Shown: positions 1 to 64,000 of the stretch, one piece after another
How the letters are laid out: each line of letters starts with the position of its first letter
Position numbering within the stretch: the first letter of the stretch is position 1
Source of the DNA: Podarcis bocagei
Taxonomy: Eukaryota
Strand: one strand, 5' to 3'
NCBI GenBank assembly: GCA_964188305.1
Contig: OZ076892.1
Length of the DNA stretch: 64,000 nucleotides
Notes under the pieces: generated by a model
What the model saw: the letters and a program-made list of their open reading frames with translations, nothing else
Told to the model about the DNA's origin: nothing
The model's database searches: none
Position numbers and translations under genes: made by a program

Positions 1-2430
1 AGTCAGGTTGTTTTGTCGTTCAATGTCTTTCAGGCGCTGGCCTATTAGACTCTTTGCTTTAATGAGGCCCATTGATAGTAGGGACTGTGAGTGCAGACCG
101 CATGTAAGGAGTTTTTGCTGCACAGTTTTAAACCACTTGCTTTTGTGAGGGTCTTGCATTACTAGCGGCAGTAGACCAGGAGGATTCAGATTAAGACGAA
201 GCCAATAATTAAATGTTCTCTGCCAGGTCCGAGTTTCCACAGATGGAAGGCAGGCCTCGAGTCGTAATGCTGCGTTTGGAACACAGGAGGGGACACCGAG
301 TATCTGCCTTAGAAATTTGGACTGGACAGTTTCGAGACTGGAGCAATGGATCCCCGTCCAGATTTGCGCCCCGTACAGTAACTGCGCCAGAGGTTTTGCT
401 TGGAAAACTTCAAGGGCTGCTGGGATGTATCTGCCCCCCTTCGTATAGAAGAAGCGGGACAGCATCTTGATGCTTTGAGCAGCTTTTTCTTTGGCACATT
501 TTTGATGGACATCCCAGGACCCGGTCGACTGGAAAACGATACCCAGATATTTGAAGGCTTTGACTTGTTCAATTGTCTGGTTATCCATCCTCCAGCTGTA
601 CTGTCTGTGTTTCCTTGCAAAAACCATGATTTTGGTTTTCTGATAGTTTATTGCAAGTTGCTCTCTTCTACAGTATGCTGAGAATTCACCTATGAGCCTA
701 TTTAAACCTATTCTTGTTCGAGATAGGAGTATCGCATCGTCAGCGTACAAAAGCACTGATATTGCTTTGTCAGCCAGTTTGGGGGCGTGGAAGTCCGGAG
801 ATGACAAACAGTTAACCATATCATTGATGTAGATGTTGAATAGAACTGGGGCCAGGATGCAACCTTGCTTGACCCCCTTACTGACAGGAACTGGTCCTAT
901 AAGATGGCCATTTAACGAAGTTCTTACATGCAGCACCGTGTCTTTGTATAAACAGCTGATCAGAAATAATAGTCTTTTGTCTATGCTAGAGGTGCTCAAT
1001 TTGTCCCAAAGTCTTACACGTGGAATTGAATCGAAAGCAGCCTTTAGATCGATAAAGGCTGCATATAACACCCCACGGGATTTTTTGGCATATTTGTCAA
1101 TTAAATAGGCTAGGGTGAAGCAATGGTCTATGGTGGATCTGCCTTGCCTGAAACCCGCTTGCTCTTCCGCTAGAATAGCTTCGGTTTCCAGCCAGCTAGT
1201 TAGCTTGGTATAAAGATGTTTGGCATATAGTTTGCTGGGTATAGGCAGAAGGCTGATTGGTCTATAACTCGCCGGATCTGTCATGGGTCCTTTTTTATAG
1301 ATTGGGATAATTATTGCCTCAGTCCAACCATCTGGGAGTAAACCCGTTGAGTCGATCCAAGAAAATAAAGACGCCAGCAGGGGGGCCCACCAGCCAATGT
1401 TGGACTTCAGAAGTTCGGCAGGGATGTAATCATTCCCTGGGGCCTTGTTGTTCTTTAATTGTGCGATTAAATTCTCAACTTCCTTCGCAGTTACTGCTGG
1501 CCAATGAGGTAGGTCCTCCAGTTGAATGCATAGTTTGTAATGTTGGGCTTCCTGGTCATAGAACAAAGATTGAAAATGGCGCAACCACTCCATTGGTTCC
1601 ACTGTACAGATGGAATTAGTACGCTCCTGGTCCAGTAGACCAGATATGGTTCGCCAAAAGCAAGTAGTATCTTTCTCGTGCGATGCCTTAACCAACCTGT
1701 GCCATGCGGCTCTTTCAGCTTCCAGTTTCTTTCTCCTTAATAATTGTTTGTACGACCGTCTCAGATAAATATAAGCATTAAGTAGGAGGGCAGTCCCTGA
1801 TTTCCTGTATCTCCGGTAGGCTATTCTCATTTGTCTCCTTGTTTGCCTGCACTCCAGGTCAAACCAGCTAGCTCCGTCCTTTGCCCTCTTTGTAGCGGAG
1901 CTATGTATCGCTGTTGTTAAATGGGGTTTCAATCTTTCCAAGAGTAATTTAAAGCGTTCCATAATCGCTGTTGCTGAATTTCCTGATACAATAGCGGAGC
2001 GAATAAGCTTTAACTCCACTGACTGAAGAAGGAGGGTTAGGTTTTCATTCAATATTGGGGACCATTTGAGTCTTTTGGGGGCAGGTATATCCAAATTTAC
2101 AGAAGGTATATATTGTGGCTCGGCAATAGAATAGTCAAAAGGCCCACCTGCAAGCTCTAAAATTAGAGGTAGGTGATCACTCAGAGTATTATGGCCCACT
2201 TGAAACTTCCTTATAAAGCTGTAAGCAAATCTTGAGATTAAGATATAATCTATAACACTTCCCCCAGCCTTGGAGAAATGGGTATATTCCCCGGGGCGGT
2301 CCCCCTCTATATTGCCGTTTAATATCAGCAGTTCCCTCCGTCTAGCAGCCTGCACTAAGCAGAGACCTGGGAAATTACTTCTACCATCTTTGGACAGACG
2401 TGTCTGCTGAAGTACATAGGAGTGGGGAGT
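1..2430 (-). mobile_element. Non-LTR retrotransposon (LINE) ORF2: C-terminal part of APE endonuclease plus reverse transcriptase; 5'-truncated, continues beyond the left edge
   Basis: Manual minus-strand translation in one frame gives GSVIDYILIS..LSDHLPL (endonuclease), KAPGNDYIPAELLK, NYRPISLL, EEQAGFRQGRSTIDH, AFIDLKAAFDS, GVKQGCILAPVLFNIYIND, LLYADDAILL and FKYLGV. It is missing from the ORF track, consistent with no stop inside the window. Clade not determined. Confidence 0.93.
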
Positions 2431-3107
2431 GCTGTGTACCCACTACTCTACCATGCAAAAATGGTCACCTTCTGGTAAGTGCTTAAACCAGGCCCTGGAA
2501 ACCATCAAGTATTTTCTGAAGGATGTCAGCTGACATTGGATTGACCTAGAAGTCCACAGCTACCAGTCTTTTAACACCTACCTATTAACAAGCTTAGGGA
2601 TTAGGCCCAACCCATTGAAAACTGTTCTTGCTCCTTCATCGGAGCTACTATCAAAATAGAAGATACTCACATGCATGAACTTTCATGCCTTTGTAAGTGG
2701 CTTTGGTCCATTTTCTCCATTGTTATTTAGCAGGACTGGAGGAGTTGAAATATAATTTGAGAGCTTTTAAGGTCTAATTCTTAAACAAAGGCAGGTAAAT
2801 TAAATGGCTGTATAAATGAATCACAAATTACACAAGTATCTCCCAAGAAGTCATACTGTTCCTGCCCATAAAGATTACAACAATACATATTAAACCAGGA
2901 TTAGGGAACCTGGAATCTTCCAGAAGCTGCTGGACTATAACTTCCGCTAATGCTGTCCAGTCCCCATATGTGCTGGGGTTGATGGGTGTTGCAGACCAAC
3001 AACCACTGGACGGCCACAAGTTCCACACCCCATGTTTGTAGGAAATAGTTATGCCGCAATGGTTGCTTGTTGTAGTGCTCAAAGCCCTCTGGCCCACTAC
3101 TTACACA

Positions 3108-3502
3108 CTTACAAAGGGGTTACGTTCTGGAGGTCCATTCACAAAAGCAAAGTTGTACAAAGGTAGGAAGACCACCTGAACCACCCCCACGTGACTATAC
3201 CTTACTAGGCTCTAGGAATGTCATGTGAGGCTTCTGGAAGGCCGTGGGAAGTTCCTGTAAGATCTTGTGAGAGCTTCCCACAGCTTTCAAGGCCTTGCAT
3301 GATGCTCTCTGAGGGCAAATAAGCAAGGTGGAGTGCTTACAAACTCCTTCCACAGCATGGGGCTTCTGAGATCTCAGAGAGACCCTTCCAACTGTTCCCC
3401 TCCTGCTTGTTCTCCATTTTTAAAATTATCTCCCTGCCCACTGTGCAATGCTTAAGTAAGTAAATTGCATAAGTAAATCACTTGTAAGTTGCAGGTCTAC
3501 TG
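3108..3502. mobile_element. Degraded Tc1/mariner-type non-autonomous DNA transposon (one recognisable end)
   Basis: The right end GTAAGTTGCAGGTCTACTG-TA resembles CAGT.. termini of Tigger-like elements; the left end is eroded. Confidence 0.4.
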
Positions 3503-5347
3503 TACTGTAAAATGGTGACAGGGTGGAGTTATCAGTAGTATATTGGGGGAATATTCAGCAAATGCCCCCTCCCATTAAACCATTCACCATGTAGAGAATA
3601 TTGTGAGAGCATTTTTGCTCAGACCTACTGAAGGTTATCATGAGTAGAAACGACGTTCCTTGTACCGCATTTTCTCCAATGGTGATGTGAATACCCCCCC
3701 CCCCAAAATCTAGCCATGTATATGGAGGCTTAATTAATTAATTAAGCGCTGCCTGTGAGAACTATTGACAGTTAGTACCTTGCAACTGAAAGGTGTTTAT
3801 TTCCAAAATTAAGGGCTTATTTTAATTACTTCATGGTAACTCTTTACATCTCCAGCGCAAAACCTGCTTGATCCCATAAAGATACCGTCGAACATCCAGT
3901 CCTAATTTTTCAGGCTGGTGCATATTCATTTTATTTAGAAGATTATGTTAGTCATCAAAGGTTAATCTGCCTCAGGTTTGTAATTAGGCACAGTAATGAC
4001 TTGGCGTCTCTAGACTCACCCAGGTTGGTGTAAGTGGGAAGAAGGTGGACCCAAAACTGTTAGCCCATTTTCACATCCAATCAGCATTCAGATAAGCCAG
4101 TATTTGGAGTATGAAGAAACAATGGGATGGGGAAGGGAATCTCAAACAACCTACAAATTACGCAGCCCAAATATTATGGCCTGTAACTCAATTTTATGAC
4201 CTGCCACGTCTTATCTACTTGAGTAGTACATCAATGGACATTGTGAAAGCTATCCACAAGCATATCTAAGGTGACAAATGTTTTGGATTCCATTCCATGT
4301 TTTCTTTTTTATGGCATTCATGTTTGGGCTGGTTTACCCACACCTCCACGGCACAAACAAGAGTGCCAGTCAAGCGAGGACAGGAGCTGGCCTTTTGTAA
4401 ATGCCTCCTGTGTACATTGTAAGTTGTGTGCAGAGTCTCAGCCATTTTTCATCCTGTCTCTTGTAGTAGCAGCAGCACATCTGATGTAAATTAGTAGTAG
4501 TAGGTAGTATGGCCAACATTAATACCAACATCATTATCATAATTTATCAATCACTTTTATTTTTATTAGTAATAGTAGTATTATACTGCCCTATACCCGC
4601 AGTTCTCAGGGTGGCCTTATAGAAAGAAAAGATCTCAAATCAACTTGACAAAATAAAATGCAGTTAAAATAGTACAGGATAACCTGGTGCCTTCCAGATA
4701 CTGCTGGACTACAACTGCCCTCATCCCTGACCATTGGCTATGCCGGCTTGGAGTCATAGGAGCTACAGCCCAACAACACTTGGGGAGCCTCAGTTTTGCC
4801 CCCACCCCACCCCACCCCTGATGTAAATGGAGAAAGCATTCATAGTTTTGGACATCCTCCCCTAAAGGATTAATAGAGATGCTATTGAAAGTAAGTGTGG
4901 GTGAGTGTGGGAGATGCAACTCAGGTAGAATGCTGTCTCTTTCTGCCTGTGCTTCTGAGGGCTAAAGCATGCCGGGGACATGCTGGCCCTGCCCTAAGAT
5001 CCACGGGCACTCCAAGTGTGCCCATTCCACCCCTGGCTTCCATTGTTGAGTGTGAAAGTCTGAAGGAGGCTTCTAGGCATAGGTGAGTGCACGTAGAAGA
5101 CAACTCGTGAATGGGAAACTTGATAACACAGGACGCTCTGTCATGGTTAGGATTCTACGTACATTCAGCTAAATACATTTAGTCAACCTCTTCAGATCTT
5201 GGTGCTAAGCATGCAAAGGTCTCAAAGGGAGGTGTTGGGGCAAATGACGTTCAATGCAAGCATCCAGTGATACACTTTGGAGCAAATATCTATATCTATC
5301 TATATATCTATCATCTATCTATCTTTTATGCACATTTTACCCTAAGA

Positions 5348-5562
5348 CAGTGGTACCTTGGGTTACAAACTTAATTCGTTCCGGAGGCCCGTTCTTAACC
5401 TGAAACCATTCTTAACCTGAGGTACCACTTTAGCTAATGGGGCCTCCCGCTGCCGCCGTGCGATTTCTGTTCTCATCCTGGGGCAAAGTTCTTAACCCAA
5501 GGTACTACTTCCAGGTTAGTGGAGTCTGTAACCCAAAGTGTTTGTAACCCAAGGTATCACTG
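5348..5562. mobile_element. Tc1/mariner (Tigger-like) MITE
   Basis: TIRs CAGTGGTACCTTGGGTTACAAAC / GTTTGTAACCCAAGGTATCACTG with TA at the right flank; same family as 18854-19078. Confidence 0.85.
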
Positions 5563-5774
5563 TATGTGCATTTTTGTACTCATCACTTGGCGGGAGAGAA
5601 TTGGATATGGATACTGAAGTACCTAATTTTCACATCTTAGATTGAAGGAACTGGTGAAGGAATTGGCCATTTATTTATTTTTTGCTGGAGGTTTCTGGTT
5701 GTTCTTTTTCATTGTGTGCCTTTGACAGATTTTGCTGCTTCCATTTGTGTGAATGGTTGAAAGACACACTTATG

Positions 5775-5940
5775 GGGGAGACTCCATAGCTCAGTTGAGG
5801 AGCACAAGCTTGGCATACAGAATATCTGGTTGAAAGGTTTAGGCAGCAAGCGATGGGGGAAAACCTTTTCCTTGAAACTCTGGAAAGCCAATGCCAGTCA
5901 CTATATACAGTGTTGGGCTAGATGAACAAATATCCTGTAT
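5775..5940 (+). mobile_element. Old tRNA-derived SINE
   Basis: A-box-like TAGCTCAGTTG head; body similar to copies near 13655, 18607 and 60197. Confidence 0.55.
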
Positions 5941-7229
5941 ACTTTCCCAGGGGAACGTACAGTGCAAATTAGATTTCCCACCTGCTCTGAATGAAACATG
6001 CTTGCTTCTCATTCTTACTATGCATTACTCATTTTAAACCTTTTGAGGAGAGGGTGGGATTGCCTGCGACTCTGTGTTGGAAATGGTTTCTTCACTATTT
6101 CTCTTGCAGATAATGGCATGAGTACATTGTTCATTGTTTGCAAAGTACGCTGCAATCTTTATGTGGAAGGTGTTACCTGCATGCAAGGTATGATTATGAT
6201 GATTCTGTGCTCTGAAACAGGAGGGAGCAGTTGGTTCTTCATTGTCTTCTCCCCCTGCCCCCCAGGCTGCCAAAAGGCGATCAAAGCAAGGAGATATGAT
6301 GGGGTGTGTCTTGGACTGAGGACATTAGCTTAGCCCTCAATTGCTTCTTAAGTTGCAAAGCCATTGTGAACGCCCAAGGGATAAGGAGATCTGAAGATGA
6401 CACATATCGTGTCATTATTGTAAATGGGCTGGCATGCATTGCACATACTTGTAAAACGGCTTTGTACAGATGCTGTGATCAAACCCAGGATGTTCCATAA
6501 AATTCAGGCAGAGCCTCCCCCCACCTCCTTCCCTCTATATATAATCTCTCCCCACACTAGGTGGGGCGGGGGAGGATAAAGTCGATTCTATACTTTCCAA
6601 CATTCCTCAGATGGAAATGGGGACATTCCATTCTACAAGATTCTCGCGTGTTTGATCTCGCCACACACACAAGCGTCATATACACATATATGTCTGTCAC
6701 CTTGAACCAATTAGAACCTATCAGCCTAACCTACACCACAGGATTGTTGCAAAGAAAAATGTGCAAGGGAAGGGATTGTGTACAGCACCTTCAACAGATA
6801 AATGGAATGATTTTTTTATTTTTTTATGTTTAGCTGTGAGCTGCCTGGAGTCCCTGTCAGGAAAAAAGGCAGGAAATGCTACTACTACACTGGAAACTGT
6901 GAGAATGATCAGGAACATACCAGAGAGTAAATCCTATTGAAATCAGTGGGATTTATTTCTAAGTAAAAATGCTTAGGACTGCAATGTAAGACTTCCAAAG
7001 GAGAGTAGCTTGTGGGTCAACCCTTGTGGTCTGTGAGGCTTGATTTAGGAAGGACTGGTTGCCTTCCAGGACCTTACTCACACGAAGTGTGCACAGGGTT
7101 ACAGCCTCTGCGCTTATTAGGAAATGCATAGGATCTCCCAATTAGCTTTTTAGCTATAGGTAGATAAACATTGTTATATTTCGCCTTGCCTATGGTATGT
7201 AATGTAACAGAAAACAGCGGCTGTAATTA

Positions 7230-7725
7230 GAAAGGGAAGAAAAGAAGGAAGAATCAAGAAAGGAGAGAAAGAACAAAGGAAGGAAAAAGGGGGAAGAGGA
7301 GAAAGAGAAGAAAGAAAAAAACAGTAAAGGAAAAATGGGAGAGAGTGAGAAAGAAGAAGAAAGGAAGTGAAGATGAGAGGAAGGAAGGAGGGGGAAATGG
7401 AAGAAGGAAAAATTAAAGAAATGGGGAGAGAAAGAAGAGAAAGTGGGAGAGGAAGAAAAAGAAGGAGGAATGGGGAAAGGAGAAAAGGAAGGAAGGAAAA
7501 ATTTGAGAAAGGGAGGGGAAAGAAAGGAAGGAGACGGAAAGGAAGAGAAAAGGAAGGGAAACTAGGGAGAAGAGAAGGCTTGGGGGGGGGGTGGAGAGAA
7601 AACGCAACCCAAGGGAGGGAGAAATGGAAGTGGTGGGGGAGATGGAGAAAGACATTTTTGGAAAACGAAGAAAGAAGAAAAAGAATCAGAATTGGTGACA
7701 GGGTAGGGATAAAAAAAACCAAAGA
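7230..7725 (+). repeat. Purine-rich (GA) low-complexity tract
   Basis: About 500 bp that is almost entirely A/G on the + strand. Confidence 0.9.
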
Positions 7726-9470
7726 GGGAATATGGGCTGGGTGCATTTTTCACAATGGGAAGATGAGTAGTGAATAGTGCCCCTCCCTGCCTTTTAATAA
7801 ACGATGGGTGGATGAATGAAAGGAGAAATGGAAGGAATTGCGTTTAAAAGGGACAGGCTGAAACAGGGGAGGGAGAAGAGGTGCTTAAAGGTGAGGGTTC
7901 CTTTTGGGGGGTGTTCTTATTGGTTCTCCCAGAAGGGGAAGACTCTAAAATATGTAGGAAAATCTCTGCCTTACCTCTCCCCACCCCCACCATTGCCCTC
8001 TTTCTCCTGACTGGTTGTGATGCATCTGTTAAATTGGTGGGTGAGTGGGAGCTCTGTAGCAAGGTAGTACATGTTGTTGGAGTGCAAAAAGCAGGATGGA
8101 GAGGAATTGGGAGAAGTGGGGGGGGGAGAGAAGCAAATATGAAGGCGCTCACACATTCCCCCCCTCATGTTTGCAACCCTTCCAAGTCTTCCCTTCTGTA
8201 TCCATAGATGTATCCATAGATGATGATGGAAGACGGGGAGCCAAGCTACTCTGAAAGGGGTCATGGGCAAAATTTCCGCTTCTCTAAAACTGTAAATGGA
8301 CAAAGTTGAGGAATGGTGGGGGTTGTAGTTCAACAACATCTGGAGGGCCACCACTGCTTTAAAGGGGCAGAGGGACCCCTGGTATGATATTCCATTGTAT
8401 TCCTGTGGCCCTAGAAGTTTCTGAACCACAACTCACATCATCCCTGGTCATTGGCATGATGGCTGGAACTGAAGGGGGTTGGTATTGACATCTGAAGGAC
8501 CACTAGTTCCCAGTTCCTGCTCTAGTCATTGAGATCACTGAAATGACCACTGAATGATGGATGGGTATGGCCAATGACTTGATAATACTCCGGAATAGTG
8601 ACTTACATTCCTATGGCTCGTGTTTGCACAATAGAATACAGCTAGCAGATACAAAGCACCAGAGAAGCCCAGAACACCGCAGTTGTAAGCTGATGTCTGT
8701 TGATGTTTCGATAGCAACACAAGCAGTGGGGTATAGAACCACAAATGGGGAGGGGGCTGCGAGAGGGAACAGGATGATCAAGTGTCGTGCCTTGTCTCAC
8801 CATGTTGCAATCCAAAGTTGTCTTTTGCCTCTGGCTAAGAGACCAAGGGTGGGAATAATAAACACTGGGAGAGTTTGGAAGCTTTTCTGACAATTATCTT
8901 TGTCATTCTATTGGCCCTGGCGGTAGTTCGGTGCTCCGAGATTTCACTTTGTTCTCATTCTGGCTGGTGAAAGCAATCAGACAGCACATTCAAAATATAC
9001 AGAGGCAGGGCTCATTCCATTCCTGATGTAATGCCATTGGCATCCCCTGAGCTTACAATGGGATGAATTTGGCCTAGGCCTTGAACAGGACACAAACTGT
9101 CAGAAAGACAAACCTCTGTCTCTCCCTATTTGAAATGTGCAACGGAAAGAAGAATGCCCTAAATATTTTAGCAGGTTTGTAATTTCAGAGGCAGCATACA
9201 GGATATCCCTCCCTCCATCTGTCTTTTTCTTCTTCTTCTTCTCTTTCTTAAGTAAAGAGAAAAGTTACCTTAGGACTTGTATATGGAAAGAAACTCTCCC
9301 CATAGCTTTCCATTTCTTGTCTGTTTAAGCTTGTAAATAAATTTGAAAGATAGTATTCTAAGCTACCTTGAAATTATCAGCTGCATGAGTGTATGTCACA
9401 GCATTTAAATATTTTTAGGGATTGTCATTGTCTTTAAATGTTTTTAGATGCTCTTAATCAGTTTTATATG

Positions 9471-9920
9471 TGTCAGGGAACTGCCATCAGAACAGGGGTG
9501 GGAAACAGAGGGGCAGTTGTGTTACAGGGAGCCTCCAAAAATCTTGCGAAGCAGTTCCTCTTCCGGTGATGAGGAAAACCCCACCTCCAGTGGGGAAGAG
9601 GGGAAAGGACCAGTGGATGCTGGTAGGAGCCTCAACACCGCTCCTGGCAAAGCTGGCCAGGAGCGAAGCATGCCCCTTCCATTGCCCACCCTGCGCATAA
9701 GTCTAAAGTGCAAAGAGGGAAGGAAAAGGCTGGGCGTAGTGAGACTTTTATGCTGGGGGAAGTCCAGGAAACAAGCACTCCCGGATTCTGCTAGCGATTG
9801 AAGCAGACATGAACTTTGGGGTTCTGCACTGTACATAGTTTTGCACCTAAATAAAACCTGTAAAAGACAGGTCAGAGTCCTGCCTGGTTACTCATGAGCA
9901 ACCACCTTTGCCATCTGACA
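9471..9920 (+). mobile_element. Solo LTR of a Gypsy/chromovirus family related to the element at 39946
   Basis: TG..CA ends, a perfect 5-bp TSD ATATG (9466-9470 / 9921-9925), a start TGTCAGGGAACTGCCATCAGA identical to the full-length LTR, and AATAAA near 9850. Confidence 0.92.
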
Positions 9921-11129
9921 ATATGTTTTAAATTATGTTTTGTCTTATTTTTCATCGTACTGCTTTATTACTTTGTTGTTTGCTACTCCGGGGTCCTTTG
10001 GAAGGAAAAGGCAGGATGTGGGTGTGGTTTGTAAACCACGTCATGGCCAAAGTGGTGTACAAGATAAAAATAGGATAAAACACAAAAAACCCAGTTTCCA
10101 AAAGCAATAAAATCATTTCTGATATTGATAATAATAATTAGTAGTCTAAATATGATTACTAATAATATATGCTTCCAATAGCAAAGCACTCTCTTGCTCT
10201 CTCTCATAAACATTTTCAAGATTGTGACTTCTAAAAATCCAATGGGACACAAGGAAAAATATAAACTTTCTCAATATGCAACTTCAGGGTAAAGAGAATA
10301 GAACAGAGATGCATGTCACAAGATATGGGTTTAAAGTATGACCACTTAATTGATGAAACTTATGATCTGCTTAGGGAAACCAGTGCACATGAAATAAATT
10401 TCAATAGCCCCTGAAGTCTGCTATAAATGGGTGAGCCTACCCCACAGGCAGGGAAGGTAATTGTTATGCCACCTATGCCTCTACGTTGAGGGATAGAATT
10501 CTTAAAACTATATTATTTTCTGGAGGGGTTGTCAAGTAATCTTGTAATTACTGTGCCGATTCTGAATGTAGCCGAGGAGAATTCACCCATCAATTTTCCG
10601 CATGAAAATCAATTGCAGATCTGATTCAGCAGCAGCCCGTCAAGATTCCTCCAAAACAAACCGCCAAGTAAGTAACATGCATTGCTAAACATGGACGAAA
10701 AGTAAAGCTTTTTTAAAAAGAAAAAGAAAGAAAAACAGAAATATTTATCAAGGATCTGGAGCCCTGGTGCAATCTGCTGAGTAAATATTTATAAAGGGGT
10801 GCGGGTGGAGAATACTAGCAACAAATTCCTTTAAGTATTCCAGTATTGTACAATGGGAGTTGGAATGAACAGCTAGTGTTTGGGAAAAATTATGCCTGCT
10901 TGTAATAACTAGCCAAATACATACTTTAGAAGTACACATATATGTCTTCATGGCAAGGCTCCGAGTCAAAGGCCTTATTAAAAGTTCACGGAGTGTCATA
11001 TTTATAGAAGTTTAATCGCCCTAAGAAAATACAGAAGCAATTTAAGCAGTAGGATTAGCATTCACCTGAAGACACGAAAGGGGCAAGCCCACATTGCGAA
11101 TGATGCTTCTGGGTACAGTTCAAGGCCTT

Positions 11130-11410
11130 GGTTTTGGCATTTAAAGCCCTAAGCAACTTGGGACCAGGTTACCTAAAGGACTGCTTTGCTCCATATATCC
11201 CTGCCTGCCAACCATGCTTCTCAGATGGGGCACCACTGAGAGAGCTGCATGCCCCAGAGGTGTGCTTAGTTTGTACTGAAATCTTGGTTTTAACTATTGC
11301 AGTTCCCACCGTCGGGAATTAGCTAGCGGCTGGATTTAGACATACACCCAGCATCAAGAAGTTTAAGTGCCCCCTGAAGACGTTTTTTTAAAAGAAGACT
11401 TTCTAGCAAT
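11130..11410 (+). mobile_element. Degraded L2-type LINE 3' fragment
   Basis: Translates as VLAFKALSNLGPGYLKD, typical of L2 ORF2 C-termini. Similar fragments lie near 35090-35400 and 52010-52300. Confidence 0.55.
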
Positions 11411-11517
11411 TTATGAAATATTGATAGTATACCTGTGTGACTTGTTTTATTATTTTTATTATTAGTAGAAGTGATTTTAATTGTTTTTTAGAATTTGTAT
11501 CTATTTATTTTTTAGTA

Positions 11518-11771
11518 CAGTGGTACCTTGGGATGCGAACGGGATCTGTTCCGGAGCCCCGTTCGCATCCTGAATGGAACGTAAGATGCGACAGCACGTC
11601 TGTGCGTGTCACATTTTGCTGCCGCCGCGCATGCGCGTGACATCATTTTGGCGGTCTGCGCATGCGCAAGCGACGAAACCTGGAAGTAACATGCTCTGTT
11701 ACTTCCAGGTTGCCACGGAGTGCAACCCGAAAGCGCTCAACCTGAAGCATATTCAACCCGAGGTATGACTG
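11518..11771. mobile_element. Tc1/mariner (Tigger-like) MITE
   Basis: TA-CAGTGGTACCTTGGG ... CCCGAGGTATGACTG-TA: imperfect TIRs with a TA TSD. Confidence 0.8.
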
Positions 11772-12374
11772 TATTTTAAAAAATATTTTAAACATGTATA
11801 CCACCTTAATGACATCAGGCCCTGAAGTGGTTTATAAATGTGATAGACAAATAAATGGAATTGTAAATCTAGAATTCTTGGAAGTGAGTAAAAGACCTGC
11901 CTGAGTTTTCACTCGCACTTTTAAAATCAGAATTAAGTCACCTCGGCTAGTATTAAATAGTGCCTGCCAGTTCAATTTCAAGCCAGCAATTAGCTTTCCG
12001 CCCATAAAGACCTGGCCAGCAATTAACTGACCCTCCCCAGACTGCTAACAATGCCTCTTGCATCAGCCATAACTCCTCTTACACACCTCATGCTGCAGGA
12101 TAGTATCTGGGGGAGGGAGAGGCGATACTCCCCAGGGACTGTCATTTGCCCTCAGCCCTCTGGCTGCTGATCCCTGTATTAAACTGAAACTTGCTAATTA
12201 GTAGAAACACTTTTGAAATTCTCTTCTTTTGCTTTGCTCCCTGGTTTTGGAGTTGCAAGTACCTGATCTTGTTTCTGAAGTGGAATGTTTCTTTCAGACA
12301 GATTTAGGGTGGCGCAGGCGGATCCCCTGCTAAGCCAAGGGGGTGAACAACAAACAACAAACAACCTATATTTA

Positions 12375-13082
12375 CCGTATTTTTCGCCCTATAGGATGCA
12401 CTTTTTCCCCTCCAAAAATGAAGGGGAAATCTGGGTGCGTCCTATGGGGCGAATGCAGGCTTTTGCTGAAGCTTGGAGAGCGAGAGGGGTCGGTGCGCAC
12501 CGACCCCTCTCGCTCTCCAGGCTTCAGGAACACATCCGCAGCCTAGGCAGCCCTACGGGAGGTCCGGCAGGGATGTCTAGGCTGCAGATAGCAGCCTGCT
12601 GCCCAGCGCAAGGGGCGCCCTGAAGCAGAGCGCCCCTGCGCCAGGCAGACATCCGCAGCGTGGGGAGCCTTGCAGGAATTCCCTGCAAGGCTCCCCACGC
12701 TGCGGATAGCAGCCTGCCGCCCGGCGGGCGGGGCGCCCTGAAGCAGAGTGCCCCCCGCGCCAGGCAGACATCCGCAGTGTGGGGAGCCTTGCAGGAGTTC
12801 CCCGCAGGGCTCCCCACGCTGCGGATAGCAGCCTGCCGCCCCACGGGGGGGGCACCCTGATGCAGAGTGCCCCTCGCGCCGGGCAGACATGGGCCAGCCC
12901 CACAAGCTCGGGGGACAGCAGGGAGGCGCAGCGCCGCCATCCCGCTGTTCCTCGACCTGGTTCTGTTTCCCCGACCTGCTTTTGGGGGGGAAATAAAGGG
13001 AATTTTTTCCCCCTTTATTCCCCCCCCCAAAAAACTAGGTGTGTCCTATGGGACAGAGCGTCCTATGGGACGAAAAATACGG
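12375..13082. mobile_element. Tc2/pogo-like non-autonomous DNA transposon with internal GC-rich tandem hairpin units
   Basis: TIRs CCGTATTTTTCGCCCTATAGGA / TCCTATGGGACGAAAAATACGG with TA on both flanks; internal repeats of about 119 bp. Confidence 0.88.
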
Positions 13083-13654
13083 TATATGAGTAACTACTGA
13101 GACGATCCATAAAAGGCAACTGTACCAAAAAAGAAATTATTGTGAAAATAAGAAATATTGGGGAAGGGGGGATTTTGTCCTTGCTCAGGGCGCTGTATTT
13201 GCCCACCCTGGTTATCCTGGTGCCAAGCTGTATAGGGCTTTGTACTTCTGCACAAGCACCTTGGTGGTGATGGTATTGTTGATGATGCAAAATGATGATG
13301 ATATCATATGTCTAGTCAGACCAGGACTGTGTTTGTTTACAGTGCTCATCAGTAATGAAGGGAAGAGATATTAAAAAACTGGGCTAAAATGGCACATGGT
13401 CCAATTCTGGAATTAATTCTTGTTAATTAAAGGCACACAGGGGCAACTAATATTCATTTCTTTCCAACTTTGGACAATAAAGGAAAAGGGATCACATGCT
13501 TGGATACAAGCAAAATATTTTGGTTCTGGCTGAATGCTGATTACATTCTGCTTGTTGATTTGCAACCAATTCCTCTGACTGGGTGGGGATTCAAACCAGC
13601 ATATATAAAAAGCAGCCATGAATGCTTTGCCATCAGCAGTTGTGGGAGTTTGGG

Positions 13655-13800
13655 GAAGGGCCATAGCCCAGTGGTAGAACATCAACTTTGCAGCACTGGA
13701 AGAGACTTGCCAGAAACACTGGAGAGCAATTGTCAGTGTAGATAGTATTAAGCTAGGTGGACCAAATGCTCCGACTTGGTACAAGGCAGCTATGATATGG
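13655..13800 (+). mobile_element. Old tRNA-derived SINE (internally deleted)
   Basis: Head GGGCCATAGCCCAGTGGTAGAAC; the 3' part is shared with the 18607 and 60197 copies. Confidence 0.55.
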
Positions 13801-15618
13801 TTGAAATGCCAGGCTTCCCTAGGACTTAAGAGTTTGTCCTTATGACAGTGTCTCAGTCAAAACAATCTCCTGCATTGTCATTTTTATAGAGATAGGAGAT
13901 CTTGATTTATCTCCCTAGTAACTCTGATGAATTCTGTGTTTCAATTTTAATGGCAGACTCTAACCACAAGATCACAGAAAATATATCCAAGTTCCTCACT
14001 GTAGCCATCAAAGCTAGGCCACTTTTCTTAAGGATGAGTTTTGAGTCAAAATTATATTTTTATCCTTCGTTTTAAAAGGCACAATTTGTGTGTGTGTATG
14101 TTGTCTGTTTTCTGTATGATGGCTGTCTTGATAATTCCATACTGCTTATGGTATGTAGACCTGGATATAGCACAATGAGGCAAGAGCAGATCACATCACT
14201 CTATCATGTCACTGGCCATTTGAAACCCTTAGAAAGAGCCTTCCAGGGCTCCTTTCAAGGTGATCAGCCACCATTTGGGCTCCTGCCACTGGTCTTGGAC
14301 TAGATTCCTGCCCTCTGATGGTCAAGGCATAATCCAGCCTTTTGGATGGCAGCATCCTAGCTGTACTGCCTTTACCACTTTTCCCTTTTATTTAATCAGA
14401 CAGTGACCAATTTATCCAGATAACAGCACTGAGCATGGCAAAACAACTAGTTTGCAGTGGTCAGCCAGCTCTTGAGACAACTGCATGTTGCTCCGATGAT
14501 AGAACAATTGTTTACCATCAAGCGAAATCAAGAGAGCATCCCTAACAAAATTGTAAAACTTAAGGCTGCCACCGCGGATGAACTGAAGAGCACTATATGA
14601 AATGAATTGGGTGCTTTAACCGAATCTTCTCTCAGGACAATAACTCTAATGTAAAGCCGAGGTCTGGGGAGGTCGCCAGTCGAAAGCCCTCCTGGGGCGT
14701 TTCAGAGGGGAAAAGAAATTTTCTTCTCCTGTCAAATTCACTTCACATCCTAATACGTCTGTAGATGTGCATTGAAAATATGATACACAGCCACCATTAT
14801 GAATCAAAGTTTAGATAACAAGGACCATTAGGAAATCTCCAAGGATGACAAACTTAACCCTATATGAACTTAAAGGGAATATTTTGCTTCTAATGGAGGG
14901 AATAAGCCAGGTTGATTTTAATTGTGACGGAACTAAACTGTCACCTGTCATTAGTCTCAACTGGCTTTTTCTTCTTTTTTTTATGAATTGCAGCCTTGAT
15001 TTAAACATACATGGTAGCTACTAACTGGCATCTATTGAACATAAGCTATAGTGAATGTTATCTTTTTGAATAAATATACTTTAGAGTCAGCATTAATCTA
15101 TCATTATTCGTCTTTGAAGGTCCATTTATATATCTTCTAGGATGTGTTACATTCTTGCAGATACAGAAATTAAAATATCACAGTAGGGGAAAGAATCTCC
15201 CTAAGTCATTTTGTCATCTCACCCTTATAGGCACCAGGGCGGGACAACACTATAAGAATAATATATGGGTGACTTTAAGTTAGGCACATTAAGTTAGTTA
15301 AATTATGCTTTGTACTAATAGAGGAACACAGAAAGGTTGTCAGTGCAAACATTCAGCAGGACCACCAAACCAACACATGTATGCATTTCATTCCAGAAGA
15401 CCTGGCACCAACTGCAAGGCACCAGAGTCTAAGGGGCACCATAGACTTCCCCTCCCCCTAAAACCAGTTCTCAAAAGTATGTTTTCTTTTGTAGGATCAC
15501 AGCCATAAAGTTGAGAGCAGCAGAATCCAGTCTCCAGTCTTTGCGGCTGCACTCTCCTCCATACTTCTATTGGGTGTATATTTGCTTCTGTCATGCCAAT
15601 AAAGGAGTCTACCACCAC

Positions 15619-15619
<1 letters not shown>

Positions 15620-15670
<51 letters not shown>

Positions 15671-15800
15671 TTATTTGTACCCCACCCTCCCTGGCCAGAG
15701 CCAGGCTCAGAGCGGCTAACATCACATAAATAATACAATGTGCATAAAAACAAGCAATCAATTGATTAAAATGCATCCCAAAATAAATTCAAATAAATTA
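15620..15800 (-). mobile_element. (AAT)n microsatellite tail plus 3' end of an L2-like retroposon
   Basis: (AAT)~17 followed by TTTATTTGTACCCCACCCTCCC..GCTAACA; a related copy lies at about 21220-21340. Confidence 0.6.
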
Positions 15801-17459
15801 AAATTAAAGTTAAAACTGGACAAATGACGATTGTCAGGTTAAAATTGAAAGTGGTTAATACTTGCCAGGACCAGCTGTTTCCACTGATATTATAAGGACC
15901 TCTGAGCGGGCTGGGAAACCTCCTTCATGCTTATTCTTATACAAAGAGAAAATGAGTCAGACTGAACCCTGACCAAAGGCCAGGATCAAGGCCAGAATCT
16001 GTTATTGTCACATGATTCCATGGTGTGGCTGGAGAATGAGTGGGTGGGTTTTCAGGGTCCATGGCAGCAGCAGGCTGTAGATCTCTATACAGCTGAAGCA
16101 TCACAGGCAGCACATGTACTTATTATGATGCTGCAGTGGTGTATTTGTTTGCTTTCAACTCATTGATTGCCCATGTTTGTGCTGGGTGGTGTGTCCAGGT
16201 TGGTTGGTGTGCGTGGGGTTGCTATGGATGCCATGGGCATTTCTTCGCACTTTCTGCCACACTTGTTTTCATTGTCCTGGCTGAGGTGTTTGGATAGCAT
16301 GGGATTTGTGCAGGGGCAACCCCAGTGCACGTACCCCTTGTAAGATTTCACCAACTTTGACTTGTGCCATTAGTCTCTTATTTGGAAGGAAGAACCCACA
16401 CCTTTCATAAAAAACCTGACTTGAATCTAAGAAAGCCAATTTCTTTCTAAGATGAGTTGCCTGCAATGCCTAGATATCAGCAAGTCAGACGCACAGAGTG
16501 TATCCAATGAAGGAGGGTTATTTTTGCACTCATCTTTTTCCCTTTCCCCAAGAAACCTTTTTTAAAAAAACCTGTGGTAGCAAAAGCAGAGAGGAATAAT
16601 TTCTTCTCAATGTATTTACAAATGTGAGAAGCTTTTCAAGTTGTGTTTGCAATTCTCTTTCTATCAATGACCTCTATTTTCATAATCCTTCATGGAGTAT
16701 CATGGTTTTAAAGCGCTTTCTCTCCCTGCTGTTTTTGTTAAATGGTTTTGTGGAGGGGTTTTGGGTAGGATATTTGGAAAGTCAGATGCTGCATTTAAAT
16801 GTTGTGTTTTCACAGATATAATATTTATTTACACACCATCCCTCCCCCCTCCACATTCTGAGCAATGCTACTTTTCCCTGGGTATTGCTAACTATGCAGC
16901 CCAAGCATAAGGCCACAGCTTCAATGCAGTCAAGCAGTGGTGATCACATCTTGTTTGCAATTATGTTTATTTCTTCACATGTGTCCAAAAAGGCCAGCGG
17001 TGGTCAGCTGCCTTGGGCGGGCATTTATGGCAAAGAAATGGTTTGGCAGCTTGTCAGCCAGGAAAATAGCTTAGAGTCACTTAAAGACTCCCATGTCATG
17101 GACACTTGCAAAATCCCAAAGTGCTTAGTCTTTGGCTTGCATGCTTTTGAAATCGATTGCATTTGAAGAGGAGGGCAATTTATATTACGTGTGATGGATT
17201 TTCATCTAAATAATCCCAGAGTGAAGAGTGGCAAATAGCAAAGAATATGTGTGGAATGAAGAAGGAAGGAAGGGAGATTCCAGTTGTTGTTCTATGGAGG
17301 GACTGATCCATAAATAGCCTGACAAAAGTGGATGCTTTTGCGACTAATGTCTGGGGGGTTGTGAGTTTATCGTTCCCAAATATGGGATGAGTATGGTGGC
17401 TTATGCATCTGTTCAGTTGAAGCTGGATGTCTCAGCCATTGAAATGAATGTCATTAGAG

Positions 17460-17595
17460 CAGCCTGTCTCAACCTTGGGTCCCCAGATGTTGTTGGACTA
17501 CAACTCCCATCATTCCTAGCCAGCATGACCAGTGGTCAGGGATCATGGGAATTGTAATTCAAGAACACCTGGGCACCCAAGGTTGAGAAAGGCTG
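17460..17595. mobile_element. hAT-like MITE
   Basis: TIRs CAGCCTGTCTCAACCTTGGGT / ACCCAAGGTTGAGAAAGGCTG; flanks CATTAGAG / GGTTAGAG look like a decayed 8-bp TSD. Confidence 0.75.
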
Positions 17596-17795
17596 GGTTA
17601 GAGTGTTGGACTAGGAGCTAGGAGACTACGGTTTCTATACCCACTTAGCCATGAATCTCACTGGGTGACCTTGAATCTCTCAGCTTAGCCTACCTCACAG
17701 GGCTGTGGTGAGGATAAAATGAACAGAAGAACCATGTACACAATCCTGATCTCCTTGGAGGAAAGATGGGGAATAAATGTTGTTGCTGTTGTTGT
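17596..17795 (+). mobile_element. CORE/MIR-like SINE remnant
   Basis: GGGTGACCTTG..CTACCTCACAGGGCTGTGGTGAGGATAAAATG core-like sequence with a short simple-repeat tail. Confidence 0.6.
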
Positions 17796-18606
17796 TAATT
17801 GCCATTTTCACAAACATGATAGGAATTGCGCAGCATGGTTCATTATCTTTGTTTAATAATGCCTGTTAGTTGAGATATGTTTTGTGTGCTGTTTGTCTCC
17901 CACTGGCACTGGCTATTCTGTTGGTGGTTAGAACTGAGTGAAGAAACACATTCTTTTGGCAAAGTGAACTAGTCCTGGCCCTACAGTTGCTGCTAAATTT
18001 CTGTAGGAGGGGAGAGAGAAGGGAGCTGAGGGGCAGGTGCCCATCACACTTGCTCAAAAACCTGGCCTTAAAAAGTTGGCATCCCCAATATATCAGAATG
18101 GTTCATGTATACCAAATGATACCATACATGCTTTGATCTCAAAAGGTCTTCTTTAGTAGGAAATTATATAATAATATAAAGGAAAAGTTATTAAGGAGGA
18201 ACTGAGCTCAAACCCATTCTATCCATGCATTGAAAATGTTTATAACAAGGGAAAGGCTTGTGTGAGATCTGTCCTTGCTACGCTGCATAGACAAACATTG
18301 GAATAATATCTCTCATAGGGTTGCATACAATACTAGTTTTACTCAGAGTTGACCCACTGAAGTTGATGGACAGGACTAAACTTAAGATTCATTCATTTCA
18401 GCAGGTCTACTCTGAGTACAGCCTAGTTGGACACCATTTTTCCCCAAAATGCCTAGTACCCAAGCAAGATGCAGAAATAGAAATCCTGATTTTGACTCCT
18501 TTGCCAAGCAACATGCAGCAAAGCAATAACAATCTAAAACAGGAGTTACCCATGAACTGCTAGAAGGGAGTGAAAATTTCTGAGGGTGGTTACATTTCAG
18601 CAAGAT

Positions 18607-18790
18607 GGGCAGTGGCTCAGTGGAAGAGCACATGTGTTACATACAGAACATCCCAGGTCCAATCCCCAGCAGACAGGGCTGGGAAGGACCCCTGCCTGAA
18701 ACCCTGGAGAGCCACTGCCAGACAGTGTCAGCAGTACTGAGCTTCCTGGACCAATAGTGTGACTCTGTACAAGGAACCTTCCTGTGCTCT
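18607..18790 (+). mobile_element. tRNA-derived SINE
   Basis: A-box-like TGGCTCAGTGG and B-box-like GGTCCAATCCC. Confidence 0.65.
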
Positions 18791-18853
18791 GGAGTGCTAG
18801 CCAGAGAAGCAGGATGCCTGTGACCTCTGAGAGGAATGGCTCAGAGTGCTTTA

Positions 18854-19078
18854 CAGTGGTACCTCGGGTTAAGAACTTAATTCATTCTGGAGGTCTGCTC
18901 TTAACCTGAGGTACCCCTTTAGCTATTGCGGCCTTCTGCTGTCACCACACCGCCACCGCACGATTTCTGTTCTCATCTTGAAGCAAAGTTCTTAACCCGA
19001 GGTACCATTTCTGTGTTAGCGGTGTCTGTAACCTGAAGCGTCTGTAACCTGAACTGTCTGTAACCCAAGGCACCACTG
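18854..19078. mobile_element. Tc1/mariner (Tigger-like) MITE
   Basis: TA-CAGTGGTACCTCGGGTTA ... TAACCCAAGGCACCACTG-TA; homologous to 5348-5562. Confidence 0.87.
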
Positions 19079-20352
19079 TACTGTATTCAGCTGCAGGCAC
19101 AGAGATAATGCAAAGCTGGTCTGCTGCCCTCACTAAACCTCTGACCCATACAACTTGTGGCTCTCCATCAATTTATTTGAATATACACTTGCTAAAGATA
19201 GGGTTGCATGCAATGTTAGTTATAATCAGAGTTGACCCAGTGAACTTAAATGGACCTGTAAACTTAGGCTCATTAATCCAATTGTGTCTACTCTGGTTAT
19301 AACTTAGATGTATACAACCCTTATTTTAAATTTCAGTGCATGACAATGTTGGTGTTCGTTTTTGTCTTGTGAAGCAGAGTTGCCCCCGCCCCCTTTTGCT
19401 GTGCTAAATTAGCTTCTGAGAACAGGTGGAAAGTAAGGGGAAGTAGCCAGCAGCTCTTAATCAGTCTCAAACCTTAACCTCTTCTCCTTTATGAGACTCC
19501 TGAAAAAAATTCCATTGACTTTTATTCATGGAATCTGTAAAAACAATCGGCTTGAATAGAGCAAGATTTCTTTTTAGAGGGGTGGGGAGAAGCTTTATAC
19601 AATAAATTAAACATAGGACGAAATGCAAAAAGGTTACATTGAGATATATAATATTTGAAGGTTTAATTCATTTTTCTAGTGTATAAGACACAAGGCTATT
19701 AAATTTTTAAAGCAGCGATCTTCTGAAGTCCCCTTCTTTATGAGGGCTTTCTTCATAAAGATAAATGGTTTCCTTGCCAAATCAAATGCAGATTTGAAAC
19801 AAATTAAGTTAATGTTCGACAGTACAAGGTAGAATGGATAGGCAAACTGTTTTATTTTGCATTGTAATAACCATATACACCTAAATCAATAGCTGTGGAG
19901 GGGGGGGGGGAATCTCTGGCAATAATATCACGTAACTGCGGGAAATGAAATATAGAGAAAATGGAGAGTGGGAGCAAAGGAATAAGCAGATTCCACAAAG
20001 AAAGAATATGTATTGCAATAATGACATTTCATTAAAAAAAGGAAGGGATGCAATTGAATATAAGTCCATACCAGTAAATTCTATTTCTTATAATAACACA
20101 ATATGAGTTAAAGTTGGCCAGCTATGGTGATAAAACACACCCCTGGGTTCTTTTCTTATGGTGTGCAGTAATTTTATGTTTAAAGATGCTCCCTGAAATG
20201 TTAAAGAGCCAGGGTGCATTAGTGCTGAGCTGAAAAATTTCTCTCTCAAAAAAATCCTGATTTCCCCCTTTTCAGAATTTCCCCTTCCCAAAATATTTTG
20301 CATTATATTATTGTAGTGTTCACCATTACACCCCCTGCCTACTTACCCAGGG

Positions 20353-20422
20353 TAGCAAATAGATGGAAATATAACCTCATCTGCATTTAGCAAATAGACG
20401 GAAATATAACCTCATCTGCATT
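20353..20422 (+). repeat. 35-bp tandem duplication
   Basis: TAGCAAATAGAYGGAAATATAACCTCATCTGCATT twice, with one mismatch. Confidence 0.9.
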
Positions 20423-22646
20423 AGTAGCATCAAAGTCCCAGTTCTGGGAATTTTCTCCCACCCTGTGTAGGCTTCTAATGTCATGGGATGCGACTCTAAG
20501 CAAGAAAGCATGCATGAACACACAAGGAAAATGCACAGGTGTGCTGTAGCCATGTGCTCTGCCTACCACTAGGTGTGCTTTGCTTTTCAACTTGTGCTTT
20601 GCTTTTTAAATTATCTGAAGCAGAGGCATAGCATGGGGAGGGGGCTGAGGAAGTCGTTGTCCTGGGTGCACTTTTTTTTTTTTTTTTGAGGGGGAGCAAC
20701 CAGGCGCCCTCAAGACAGAGGAAACCACGCCTGGGCCCAGCCTTGGGGGATGGTGTGGCAGCAGAAGCGACTACTCCTTAGGGCTGCCCCATGTTCGTGG
20801 GGTCTGAACTGCAGGTGATGGACTCTTAGCGAGATCTTGGGGCTGTAGTAGATACGTAGCTCAATGAAGATGTCAACCCAGTGTGTGGTGCCCAATAAAA
20901 AGGGAAATTCCATGCTAGGGATCGTGAGGAATAGAACTGAAAATAAAACTGCCAATAACATTTGGAACATGGGTATGCAAAACATATCTACACGGAATAA
21001 ATGGTGCATAAGAACACAAGGAGAGCCCAAATGGATCAGACCTATTGCCTGTCCAAACCAGCATCTAGCCTTACATAGTGGCTAACCAGATGATGATGAT
21101 GGGAAGCCGCAAAGAGAACATGAGGGCAAAGGCCTTTTCCAGGTGTTGTTCCCCAGCAAACAGTATTGAGTGGTATACTACAGTTTGCCATCATGACTAA
21201 TAATAATAACCATGACTAATAATAATAATAAATAATACATTTTATTTATATCCTGCCCTCCCCAGCCGAAGCCGGGTGCAGGGCAGCTAACAACAATAAA
21301 ATAATACAACATTCTAAAATCATTTCATTCTAAAATTAATTTAGAATTTAGTAATTTAGTAACCATTGACAGCCTGATCAGAGTCCTGACTCAGTAGAAG
21401 ACACCATCAGTGTTCATGTAAATCATTATTCTCTGACCTGAATGGCAGCAGCTTTTCAAGAACTCAGAGCAAGGTCTCTTGCAATCCTGCCCAAGAACCT
21501 TTAGTTGGAGATGTCAAGAACTGAATTTGGGTTATTCTTCATACAAAGCATGTACTCTACCGCCCCGCTTTTCCCCCAAACCCCTCCTAATCAGAACAAG
21601 TAAATATTTGGCACATCCTTATTCTGTTACTCCAGCCCACCTTATGTGTGTGCAATGTATTCATTGCCATATCTGCCTTAAAAAAACCTCTGTCCTTATA
21701 CTGTCCACTCATAAGATGCAGACTTAATGATCCAGCTTCTGCTAGTAGGAACAATTGCCTTTTTTATTTTGCTCATTATGACCTGTTTTTCCCTTGTTAT
21801 TAGTGTGCATGACTTTTTGTGTGGTTCATTTGCTTTAATAGGGGACGGATCAAACTCGGTCAAGCAAATTGAAGCTATTCTTACTCCTAGGTTCTCTGAA
21901 TGAATAGGAATCATTCTAAGACATCCCATCTGCTTTCCTTCACCCGCAGTCACCAAAGAACACCCAGAATGTGAATTCACTGAAGCAAAACCTCTTTTCA
22001 AAATTGCTTGTTGTTAAATCAGTGCCTCCTTCTATCAGTTCGTGCTGATATCATTATCTGTAGGCAATCTAGCACAAGTGCCGTCTTTTTTATTAAGGTC
22101 TTGTAAGACCATTTATGCAGAATATGTCTGGTCAAGTAATATTAGTTCACATTTCCCCCCCCCCCATCAATACATTATATCTTCTATTTGTCTATATCTA
22201 GAGTTTACGTACAGTACATGGTTATTTACATTAAGAAAATAAAAGAATAGATCTATCTATAAGGGTTCCTACATAGTCAAACTTGGTAGATAATCAATTT
22301 CTTCTTCTGACAACAAAGTGTGAGATAAAGGCTGGGATTGTGGGATGGTTGTCCTCAAATCTAGACTTGTCTGTGCAAGAAGATGTTCATCTGAGCACCT
22401 TCTCCAAGTGCTTCAAATTTCAGAGGAGAAGTGAGTGGTGATTAGGGCAAGGCTCTTTGGGGTGGAATGCCCCATTAATGCAATGCCCAATAGAGCAGGT
22501 GTCTGCCTGGCACCTTTACTGTTAAATTTCAGACAAGGGATAGCTGTGGTGCCCTCCAGATGTAATTGGACTCTGATGCCCACCAGCCCCAGCCAGAACA
22601 GCTAATGGTCAGGCAGAAGCTATATAGAAGGGTCTGGCAACTTCTA

Positions 22647-22782
22647 TTTCAGTGTATCTGAAGAAGTGTGCATGCACACGAAAGCTCATACCAAGAACTA
22701 ACTTAGTTGGTCTTTAAGGTGCTACTGGAAGGAATTTTTTTATTTTGACTATGGCAGACCAACACGGCTACCTATCTGTAAC
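22647..22782 (+). mobile_element. Penelope-like element (PLE) terminal fragment with a minimal hammerhead ribozyme motif
   Basis: GTAT-CTGAAGA-A-GTGTG(CATG)CACAC-GAAA-GC-TC-ATAC at 22654-22691; a near-identical inverted copy lies at 23833-23956. Confidence 0.75.
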
Positions 22783-23832
22783 AGGTAGAAGCTGTTATTC
22801 CCAAAAGATCAGGAGGGCACCACGTTGGCTATCTTTGTTTTAGGTAAAAGAGCTTTATATTGGTCCAAGCTTCAGTTTCTGGTTTTCTTATGGGTGCTCT
22901 CAGGCTCCGATCCTATGCACACTTACCTGGGAATAAATTCCAATGAATTCAGTGACACTTGGCTCTGAGCAGACATTCAATATTAATCTGCTATAATAAT
23001 CTGGTGTTTAAAAAACTGTATGCATACCATTCAGCAGCATCTGTGGCCCTCCAGATGTTGCTGGAAAAAGATTTTAACCTCCCTCTAGAAGCTTTCAGGG
23101 TGCTGGGGAGAGAGATGAGAATATATACATATAACTTTTTATCAGGCATGCTGTAAACAGCATGCAGCCCTGGAAACAGTCAGGCGATCTGATCAGAAGC
23201 ACCATGGTGTTGAGCATCCCAGCGTTTGCACATTAGTCTTGGGACTACCTATTTATTTCCAATGACTTGCTAGGAAATCACCCTGAAGAGTTTTTTTTAA
23301 GTGGAACATGCCAGGTATGGAGCCAGAAAGCCTTTGAATAAATTCACAAAGGTTTTTTTTAAAAAAAAGGAATTTGGCACAAAGCGACACAAATCTCCTT
23401 TAAAAATATGTATGCAGACAAACCCCTGCCTTGCTGATAGAATAAATTTTGCTAGTTTTTGTTGCTTTCTTTTGCATCGCAAATAGGGAGGGGAAACAGA
23501 AACGGACAGTGATAGGTATTGACATGCTGCCCTCAAGCTCCGGAAATCTTATTCTGCCTCAGGTTGGCATGCCAGCCTATTGACAAGTCCATTGATAGCA
23601 TTTTGTCAAATATCTCCTGAAGCCAGGAATGCTACTGTGTACCTTTCATTTAATTGTACTGTCCTAAATATATATATATAACAACAATGGCAAGAACAAG
23701 GGTTTCTTGCTCCTTCAGCCCTGCAAGAGTTGGGGGGCAAACTTAGCAGCCTAACAGAGTTTCTCCTCTTTGCTACCTCCTAGAATTGTAGTCAGCTCCA
23801 AACAGGAAGAAAAACCCAGGAAGGCAGTAGTA

Positions 23833-23956
23833 GATAGGTAGCCGTGTTGGTCTGCCATAGTCAAAATAAAAATTTTTTTCCTTCCAGTAGCACCTTAAAG
23901 ACCAACTAAGTTAGTTCTTGGTATGAGCTTTCGTGTGCATGCACACTTCTTCAGAT
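23833..23956 (-). mobile_element. Penelope-like element terminal fragment with hammerhead core (second copy)
   Basis: Reverse complement of about 22656-22780; it breaks off within ribozyme stem I. Confidence 0.75.
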
Positions 23957-24306
23957 CCAGGAAGGCAGTACTGTCTGGAATTGGGGCTAAGAACCTCCTG
24001 TTTGGGAGCTTCAGGCCTCCTGGTCTGGCCTGGACACTCCCCACTAGCCCTACTTTGCACATGAAGTGTTTGCCTGGTTGGAATTTGCCATTGGATTCTG
24101 AGAACTACTCTTGTTTCTTTGTGTGAATGGAGGCTACAGAGGGGTGTGTGTGTGTGTGTGTAGAAACTAGCCTATTGTTATACTTGCATTCATTGCTCCA
24201 TCCACTTTTGCCTTTTGCCCTGCCCACCACTGGCATGTGGCCTCCATAAGGTTACTGAGGAGGAAATGTGGCCCACAGAATGAATATGTTCCACCATCCC
24301 TGGTCC

Positions 24307-24598
24307 AGAAGAAGAAGAAGAAGAAGAAGAAGAAGAAGAAGAAGAAGAAGAGGAGGAGGAGTTTGGATTTGATATCCAGCTTTATCACTACCCAAAGGAG
24401 TCTCAAAGCGGCTAACATTCTCCTTTCCCTTCCTCCCCCACAACAAACACTCTGTGAGGTGAGTGGGGCTGAGAGACTTCAAAGAAGTGTGACTGGCCGA
24501 AGTTCACCCAGCAGCTGCATGTGGAGGAGCGGAAACGCGAACCCGGTTCCCCAGATTACGAGACTACTGCTCTTAACCACTACACCACACTGGCTCTC
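24307..24598 (-). mobile_element. Squam3-like tRNA-derived SINE with (CTT)n tail
   Basis: The minus strand begins GAGAGCCAGTGTGGTGTAGTGGTTAAGAGC with a B-box-like GGTTCGCGT; (AAG)n tail at 24307-24352; partial copy at 54340. Confidence 0.8.
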
Positions 24599-26189
24599 AG
24601 GAGATCCCTCCTGATAAGAGCTGCCCACTTCCTAACCAGACAAAACTCTGGCTTTCTGAGATATTAGCAGATGTTGCCAATGCTCTTCTGTGCATCTGTT
24701 GACAGCTGTAAGAATCAAAAACAAAAACAAAAAAACCACCTTGCCTTTAAAATGAGTGTTGAGATGCACAGGAAGGGAATTGCCTAAAACCATATCCTGC
24801 CCTTTTGGGGAATGAACATGTCTGTGTTTCCCTGCAATTGTAGCCAACAACCCCATTTATAGGCCGTGAAAAGTGATTGGACAGTTACAAACACGCTTCT
24901 GCCTTCGCAAACACGGACGCAAGCCCTGTAGGAAGAAAGCAAACAGTTTGCTTATTTTTCTCCCCCACTTGGTTACTCCCATCTCTGTTTCAGAGGGCAT
25001 TGCCATAATGAGAATGGAAAACGCTTTTTTAATTAAAGAGAGGGACAAGCCCCCTTGATCAATCCTGCCCCCTTCTGAGCTTGTGCTGTGTCCCCCTACT
25101 TTGTATCCCCCCTAACTCAGGGTTGGCTGGCACTCTTTGGGCAGGAGGACAAATGCTCTTTCACCGTTGGGTTCTTGAAAGCCTGCGGTATCTTTTTCAG
25201 GCAGGCTCATTCCATAGACTTAATTAAAACCTAGTTCACTCCTTTATTCAATTTATGAGTCCTAGCCAGTAGGATTAAGCGATTACAGGCAAAAAGCTCC
25301 ATTTGTGAAACACTCATAAGCTGAGGCTGCTCAGGCTGCTCAGTTGTACTCCATTAAATTAATAAGGAATGAATGGGCTGATCCATTATGAATAAAGCTG
25401 TGGGGAGTCCTGCCATTGCTTCACTCTCGGCACACTCTCCTTAGAGAGCGTTTGTGTGAAATGATGGTGCTTATATTCGTTCGAGTGGAATTTCTGCAAA
25501 AGTGGAATGCATAAATTACTCTAAAGATGTGGAGTTTATCTTAAAAACGTTAACTATTTGTGTGAATTAATAAGACTATTATAAAACCATTAACATTCAG
25601 TGTATTTACCTTCACACACCGCACACTGAAACCAAATTCAACAATCGTTCCTAATTGCTATTCTCGTTGCGCGATCAAGCTGTGGTTCATTTTCCCTTGT
25701 AGTCATAATATTTATGATCTACAATTTTTCTATTAAAATTTAAAACCTTTTCTCCCCCTCTTTTCTCAATTTTAAATATGCTCTTGTGGGTTCCCCTCCC
25801 CTCCCCTCCTTACATATTATAATTAAATGCAAACAAGTGTTACTAAATGAAATGAAAAAAGAAAGTGTGTTTCAAAAGAGTTGGAAGTGCCGATGAGAGA
25901 GATGCTAGAAGATGCATCAATACAGGTGCAGATCATCTTGTTATCAACTACCTTTGCAAACTAATCACACTTTCCACTTGAGTTTAATTTAATAAAAACA
26001 CTCTCGTTGACGCAACTGCTAAACGATGGGTCCTCCAGGAATTCTACTGCAAAATTAACAGCTAGAGTGGTTTTCTAAAGAGGGTGACTAGATGCAAAGA
26101 GGAGCTGGGCTTCTTTTGCCTCTTTGACAGTTGTACTGAAGAGGGAATTTCAGCAGATTAGCTTGCTTGAGAAGCTTGCATGGTAGACA

Positions 26190-26585
26190 TGATACAGATG
26201 TGCAAAATAGTGCACAGTGTGTGGATAAAGTGGACAGGGATAAGTTTTTCTTTCTCATAATACTGAAACTTGTAGATGTCTGGTGAAGCTGAATGTTGGA
26301 AGTTCAACCATGGAATTTGCTCCCACGAGAGGTGGTGATGGTCGCCAACTTGGATGACTTGAAAAGAGAATTAGACACATTCACAGAGGGCAAGGCCATC
26401 AATGGCTACTAGCTACAATGGCTATGTTCTGAGACAGTATACCTCTGAATACCAGTTGCTGAGAACCACAAGTGGGAAGAGTGCTGCTGAACTCAGGTCC
26501 TGTTTGCAGCTGCCTTATAGGCCTCTGGTTGACTAGATGGGCCCCTGGGCCTCCAGTAAGGCTCTTCTTGTGTCCTTACCATGTT
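26190..26585 (+). mobile_element. Degraded CR1 LINE 3' fragment
   Basis: Typical CR1 3' sequence (GAGGTGGTGATGG..AACTTGGATG..AATGGCTACTAG); related remnants near 20830-20960 and 28520-28760. Confidence 0.6.
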
Positions 26586-26817
26586 CCCAAGTAAGCAGAT
26601 ATAAGATTGCAACCAGAAGCATCCTTAAGAATCCTCCCTCCAATCCAAGGAATCATGTCACGCCAGTGAACAGGGATGTGTGGGAAGAAAACTGATGGGG
26701 TATACGGCATCTGATTTGACAATCTTTTTCAATGAGGCCTTGACAATGGGAAAGGTGGATAATGCAAATACATAATGACAACACAAGGACTATAGAAAAG
26801 TACTTACCATGACCATT

Positions 26818-27156
26818 AAAGGTAAAGGTAAAGGGACCCCTGACCATTAGGTCCAGTCGTGACCGACTCTGGGGTTGCGGCGCTCATCTCGCTTTATTGG
26901 CCGAGGGAGCCGGCGTACAGCTTCCGGGTCATGTGGCCAGCATGACTAAGCCACTTCTGGCGAACCAGAGCAGTACATGGAAACGCCGTTTACCTTCTCG
27001 CCGGAAGGTACCTATTTATCTACTTGCACTTTGACGTGCTTTCGAACTGCTAGGTTGGCAGGAGCAGGGACTGAGGAACGGGAGCTCACCCCGTCGTGCG
27101 GATTCAAACCGCCTTCTGATTGGCAAGTCCTAGGCACTGTGGTTTAACCCGCGTCC
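26818..27156 (-). mobile_element. Sauria SINE
   Basis: (ACCTTT)n tail seen as AAAGGTAAAGGTAAAGGG; reverse complement of the copies at 58266 and 60215. Confidence 0.88.
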
Positions 27157-28884
27157 TGACCATGACTGTTAGGGCTGTGTAATTCTATGGACGGACAAAT
27201 GTAATTGAATTTCACACATGTCATTGAACAGACAAAAACAAAAAGAGGATTAGGCAGAGACTATAACCAGGAAACCACAGATCTGAGGGGCAAGATGTGT
27301 GTTACATTACTCATTTAAGTCCATGTTTAAGTGCAGGTATTTTGTTTTTGTTTTTTTAATGGATCATAACCCTAGTGTGGAAGACAGAGGACTTATCCTC
27401 CCTCCACTCAGGCTACAGGTCCAGTCTGAATAGACATGCCTGAAATTTGCATTGATGAAAAGTGCCCTAGTGAAAGAAATTTGGCTGACAAATTATAGCA
27501 ATAATACGAATTAGTACTTTCTGACTCCTGGCTTATCCTCCAGGTCAGACACCCAGCTCTGACTCTGGCCTTCAGCCTGTGACATGTTGTTTGACTGTGG
27601 GGATTCAGTCTGCACAGCTGATGCCACAGAGAAGACGTGGGGAACCTCAGGCTCTCCAGGCCTTTTGATATGACCGTCAGACCTCTCCCCAGGCCACACA
27701 CCACTCACTGGCCCTGCTTCACACCCCAAACATTTTTGCCTGGCTGTAATATGTCGTTGAATTCTAACAATGCCGCTGTCTAGATGGAAACAGTGTGTGA
27801 TTGTATGTCAAAATTAGCTCACTGCACAAAGATGGCATTAGCATTAGTTGTTCTTCCCCGCTCTGAAAGAAAAGTTAAGAACCTAGCTATCAAGCATTCC
27901 AAGGCTATCTATGTACACAGCACTTACTTGACATCATATGCTAAGTTTTGTTTGATATTGTTGGATTTGATTGGGGAGAAAAAAATATCAAAAGGTGCCA
28001 AGTTGCTTCTTGTCACTCAAACACCCAAGCTGCTTAATCCAGGCTCGATTGGAAGGATTAATACATGAATTCTTGATTGAAGCACTATGTAAAAACTATA
28101 TTGGAAGAAGACTTTGGCTTTGCTCCAAAAGAAACCAATCATGGGGAACTTCACAAAGATTTACAGCCATCCTTTCTCTGGAAAGACTTAAGTGCAATAA
28201 GGAAAAATGCTATGAAAAAGAGAGAGGGAGAATATTATAACAGAAGTTGGAAAGCCTACAAGTAATTTGCTGTCTTGGAATATTACTTCCAGTTGCTGAC
28301 ATGGGGAAAGGTGTATAAAAGGGATAGCCATGTCGTAAAATTCGGTAACCAAGTTTATTCTTTAATATAAAAGACACGAATATCCAGCAACATCTGGGGC
28401 ATTCTTGGGAATGAGGGGGAGAAAGACAAGCTTCTGGATGTAGCTGCTGTACTCTGCCAACACCAGCAGTGCCACAAAGAGCGAACTGAAATCAACAAAA
28501 ATATGACATGCACGTGCGGGTATGTTTAGGATAGGGAACAAAAAGTGGAGAACCTATTCCTTTCTCATAATACTAGACTAGGAGTATGAAGTTGAATTTT
28601 GGGAGATTCAGGACAGACAAAGGGAAGTGCTTCGTCACACAGCACATACTTGAACTACAAAATTTGCTGTCACAATATATATAGTATGGCCACCAACTCG
28701 GACAGTTTTAAAATGGATTTAGAGATATCCATGGCTCTCAATGGCTATGAGTCAAGATGCAGTAAAGCCACATCCACACCATATGTTTAAAGCATCCTAA
28801 TACCTATTTGACAGCCATAGCTTCCTCCAAAGAATCCTGGGAACTATAGTTTGCAAAGGATGCTAAAAGTTATTAGAAAACCCC

Positions 28885-30976
28885 CCTGAGACTTCCGGGG
28901 TGGCGCCATCGTCAATGGCGGACTCCCTCTGAACTGGAGGGACTAGCTCTGCATGAAACGGGTCTTTTCCGCTACAGCGAAGCGGGGACCCAGCTAAAAA
29001 TCACAGGCGGATGAAGCCTGTGACCATGGGACTCGGCGGGCACCCTTAGCGCCCCCCCAACCCGCAAAGGAACCCACTAACGGGCTCCGAAGTGAAGAGG
29101 GGGAAGTGGCGCGGTGCTGTGAGTCAACTGCTATTTTCGTGGAGCGAAGCCGCACAGCCGTTGCCGGAGAGCACTGCCTTTTTCCTGGGACAATTTGGCT
29201 TCTAAAATAAGCACCCGTGAGTACTTAAACTTTGAACAATCGGACTTTAAATAAGGACTTGCGAAAAGAAAGGAATTGGACTTAAAAATTTATGTTAATT
29301 TGGTACTGAAACGGGAAGGTCTAAACAGGAAGTCAGCCTTCCGTTTCTTTGTAGACAGAATAAAGCAAAGGCAACATAAACTAGAGCTCAGAAAATCGCT
29401 TCTAAAGGATTGGCTTTCATCATTTAAAACTGTTGAACCCCCCTTCGGTAGCAGGAGAAGAAGGGGGATCTTTTTTGGACTGTTTAAACCTGCAGAAGTG
29501 AGTTTAAAGCAAAGTAACTTTCCACCGTCCTGATCCTGGAGCGGGGTGTCAGGACTGACGTTTTGAAGCTCATTGACCAGAGACAAACGTTTTTGACAGA
29601 TAGTTAAAGGAGGAGAAACATAGTGATTCCATTGCTTCCTTTCGCACTTTAAAGGAACAAATATTGACAAAATATCTCAAAAAAGATACTTTGTTGCAAG
29701 AACAAATAGAAGTTCTCCCCCTAGAGGGAGACTATGAAACTGTAACTAATTTCAGGGAGCTTGCAGCTGCCTCAGATTACAATCGTGGGAAAGGACTTGT
29801 GACCTTGTGGGACAATGTATCCAGAGGCTCTGCTGTGTGCTCTCTGTAAAACAAGTACCCTACTGGAACAGTTAAGTGAGAAGATGGAATTGATGACTAA
29901 TGCGGCCAGAATTTTTGAACAGGCAGTGGGAAACTATGTGGAGCCCACCCAGGAATTAGATCAGGAGTGTGTCCTGACAGAGCTGATGAGAGAAGAGGAT
30001 GTTGCCGAATCTTGGGCGCCAGAGATGGAGGGAGCTGCGGCCTTGCAGGAACAAGAGTTTTTGGACTTGACAAATGAACTTGGAAAAAGCCAGATTTGGA
30101 AAGATAAAGTTTGGATTGGTTTGGAAATGGGGGGTTGGATAGACCCCCCTATGCAGGGATGTTTGGACTTTCCGAGTCTGGCAATGGGCCGTGAGATGCT
30201 AGGAGCTGTGGGGGCTCTCAATTTTGGAGGGATTCTGAAATATCTTCTTAAATACCACATGGAGTTGAGTCTGGACTATGGAAAAGGGGCTGATTTGTTG
30301 AAAAGGGTCAAAAACATCATCAAGCTGGAGTTCCCACGAGTGAAAGGAGAATATGAAGAAGAGCTGCGGAAGGGACATGGAAGAGATTTAAGGGCCTCGG
30401 ATGTAAGGTTGCCAGGTTAATGCGCCAGATTGATGGGATAAAAAGGACTGACAAAACCCGGGACCAGGAGGAAGGGACGCTGGATGAAGATTGGATTGTT
30501 TTTATTTCTTTTTTTATTATCAGGATTGTTTTATAAAATTGATGAATGTTAGAAAAATGTTGGAATTAAATCATTTGGCTCTAGCAAAAATGTTTAAAGA
30601 ATTAGGCAAGAATATTATGGTTGTGAGAAGTTGGTAAAAATAAGATTTAAGTTTTAAGGTTTTAAGGTTTTCTATAAGATAAGATGAAAATAGATTAAGA
30701 TAATGTAATGACAGAATACTATGAAATATGGAAAGGATTTGCTGCATAATTAATAACCAGGATACAAAAAAAGGGAGAAGGAGGAGGTCAAAGAAAGAAG
30801 GTAATGAGACTTGAGGATTTGAGAATGATGGATTTATTTTTGTTGGTCTGCGGTGTATTTTTGTTTTTTTAATGTGGTTTTTTTCCTTAGTTTTTTCTAT
30901 TTTCCTTTTCTGCTTTGTTTTTTCTTTGCAATTTCAAAATTTTTAATAAATATCATATTAAAAATAAAAATAAAAA
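28885..30976 (+). mobile_element. 2.1-kb non-autonomous L1-like retroposed element
   Basis: TSD AAAAGTTATTAGAAAACCCC (28865-28884 / 30978-30997); CpG-rich 5' end starting GAGACTTCCGG; AATAAA at 30945-30950 then an (AAAAAT)n tail; no RT. It interrupts an older repeat related to 49540-49760. Confidence 0.85.
29815..30420 (+). CDS. Hypothetical 201-aa acidic ORF inside the retroposed element
   Basis: ATG-initiated, sense to the element, and the longest listed ORF outside the Gypsy element. No recognisable domain; the N-terminus looks helical. Confidence 0.35.
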   Translation: MYPEALLCALCKTSTLLEQLSEKMELMTNAARIFEQAVGNYVEPTQELDQECVLTELMREEDVAESWAPEMEGAAALQEQEFLDLTNELGKSQIWKDKVWIGLEMGGWIDPPMQGCLDFPSLAMGREMLGAVGALNFGGILKYLLKYHMELSLDYGKGADLLKRVKNIIKLEFPRVKGEYEEELRKGHGRDLRASDVRLPG

Positions 30977-33900
30977 TAAAAGTTATTAGAAAACCCCTAT
31001 TCCCCTCAGAGATGTTACAATTCCCAGAGTTTCCTGGAAATAGGGATTGGTTGTTAAACTACTCTGCTTTAGAAGACACCTCCATCTCCCCAACTCCAGA
31101 ACTTTTAGATTCTCTGGAGGTGCAGTCCAAGCCAAGACTGTCACCCTGGCTCCATCCCTTCCTCACAGGCAATCCTATGCACTTTTACCCAGAAGCTGGT
31201 TCAGCTGGGGGCTTACTCTCACCTAATTGCATAAGATAGCAGCCTGCAAGCCCACTGACACAGAATCAAAATGCCACTGAGTTCAACCGGCTGTAGTTCT
31301 TGTCCTGTCAGTGGGTAGTTTGGCTTCCCTGCTGCTGTTGTGCACTCGCTTGCATAGGCGTTAGCCCCTGTTGAACCCAGTGGCTCTTTACTTCTGAATA
31401 AATGTGAATAGGCTTGGCTTAGAGCCGATCACATCCTTCTGGCATTTAGCCCTCCTATCTCTCCTTTGCAGTTTTTTTGCATCCCACGCCTATAACTGCT
31501 CCTAATCCTTCCCAAATCCTCTTCTCTCCCTGACCCATCCTTTCCATTCCACCCTTTGGAAGTGGCAGTGGCCCATTCATCAGGAGGGGAAGAAGCGGGT
31601 GTGTAGTTTGGGGTGGGGAGGGGGAAGAGTGAAAAAGAAAGAGGTAGTAAGGATCAGGAAAGTGTTGCTCCTCCTCCACACAATGGCTTCCATAGCTGCT
31701 GAAGGTTCGTGGACACTCCCCCTGCTGCAAAAATACACCATCTCTCTATTTCCTTTTGCTCCTTTGCATTCTTGCCCAAGGAACTAAATACCACTTGCAC
31801 ATGGCAGCCTCTGAAAATGTTTCTGCCCTTCTTCATAGAGCTTCCTATGGAGCTGCCCCTGACATCTTGGCCAGAATGTCTGCTGCCAGCAGACAGGCTT
31901 CTCTCTGGCCACCTTGGCTCCCACACTCCCTTCTCTCACTGATGTGCACACACACCTGTCCAAGCTCTTCCCTTATCTGCCTGCCGCAAGAGTGCTAGCG
32001 TGACGACAGCCTTACATTTTTATGTATATAGGGTGTGTGTATTTCTTGTGTTATGGTCTCTATCCAGGGCACACAGATGCCATCTCCTTTGCTCTAGAGG
32101 CAAGGAACACCACTGTGCATCCCATAGCCTAATAAACTCTTTAATAAGAGCAATATAGCCACAATAATGAAAAAGATGATTACACTCTACATAAAAATAT
32201 AAAAGCTCATTTGAACCTTAAGCTCCCTGGGGTCCCATTACATGAAACTTTTATTTAAAATATAAAATCTCCTATCTAACATTTCATTTAAGGCCTTTGC
32301 TAACTTTAATATGAAATTTGTCTTCTGAGGAATATAATAAAGATGCAGAAACGGCTCACTGGCTCAGGAACTTAATAGTGGGGTTCTCCCGTGAATTTGA
32401 CAAGAATGTACATAACGGAGATCTGAGGGTCCATTGATCATCCTGCCAACCTAGCAGAGGTTCTCAGATATATAGGTCTACTCTATGCACATGGATTTTA
32501 GTGATATGCAATGCACATCTGCCAATGTATGATAGAGTAAAAATGGGCCTACGTGTAAAATGAATGATGCTTACTGATACATCTTGTATCCATTTAGAGA
32601 ACTGAGATTGCTGTTAACATATATGAACATTATTAAGAAGAATTAATTAAGAAGAATTAGGAAATTGAGCCAGCCCTGCAAGATCATATCAAAGGACCAT
32701 CCAATCCAGCATTCTGTTTCCATCAGCAAGAAGCTTGAAGTCGACAAGTAGAGTGTGATGACAGCATATCTCTCCCATGGTTGTTAGTATCCAGTATTCA
32801 GAGGTACACTGTCTTCAGACATGGGTGGTCTATTTAGCTACCAGAAATTAGCCCAATCCCTTTTAGAAGCCAATGAGCAGGCAATGGCAGGGCCTAGGCT
32901 AGGAGGTGTGCTCCCACCCCCTGTTCCCCACATTTGCCGTCACTCTAAAAGCAAGCCTCCAAAGTGGATTTTGGAGGGGAAGCTATAACTGCTAAAAGGC
33001 TATAAGAGTCATTTCAATGTATGGTGCAGGTAAAAGATATGGTGTAAAGTTTGATCATCTTCTGTTCTAGATGGAAGCTACAGGTATTGCTGATAGGAAC
33101 TCTAATTCCTGGAAGCAGGGAATGCAGCAAGATCCATGCATACCACAGAGCACCAATAGCATGCATGCACCAATGTTGCAGGCCAGGAGAGAACTCTTTA
33201 AAATATATTGTTTTCCTGGGTGATTGCCAGTCCTAGGTGTATTTAAGCAAACAGCCCATCAAGAGTGGCTCAATATGATCCACCAAAGTAAGAAACACTC
33301 ACTGTTGAACATGGATGAAAATATGTTTTTTAAAAAAATTAAGAAAAGCCCTACAATGCCCAGGCTTCTTTGGGAAAAGCCACGTTCAAGTGGTCTAAGA
33401 CTGCTTTAAATGTATGGCACAGATGTGACCTCTGAAACTCACTCACAATGCTGTGTCATTCTACTTAGGTATACAATCTTTGCATTAGCAGGCAATGCAA
33501 TGTCTCTTTCTTCCTGTATACTTTTAAAACATAAACGTAAACAACAACCCATAGGTTGCCAGAAAGACTTCCACCTTTAGTTGCCAGGACTGAGATGCAA
33601 ACCCAGGCTCGACGCGTTTTTCAGAAATAACACAAAGGATTTGTTGCATTCCTGTCAGTGTGTAGCTCCGCTGCAGGCGAGCGCTCGCCTTGTACCCAGC
33701 AAGCCAAGACATTAAATGGAGCCATGGTGCTTTTAATAACGTCTTTATGCACTTTCATGCCAAGACAGAAGATTTAGAATGTGCCTTAGCAGGTAAAGTG
33801 CATTAGGAAATCCATCTGGGAGGTTTAGCAAGGTAAATGTGGTAAAGCAAAGCAATTGGAAACTACCCTTTGTGTATAAATCACAGTTTGCCTGGTCCAG

Positions 33901-34896
33901 TATTACAAGAGTGCCAGTGTTCATTCCTGCCAAGAGGAGAAAAGTTTAGTTGCCTTTTATGGAGGGAGGGATGTTTACATCAGGAGGAGGAGGAGGAATG
34001 ATTTAGTGGAAGCTTGCATTCCCCCCATCGCATGAATTCAGTGGAATGGATATCCTCTCCAGACATGGATGATGTCTCTTGTTGGCTTTCCAGAGTTGCT
34101 GCCACTGTACAAAGTGGAGTGCCATCTTCAGGGGCACACAGCTGGCTGGGAATGTTTTACCGCAACCGTCTCTGCACAGACATCCAGTTTCCTCCCATCA
34201 ATGCTTGCTTTTACTTTACGAGCCAGAACTGGGTTGATTTTGTGAGTGGCTACACAGAAATCTGGAAGTTGCAGAAATTTTTCATATGTCTTCCTGGTCC
34301 TTTTTAACTAGGAGGAATGTCCATTTGGTTCATTAACCTTGTGAGTTTCAGTCGATTAATTGAATACATTTGCATATGAGTAAAACAATAATACTGAATG
34401 GGAAAATGCAGGCTCAAGAACATAAAGAGAGCCTTGCTGGCTCAAGGGAAAGGCCCATCTCTTCCAGCACCCTGCATTTCCCCAGCAACTGATATCAGTG
34501 GCACGTTGAGTTATATTTGGTGTTACGCCAACTCAGGGAAGACCCATTGATGTCTATGGACATAGCTAACTTAGATACCTTAATTTCAGTGGGTCTACCC
34601 TAACTAGGGATGTTGGAAAATTCTGATGAAAACTGAAATGGGAGCAGAAATTGCTGGCTTTGCTTATTTGTCCCATGTCCCCAATGGAAATCAATCTGGC
34701 AAATGCAATTGGTATTCACTTTTGTTGCTTTCAGTCCACAAACGATGCACAATTGATTATGCTTTCCCCCATTTGCATTGCATTCCCTTTGCAATGAAAT
34801 GAATGGGGTGGAATTGCACAGTGACAGTGTATGTTAGCTGCTGCAACTGACTTCCTCCAACATTGAAGGTACTACAGAGCCATCATGGCTAGTAGC

Positions 34897-35056
34897 CAGT
34901 GCTTTTTTTCTGGGGGGATGCAGGGGTATGCATGCCCCTAAACATTTTGTGACTCTTTGTACTTTTGTCCATTATTTTCCCCGAATTGAACTATAAAATG
35001 GTGATTTCCTTGAGTCAAAATGAGAGTACCCCTAAACATTATTTTTTAAAGCACAG
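34897..35056. mobile_element. hAT MITE (CAGTGCTTT termini)
   Basis: Homologous, in opposite orientation, to 49272-49424 and 52670-52845. Confidence 0.75.
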
Positions 35057-35596
35057 TTAGAAGCCATACTTCATTTTAGAGGATGTGTACATGTGTAGTA
35101 GCAGATATCCTCTTAGAAGAAGTTGTGTCACAACTGACCACTGCACTCTGCAGGAGAGAGCCCCCTGCAGATACCATAATTGGTCTGTTTCATATGATGT
35201 AGGAATCGGTGTGGTGGCACCTACCCTTTGGTACTCCTTCCCATTACAAATCAGACAGTGGCCAATTCTATTGGCTTTCGGATGCCTACCAAATACCTTC
35301 CATTTTTTAAACAAGCCTATTAAGTGGAGTTCTTATTTATTTATTACCTGTGGTGTCCGTATTGAATTTGAATGGTTTTAATATATGCTTTTTATGGTCA
35401 AATCAGTTTGGGATGTTGCATGGGAAGTGATTCATAAGTGACATGAAGTGACATCTTCTGCATGAGCAAGAAGAGGAAATCATGTTCTTAAGGGTCAAAC
35501 CAGGCAATGTGTAAAATGGATGATCACACTACATGTATCTCTGTGATGGCTATGATCTCCTGAAATGGTCAAAGGCAGTGTGCCTCCAAACATTCT

Positions 35597-35643
35597 CCCT
35601 TCCTTCCTTCCTTCCTTCCTTCCTTCCTTCCTTCCTTCCTTCC
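35597..35643 (+). repeat. (CCTT)n microsatellite
   Basis: Direct reading. Confidence 0.95.
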
Positions 35644-35694
35644 TAAGCTGCCCTTCATCTGAGGATCACAGGGCTGCTTACAATTTAAATACTA

Positions 35695-36148
35695 GTTGCT
35701 GGGCAGCAAAACTGAGGAGGAGCACACCATACTTACTTGTGAGTCGAGGTCCCGTTCCCTGCTTGGTGATGAAATAAGACACATGGACACAAGTATTTAG
35801 GTTAATGGGCTAAAAAGAGGCCACAACTTTATTGGTTACAGAATGTGAGTGGTATTGGCTTAGGCATTGGATCTGAACAGGCTAAACCACGCCCCCCCCC
35901 TGTGAGCCGGATTGGCTGGCTGAGGGGCATGACGCAGGCCCAGGGCTCCAGTGACTGGGGGGGGGCTAGCCACCCCCCCCGTGACCGCGGGAAGCGATTC
36001 CCGCTCACAACCCCTCCCCTCTGGGAAAAGGAGAGGCTTTGTGTGCTTTCCTGCTTGGTCACTATGAGAACGGGATGCTGGGCTATGAGAATGGGATGCT
36101 GAATTACCCTCTGGAGGGCATTGCAAGGAGTCTTCTTATGTCCTTACA
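35695..36148 (-). mobile_element. Probable solo LTR (ERV-like)
   Basis: The minus strand starts TGTAAGGA, has a GC/CpG-rich middle with CCAAT motifs and AATAAA near 35828-35833, and is about 450 bp long. No clean TSD found. Confidence 0.5.
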
Positions 36149-38113
36149 AATTATTGATGCCCAATAATATTGACTCCAAAGCTGGACCTGCTTCCATGTT
36201 GGGGCTCAGCTTCTGTCTGCATACAGCACCTTTTCCTCCAACTTATACGGAGCGACTGTGGAACCTCTGTGCTTCCTAAAAGATATGTGCATGTGCGTGA
36301 AGCTAATTATATCCAGCGCTTTTTATCTTGGAAAAAAGGTGCCAGTACTCACCATGAAGTTGTTACAGTAAGTGACACACTTTTAAACCACAAAAAGATG
36401 CCAGTGCTGCGTACCCTTGAGTACCCCCTGAAAACTCCCCACTGATTATATCTCTTCTATGTTTAGGAAGGGTGTGTGTCTCCTTCAGTTCCACTTCTCT
36501 TATCTTATGCTGTTATTATCTTATGCTAAACATCATGTGCTGAAGTGGAGCCCATTTTATGGGCCCACAAAACCACTGCAATGGTGTACATTATTATCAG
36601 CTGAAAGTCAGCCAAAATGACCTATAAACAATCATGAGAGTTGTTTTGCCTAAAGTGGGAGCATTGTACCTTAAAAAAATAATAACACTCTACAATATTG
36701 CTCTGTTTAATAAATCCTAGAAGCGGGGCGAGATACTTTACCATGCCTGTTCTCTTAAGCAGCCATTGACTGGAAGTGGTCATAAAAGAAACAAAGAGTA
36801 CACTCGCCTTGTTAATATAATTTGCATTACATATTCATAAACCGTTTTATAAACTCCAAAAATTCAATTGTACTGAAAGTGCATAATGGTCGAGCAACCA
36901 TACTGAAAACAGGCAGCCTGTTCCAGAATTAACGGCACAATGAATGAAATGCTCTGTCTATAATAAACCCATTCAGATATAAATTATGGGAGAGTAGATG
37001 AAATGTTTGTTGAGCAATAAAGCTTGCAGCCGTACATGTGGAATTGAATGGGATTTATCATAAAATATTGTGGGAGAGACGGCCTAAAATACTTGTTACA
37101 AATTGACTGAATTAAATTTTATCCAAGCACACTTTGGGGATGCTGAAATTTTAGGAAATGAACCCATAAGTTATTTAGTTAAGATGACCCAGTGTCTCCT
37201 GGGACCAAGAAGAGGGGGAGGGTTGCAGCAATGGTGCCTTAATTTCACCCTCCTAAATTTGTCAGATAAACTGTCTCCCTGCTGGAGACTGTTGGACAGA
37301 ACAGAGTTGGAATGGAACAGATGGAAGCTGGCAGAAGAATATTTGGTTGCTACATTTCCTTGAGAGATGTCTGTCCCAGTAAGACATACATACCTGCCAA
37401 AATATCCTGTGCAGCAGTTCCCAAGCACTCAACAGCCTGTTGAAACCTTGGGAACCTCTTGAGCCCAAGTGGGGCATGGTTGACCTCTTTGCATCAGCTG
37501 ATGGGTAGAGAGGTCAATCCTGCTCTCTGCAGCATTCAGGTGTGGAAGTGACCTACCCATTGGAGCGCCCCACTTTCTGCAGCGATCCACTCCCCACATC
37601 CATCAGCTGACCTCACGCACCTATCAGGGTAATGTCACTTGATTGACATGTGGGTGTTGGCCAGATTGAAGCTCCTGCTGGGCCAAGATTGGCTCACAGG
37701 CCAGGCGTTCTGCAGCCCTGTTCTATTTACATATCCCCACCATAACATACAAAGGAGATACAAGGAGCAGGATAGCCTAAGAATATTGTCATTTCCATTG
37801 TTTTGGAAGCAAAAGCTTACTAAAATCAGAGCAGTGCATAATATTTTATTTTTAGCATAAAAACATTACACAATAGATACTGTTTTTGTTTTTAAAAAAG
37901 CTGGATGGGTTTCCTTTAGCACAGTCTTTCCAGTTTTTAATACCGGTAACTTGTTATCAAATAAATTAACTGATATTTTAATATACTTACATTTTAAATA
38001 ACACAAATACAAAAGGGTTCAGGCATGCCCCCATGCTTTGGAAGAAATGCTGTCTCACCCACCCCACTGCTGAAGAGCCCGGGGCTTAATTGCAATCTCT
38101 TTGTAACCTAAGG

Positions 38114-39725
38114 CCACCAGGAAGCCGGACCGCTTGCTTATAGGGTAACCAAACTAATGAGACATGAATGCAAGTCTAAACATTTTGTTCAGTTAGAAGA
38201 GGCCAGGAAGGCTGCAAGCATCCAGAAGTCACATACGCCCAAGGTCAAGTGTCTAAAGCAGTTTAATCCAGCCCCTGTGGCAGTTTATTTCCTGGGGTAA
38301 AAATCCTTTAAAAAAGCTCAACAACTTCAGCCCTTCACTTCATCAAATCTGGACCTCTTTGAAAAGAGTTTGGACACCACTGGTCTAAAGTCTGCATATA
38401 TTTTGATGCTCTTGAAATCCTGCCCTTGAAACCTTACCAAAAAGTATTCCTCCTGATGTGAGGCAAGGCCATTAAGTGTTGCCACTTTGTGCAGTGGGAG
38501 AAAAGGAATCCCACCTAATACCAAACATACCAAACATCTTACACTTCCTCTAACAAAAAAAAAAAAAAAAAGCACCTCATCTGCTAGTTGTTCCCTTCAC
38601 TCTTGGGGCCATAAATGTGTCAGTTGTTGAAAAGATGTGAATGTCCTTATAAATGTATATAGGAGATAAGGCAGCTTGTAAAGGGTTTGGGTTCATGAAC
38701 TGTGTTGTTATATCACCCATTGTTTTGCTCTCATGAATAATGGATTCTTTTCCTTCCTGTACACATATTTCAATCAGATACCAGTTAAATTGGGATCAGG
38801 CGGCTTTGGGGAGCAGTGGGGTGGGGGGAGGTACTAAGTACTTTAGTTTAAACAAAAGCTGAAGTTTCAATAGGAGCACAACGTAAGTGCCAAGACTGTA
38901 CAACAGAAAACAGAAGCTTTTTGATGGGCATAATAGACTGATGGATATGCACAGGGATCCACAATTCTGCTTGTCATGTGCACCATGGCAAGTATTGCAA
39001 TACCCCCTATTGCAATAAACATAGGATCATGGAGTTGGACCGGACCTTGGATGCCATCTAGTCTAATGAAGGAGCCACAATGTGGGATGCAGCTACAGCA
39101 TCCCTGAGAGATGACTGTCGAGCTGCTCCTTAAATATTTCTGGCAAACCCTTTATAAGCTGCCTTATGTCCCATAGACATTTATAAGGACATTCATGTCT
39201 TTTCAACAAGATGTTGGTTAGAGGAAGTGTAAGATGCTTGGTAATAGGTGGGACTCCTTTTCTCCTGCTGTACGTAGTGGCAACACTTAATGGCCTTGCC
39301 TCGCATCAAAATGTTTAGACTTACAGTGGTGCCCCGCAAGACGAATGCCTCGCAAGACGGAAAACTCGCTAGACAAAAGAGTTTTCCGTTTTGGAGGTGC
39401 TTCGCAAAACGAATCTCCTATGGGCTTGCTTCGCAAGACGACAATGTCTTGCGAGTTCCTGCTGGTTTTTTCCCCTCCCCCCCTTTTCTAAGCCGCTAAG
39501 CCGCTTATCAGCTGATCCGATCAGCAGATAAGCCGCTAAAAGCCTCTAATAGCGCTAATAGCACTAATCCGCTAATCCTTCAATGGGCTTGCTTCGCAAG
39601 ACGAAAAAAACCGCTAGACGAAGAGAATTACAGAACGGATTCTTTTCGTCTTGCGAGGCACCACTGTACATTCATGTCTCATTAGTTTGGTTACCCTATA
39701 AGCAAGCCGACTGGCTTCCTGGTGG
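38114..39725. repeat. Long degenerate inverted repeat (possible foldback-type DNA element)
   Basis: 38114-38187 matches the reverse complement of 39669-39725 plus ~39306-39323; 38455-38555 matches 39215-39308; 38631-38689 matches 39144-39202. Confidence 0.75.
39324..39666. mobile_element. Tc1/mariner (Tigger-like) MITE
   Basis: TA-CAGTGGTGCCCCGCAAGACGAA ... TTCGTCTTGCGAGGCACCACTG-TA, with internal repeats of CGCAAGACG. Confidence 0.88.
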
Positions 39726-39945
39726 AGGGGATCACGGATCAGGGAGCAGAGTGAGCAGGGGTGGCAACATATGGAGAGCACTGTATTGACTACCCTACCA
39801 TAGCTGGGCCCTTAGATGAACAAATGCAGCTTTGCATAGCCACATTTCAGAATGTCCCAAAAACTTGAGTTGAGCACTATTGCTTCCCTCGAATATTCCC
39901 CCCGCATGTGAAAACATTCTGTTGCAGATTGGTTCATGATGAAGG

Positions 39946-40353
39946 TGTCAGGGAACTGCCATCAGAGCATCAGGTGGTGGAGGGACTCAGGCAGGATGAA
40001 AGAGACTCAACTGCTGAAGCAGGGACCAGCAGGGGGAGGAGTGGGTCTCTGAGGGAATGCGAGCAGGAGGGAGGGCTCAGGGAGGCTTCCAGCGAGAACA
40101 GTGGGGAGGTATCGGAGTCTCCCATAGGGAGACCCATACCTCGCAGGAAACTGTCACGCCGTGAGTCCAGGAGACGCGTTTCCGTTAAGGAACTTCTTTG
40201 TTGGAAACGCTTCCGCAGACAGCCACTGTCGGACTCTACTAGTGACTAGAGCAGACATGTCTGAGGAGCTCCGTCACACACGGAGGTTTGTGGGGGCGCA
40301 CAAACTCTGAGGGAGCACGTTTTCACGCACAAGCAGCTAATCAAACCCTCACA
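39946..40353 (+). repeat. 5' LTR
   Basis: TGTCAGGG...CCCTCACA; no differences from the 3' LTR seen by eye. Confidence 0.97.
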
Positions 40354-40355
40354 GC

Positions 40356-40366
40356 AGTCCGACAGT
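40356..40366 (+). promoter_or_regulatory. Self-priming primer-binding site
   Basis: AGTCCGACAGT, 2 nt after the LTR, is the exact reverse complement of LTR 40225-40235 (ACTGTCGGACT). There is no TGG tRNA-type PBS. Confidence 0.8.
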
Positions 40367-40398
40367 CTTTGTACGCTGCCTGTGCAAGAGAAGGCATC

Positions 40399-41412
40399 AT
40401 GAGCGAACCAACCGGAACCGGAGGAGCAGGGGCTGGAGCTGGTCCAAGCTTGGAAGATAGATACCGAGCGTTGGAGGTTCAACTGGCCCTGCAGACGGCG
40501 AGGCTGGAGGAGAGAAGGGCTCAGGATGCAGACAAGAAGGGGAGAGCCACTCAATTCCCCAGAAAGGTACCAGGATTGGTGCAGAAATTTGGGGGGGACC
40601 CCAAGGACTACCATGCTTTTAGGACAGAGATGCAATATGCCCTTAATGTGCAGTTCGATGAGTTCCCTGATGAGGAATCGCGAGTTGCTTTTGTAATTGG
40701 GCATCTTGAGAAAGGGGCTAGAGACTGGGTGCGACCCCTAATGGCAACGCACAATGACATACTAAAGGACACAATGAAGTTCTTTCGTGCAATGGATATC
40801 ATGTTTTCCAGCGATATTGAGGAAGGGGTGGTGCGCAGACAGCTAATGGCTTGTAAGCAGGGGAGTCGATCTGTCCGTGAATATTGGACTGAGTTTACCA
40901 TGCTGATTCACAGACTGAGTTGGGATTTATCGGCGGCACCCGTTCAAATGCTATTTGAAGAAGGTCTTTCTTCGGGGGTGAAAGACGAGCTGGCACGGAG
41001 CCCCAGGGCGGAGTCTATGGATCAGCTGACCAAATCTGCGCTGACCATAGGAGCGCGGCAGGAGGCAAGAGCCTTGGAGAGGCGGGAAGGGAGAGGGGAA
41101 CGTTGGAAGGAGTTCCGCATTCCAGACATTCCTGAGCCAGCTTTCCCGCCGGCAGAGCCGATGGAAATCGGAACAGCGCGCGCGCGCGCATTTTCAAAAA
41201 CCAGCGAGGGAGCTAAGAAGGAGGGAAAGGGCCCCCGGAAATGCTATCTCTGCCAACAGCCAGGCCACTTTGCCAGAGTCTGCCCCCAGAGGAAGGAATG
41301 GCAAGGGATGGTGGGAGCTGTTGAGGGGGGAGAAGAAGGGGGAGCGGAGCAGGTAAAAGCCAACGCCTGGTTGCCACAATTGGGGCACTGCAGCCAGGCC
41401 AAAGAGCAGTGA
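40399..41412 (+). CDS. gag: Gag (337 aa; PEG10/sushi-like capsid and CCHC zinc knuckle)
   Basis: First ATG after the LTR is at 40399; KFGGDP..F, ESRVAFVIGHLEKGARDW, QGSRSVREY, EPMEIG, CYLCQQPGHFARVC. Confidence 0.95.
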   Translation: MSEPTGTGGAGAGAGPSLEDRYRALEVQLALQTARLEERRAQDADKKGRATQFPRKVPGLVQKFGGDPKDYHAFRTEMQYALNVQFDEFPDEESRVAFVIGHLEKGARDWVRPLMATHNDILKDTMKFFRAMDIMFSSDIEEGVVRRQLMACKQGSRSVREYWTEFTMLIHRLSWDLSAAPVQMLFEEGLSSGVKDELARSPRAESMDQLTKSALTIGARQEARALERREGRGERWKEFRIPDIPEPAFPPAEPMEIGTARARAFSKTSEGAKKEGKGPRKCYLCQQPGHFARVCPQRKEWQGMVGAVEGGEEGGAEQVKANAWLPQLGHCSQAKEQ

Positions 41413-41420
41413 AAGTGCCC
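41352..41420 (+). promoter_or_regulatory. Putative -1 ribosomal frameshift signal (G GTA AAA plus H-type pseudoknot)
   Basis: Pol is in the -1 frame and open from 41352. After a 6-nt spacer, stem 1 pairs 41365-41374 with 41390-41399 and stem 2 pairs 41383-41389 with 41414-41420. Confidence 0.7.
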
Positions 41421-44400
41421 GTGCCAGAAGCTCCTCGACCTGCTCTAGTGATTGAAGTGTCGCTAGAGCTGCAGAATGGGCACCCCCTAAAAATAAAGGC
41501 GCTATTGGACTCAGGCAGCTCCTGCAATTTTATGAGCAAGGAGTTTGCTGCTGAACACCAGATACAGACCATCCCTTTAAGCAACCCCCTGCAGGTGACC
41601 ACGATTGATGGCAGGGAGTTGTTGGGAGGAGGAGTCCGCTTGCAGACTGTCCCAATGATAATGAGGGTGGCAAGGCACACAGAACTGATAGCGTTTAATG
41701 TGGCCACCCTGGGAGGCGCTCCCATTATTTTGGGAATGAGCTGGCTAGCTCTACATGATCCGCTGGTTGGCTGGCATCAAAGAGTGGTGTCCTTTGGTTC
41801 AGCACATTGCCTAGAACACTGCAAAGGGGAGAAGGGTTCAGTAGGGGCCCAAGCCACCCTAGCAGGGACTGAAGTAATGGGGAAGGTGAAGGTACCACCA
41901 CAGTATGCAGATCTCAGCGACGTGTTCAGCGAGAAGGAAGCTGACCAACTACCACCTCATAGACCCTTTGATTGTCAGATCAATTTACTCCCTGGAGCAC
42001 AGCTTCCCGTGGGCAAGTTGTATGCCATGTCAGACAGGGAAATGCAGGAGTTGCGAGGGTTTATTGACAAGAACCTGAAGAGAGGCTTCATCAGAGAGTC
42101 CAAAGCAGCAGGGGGGAGCCCAGTGTTCTTTGTGGACAAAAAAAATGCGGACAAGCCGAGACTTGTATGTGATTTTAGGCGGCTGAATGCAGTGACTGAA
42201 CCGGTGGCGTTCCCTATGCCCAGAATTGATGATATTTTGACCATGGTGAGGAAGGGAAAGATTTTCACAAAGCTGGATCTAAGGGGGGCGTACAACCTGA
42301 TACGCATAAGGAAAGGGGATGAATGGAAAACCACCATGTTTACCCCTTTGGGGGCGTTTGAATACCTCGTTATGCCATTTGGATTACAAGCAGGCTCCGC
42401 GTGTTTTCAATCTTTTATGAACCACGTGCTGGGCCCTTTGCTCTACAAGAATTGCGTTGCCTTTCTAGATGATGTGTTGGTGTATTCTGAGAATGAGGAG
42501 CAACATGTGAGAGACGTCAGAGAAGTGTTGAGCAGACTGCAAGCCAACAGGCTGTGGGTCAAACTGGAGAAGTGTCGGTTCCATACCAAGGAGGTGGAAT
42601 TCCTGGGGTACCGCCTGTCAGACAAGGGATTGGCCATGGATCCCGGCAAGGTACAGGCAGTGCTGGAATGGAAAACACCCAAAACCAAGAAGGATGTGCA
42701 GAGGTTCCTAGGGTTTGGAAACTTTTATCGTAAGTTCATCCGCAACTTCGCCCATCTGACGGCGCCCATCACTGACTGTCTCAGCAGTAAGAAGAAGTTT
42801 GTATGGACGGCGGAGGCGGGGCGAGCGTTTGAGGAACTGAAAAGGGCCTTCGCCTCTGAAGAACAACTTCTGCATGTGGATTTACGAAAGAAGCTAAGGG
42901 TTGAAACAGACGCATCTGACAGAGCCATAGGGGCGGTGCTTCTTCTGCAGCCGGGGAAGGAGGAGTCGGAGTGGCGTCCGTGTGCCTTCTTCTCGCGGAA
43001 GCTGAACAAATCCGAGAGGAACTACACGGTGTACGACCGAGAACTGCTTGCTATTCATGAGGCGTTCCGGAGATGGAGGCATCTGCTAGTTGGTGCACAA
43101 CATAAAGTGCAAGTGTGCACGGACCATAAAAATCTAGAGTACTGGAGAACGGCGCGAGTGCTCAACCAAAGGCAGTTGAGATGGGCCCAAGAGTTCTCCA
43201 AATTTAACTTTGAGATTTGTTATGTGCCAGGCCCAGAGAATGTTAGGGCGGACGCTCTCTCACGCAAGCCTGAATATTTGGAGGGGGAGGGAGCACCCGA
43301 AGAAACCCATATCATTCCAGAGGACCGCTGGGTGTGTGGGGCGACTTTGGTGGGGCAAAGGGAATTGGTAGAGGGTACGGTGCAGGATGCATACGCCCAG
43401 GGGAAACTCAGGGATCTCAGAGGGGAGGAAGACAAACCCGGTGGTTTTGAGGAGAGAAATGGGGCATTGTATTATAAGGGAGCGTTATATATACCTGAAG
43501 GGGAATTGAGGGAGAAAGTACTCAAGCAGCTGCACGATAGCCCCACAGCAGGGCACTTTGGGCAACACAAAACCATGTGGCTGGTTACCAGGGAATTTTG
43601 GTGGCCCAAGGTCAGGGAAGATGTGCGGGAGTATGTGAGAGGGTGTGAACAATGCCAAAGAGCCAAGGGGGAGAGGCAGGCGCCGGCTGGTTTATTAGAA
43701 CCACTGCCCACACCTGAGAGACCGTGGGAAGCAGTGGCAATAGATTTCATGACTGATCTGCCAAGGTCTAGAGGGAAAACAGCCATCATGGTTGTAGTAG
43801 ACCTGTTAACTAAAATGGCCCACTTCATAGCCTGCTCACATGCGGTTACAGCAGAAGAAACCGCCAAATTGTTTGTAGAGAATGTGTTTAGGTTGCATGG
43901 CGCCCCCTTGAGGGTGGTTTCAGACCGAGGGAAACAATTTACTTCCAGGTTCTGGAGGAAGCTCATGAGCTTACTGCATGTAGAGGTTAATTTCTCGACG
44001 GCCCGTCATCCTGAAACCAACGGGCAGGCGGAAAGAGCAAATGGGGTTCTCCAACAATATTTGAGGTGTTATGTTAATGACAGAGAGAATGATTGGGTGG
44101 AGAAGCTGGCGTTGGCAGAATTTGCCTACAACAATGCAGAGAACGTGTCCACGGGGATGAGCCCCTTTTTGGCTAATCACGGGTGCCATCCCAGAGCCTT
44201 CCCAGGGGGGGAGGGGGAGAACTGGAGCGTTCCAGCTGCAGAACAGTTCGTGGAAGAAATGGAAGCGATCCATCGCCAGCTCCAACTCAACTTAAACAGG
44301 GCTAAGGAGGAATATAAGAGGCAAGCAGACAAAAACAGAAGGGAAGGTGAAAGCATCAGGGTGGGGGACCAGGTGTGGCTGTCAACCCAAGGGTTGCCAT

Positions 44401-45311
44401 TCAAAGGAGGTTGTAAGAAATTAAGACCCAAAAGGCTGGGTCCGTTTGAAGTCATACAGCAGGTCAATCCAGTGGCTTTCAGGCTCCGGTTACCGAACCA
44501 CATGAAGCTGCACCCAGTTTTTCACAGGTCGTTGCTGTCACCGTATAGAGGAGACAGTGAGGGGAGGGTCACTAGGGGACCAGCAATGGAGGAGAAGGAA
44601 CACAGCTACCATGTAGCGGAGATCCTCGATTCCAGGTGGAAGGGAGATCAAGTAGAGTATTTGGTAATGTGGGAAGGGGAACCGGAGTCGGAAAACACCT
44701 GGGTTAGGGCAGAGGATGTCAATGACGAGGTTTTAATAGAGACTTTTCATCAGAGGTTCCCACGTAAACCTCAGCCTGTAGCGAGGTTCCGAAGGGAATA
44801 CTTTGCCACCACCGACGAGGAAGAGGAGTTGGAGGGGTTCCCAGATTCTGAAGAGGAGGAGGATTCAGCTGGCCAGGACGACGATCGATGGAGAGAATTG
44901 TTCGAGACGTCAGAAGATGAGGAAGATTCGTTTCGGGGTTTTAGCCCTTCACCTCCAAGGGGGGAGGAATTGGGAGGGGGTGAGGGGGGCCCTGGAGGGG
45001 AGGTGGATGTCAGGGAACTGCCATCAGAGCATCAGGTGGTGGAGGGACTCAGGCAGGATGAAAGAGACTCAACTGCTGAAGCAGGGACCAGCAGGGGGAG
45101 GAGTGGGTCTCTGAGGGAATGCGAGCAGGAGGGAGGGCTCAGGGAGGCTTCCAGCGAGAACAGTGGGGAGGTATCGGAGTCTCCCATAGGGAGACCCATA
45201 CCTCGCAGGAAACTGTCACGCCGTGAGTCCAGGAGACGCGTTTCCGTTAAGGAACTTCTTTGTTGGAAACGCTTCCGCAGACAGCCACTGTCGGACTCTA
45301 CTAGTGACTAG
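41352..45311 (+). CDS. pol: Pol polyprotein: protease, RT, RNase H, integrase, chromodomain and long C-terminal tail (probably made as Gag-Pol by frameshift)
   Basis: LLDSGS (protease); MPFGL and FLDDVLV (RT); ETDASD (RNase H); H..H..CEQC, IDF, SDRG and GQAER (integrase); LGPFEV (GPY/F); YHVAEILDSR..YLVMWEG..ENTW (chromodomain). Confidence 0.97.
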   Translation, partial: GKSQRLVATIGALQPGQRAVKVPVPEAPRPALVIEVSLELQNGHPLKIKALLDSGSSCNFMSKEFAAEHQIQTIPLSNPLQVTTIDGRELLGGGVRLQTVPMIMRVARHTELIAFNVATLGGAPIILGMSWLALHDPLVGWHQRVVSFGSAHCLEHCKGEKGSVGAQATLAGTEVMGKVKVPPQYADLSDVFSEKEADQLPPHRPFDCQINLLPGAQLPVGKLYAMSDREMQELRGFIDKNLKRGFIRESKAAGGSPVFFVDKKNADKPRLVCDFRRLNAVTEPVAFPMPRIDDILTMVRKGKIFTKLDLRGAYNLIRIRKGDEWKTTMFTPLGAFEYLVMPFGLQAGSACFQSFMNHVLGPLLYKNCVAFLDDVLVYSENEEQHVRDVREVLSRLQANRLWVKLEKCRFHTKEVEFLGYRLSDKGLAMDPGKVQAVLEWKTPKTKKDVQRFLGFGNFYRKFIRNFAHLTAPITDCLSSKKKFVWTAEAGRAFEELKRAFASEEQLLHVDLRKKLRVETDASDRAIGAVLLLQPGKEESEWRPCAFFSRKLNKSERNYTVYDRELLAIHEAFRRWRHLLVGAQHKVQVCTDHKNLEYWRTARVLNQRQLRWAQEFSKFNFEICYVPGPENVRADALSRKPEYLEGEGAPEETHIIPEDRWVCGATLVGQRELVEGTVQDAYAQGKLRDLRGEEDKPGGFEERNGALYYKGALYIPEGELREKVLKQLHDSPTAGHFGQHKTMWLVTREFWWPKVREDVREYVRGCEQCQRAKGERQAPAGLLEPLPTPERPWEAVAIDFMTDLPRSRGKTAIMVVVDLLTKMAHFIACSHAVTAEETAKLFVENVFRLHGAPLRVVSDRGKQFTSRFWRKLMSLLHVEVNFSTARHPETNGQAERANGVLQQYLRCYVNDRENDWVEKLALAEFAYNNAENVSTGMSPFLANHGCHPRAFPGGEGENWSVPAAEQFVEEMEAIHRQLQLNLNRAKEEYKRQADKNRREGESIRVGDQVWLSTQGLPFKGGCKKLRPKRLGPFEVIQQVNPVAFRLRLPNHMKLHPVFHRSLLSPYRGDSEGRVTRGPAMEEKEHSYHVAEILDSRWKGDQVEYLVMWEGEPESENTWVRAEDVNDEVLIETFHQRFPRKPQPVARFRREYFATTDEEEELEGFPDSEEEEDSAGQDDDRWRELFETSEDEEDSFRGFSPSPPRGEELGGGEGGPGGEVDVRELPSEHQVVEGLRQDERDSTAEAGTSRGRSGSLRECEQEGGLREASSENSGEVSESPIGRPIPRRKLSRRESRRRVSVKELLCWKRFRRQPLSDSTSD
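44994..45007 (+). other. Polypurine tract
   Basis: GGAGGGGAGGTGGA immediately before the 3' LTR. Confidence 0.75.
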
Positions 45312-45415
45312 AGCAGACATGTCTGAGGAGCTCCGTCACACACGGAGGTTTGTGGGGGCGCACAAACTCTGAGGGAGCACGTTTTCACGCACAAGCAGCT
45401 AATCAAACCCTCACA
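45008..45415 (+). repeat. 3' LTR (first 304 nt overlap pol)
   Basis: Direct repeat of 39946-40353. Confidence 0.97.
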
Positions 45416-46535
45416 GAAGGTGTTCAATCTCTTCTTCTTCTTCTTTTGAATACCAAGCTGAATACATTACTATAAATGTGGTGAGTTAAGACACTCAACT
45501 GCTTTAGTCAGTCTGCCTGTGCTCAATGTTCCAGGACGTAAAAGCTAATATTTTTTAGGGAAACTAAATCTCCAAGCCAGTAGCATACTAAAAAAAGCCC
45601 AATCTCCCATAAATGTTACCCTTCCTCTGAACTTCCTTCATTTTCCATACTGGATTCCACTTCTATATCTATTTGTTCTGAATAGGCAACAAAATCCCTC
45701 TCTGGAACAGACAATACTGATACACCTTGCCAGATCTAGCAGTTCGTAATGTATGTATTATTGAAATATTGTCCTCCAAGTCTGAAATCATGAACAGAAT
45801 TAGTTGCATCCAGAGAGGTTCTTTCTTCCAGGGACTTAAAGCAGCTCACTGCTGCTAAAAATACTTTTCTTCCATACATATAGTTTCAAACAAAGTATAT
45901 AGTGTAAATGTAATACCATGAAGGAATCGGTTCTTCCTATATCCTTCCAGTGAACAAACATGGCAAATTTCAACTTTTCATAAATCATGTATGTTAAGTG
46001 TAAAGCCAACCCCTACCATATAATTCTGCAGTCTTTGCACATAATGTATTTGGCAAGGGGGTGCCCAAGCTCCTTTAGGTTGTGTAAAAAGCCGTTGCTG
46101 TTGTTGGTGTTGTTGTTGTTTCTAGCAATGTTAAAATGTTAAAAAATAGTGACATAACACAACAATATATAGAATCATTGAAGACATTGTACATCTTCTA
46201 TATCTACATTCTGGAAAGCTGTTTGCCTGTTTGCTATGTATTTAGACAACTCTTTAAAGTATTATAACCACATTCTGTATTATGCATCCTGAGATCAAGG
46301 AGCAGGGTTTCTTGCTTATATTTCAATACAATTGGATGCCAGTTTGAATGAAGATAGTGGACCAAACTTTTAAAAACTGCCCCAATTTTAACCACTGATT
46401 TCAAAACTGCACTGTTTGTTTTGGATTTTTAGAATTCTTGAGCAGTAGTGGGTACAGGGCTATTAACAATAGACCACAAGGATAAAAAAGCACAAAACGA
46501 CATGGTTGTGTGAGGTGTATATATATATATATATA

Positions 46536-46784
46536 TGCTTTCGTAGATTTTCACGGGTACAGGAATGCAGGTTTTGGTGTCTTCGGGTGTCTTCCCGTGT
46601 AAGAGTTGGGGTGTCTAGGCGACGTTTCGACGAGGTCTCACTCGTCATCTTCAGGCTGGTGCTTTCGGCTTCTTGTTCTTGGCTCTGTTCCAGTAACAAG
46701 AAGCCGAAAGCACCAGCCTGAAGATGACGAGTGAGACCTCGTCGAAACGTCGCCTAGACACCCCAACTCTTACACGGGAAGACA
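46536..46784. mobile_element. Penelope-like element terminus as a 90-bp perfect inverted repeat with hammerhead cores
   Basis: Arms 46588-46677 / 46695-46784; CTGAAGA-T-GACGAG(TGAGAC)CTCGTC-GAAA-CG-TC at 46718-46751 and its mirror; abuts (TA)n on the left. Confidence 0.72.
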
Positions 46785-46933
46785 NNNNNNNNNNNNNNNN
46801 NNNNNNNNNNNNNNNNNNNNNNNNNNNNNNNNNNNNNNNNNNNNNNNNNNNNNNNNNNNNNNNNNNNNNNNNNNNNNNNNNNNNNNNNNNNNNNNNNNNN
46901 NNNNNNNNNNNNNNNNNNNNNNNNNNNNNNNNN
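46785..46933. other. Assembly gap (149 N)
   Basis: N run. Confidence 0.99.
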
Positions 46934-49271
46934 AGCTAAACTGTAATCTCAGTGACTCACATGTGCCCCTCTCATTTTGTGTGGTGGAGAACTAATTTAA
47001 GCAAACCAGAGTTCTCTGTTACAACTGAATATGAGAAAATCTAGTTACAGTAGTTTGAACCAGGTTGGGGAAGCTGTGGAAAGAGAGAGGAAATGTGTAC
47101 TGAAAAAGCATTAGAGTGGGAAAAGTATGAATAGTTATGACAATTACAAAAAGGGCAGGATTTATGGCTCATGAAAATGTTTTTATTGCTATTGAGATGT
47201 TTCATAGGAAGTGATTCCTAAATGGAATGAAATTTATGGAAAGAAATCATATTATAGCTACTTCTGAGGCAAAAAATCAAACCAAGTACCGGTAATTCAT
47301 AGGCCTCCCAGTGGTCAATTGCTGGTCCACTTAAACATTGCTTCAATGATGCTTCATCATCAGGTCTTCCTCAACTATTTATTGGTATATTCTCTACACC
47401 GGAAAGCTGCTTTTTAAAAAAATTAATATTGGGAGATCACTGGTGATTGCTTCATTCTGTATTTTACTCTGCTAGTCACACTTTTTAAAAAAGAGAAACA
47501 ATTCCAATTTCTCTCTCATCTTCTCTCATAATTGGGACATGGGAATATTAAAGACTAACTACCTTTGCAACAAATGATAAGGAGCAAGAAAAGAAAATCA
47601 GGACGTCAGCATGTAAGTTAAAAACTCAGCCGCAAGGCTCAAGATCAGTTGCAAAACTGAAATTTGCCCCAATTAAATAGTTTAAAAGAAAGAGTTTGCT
47701 TTGATATCACAAAGTGTTTTGTACACTCGGAAACTAAACATCTAACAGCAGGTTCTATGCGCCAGCAAATATGAGTACTCTTTGGCCTACTGCCCTAGCA
47801 ATAGCAAGTGAAACGAAACAGGCTGGGGAGATTAGAAAATACAGGGCTGGGAAACCTCAGGACTAAGGGACAAATGTGGCCTCTCAGGCTTCTCTTGAGT
47901 CCTTGTGCCTCTTTCTGGGCCTTGCCCCATCCTCAAGCCACACACATCACAGGGCCTGCTTCCTGCCCTCCTTGGCTGAGATGTGAACAGTGATAATGCC
48001 TACTGTTTGCCTGCATTGAATGATGTGTGTGTAGTTCTGTGTGCCTCTGACATTTGGGCCCCGCACCACACGAAAGAGCTCTGCCAGACAGCATGGTGAG
48101 GATGCAATGGAGGCAGCAAAGTAGTCCCTTTTTCCTGTCTCCACTGCCACTAGGTAGTCTCAACAAAGAGCTCTCACCAGTGTTCGGTTGCATTCAGCCA
48201 GATCTTTCCTCCACCTGCATTTGAGCCATCTCCCAACTTGTTGGAATGGAAAACAATGGCGCTGCCTGAGACGAATAGAGGGTGGAATGGAACAGGATGC
48301 CATCTCACATTCCAAGGTACAGCAGGGACGAATGAGAGGTGGAAGAGAGAAACTGAGTGATAGGTAGTGGGCAAAAAGGGAGGGAATTATGTAGCATGAA
48401 CTATGCTGGGGAGACCGCAACATTTTGTTGTTAATACCATATATGAAACGGATGGCTTAAGGGAGACTTTCAGATTGACCTGACTCACAGTTAATTAGAA
48501 ATATACCTCCATTGTGCTCACCGGAATTTACTCCCAAATTAGTATGCCTAGGATTCTATCAGTGAAGATTCTGCCCCATCCATCCCTAAAATATAAAAGG
48601 AAATAGAGTAATAAGCAAAAAAGTGCCAGTTTTTTTCCTATTGGTACTGCCCACTGTTTGAGAGTCAGGGAATCCGGTCATTTAGGAGGCAAGAAAAATA
48701 ACAAACTGTTTTCCTTCCTTCTCCACAGAAAGAAATTAATCCAACCCTGTGTTCAAAAAGGCAAAGGAATTAAAAAAAACCCCAAGCATTTTTGTCACCT
48801 AGCCAAATAAAATAGGAACTCTTGATAAATTCCCATTATGTCCTTGTACCTTTCTAATCAAGCACTTCAACTATTCTTGGCTCCTGTTGATGCAATTAAC
48901 TTCTGCTTCAATAACTTGCATTGCACCATGAAAAAGAAATGCATTTCTCGTTCTTTATTACGGGTGTTAATATCACAGTATGGTTAAACCTGCTATACAA
49001 CCGCTACAATCAAAATTAGATGGCTGTTCATTAAGCTGAAATGAATTACATTATTTCAGATATGCTGTACATCTCTTGGGAATGTCTCGTATTGAAATGA
49101 TCTTTGGGAGAAAATTGAAGAGCGATTGCATACTATAGGGCAAAGACATAATCTGTATGGCTCTTAGGGGGGGGGGGGAAATCTTCCACAGGTAGGTTCT
49201 GCTCATGCACCACATGAGACCGGGTGTTAAATTATGGTTGTCTCTTTTGAAAGTAAAAACATACAAATAAC

Positions 49272-49424
49272 CAGTGCTTCTTTTTTTGGGGGGGGGAATG
49301 TTTAGGGGTACTCTTGATTTTCCTACTCATATTGAAATACTGCCCCTCAATGAGGCCACACTTAGAGTCACAAAATGTTTAGGGGTATGCGTACCCCTGC
49401 ATCCCCCCAGAAAATAAAGCACTG
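49272..49424. mobile_element. hAT MITE with perfect 8-bp TSD
   Basis: CAGTGCTT..AAGCACTG flanked by CAAATAAC on both sides. Confidence 0.88.
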
Positions 49425-52400
49425 CAAATAACTAGGAATGTGTTCCACGTCTATTTCACTTGTGTTCATTCATAAGTTCACTCTGGTCACATCCATGTCA
49501 TACATTTAAAGCACTATTATACCACTTTACCAGTCACTGCTTCCCGCAAAGAATTCTGGGAACTGTAGTTTGCTAAGGTTGTTAGGAGACCTCTGTTCCC
49601 CTCACAGAGCAACAGTTCTCAGAGTTCCTTGGGAAAAGGGGTTGGCTCTTAAACCACTCTGGGAATTGTCGTTCTTTGGTGGGAACAGACATCTCCTAAC
49701 AACACTCAGCACCCTTAACAAACTACAGTTCCCAGCATTTGATGGAAGCCATGACTGTTTGAAGTGATATTATAGAGTTTTAAAGGTATAGTGCAGATGG
49801 GGTTTTAATGTACTGCAAATCGATTTGTTTGGGTGATCTCAGTTTTGGAGATGGGTCACACTCCCATGGTAAAACACAAGGCCCCAGATTCAGCCCCTGG
49901 TACTTCCTGGAAAAAGGACCTTAAGTAAGGAGGGTTTTCCTTTCTCCTTGCATTTGAAAGAAAGAAAGGACTATGCTGGCCACGTGTCCTGGAATGACAG
50001 TGTCTCAGGAATGATGCCACGCTCAGTCACATCACTCCCAAGGCATTCTGGAAAGTGTGGTTGGCAGGAAGTAGTGCAAGGCTCTCTCCTGAGCTGCTGT
50101 TCGCATTTCAGTAACTCCCCCTACAATAATTTTTGAGAATTTTGTCACGTTCCCCTGCAAGAAAGCAGCAGAAAATAGGTCCCCATTTTCATTGTGGTAT
50201 GGCAGGGATTTGGGTTCAGGTAGTTGGAGGGAGGAGATTTTGGCCCAGTCTCAGGGGGGAAATGCAACCTGTATAAATCACATCTTACATAAATAGCACT
50301 GTGGTAATGGATGGAGCTGGGAAGGAGAGGGGTGCTTTGTTTTTAGTGTAATAAAATCAATAATGCATTGTATAAATGAGAGGCACAGACACGCTGGTTA
50401 ATGCTCAAAGCATCTAACACCCTTATTAAAGGAAAGGGAAAGGAAAGGTTTTAATAGGTATGCTCCAAAATATTATCCCCACACACACCCTATCGTTTTT
50501 TTTGTCATGATATAAAACAGCTGGACCAGAAACATGACGTCTGTTTTCAAAACAAGATTACTTTAGTAAATCAATATTGGTTGACTAGTTTTCAAGTTTG
50601 CATGTGGGTTTGAGAGGGAAAAGGTTTTCAATGGAAGGGGCAGCAGAGAAAGATTCCATCCCTGTGGTGTAAACATTCCGTGCTAGTGGTTAAAATATAT
50701 ACTTTTTGTATCCAAATGTCTAACTTTCCTAGGAGTACCCAGCTTAAAACCTCAGGGAATTTTATATACTGAATGTTGTCAGTATTTTAATCATCCTCAG
50801 CTGTCAAAACGCTTGTAACCCGCCACTTCTATTTAAAATGTGTCTTCTAGGCATAAAATAATTAAAGGTACAGGACCATAAGGTAGGTTTAGAGTCACTG
50901 CAGTGTGACAAAACCCTACATATGAAAGGCATTATTCCAGGAAGTTTTAAATATAAATTTTGTTTTGTCAGGCGGCTGCAGGGCACACATTTTCTATACT
51001 GTCAAGCTTGATAGTAGCAATATTTATATTTCAAATAAAAAGATTAAATTGCAATCTTATGTGTTTCTGGTTTTTACGTGGGTTTAACCAGTGTATCATA
51101 CTGTTTCACATCTGGGTGTCACCCAAACTTTTCGTGTGTGTGTGTGTGTTTTGCTGACACCATTTTTGCTTTTCATTGTAATATTAAGTCTCACACTGTC
51201 AGTCCCTGAATTGAAATAATGAGGCCAGGCAACAACATGGTTGCGGGGGTGAGTTATTTTATCATTCATTTCATTTGGGTTTGTTTTTGTTTCATACACG
51301 TCATTGCACTTTACTGGAAAACTCCCACCTTCTAAATCATGACAAGCAAGCATTTGAAAACAGCTTTTAATTCCTCTTAGTATTCTCATTTTTTTAATGA
51401 GTTTGACGATTTATGTGAGATCTGCCCTGGAAGACATCACCGTTAAATATTCTCACTGACATCACATCAGAAGTATTATTTGGTGGGCTCAAAGCTGAAC
51501 AACGAGTCAATTTAAGTTGCAAAATCTGATATGCATTTACAGACATGTGTTTTTACACACACAGAGAGACTTTTTTTAATGGGCACAGCAGGTTGTATCC
51601 AACTAAGTTCTCCTCAGAGTAGACCCATTGAAATGAATGGACCAAATTTGCCATGTCCATTAATTTCGATGGGTCTGCTTGGTGTAAAGATATCATTGGG
51701 TACACCCCAGCATAGCAAATATTAAGCAGAATAGTCCCAGCCTGCTCATGTGTTAGCCAGAGCTGCACACTCAGAAGGGCCACGACGCAGGGGCAGAATA
51801 TACCCTTTGCTGACATTAGGGCCTGGGTTCAGTCCCAAGCAGGAGAGCGGAGCAGGCTGAACGGATTTTCATCAGAATATATCCCCCCCCCGAAAATGTT
51901 TTTCTCACACTTCTACAATATTCTACGCACCTTCCCCACCATTTTTACTAGAAAATAGACCACCTGCCCTAGTATACACTTGGGGAAATTTTACTTGTGG
52001 CACCAAACCACACAGCGTATCTCAGGCAGTGACCATAGGATCGTTTCCCGCCTTTTCCCCTGCTCTGTGGAATCCCTTTCCTTCTGCCATGCATGAAGGC
52101 TCATCTATGAGGAGCTTCAGACATGTTTTGAAAAGATCTTTTGTCATCCAGGCTTCCCCTGACCTGTGAGATTAGAGCATGATACTTCCGAATCTGTTCC
52201 CGTTCCATTCGTTTTTATAATTCTGTTTTGCTGTCATTATGGTTTCTTACATTTTTAAAGCTGTCATCTGTTTCTACCGCGGATCGGAACACCTGGTTTC
52301 AAGGCAGTTTACTATGTATTTATTACAGTTGTATTTCCAGACAGCATTGTTTATATAGCCCCACATTAGAACATCCGAAGGCCCCTGCTAGATTGGCTCC

Positions 52401-52669
52401 AAGGCATCCTGTTCCCCATTGGCCAGCTGGATGGATGCCTATGGAAAGCCTGCAAGCAGGACCTGAGAGACTCTCAGCAACTGGTATCCATCAGAGGAGA
52501 TAGAACATAGGCATCTTGGCTGTTCATCACTTTATCACTTGATCATGACTTAGGAAACTTTGGCAAATTTGGGCATCCTGATGGCTCCATATTTGTACAC
52601 ACTGCTGCAGAAGGGTCCTATATTTCTCCTACATTTGGTGATTGAAAGCTAAATCACATGCAGATATGA

Positions 52670-52845
52670 CAGTGCTTTTTTTCTTTAAAAAAATGTTTAG
52701 GGGTATGCTCATTTTGACTCAAGAAAATCATAATTTTATAGTTCAAATCGGGAAAAATAAATATAGCAAATGGACAAAAGCACAAAGATTCACAAAATAT
52801 TTAGGGGTATGTGTACCCTTGCGTCCCCCCAGAAAAAAAGCACTG
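52670..52845. mobile_element. hAT MITE (same family as 49272)
   Basis: TIRs CAGTGCTTTTTTTCT / AGAAAAAAAGCACTG. Confidence 0.82.
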
Positions 52846-53334
52846 GTCATAAGTATTTGAATAATAGTATTAAGGATGACATTGTTGGGTGGAGAAATGA
52901 AAGATGCCCTGGCAAATTTCTAAAATGAACCCAGACGGTTCAATTTAAATGCAAATTGCAAAAGTCCTCTGAAATATTTTAAACTATGAGCACTATTAGT
53001 ATGATACAATGAGCACTATTAGCCATTGTATGGTAGCATAATTCCCACTGAGTGATAGAGCTGACCAGGGTGTATCTTTTTAGCTTGTGAATAAAGGGTC
53101 ATTTTAAGAGCTACTTTGAAACTTCAGGAGTTTGGTGCCAGAGTTTGCTTGTTTTCCTCTGCCCACCTCATGCTCATTTCCTTGTGTGCTGCGCCTTTTA
53201 GGTTGCATGTTTGCGGGTAGGGGCTGTTATTTTCTAACTGATCTTACATAAGATGTTCTTTTTTAGTCTTTTTGACTGAAGAGTAGGATAAAGATGATCT
53301 ATGCTGTGAATCTGTGGATGAAGGGCAGAATACG

Positions 53335-53350
53335 ACTACTACTACTACTA

Positions 53351-53416
<66 letters not shown>
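53335..53416 (+). repeat. Compound (CTA)n(TTA)n microsatellite
   Basis: Direct reading. Confidence 0.95.
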
Positions 53417-53418
<2 letters not shown>

Positions 53419-54339
53419 ACTAAAATATAAATATAGATTTCCCCATACATATTTTCATTCCCATAGCAAACTAGCATGTCACGGAGAATTCTAAGCTGAA
53501 ACCCGTCATATCTAGTTTTCTATGTAGCAATGCTTTTTCTATGCAAAGAAGATGTATACAATCAGATGACTGCTGCCACCAGCAGTCTCTGAACTGGTAC
53601 ACAAATATACCACTTCAGTGAGGTCTAGGCATTTTGCTTCCTTTCCTTCCTGCCATTATTTTTTGTTTGCCTGAACAAATAGATACAGAAACCTTGGTCA
53701 TTCTGTTCACCGACTTCCGTCTGATCAAGGCTGTGAGAAACATCTGGCTTTGTTCACCAGGTAGCACCTGCACAAAAAATTACACCTGTTCTGAGAGTCA
53801 TTTTACAAACTTTGGTAATTAAAGTGAGGCAATGTAATCAGAGAAAAGCAGGAAGGTGAAGCGTTTAGAATATTCTGTTCCATATAAACAAACTGCTTTA
53901 GCATATTAGTACCAATTATTTCATTCAAAAATCTGGAAGTTTGCCTGCCCCCCTCCCCAGTGGTGTGATTTCACCTTTAAAAATAATAAAAATAGTAGTA
54001 AACTTCAAACTCGGAACTGACAGTTTCCCTCTCCTGATTTCTGTAGGGATATGATCCATAAAACTGCATATTGTTCAGCATTCCAGCTGAGCTCTATAAA
54101 GATATTAGGTGACTCCATGTCTCTCCAAAGTTTAAGTGTGTTCATTTCCAGTTTTTCCATACATGGTAATCCATTGGATTGTTGGACAGTCTGCTGGGAT
54201 TAAACATACAGACAGATTCATGAAAGTTCGGTTTGAGTGAAATGCTGCTGCTTACATCATAAGAATTTAAGGAAATCCCTGCAGGAGCAGATCAATGCCC
54301 CATCTGGCTGAGCAGTGTTTCTCACAGTGACCATCCACA

Positions 54340-54466
54340 GGCCACTTCAGAGAAGTGTGACTAGCCTAAGGTCACCCAGCAGCTGCATGTGGAGGAGCGG
54401 AGACGCGAACCCGGTTCCCCAGATTACGAGACTACTGCTCTTAACCACTACACCACACTGGCTCTC
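54340..54466 (-). mobile_element. 5' half of a Squam3-like SINE
   Basis: Nearly identical to 24475-24598. Confidence 0.8.
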
Positions 54467-55817
54467 AAGAGGAGGTGAGGTGTAGTGTACTGGCTCTGCA
54501 GCATTTCATTAGACAATGTTTTGGGGGTCTGCTTTTGTTTGTGGACAGCACCGGTCTGACAGACCATTAACCATCCTGGTCATTCTCCTCTGGAGAGACT
54601 CTAGGGCAGAGATGCCTGTGTGGCTCAGAGATAGATGGAGAGCTGGATTGTGGGGAGCAGGAGGGGGTTTGATAAGGGAGTGGAACTATGTGGCTCAGAG
54701 TTGGATGGGAGACATAGGGGGGATCTGAAGTATGGTAGTGGTTGAGTTTCAGGGATAGGAGTTTCAGGGGGACAGGAATGTGTGGTGGAGGGGGACAGGT
54801 CTGTAGCAATGGCTCGGTGTTCCATGGGGCAGTGCTTGGGGGTTAGCTCTTGTGTTCCAAGTGCCAGCACTTTCAGCCTATGTCTGAAATCCTCACAATC
54901 GTGCTCTTCTGGGTTCACACTTGCTTGTCAATCCCCTTCTTAAAATATGGTGCCCATATTGTTACAAGAATAAAATGAGGTGAAGGGGGAGGACCACGTA
55001 CACCACTCTAATCTGCTCGGAGGATTGGTGGTGAATGTAATAAATTAATAAATGTCTAATTCTCATGGAAGTAATTTGACTAGCAGACAGCTTGTCTTTC
55101 CATATATGAATCAACCAACTCTCAACTTCTCAACCAGTTCCCTTTCTATGGTCTTGAAATGTGATGGCAGGGTTCCTTACAACCGTCTGGTGTCTTCTGC
55201 ACTTATTAGTTCAGAGAAGCATATAGCTGACTATAACCGGGTTTCATTGCATACAGTGTTACTTGTATGTCCTGAGGGCTGAGGTTTTAATTTCTGGCAA
55301 TGGAGCACAGGTGTGGTGGATCCTATTTCAGGGAACTGGATTAAATTATACTTTGAGTCCTTTCTGTCTCTCCAACTTGACTTTACTATAAATGTAATAG
55401 ATCTAGACTCAAGATAAGCCAACACTTGCACAAGCTTCTGGCTCCATGAGAAATACGTTAGTGCCTGGGAAAGGATTTACTGGGTTCTTCTTGCCCCTGC
55501 CAACATCAGCATGAATTCACACAAGGAGAATGGACCTCCAAGCTAAGAAACCCTTGTTTAAGAATTGAATGCATAGGTGTATCTGCTACTGGTGCTTACT
55601 GAATTTGTTTGCCAGTTACCTTCATTGGAATAGCACTATACAGCTCATCCCATAACCCTCAGCTGCCCTGATTGAATTGGGACATCCCATTTTTGGGTGC
55701 TGTGCTCTCGAGCAAGAGCCACAGAGCCCCAAAATGTGTAAGATCACAGCCTTGCACAGGAGTGTAGTCTGGAAGATGTGCGTCCCGGTTTTCAGCTTCA
55801 ACTTGTTGGACGGCATG

Positions 55818-56129
55818 CAGGGGCGGAGGAAGGGGGGTGCGGTGGATGCAGGCCACCCTGGGTATCACCACTGAGGGGGATGACAAAATTCTGGGCGTCA
55901 CTCACCGTGGGGCCTGCAGTGCACCCGAGCCATGCGTCTCTCCTGGGAGAGACACGGTGGATTGGCCATGCACAGGTCTGCCCGCTGCTTCCCCCCCAGC
56001 TGTAGGGCGGCTGAGTGGGAGGAGGCAGGCAGACTCCGGAGGCCCCACGGTGCTCCCTGCCCCTATGGGCAGCTCATACAGCCCCTGGGCGCACTGCCCC
56101 AGGAGCCCGAGCGGCTTCCTCTGCCACTA
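55818..56129. mobile_element. GC-rich MITE with short TIRs
   Basis: Imperfect TIRs CAGGGGCGGAGGAAG / CTTCCTCTGCCACTA bound the GC-rich block; TSD not resolved. Confidence 0.55.
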
Positions 56130-57462
56130 GCAGTATGTAATCCTACTTGTAAACTGAAGCTGATAAAATTTCTTGAAGCCCCCATGTCAGTCCCTCCGAA
56201 AACCACATCACTGTTAATAGGACTAGGATATCCACATTGATGCATAACCACAATTTATTTGAGCTGACTCCTGTGTCTGCAGGCTACATGTGCAGTTGTA
56301 GCTACTGGGCAATGGTGGGCAGAACGCACAAGAAGTATACATTTCCTACAATATGTGATCATACTGGAGAAATTATATATGCAAACATTAACATGAAGGT
56401 GCTGATTCACCCCAACACATTCAAGCCCTCTGGCAGAAGAAACTCATATTTAGATAATACTGAGTACATCAATTTCATTTTCTCTCATTTTCTCATTTTT
56501 CCTGTCCTTCAATCTACCACATTGTGATTTTTTAAAGTCCTCATGAAAATGCACCAACATTTTAGTGTGCATTTCACCTAACCTGAAATTTAAAAATAAA
56601 ATGTAAAATCAAGCATAAAACAAAATTATCACAGAAAATAGGTGTGAAACAGGTATGAAAAAGCAAAGCAGAGACAAAAGGGGGCTGGAAACATGAGTGA
56701 TACATTCCACACCTTTGGCATAATAGAGATAATGTCTAAACACCTTAGTTCAATGCAATGTTTTCAATGCAATGTTGTCTAATATACACATTTTTGCGAG
56801 CAGTTCCACTTAGTAGAATGAAATCAGTTTCTGTCCTAGTGCAAGCAGCAGTTTCAGGAGGGGTGTTTGTGTGCGTGCACATGTATTTGTATGTATGTGC
56901 TTGTCACAAAGAGTGAGGAAGCGAAAACTTCCCCTCCCTATCCACTATGGCCCTCGTGCTGTTCACCTCCTAGGACACACATGGCTGCCATTTCTTTTTT
57001 TCTTTTCTTTTTAATGCTTGTTAATTGCATTCATGCACTTAATGCCACATCATCATCTGGCCCAGAAAGGCTGAGGTCATGACTCCTTATTGTTCAGCAT
57101 AATGTAGGATCACGGCAATGCTCTTCGTTAGGGCTGGCATGGGAACTGTGATTAGAATCCACACTGTTTAAATAATCTAATTGGCATTGTTTGCATTACA
57201 GTACTGCCCAGAGGCAGCACTATATATTAAAAGATGGTGCCTTCCTCAAGAGGCTTTCCACAGTCTAAAGTGTGGAGGCAGACAAAGTGTGGGAGGCAAA
57301 ACAGAGGCAAAGACAAGTGCGCATAGGAGGGCATTGGCGACAGCCAGGAATAGAGCCCCAGTAGCTTTCAGTTTCGTACTTTAGTAGTCTCATTAGCAGC
57401 ACTCCTGAATTACTATTTTCTCCTCCTCCTCCTTCTCTTCCTTCTCCCCCTGCACCTTATTC

Positions 57463-57730
57463 ACAAGAGGTGCCAACTTCTGAAACAGATGGGGGGGCTG
57501 ATGCAATGTCCTGATGTCACATGTCACATCATGAGGAGCTAGGGGGTGGAGCAGAACTTGCTGGCAGCCCCTGTCCTTCTCCTCCCCCTGCCACACAAGG
57601 GAAAGACGGGGGAAGTCACCCCCAGCCAGTGGCGGTGGCAGCAGCAGCAGGAGCTGCCGGCCACCGAAGACATGCTGTGCCACGTTCGCCCTCCTCTGTC
57701 CTCTGAGCAACTGAGGGAGTTGCCCTCTGT
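57463..57730. mobile_element. Possible GC-rich MITE
   Basis: AGAGGTGCCAACT / AGTTGCCCTCT imperfect termini around a GC-rich block. Confidence 0.4.
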
Positions 57731-58265
57731 ATGTTTGGTTGAATGCCTCTCTCTTATATATCAGGCCTGAAATAAGAAAGGCAAAACCTTTCTTCTCCTT
57801 TTGCCTCAAATTATCTGCTGCTTTTCTTCAGTTATCTTCTGGTGTTATTCTAGTCGAACTGCTCAGGCTTTTAATGAACAATAATGGTGAGGTTTAGCTG
57901 CTTCCTGTTTGGGATTTTTTGGTTTGTTTGTTTTTATTCTACTGTTTTATCCTGATGCTGATGCTGACGCTGATGCAGAGCAGTGCATTGTTTTTCCCTA
58001 ACAAACTTTATAGTAAGCTGCCTTGGAATTTTTGTATTTCTAAGACAGGAGTGAGCCCACTGAGAAGAAATACTGTGGTGCATCTGCAGCAGCACAACTG
58101 GATGCCTTCATCTTCTCCAGCTGCAACAAAGCACGTCTCTCCCACATCAGTGTCTACTGCCACAGCAGGTGCTGCAACTTTCCAACAGTTTGACTTCATC
58201 CCCAAAGGCGCACTCTTCCGTTGTCTCTGGGGACAGATGGATGCCAGCAATAAAGCAGGATATAA

Positions 58266-58637
58266 GGGACGCAGGTGGTGCAGTGATGTAAACCACTGAG
58301 CCTCTTGGGCTTGCTGATCAGAAGGTCAGCAGTTCGAATCCCCATGACAGGGTGAGCTCCCGTTGCTCAGTCCCAGCTCCTGCCAACCTAGCAGTTTGAA
58401 AACACGCCAAAAATGCAAGTAGATAAATAGCTACCGTTCCGGCGGGAAGGTAAATGGCGTTTCCGTGTACTGCTCTGGTTTCGCCAGAAGTGGCTTAGTC
58501 ATGCTGGTCACATGACATGGGAAAACTGTTTGCGGACAAACGCTGGTGCCCTTGGCCTGTAATGCGAGATGAGTGCCACAACCCCAGATTCATCTGTGAC
58601 TGGACTTAACTCTCAGGGGTCCTTTACCTTTACCTTT
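58266..58637 (+). mobile_element. Sauria SINE
   Basis: tRNA-like head with B box GTTCGAATCC and an (ACCTTT)n tail. Confidence 0.87.
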
Positions 58638-59823
58638 TTATAAGGGCTTTAGTTAGACAGAGAGATGCACAATTCACCCACCCTACTGACTGAGGTGGTG
58701 CTTATGGGACAGAGACAGAGTCAGCACACATGTCTCCATGCTCCTCATGTGCTCCTAGCCCATTAGTTGCTTGAAAAGCCCAGTAGGGCTAAGATCGTCC
58801 ATCAGAAAAGTTTTGTGGAAAGTAGTTACAGTCTGGATAGTCCTCTTCCTCCTGCTCCCCCCCATCCATCCACTTCTTGTTTTTCTACCAGAGTGCAAGT
58901 TGCCAACCTACCTTCCATTCAATCTGATTGCACTCAACAGCTTTTTCTCCCACCCCCTCCTGGCCTACCCAACTGCTAATTAAATTTCGCTGCACTTTAG
59001 AATCAGCAATATTCCAGCAGTCAAAAAAAACCACCATACACACCTTTACCCCGGCGCATCTGTAACTACTCTGGAAATAAAGTGTTCCCTTGTCATTTGC
59101 AGAGGTACACATATATTTACACAGACAAACATACACGCTCAACATTGGCAGTAAACTTTCAGCAACCCTACTAGGATGAAGATTTAAAGGATTGACATTT
59201 TGCATTCTTCTCTCTTTCCCCTTCCTTCACCCAGCCCTGCTCATTATCTTTGCATATCTTTATTTTCTAAATATTTACCACTCCAGCCAAATTTACAGTT
59301 TAATTTGCTGCATAAACTCATTTATAGACTGATAAAGCTCATTACTAAGGCCTGGCCTAGGCCAGAGAGCGCCCCGACAGTTTTAATTCCTGTAGCAGCA
59401 GGTGATGGCAAGAGAAAAACCATCTTGTCACATTAGCGGCAGGGGTCTAAATTATTCAAATACTCTAAATCCTCCTAGAATAGTTCCCCTGCTCATAATT
59501 TGTCTTTTCTTGCCAACAATTAACTAGCAAGATTTGAAGTTAACTATGCCAACTATTCTGAAATCTCAAGGAACATAGAAATATGCACATGCAGTCAAAA
59601 GCTCTTTGATCTGACTGCATCAGACAGACCACAAGTTTCTCTGCCTCCTTGACCTCTGATCAGCTCCCAGATGCACTACCACAGGACTGTGAGATATTTG
59701 TGTTTGTTTGCTATATGTCATGTTAGTTTGTTTTATTCCTGCTCCTGCAGTGGTTGTCCTGATGACTGCCATTTTGGGTTTTTTTAAAGAATGCCCTAAA
59801 CATTGCCTCATTCACAAACACCC

Positions 59824-59826
<3 letters not shown>

Positions 59827-59868
<42 letters not shown>
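59827..59868 (+). repeat. (GT)n microsatellite
   Basis: Direct reading. Confidence 0.95.
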
Positions 59869-59870
<2 letters not shown>

Positions 59871-60196
59871 CATGGGTGTTTGCCTTTTGGGGTGTGACAG
59901 CCCCACAACAACACTTAAGTACGGGGGAGGGGTAGCCATCGTGGTGGCCTTCAAATGCCATTGGGCTGCAATGCCTATCAATGTCTAGTGGCACCACATA
60001 GATCAGTGTGCTAGGGGGCTTTCTGGGAAAATAAGGAGGCCAGCCTCCACCTCCAGTCTGAAGTGGTACAACTCAGACACAGTTTTTACAGAACTAGTAA
60101 CAACAGACCTCCCTTCAGGGCAGATTCATATGTTTCTATACACATACAGTCCTTATTCATTCCAGTAGCATCATTTACCAAGTGACCATAATAGTA

Positions 60197-60732
60197 GGGC
60201 TGTAGCTCAGTGGCGAGACGTGGGTGGCGCTGTGGGTTAAACCACAGAGCCTAGGGTTTGCCGATCAGAAGGTCAGTGGTTCGAATCCCTGCGACGGGGT
60301 GAGCTCCCATTGTTCGGTCCCTGCTCCTGCCAACCTAGCAGTTCGAAAGCACACCAAAGTGCAAGTAGATAAATAGGAACCGCTCCGGCGGGAAGGTAAA
60401 TGGCATTTCCGTGCGCTGCTCTGGTTCGCCAGAAGCGGCTTAGTCATGCTGGCCACATGACCCAGAAGCTGTACACCGGCTCCCTCAGCCAACAAAGCGA
60501 GATGAGCACCGCAACCCCAGAGTCGGTCACGACTGGACCTAATGGTCAGGGGTCCCTTTACCTTTAGCTCAGTGGCAGAGCATCTGTCTTGCCTGCAGAA
60601 GGTTCAGTCCCCAACATCTCCAGGTAGGGCTGGGAATGTCTCCTGCAAAGCCACTGCCAGTCAGTGTCAACAGCAGTGAGCTAGATGGACCAGTGGTCTG
60701 GCTCAGTATAAGGCAGCTTGCCATATTCCTAA
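60197..60732 (+). mobile_element. Older tRNA-derived SINE split by the Sauria SINE
   Basis: Removing the insert restores GGGCTGTAGCTCAGTGGCAGAGCATCTG..., similar to the 18607 copy. Confidence 0.75.
60215..60565 (+). mobile_element. Sauria SINE nested in an older SINE
   Basis: B box GGTTCGAATCC, CCTTTACCTTT tail, TSD AGCTCAGTGGC (60204-60214 / 60566-60576). Confidence 0.9.
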
Positions 60733-63700
60733 GAATGGAGAGAAAGCTGTCATGGCAGCTTTAATTTTCGGATGACTGGATTTTTCATAATCATCATTAT
60801 AGTTTTCTCAAAACTTGAGTTACTTTATGTGTTGTCGTGTGATGCATATGTTTCTTGTTGACTTTTGGGAATGTTACCTAACTGCACAGTTGTAATGTTG
60901 ACGTGGGCCCTTAGGTACAAACCAATAGGGATGCAATGATGCCCTTGAATTTTTTTCTGGGTGCCGCAAAGCCTTTGAGCCCTTCTTTCTTTGCCTCTGA
61001 TCATGAGTTGGCGAATGTGGCTAATGTCTTCTCTTCTGAAAAGCACATGTTGCTGAAGGAGGAAGTTGAAAGAGTAACACATTCCCCAACATCCTCTTTC
61101 AGCTCTATATGCTTTTCTGAGTTTTCTTAAACTCAGATTATTTCTGTTTACCTGAATATTTCACAAAAACATGGTGTCCATGTGCGCACACATTTGTTTA
61201 TGGGGCTAAAATGGGTTGTGGCCACTGGTGTATCATATTGAGTAAAATTTCTGATTCCTTATGATTCCCTAACTCGTGGATTGTGTCCTAGTGGTGACTA
61301 TACCAAGTCAGAAATGAATGTGAGACTCAGGCTAGGATAAAGAAAAATAAATGCAACTGTTAAATCAAAGTTCATGACCTGTATCATTCCATTTAAAAAA
61401 ATGCTTGCAATTTAAATGGGGTGGCTGGATAATATTTTCCAAATCCCCCCTCTCTCTCTGTGTGTGTATGTGTTGGGTACTAAAATTAGTTAATACAGTG
61501 GTAAATGTGGTTTTCTGGGACATCATAAGGTTATGTCTCATTATTTTTATTTAAAAACACTCCCTTTGATCTTGATTCAAAAGAAGTGGGTGGGTTGCTC
61601 GCATCTCTCTTAGCTGTGTGGCTTTTACAAATTAAAAACCTACTTGGAATTGGTTATACAATATCAGCTTGTGTTCCTCTAAAACCAAGACCACCTTTGA
61701 CTCTCCGTTGCCTCCCACCCCTTCCAATTCTTCTGAGAGGGAGTATATTACCAGTACTTGGGAAAGCTAGAGGGAGCTTGTGAAGTAAAAACTGCAGTTA
61801 GTAGTCAAGGCAAAGCTCTCTAGCTGAGAAGCATAAAGAGAAAATAAAATCATTGGCACCTCAGCATAAAGATGTTTACATGGAATTGTGTGCCATTCAT
61901 TTTGACGTGGCGTACTTAAGAGCGGAGTCTAATGTCTCCTTGTCATAAAATCAGTAGGGTCAAAGAAGCAAATTTAACACACTTCTGCAACCCAAATTAA
62001 AGCTGGGTTTAGACATTCATAATCAAGAGAATTTACAGCGCTATACTATTCATGTGTAGTTGGAAATAAGACCCTGTAGGTTCAATGGAATTTACTCCCT
62101 GTGTAAGTGTGCTAAGAGTGTTTAGAACTGCATCTGTAGTGGCAAACCAAAAAGGTTTTTTTTTTTCACCCAGAGGACATTGGTTGTTATCCAGCCAAAG
62201 TTACACACTTGTGCAGAGTAATCCTATGCAGATTAACTCAGAAGTAAATAGCACGCTGATTAGTTTTTTATAGGATTGCAGCTTTAGCTTCACCAATTTC
62301 AGAAGAGAGTTGAAAACATGCTCAACCCAGTGAAATTGGTTTGCCTTAATAGTGCTTAATTTTGCTGGACCTGACCTTACATTTCTGGATACCATTTAGC
62401 CAACGTGAATTCCTTATTCCTAAATAAAGCATTGGATCAGTGCTATTAACAATGGATAGTATCCATCCAACATTAATTCCTTCTGTGTCCTATAAATACT
62501 TCTAAGTCCTGTTCATTTCCATGAGTGAGTTGAACCTATAGCTCTCTTAATGAAATCAACAGGACTTTCAAGTGCTTAACTGTATTTGGATCACATGTAG
62601 CGTCTGCACAATTCTCTTTCTCTGTCACTTCTAGCTTTGTGCAAAATTGATGCAGGCATTTAAAGCAATGTCTGAAACTAGTTTCCTTAGTCAGTTTCTG
62701 TTTAATTCAGCAAGCAGCAACTGGATGCGGGAATCTCCATGCCCACATGCCTGCCAGCATCTGTGTCACATTTTGCGCATAACTGCTGACAATGCACACT
62801 GGAAATCTGGAAGTGTGGTGTTCCTATCCACGCCAAAATGCAGTAGAGGAGGGGGGATGGAGACTCAGATTCAAATCCACATTTCTTAATCTAGCCTAGA
62901 TGGGATTGGAGTTTTGAAGTATTATTGACATATATATGAAACTCTCAATAGATGCATTAATGAATTCAAGCATTTGCCAAAGTGTAGTTCCTTTACCTAC
63001 CAGTATTTGAATCAGGGATTGAAAATTACATGGACTGTCTCTATGCACTGAGAAATGTAGGAAGTAGACTTGGGCTGCACATTCCATCTGCGGCAGAATC
63101 TTTTACAGTAGCCCCTGAAAGTTAACCATAATAGGTGGTATTCAACCATGTTTTACTCAAAGTAGAACCACTTAAATTAATTAACATGACTAAGTTGGGT
63201 CCATTAATTTAAATAGTGAAACTTGTTTGAATTCTACCAAATGGGGAAAGCAGCATTTTGCAGGGCAAAAAGTATTTAAATCCCTTCTCCCTTAACAAAC
63301 AAACAAAAATAATGTTGTAGTTTATTTTCTTTCTACCTGAAAGATATTCCACTTATACTGGGGAAAGAAAAAAAGAAAAGATGAAATATCAGTGTACATA
63401 TTTATATGTAACATTAAGCCAGTGTTGGAATTTACGGGCAGTAAAGCAATTCCAGAAATATTGTTTGTTGAATTAATTCAGTACATCTGGGAAAGACTAA
63501 AAATAGCTGGGAAGCATTCCAGGTAGAATGGGTTATGTGCCAGAAAACGATTCATTTTCATGTTGGTGAGATAGCAGTACTGATGCCAACACACATGTCA
63601 TTTTGCAAGGGATAACTATATACATAGAATTTTAAATGTGCATACAGTGAAATCCCTGCTTATTTGCATGTTTTCTTATGCAGATCCTGATTATCAGCGT

Positions 63701-64000
63701 CCACCATCACTTTTAGCCTGGGCGATTAGCATTACATATTAACAAGCAGAACGCACTAAATAGCTGACGTGTCAGTCAACTGTTACCTGGCAGTGATACC
63801 ATTCCAGCTTTTCCATTAATCAAAGGCACACATAGTCAGCAAGACTACATCTCCCTAGCATGCCTTAAAAATAAAACTAGGGTGGTGAAAAACTGACTTT
63901 TGCCGTAATAAACTTATTGTCCATTTGTAAAAGAGACACAGGTGTGTGCAAGTATGTGAATGCATGTACATTCAAGCATGCATGCTCCAGCATTGTGCAT

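Follow-up and report, generated by a model that had tools for sequence, protein, structure and literature searches.

A solo long terminal repeat (LTR) from the lizard Podarcis bocagei carries a 109-codon open frame that is likely the fossil of a region encoding the C-terminal tail of a retrotransposon integrase, and the basic-LLCW-basic peptide at its end likely served nuclear import or chromatin docking. An intact relative lies in the same 64,000-nucleotide stretch of DNA (the window), and its pol frame runs in the same register into its 3' LTR. Comparison of the two LTRs argues strongly for protein-level selection on the terminal peptide, a selection which, as judged from the sequences, belongs to the past of the lineage rather than to the solo copy itself. 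The LTR U3, usually treated as non-coding regulatory DNA, would evolve here under protein constraint, and high-copy solo LTRs would preserve a record of it.

The solo LTR and an intact chromovirus in the window

The solo insertion has the following features:

9466..9470 (+): left target-site duplication, ATATG
9471..9920 (+): solo LTR of a high-copy family, 450 bp, TGTCA...TGACA ends
9472..9801 (+): 109-codon open frame and TGA in the pol register, likely fossil integrase-tail coding region
9667..9801 (+): last 44 codons, homologous without gaps to the integrase C-terminus
9777..9787 (+): equivalent of the 11-nt self-primer and predicted transcription start, role assigned by alignment
9850..9855 (+): AATAAA, putative polyadenylation signal
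9921..9925 (+): right target-site duplication, ATATG

The insertion begins with TG and ends with CA, has short inverted repeat ends and a target duplication, and is without an internal region; no pol or gag matches were found near it. Translation of 9472-9801 confirmed the 109 open codons from LTR base 2 that had been predicted originally. The peptide begins VRELPSE and finishes ...LLCWGKSRKQALPDSASD ahead of the TGA, its last part (9667..9801) running in order through a Pro-rich stretch, a basic stretch, LLCW (9745-9756), a second basic stretch, DSxSD and the stop. Pfam gave no match for this peptide. The AATAAA is missing from the LTR of the intact element, and 9777..9787 is identical to the self-primer of that element at 8/11 positions.

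The intact element (39946-45415) is laid out as follows:

39946..40353 (+): 5' LTR of an intact Tf1/sushi-type chromovirus
40225..40235 (+): 11-nt self-primer, exactly complementary to the primer-binding site (PBS); genomic RNA predicted to begin here
40356..40366 (+): PBS, self-priming type
40399..41412 (+): gag (Retrotrans_gag, zf-CCHC; Pfam)
41325..45311 (+): pol, shifted -1 relative to gag, open across the polypurine tract and on into the 3' LTR
44607..44756 (+): chromodomain with Glu at the third aromatic cage position
44784..44942 (+): two units, each with a short aromatic helix, an acidic Ser/Thr linker and (F/L)xGF, similar in sequence to TND-interacting motifs
44975..45007 (+): purine-rich tract with the in-frame reading GGEGGPGGEVD
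45008..45415 (+): 3' LTR, in which 45009-45311 encode the last 100 Pol residues and the TAG stop

Both LTRs of this element are 408 bp long with 0/408 differences, and the target duplication is GAAGG. Pfam gave the pol domain order PR-RT-RNase H-IN-SH3-chromodomain-tail over 1328 codons; PR-RT-RH-IN followed by a C-terminal chromodomain marks a Ty3/Gypsy chromovirus, and a PBS with its complement in the 5' LTR of the same element marks the Tf1/sushi group, for which the available text of PMC6317226 and PMC4600332 gives such a complement as the self-priming signature. The exact 11-nt complement (~0.0006 expected by chance) lies at LTR position 280 and is paired in the MFE fold. Because the self-priming RNA fold overall has a z of -1.13, only the complement is counted as evidence for self-priming. 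The nearest sequences retrieved come from Podarcis muralis and share 93% identity over pol; the IN region is 38-41% identical to the more distant matches P0064, P0108 and P0120.

In the intact element, the pol frame crosses into the 3' LTR at its base 2, and 100 codons follow before the stop. As predicted, the solo and intact frames share one register, with 109 and 100 codons from LTR base 2. The openness of the solo frame alone is modest evidence for coding, because the same register was open in 2.0% of 20,000 dinucleotide shuffles and any plus frame in 5.8%, and chance alone gives a length difference divisible by 3 in one case out of three.

In the intact element, pol thus continues across the polypurine tract into its 3' LTR and encodes the end of the integrase C-terminal tail there. 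The self-primer lies at LTR position 280, and the RNA is therefore predicted to start at this point, with the last 8 codons in R. With such a start, only the U3 of the 3' LTR would be translated, as the final part of Pol. Since no pol lies upstream of the solo copy, it would not be translated, and it is likely an untranslated fossil. No RNA record was listed for the solo LTR. The RNA reads on the tail of the intact element (158 and 147) were mostly <90% alike, came mostly from relatives and lay in both orientations; they showed no pile-up of read starts and did not place a start.

Codon comparison of the shared terminal peptide

The middle of the solo LTR had been called unalignable. This holds only for approximately codons 8-65, where 1841/3000 shuffles scored equally well against the intact element, whereas the last 44 codons align gap-free and 0/3000 shuffles scored as well. 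The VRELPSE match at the other end is real, but it says nothing on protein selection because the first 21 nucleotides are identical, silent sites included.

Codons were compared from the stop backwards, at the same offset as that found by blastn. Of the 27 terminal codons, 14 encode the same residue in both LTRs, 10 of them by way of synonymous codons; synonymous pairs in the comparison include Arg AGG/CGC twice and Leu TTA/CTT, and third-position differences sit under Q, L, D, S and D. The stop codons stand at the same place, as TGA in the solo and TAG in the intact LTR. For the last 19, 27 and 44 codons pS/pN was 0.76/0.30, 0.70/0.36 and 0.68/0.44, and the synonymous excess had P values of 0.0019, 0.0006 and 0.0002 under a null model that places the same differences at random, ignores CpG context and was applied to a window chosen after the peptide had been seen. 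The last 9 codons alone gave no significant excess (P 0.16). Over all windows tested pS in the pol frame was 0.68-0.77, which is near saturation, against a pN of 0.15-0.44. In the two shifted plus frames pS was about equal to or below pN, and the reverse frames showed a smaller pS-pN gap, as expected where third positions coincide. The original prediction had named the comparison of synonymous with non-synonymous change as a check on its proposal that an LTR-encoded terminal motif is under selection; with an excess of synonymous change in the pol frame, and with the same motif at the end of two other integrases (described below), that proposal is supported.

Conservation might also act at the nucleotide level, through a core promoter near -30, the self-primer and the R region, which would make the peptide a passive by-product of read-through. 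LLCW indeed lies ~30 nt ahead of the predicted start, a position at which sequence could be constrained by a promoter element; solo-family contigs become similar at high depth again near 9776, at this start; and AGCAGACATG is identical right after the stop, as are the first 21 nt. A caveat of this kind had been attached to the last codons from the outset, and they do overlap the predicted start and self-primer; however, the synonymous excess survives their removal. Without the last 8 codons P was 0.0004 (36 codons upstream of the self-primer), without both self-primer and LLCW codons 0.009, and for the 26 codons upstream of LLCW 0.033. The self-primer position itself differs at 3/11 sites, 2/3 of them third positions and thus silent-site differences, the stop codons differ, and the shifted plus frames behave as given above. 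Nucleotide constraint alone fails as an explanation because the signal outlasts removal of the self-primer and LLCW codons, and we regard it as very unlikely; protein-level selection on the terminal peptide is held with high confidence.

The AGCAGACATG stretch occupies 9802-9811 and 45312-45321, with the same letters directly 3' of the stop in both LTRs. An ATG within it opens a short frame before gag, a possible upstream ORF or R element.

Variants within each family were also scored. Among relatives of the intact LTR (reads and contigs), 9/13 variants in the last 39 codons and 2/6 in the spacer are synonymous, as counted in 40 of 195 rows. The solo-family frame has 18 non-synonymous and 4 synonymous variants and no stop (22 variants, from 40 of 121 rows). 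Because these listed variants look neutral, selection is shown for the lineage and not for the solo copy. Several of them are near-fixed against this copy and therefore reflect its private decay.

Relatives with a terminal LLCW and the parent of the solo LTR

A first protein search returned 3 proteins, whose clusters contain 26 members, and phmmer gave 502 matches, mostly chromodomains among the 150 listed. A VDV(R/T)E anchor combined with a terminal LLCW was found in 17 retrieved proteins, most of them near-identical copies from the gene models of one species and hence not independent; in 16 the anchor is separated from the stop by 100-115 codons, and the remaining one is a truncated model. 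Two integrases are independent, P0029 (IN 77% identical) and P0052 (63%). Each has chromodomain and tail in one called protein and ends in basic-LLCW ~100 codons past the inferred LTR start, which for P0052 is placed from the protein only, and their tail middles are unrelated. The solo peptide aligned with the P0029 tail over 109 residues (E 3e-10), while in the P0052 tail only basic-LLCW is clearly shared (0/3000 shuffles score as well against the intact element, 23/3000 against the solo). Both the LTR ends and the terminal peptide of the solo LTR are homologous to those of the intact element, which places the two in the same lineage. The middle of the tail may be a free spacer, its ~100-codon length being set by U3.

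A YREP and Ser/acidic stretch of the solo frame (9523-9558, +) resembles the spacer of P0052, a likeness that BLASTP did not recover and which 27/3000 shuffles and 0/139 control tails match in score; we note it as a weak lead. The same interval lies in the deepest-covered U3 bin among solo-family contigs.

The solo family is high-copy, with 1058-1396 related contigs per run (4 runs) that have common ends and a variable middle, and with a depth of hundreds to thousands against ~10 in the flanks (X1 and X2). The junctions of this insertion are bridged, with at least 31 letters on both sides, by contigs of three organism labels (X10 on the left; X1 and X11 on the right), and the insertion is older than the intact element because contigs of at least three labels bridge them. 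The CpG o/e is 0.26 in the solo LTR versus 0.53 in the young intact LTR. One further copy of the family, in P0028, matches the frame over 83 residues and exits before LLCW.

A protein search for a solo-type pol gave 1 match among 251 candidates, a host gene model, and a larger one gave 6 matches among 7987 scored with no solo-type pol, in searches that are word-based and can miss relatives. Upstream of 9471 no parent sequence emerged, the loose ends of the contigs agreeing at 0.38-0.39, as for unrelated flanks. An exact 20-mer scan of viral contigs gave 0 matches; two exact 20-mer matches in metagenomes were rejected as chance since the matching stops at 21-22 nt and no pol lies close by.

It is nevertheless highly probable that the parent of the solo LTR had its pol in frame into the LTR. 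The family could be non-autonomous or long dead, with an inherited frame and an immediate parent that no longer translated it, a reading that would suit the high copy number, the failure of the searches to find pol, the neutral-looking variants and the low CpG o/e. It is rather improbable: the frame is open across the unalignable middle, the 22 listed variants include no stop, no indel row among those listed falls inside the LTR, and old coding families are also scarce in protein sets.

It is extremely unlikely that the host has co-opted this solo copy as a translated exon or small protein. The Podarcis muralis gene models P0028 and P0181 do end in an LTR-derived peptide of such kind, and the insertion is common to at least three organism labels. 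However, the sole in-frame ATG (9670) is not found in relatives, an old solo LTR can remain open by chance, and among the 121 window frames of >=78 codons, a length below which short exons would escape, no host-gene Pfam match exceeded the cut-off. The LTR-derived C-termini cover residues 1007-1051 of P0181 and 233-320 of P0028, Podarcis muralis host gene models for a phospholipid-transporting ATPase and a SEC7-domain protein, respectively, and may reflect annotation artefact or exonisation. An LTR-encoded tail would account for LTR-derived C-termini in host gene models.

Predicted role of the tail and comparison with known systems

AlphaFold2 on 10 sequences folded the SH3 and chromodomain parts and gave a pLDDT <50 to residues 141-323 of 323, with a helix at 303-311 (VKELLCWKR, pLDDT ~35). 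The tail is hence predicted to be disordered with a short helix over VKELLCWKR. It is acidic first and then strongly basic, with 10-14 Lys+Arg in the last 32-36 residues. Searches of PDB sequences with the acidic tail and with a profile of the motif gave 0 matches, and the best score in an ESM Atlas search was 0.77, a lead at most. Judged by eye, no named motif class (RVxF, LxCxE, BET-binding) suits every family.

From its sequence, an import or targeting role of the terminal peptide is moderately favoured. Selection for a role within the particle (integrase multimerisation, RNA/cDNA binding, a lipid attached to the Cys, or stability) is unlikely: the basic residues would fit nucleic-acid binding equally well, and no Pfam, PDB-sequence or ESM Atlas match points to a partner, but the motif ends a ~180-residue disordered tail beyond the chromodomain and sits where plant CRM elements have their targeting motif, as far as that motif is described in the available text of PMC3059260.

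Whereas Group I chromodomains have a Y, W, Y cage, the intact element has Y, W, E, and the first cage residue is also lost in several relatives. Among 91 parsed proteins the third cage aromatic is present in 1/27 with acidic-FxGF tails, mostly of the lineage of the intact element and thus not independent, versus 7/8 with RGRP tails. Group II chromodomains, in which cage residues are lost, had been seen only in plants as of 2013, according to the available part of PMC3605345.

The FxGF units are kept in 9/9 family representatives examined, one or two in each. In the window family Leu or Met replaces the first Phe of the first unit. TND-interacting motifs, which bind LEDGF and HRP2, consist of a hydrophobic helix, an acidic Ser/Thr linker of 8-16 residues and FxGF, as described in the accessible portion of PMC9987994. 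The lizard units follow this pattern in sequence, with low-confidence helices, acidic linkers of 8 and 9 residues, and FxGF. The same helix-linker-FxGF order occurs in IWS1, JPO2, KMT2A and JIL-1, in the accessible portions of PMC9987994 and PMC6877644; those motifs belong to host proteins, whereas the lizard units lie upstream of the LTR and are known by sequence only. That the units bind a TND is possible, although not the favoured expectation.

The basic helix, perhaps with the two upstream FxGF units, may replace targeting by a chromodomain that has lost cage residues. A more elaborate version, in which motif mimicry took over from the chromodomain, with tandem FxGF addressing LEDGF/HRP2-type readers of active chromatin and the LTR-encoded basic-LLCW helix acting as a second import or nucleosome anchor, is doubtful. 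If correct, it would represent convergence on a lentiviral cofactor and an animal counterpart to the plant CR motif. Binding of LEDGF or HRP2 by the FxGF units would mean an independent origin of a lentivirus-like tether. The terminal peptide is a defined one with which to study nuclear entry and site choice by vertebrate Ty3/Gypsy integrases whose chromodomain cage is degenerate.

In group A of the plant CRM elements the CR targeting motif is encoded within the 3' LTR, and beet Bingo elements likewise show reading into the LTR, according to the available text of PMC3059260 and PMC3605345. As in CRM, pol of the intact element runs into the 3' LTR and a C-terminal motif is encoded there. Going by the same text, CRM elements are primed by tRNA-Met, whereas the lizard element has a self-type PBS; the CR motif replaces the chromodomain, whereas the lizard element keeps a degenerate one upstream of the polypurine tract. 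The lizard motif has no family match and is set apart from the CR motif by description rather than by sequence. The intact element thus works like the CRM arrangement yet is not a CRM member. The LTR-encoded integrase tail is an arrangement already known in plants, and the lizard variant appears new: no description of the lizard tail, the LLCW motif or FxGF in a retrotransposon integrase was found in the literature searched, although Repbase, Dfam, subscription papers and supplements may have it.

With the V-clade of Tf1/sushi (Sushi-ichi, Amn-ichi/ni/san), as covered in the available text of PMC6317226 and PMC3601003, the element has in common its order of domains, a chromodomain, a PBS of the self-priming kind and LTR ends that fit TGTYANR and ...ACA. 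Tails of the V-clade type are short, many with an RGRP stretch, and the cage is intact, whereas the lizard tail extends ~185 residues past the chromodomain, acidic then basic, with ~100 codons in U3/R. Among the search matches, 15/89 parsed tails end in SP(E/K/D/T/V)(Y/F), and 13/15 of these have GG-x-V 13-28 residues before the stop, in a survey of protein only that has one named species, Labeo rohita, and includes P0108. This suggests a short same-register LTR read-through in fish-type relatives, with a putative second, shorter LTR-encoded terminal motif.

The C-terminal signal of the Ty1 integrase is not known to be LTR-encoded. Like the lizard tail, the Ty1 integrase C-terminus combines a basic import signal with a short host-docking motif; Ty1 differs in belonging to the Ty1/copia superfamily and in having a known partner, AC40 (available text of PMC7459421 and 10.1101/2019.12.18.879569).

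Further features were observed elsewhere in the window. An uninterrupted 814-codon frame for a non-LTR-type reverse transcriptase (1-2442, -; RVT_1, E 1e-35) runs off the window start, and a 205-codon open frame at 29803-30420 (+) has no Pfam match. A GC-rich tandem unit of ~119 bp is present in three copies at 12564-12873. Nested or long inverted repeats with arms of 57-95 nt at 38114-39725, 46588-46784 and 22653-23959 are probably non-autonomous DNA transposons, one set lying directly upstream of the intact element.

Follow-up and report, generated by a model that had tools for sequence, protein, structure and literature searches.

Chromoviruses whose pol gene itself enters the 3' LTR are known from plants. 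In CRM group A and in the Beetle and Bingo elements of Beta vulgaris, pol is described as extending into the 3' LTR (PMC3059260, PMC3605345), and the accounts of CRM group A describe an LTR-coded CR motif in place of a chromodomain, with priming by tRNA-Met. In Tf1-type elements, the PBS is reported to anneal to the 5' terminus of the mRNA of the same element (PMC4600332, PMC6317226). The element described here shares the course of its pol frame with the plant elements. Protein-coding U3 sequences are also found in retroviruses, where nef and sag are separate accessory ORFs in U3, expressed from their own mRNAs. The initial annotation of this locus had pointed to these genes as the better-known case of a long U3 overlap. 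U3 is coding in both cases, but here it encodes the in-frame end of Pol rather than a separate ORF, and the closest precedent is provided by CRM group A and Bingo. The extension of pol into the 3' LTR is already known; the surprising part lies in the motifs of the tail.

The 64-kb stretch of DNA analysed here (the window) contains an intact LTR element of the Ty3/Gypsy chromovirus type at 39946-45415, with all features on the plus strand. Its two LTRs (39946-40353 and 45008-45415) are 408 nt long, have the same sequence and end in TG...CA, and the element is flanked by a 5-bp TSD, GAAGG (39941-39945 and 45416-45420). Because the two LTRs are identical and TSD-flanked, the insertion is recent. 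The gag gene (40399-41412, ATG at 40399) codes for a Retrotrans_gag domain, Ty3 capsid, and a zinc knuckle. The pol gene (41325-45311), in the -1 frame of gag, codes for protease, RT, RNase H, integrase (H2C2, rve, SH3), a chromodomain (44607-44756, aa 1095-1144; PF00385, E 1.5e-11) and a 184-aa tail. Both the order of gag followed by PR-RT-RH-IN, with the chromodomain in the integrase C-terminal region, and the combination of TG...CA LTRs, a PPT (44994-45007) and a 5-bp TSD are those of Ty3/Gypsy chromoviruses. The gag and pol frames overlap by 88 nt (41325-41412), where only imperfect slippery heptamers were seen by eye. In several P. muralis relatives (P0002, P0003), the pol frame is open further upstream, across the zinc knuckle.

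As for the surroundings, Pfam searches with 129 of the 192 flanking ORFs of at least 70 aa returned only LINE-type RT and one sub-threshold match. An 814-aa open frame with a LINE-type RT domain runs off the window start on the minus strand (1-2442). A GC-rich tandem array with a period of ~119 nt lies at 12564-12873, and a 205-aa open frame of protein-like make-up, without Pfam match, at 29803-30420 on the plus strand.

Pol is a single open frame of 1328 aa from stop to stop. The stretch from the chromodomain to the LTR contains no stop, and the frame passes the PPT, which reads as G-G-E-V-D. The first nucleotide of the 3' LTR is the third base of D1228 and is followed by 100 sense codons (45009-45308, VRELPSE...PLSDSTSD) and the stop TAG at 45309-45311, LTR nt 302-304. 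The initial annotation had claimed a 100-codon run through the PPT and 304 of the 408 LTR bases, and this is exact. It had also proposed an Arg/Ser-rich tail. That description fits the last ~35 residues only (aa 1294-1328, 45204-45311), a conserved end made of a basic block, a predicted K.LLCW helix and the stop; the first ~65 (aa 1229-1293, 45009-45203) instead form an acidic, Gly- and Ser-containing spacer of low complexity, with in-frame length variation and relaxed constraint. In a single copy, 100 open codons occur by chance in 1.4% of mononucleotide and 3.7% of dinucleotide shuffles, and the whole post-chromodomain tail is open in 0.02% and 0.24% of them, respectively. The open frame of one copy is suggestive, being by itself only moderately unlikely by chance, and the decisive support comes from relatives.

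How much of the frame lies in U3 depends on the start of R. The PBS-type stretch after the 5' LTR (40356-40366) is the exact reverse complement, over 11 nt, of nt 280-290 of the element's own LTR (40225-40235 in the 5' copy), and complementarity of this kind characterizes the Tf1/sushi group, the comparison being with the own LTR. The 11-bp duplex is present in the MFE and centroid folds, and the folding of the whole leader is unremarkable (z -1.13). By analogy with Tf1 and Tj1, nt 280-290 would be a self-primer and R would start near LTR nt 280, so that the frame would cover all of U3 and stop ~25 nt into R. In the 3' LTR, the self-primer bases (45287-45297) fall within pol codons 1321-1325. 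The sequence GCCACT at the presumed start agrees with the Inr consensus BBCABW. The LTR contains neither TATA nor AATAAA nor ATTAAA; AATAAA is also absent from the next 1.6 kb, and AATCAA at LTR nt 394 (noted within 45399-45415) is the sole candidate poly(A) signal. The LTR ends, TGTCAGG and CCTCACA, conform to the Tf1/sushi motifs TGTYANR and CNTNACA as tabulated in PMC3601003 (Table 3). The same source describes fish sushi LTRs in which U3 is T-rich and contains a stretch resembling TATA, with AATAAA close to the 3' end, whereas the U3 of the window is G-rich (35% G, 17% T) and coding and has neither signal; these traits belong to a model trained on fish and are not group-wide. The gag frame, too, has no stop between LTR nt 301 and its ATG at 40399, a stretch that takes in U5 and the PBS (40246-40398), such that the pol and gag frames together span the LTR from end to end. 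We rejected coding of U5 in the gag frame, as the post-stop variants among the best-supported rows described below are silent in it in 4 of 12 cases, with no bias, and unpaired indels occur there; this opening is probably not coding.

Contigs from eight sequencing runs (five organisms) were aligned to the region. The best 40 of 64 and the best 40 of 104 variant rows, to which all counts in this and the next two paragraphs refer, contain 68 distinct changes, 39 of them in the LTR-coded part. Twenty-three of these 39 are silent and 16 replacing, with no stop, whereas random placement of these base changes yields a mean of 11.1 silent ones (p 6e-5). The proportion is 21/37 in U3 alone and 19/35 once CpG transitions are removed, and each contig set is significant separately (12/21 and 17/29 silent). 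All 22 changes at third positions of the pol frame are silent. The signal is strongest in the last 33 codons (45210-45308), where 12 of 14 changes are silent; the other two are an R->K replacement and a Leu change that is silent together with its neighbour, the two Leu1312 changes having near-equal depths and jointly still encoding Leu. The 5' part (45008-45209) has 11/25 silent changes (p 0.06). It is close to certain that the LTR-coded part of pol is under purifying selection as coding sequence.

Two other explanations have to be weighed. The first is passive read-through of a stop-poor, G-rich U3, the end being kept by constraints on DNA or RNA, namely a core promoter at ~-38 to -21 and the self-primer at +1 to +11. 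K.LLCW is indeed coded where a TATA box would sit and the PLSD codons overlap the self-primer; moreover, a single-copy open frame has a chance of 1-4%, and the lack of stops among the 39 variants is unremarkable, occurring in 31% of permutations. Nevertheless, the DNA of the conserved block does vary, and nearly only silently, the other two sense frames have 6/39 silent changes, and P0004, P0048 and family C (see below) retain the frame as well as the end motif, with LTR-coded lengths that range from ~80 to 218 aa. The silent-site bias already largely refutes passive read-through, which we consider very improbable, and which may still hold for the last 8 codons. The second, even less probable, is selection on an antisense frame that shares its third positions with pol. 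This frame is open over 90 codons in the LTR, with 21 of the 39 variants silent. However, third-position changes are silent in 20 of 22 cases in this frame as against 22 of 22 in pol, the shared register accounts for the signal, and it is the sense frame that runs on from pol without a break and whose protein is conserved between families.

The indels in the rows considered also bear on the preservation of the frame. Skips of 48 and 45 nt preserve it. Indels of 1 nt within the coded part occur as pairs of +1 and -1, possibly produced by the alignment where substitutions cluster, except for a +1 in one two-gap X2 contig. Two low-depth skips, recorded by length only (245 and 86 nt), are not multiples of three. 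Indels of -1 and -2 without a compensating partner are located downstream of the stop. The post-stop region is not a clean control, since 7 of its 12 changes fall at third positions when the pol frame is extended (p 0.07); in that frame, 5 of 12 are silent (p 0.23).

The frame also persists among relatives. When aa 1085-1328 were used as the query, three clusters from Podarcis muralis were retrieved, and the closest named relatives are those of P. muralis. Twenty stored family proteins extend as far as the GxEVDV junction. Fifteen of them share the terminal motif PLS[DE]S.SD, located after 100, 102, 103 or 115 LTR-coded residues, the proteins being mostly database gene models and ascertained as such (P0004, P0175 and P0176 come from raw contigs). 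The remaining five, which stop early after 5, 35, 78, 81 and 87 aa, could be damaged copies or truncated gene models. Together with the silent-site bias, the retention of the end motif upholds the earlier proposal that U3 is protein-coding. P0004 and P0048, with tails 59% and 35% identical to that of the window, retain the junction (GxDV in the distant P0048) and K.LLCWKR. P0004 is identical to the window at 37 of 51 chromodomain positions, at 43 of 79 positions of the acidic part, at 27 of 67 of the LTR spacer and at 23 of 33 of the end. A homologue search from the P0048 tail found only P0048 itself, and the ESM Atlas returned only chromodomain clusters (score at most 0.81). Viral contigs gave three pattern matches and no relatives. 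The search of metagenome contigs gave 80 loci, mostly distant (33-54% identity) and with no DNA of the lizard families among them; two of the 80 have a chromodomain ORF, and one of these two, L015, runs ~9 codons beyond a PPT-like tract.

We collected 116 further integrase relatives, in 107 of which the chromodomain could be located. The tail that follows it has a median length of 16 aa in these 107; unlike in the window, 90 of them stop at most 35 residues past the chromodomain. Fourteen tails reach at least 60 aa: nine are from Podarcis, Anolis or a neighbour, three look chimeric and two measure 71 and 88 aa. The tail of Anolis P0189 is just 13 aa long. In a tree of integrase and chromodomain, built from 49 rows chosen by hand and leaving P0189 out, a single split (100/99) sets the 17 long-tail rows apart, and among these the window's family (W) groups with family C (100/100) and families A and B group with only 85/70. 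Judged from these sequences, long tails mark a whole squamate-type clade. Complete tails extend 85-97 aa past the junction-like motif in family A (Anolis), 111-117 aa in B, 209-218 aa in C and 102 aa in D, the LTR boundaries of these four families being placed from protein alone. Family C (Podarcis; P0182, P0184, P0186, P0364) has tails of 350-400 aa, of which ~210 codons lie beyond the presumed LTR junction, and a decayed chromodomain.

Many of the short tails cross a purine-rich stretch followed by x-V, in the register of the window's junction. Fish-type Pols (P0083, P0095, P0096, P0097, P0135, P0139, P0178) pass GGG[SNDT]V and end 15-25 residues on in an SP[EV][YF]-like terminus, which is perhaps a short LTR-coded motif of its own. 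Because the short tails share the x-V register and the fish-type proteins end 15-25 residues later, brief read-through past the PPT is probably old. It appears common in chromoviruses, contrary to the premise of the initial annotation that Gypsy pol usually stops before or near the PPT.

The part of the tail upstream of the LTR harbours motifs that resemble those of host chromatin proteins. TIMs are described as a short hydrophobic helix that serves as an anchor (F/V/L/I), a linker 8-16 residues long that is acidic and rich in S/T, and FxGF as an optional element, which is present in all known LEDGF/HRP2 partners (PMC9987994; see also PMC8534522), and a DFxGFDE motif is reported for JIL-1 (bioRxiv 624023). 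Between the chromodomain and the PPT of the window element are two tandem repeats, RREYF-ATTDEEEE-LEGF (motif 1, aa 1156-1172, 44790-44840) and WRELF-ETSEDEEDS-FRGF (motif 2, aa 1189-1206, 44889-44942), which we propose to be TIM-like. The initial annotation mentioned neither these FxGF motifs just upstream of the LTR nor the clade-wide pattern of long tails. The linkers from the anchor F to [FL]xGF are 8 and 9 residues long and rich in D, E, S and T, within the range given for TIMs. The L-F and Y-F anchors are present, with only a 3-residue helix at low pLDDT in a region predicted to be disordered. In the AlphaFold model, the chromodomain is folded (pLDDT 80-90), the tail is mostly at pLDDT 37-53, in keeping with predicted disorder, and a weak helix is predicted over KELLCWKR in the conserved LTR-coded end. 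The W, F and F.GF of motif 2 are invariant in alignment A3, among relatives that are 35-59% identical in the tail. Motif 1 reads LEGF in the window, with L for the first F, and FxGF in P0004, P0005 and P0007. The strict F-linker-FxGF pattern occurs in 53 of 376 stored proteins, all of them in W or C or being P0031, a count to be read with the facts that the pattern was composed after the motif had been seen and that most control proteins lack long acidic tails. It arises in 0.08% of tail shuffles and 0.36% of shuffles of the acidic part. In family C, an invariant F-TPTLSAST-FxGF has an S/T linker in place of the acidic one, alongside a conserved YWW..P...W.

In sequence searches of the PDB, the acidic region of the window had no hits, motif 2 one chance hit, and neither matched a TND structure; the basic end (K.LLCW) had no hits. 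The motif of P0031 gave two hits, one of which was the LEDGF-JPO2 structure 5YI9, aligned on IF...FAGF and not significant (E 1.4). P0031 consists of a chromodomain fragment, otherwise a different chromodomain, directly followed by a near-canonical TIM-like motif; it lies outside the tree and possibly represents a further family.

The chromodomain itself differs between the branches. Group I chromodomains are described as having a three-residue aromatic cage (PMC3605345). In a text line-up, the cage positions of the window read Y/W/E rather than YWY, the third being E and not aromatic; P0004 and P0048 also lack the first cage residue and family C lacks the W, whereas A and B keep all three. 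The branch with FxGF is thus the one with a degenerate cage, and A and B have an intact cage. This is one evolutionary contrast and not a series of independent repeats. The C-termini differ too. RRS[AL]R[IL] is found near the C-terminus of 21 stored proteins, from Anolis family A and Podarcis family B; examples are P0187, P0191, P0309 and P0318 (Anolis) and P0195 and P0334 (Podarcis). In its place, the proteins of W and C terminate with a stretch of basic residues and [LIV]L[CSN]W, and the RRESR of the window departs from the HMGN-like RRS[AS]R core, which is present in A and B only. Anolis tails also have a conserved DE[ED]EN[LM]GF just past the presumed LTR start.

We lean towards the view that the U3-coded, disordered integrase tail, whose frame and selection are observed, serves as a docking arm that would bind host chromatin proteins. 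Its short motifs likely imitate host chromatin-docking signals and thereby steer insertion. Alternatively, the tail might be translated and selected only as an arm for nuclear import or nucleic-acid binding, the likeness to FxGF being incidental and no host tether involved. The strongest constraint in the LTR sits on the basic block, basic NLS-like stretches are reported in other chromoviral integrases (PMC3605345), and the window's own FxGF motifs match no TND structure in the PDB. An import signal would have no need of these aromatic residues, yet W, F and F.GF are invariant at 35-59% tail identity and the motif recurs in family C with a different linker; sister families, moreover, end in the specific RRSAR[IL] rather than in just any basic residues. 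We therefore consider it unlikely that import or nucleic-acid binding is the sole role of the tail.

A docking arm might operate as follows. The genomic RNA would be organized as R-U5-gag-pol-U3-R, such that U3 would be translated from its 3' copy while the same DNA in the 5' LTR would act as a TATA-less promoter. Mature integrase would retain ~184 disordered residues after the chromodomain. LEDGF or HRP2, which read H3K36me2/3, would be bound through their TND/IBD by the two acidic F...[FL]xGF motifs that precede the LTR. We see an even chance for this binding, and docking of this type would replace the degenerate chromodomain cage. The LTR-coded basic block and K.LLCW helix may serve in nuclear import or in contacts with nucleosomes or DNA; a nuclear or nucleosomal role of this end is rather probable in our estimate. 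The RRSAR[IL] anchor appears to do an equivalent job at the same place in the sister families. As for the LTR-coded spacer, it could act as a flexible linker, constrained loosely enough to accommodate promoter sequence as well. A broader scenario, which we put forward tentatively, is that the tail of this squamate chromovirus clade, partly coded in U3, is a swappable kit of host-mimicking motifs. One branch might have kept the methyl-lysine cage and added an HMGN-type nucleosome anchor. In the window's branch, the cage might have decayed and tandem TIMs for the recruitment of LEDGF/HRP2 might have been acquired, so that motif mimicry would have led it to the tether used by HIV-1 and shifted its insertions from heterochromatin to H3K36me3 gene bodies.

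This element provides a vertebrate LTR whose whole U3 appears to have a dual use, as putative promoter DNA and as selected protein. Annotation of such sequences as LTR only and the dating of solo LTRs under an assumption of neutrality would mislead for this squamate clade. If the motifs work as proposed, a retrotransposon would have reached LEDGF/HRP2, the lentiviral tether, independently and by means of a copied TIM, and the sister families would have reached the nucleosome acidic patch by means of an HMGN-like motif. Since annotated copies number in the hundreds in lizards (Anolis cluster sizes 366 and 94), the targets of vertebrate chromoviruses and the role of the chromodomain become testable.

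The comparison with described systems sets out what is shared and what is particular to this locus. We found no squamate report of pol extending into the LTR, nor of TIM- or HMGN-like motifs in a retrotransposon integrase, in the literature covered; the overlap may already be noted in sources outside it, such as Repbase, GyDB, Dfam and the majority of subscription papers, the first accounts of Tf1/sushi among them. With the Tf1/sushi elements of fungi and vertebrates as described (PMC4600332, PMC6317226, PMC3601003), the window element shares the order of its domains, the chromodomain at the C-terminal side, a PBS that is complementary to the element's LTR, and TGTYANR/CNTNACA ends. It resembles CRM group A, Beetle and Bingo in that pol itself enters the 3' LTR. 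It differs from CRM group A, as reported, in that a chromodomain is kept and precedes the PPT, followed by ~83 acidic residues with FxGF and then by 100 LTR codons, and in its predicted self-priming and vertebrate host. Tails that tether an integrase to the host have a precedent in Ty1, the integrase of which reportedly binds AC40 through a small targeting domain (PMC7459421). Ty1 integrase is also described as a CK2 substrate (PMC9673352). In their sequence, the two motifs of the window are similar to the TIM/IBM of JPO2, IWS1 and KMT2A, as these are described, with an anchor, an acidic S/T linker and FxGF in a disordered, tandem arrangement. By analogy, LEDGF/HRP2 as an integration tether would be common to the window's family and lentiviruses. 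Lentiviral integrases contact TNDs via the folded integrase and not through a copied linear motif. As hijackers of the LEDGF/HRP2 TNDs, the review PMC9987994 names lentiviral integrases alone. Finally, the acidic-patch motif of HMGN and Dsup is given as RRSARLSA (PMC12487698), and similar termini, RRS[AL]RIA[AK] or PRRSARLKA, are present in the sister families A (Anolis) and B (Podarcis), whereas the window's family, with RRESRRR...K.LLCW, stands outside this motif.
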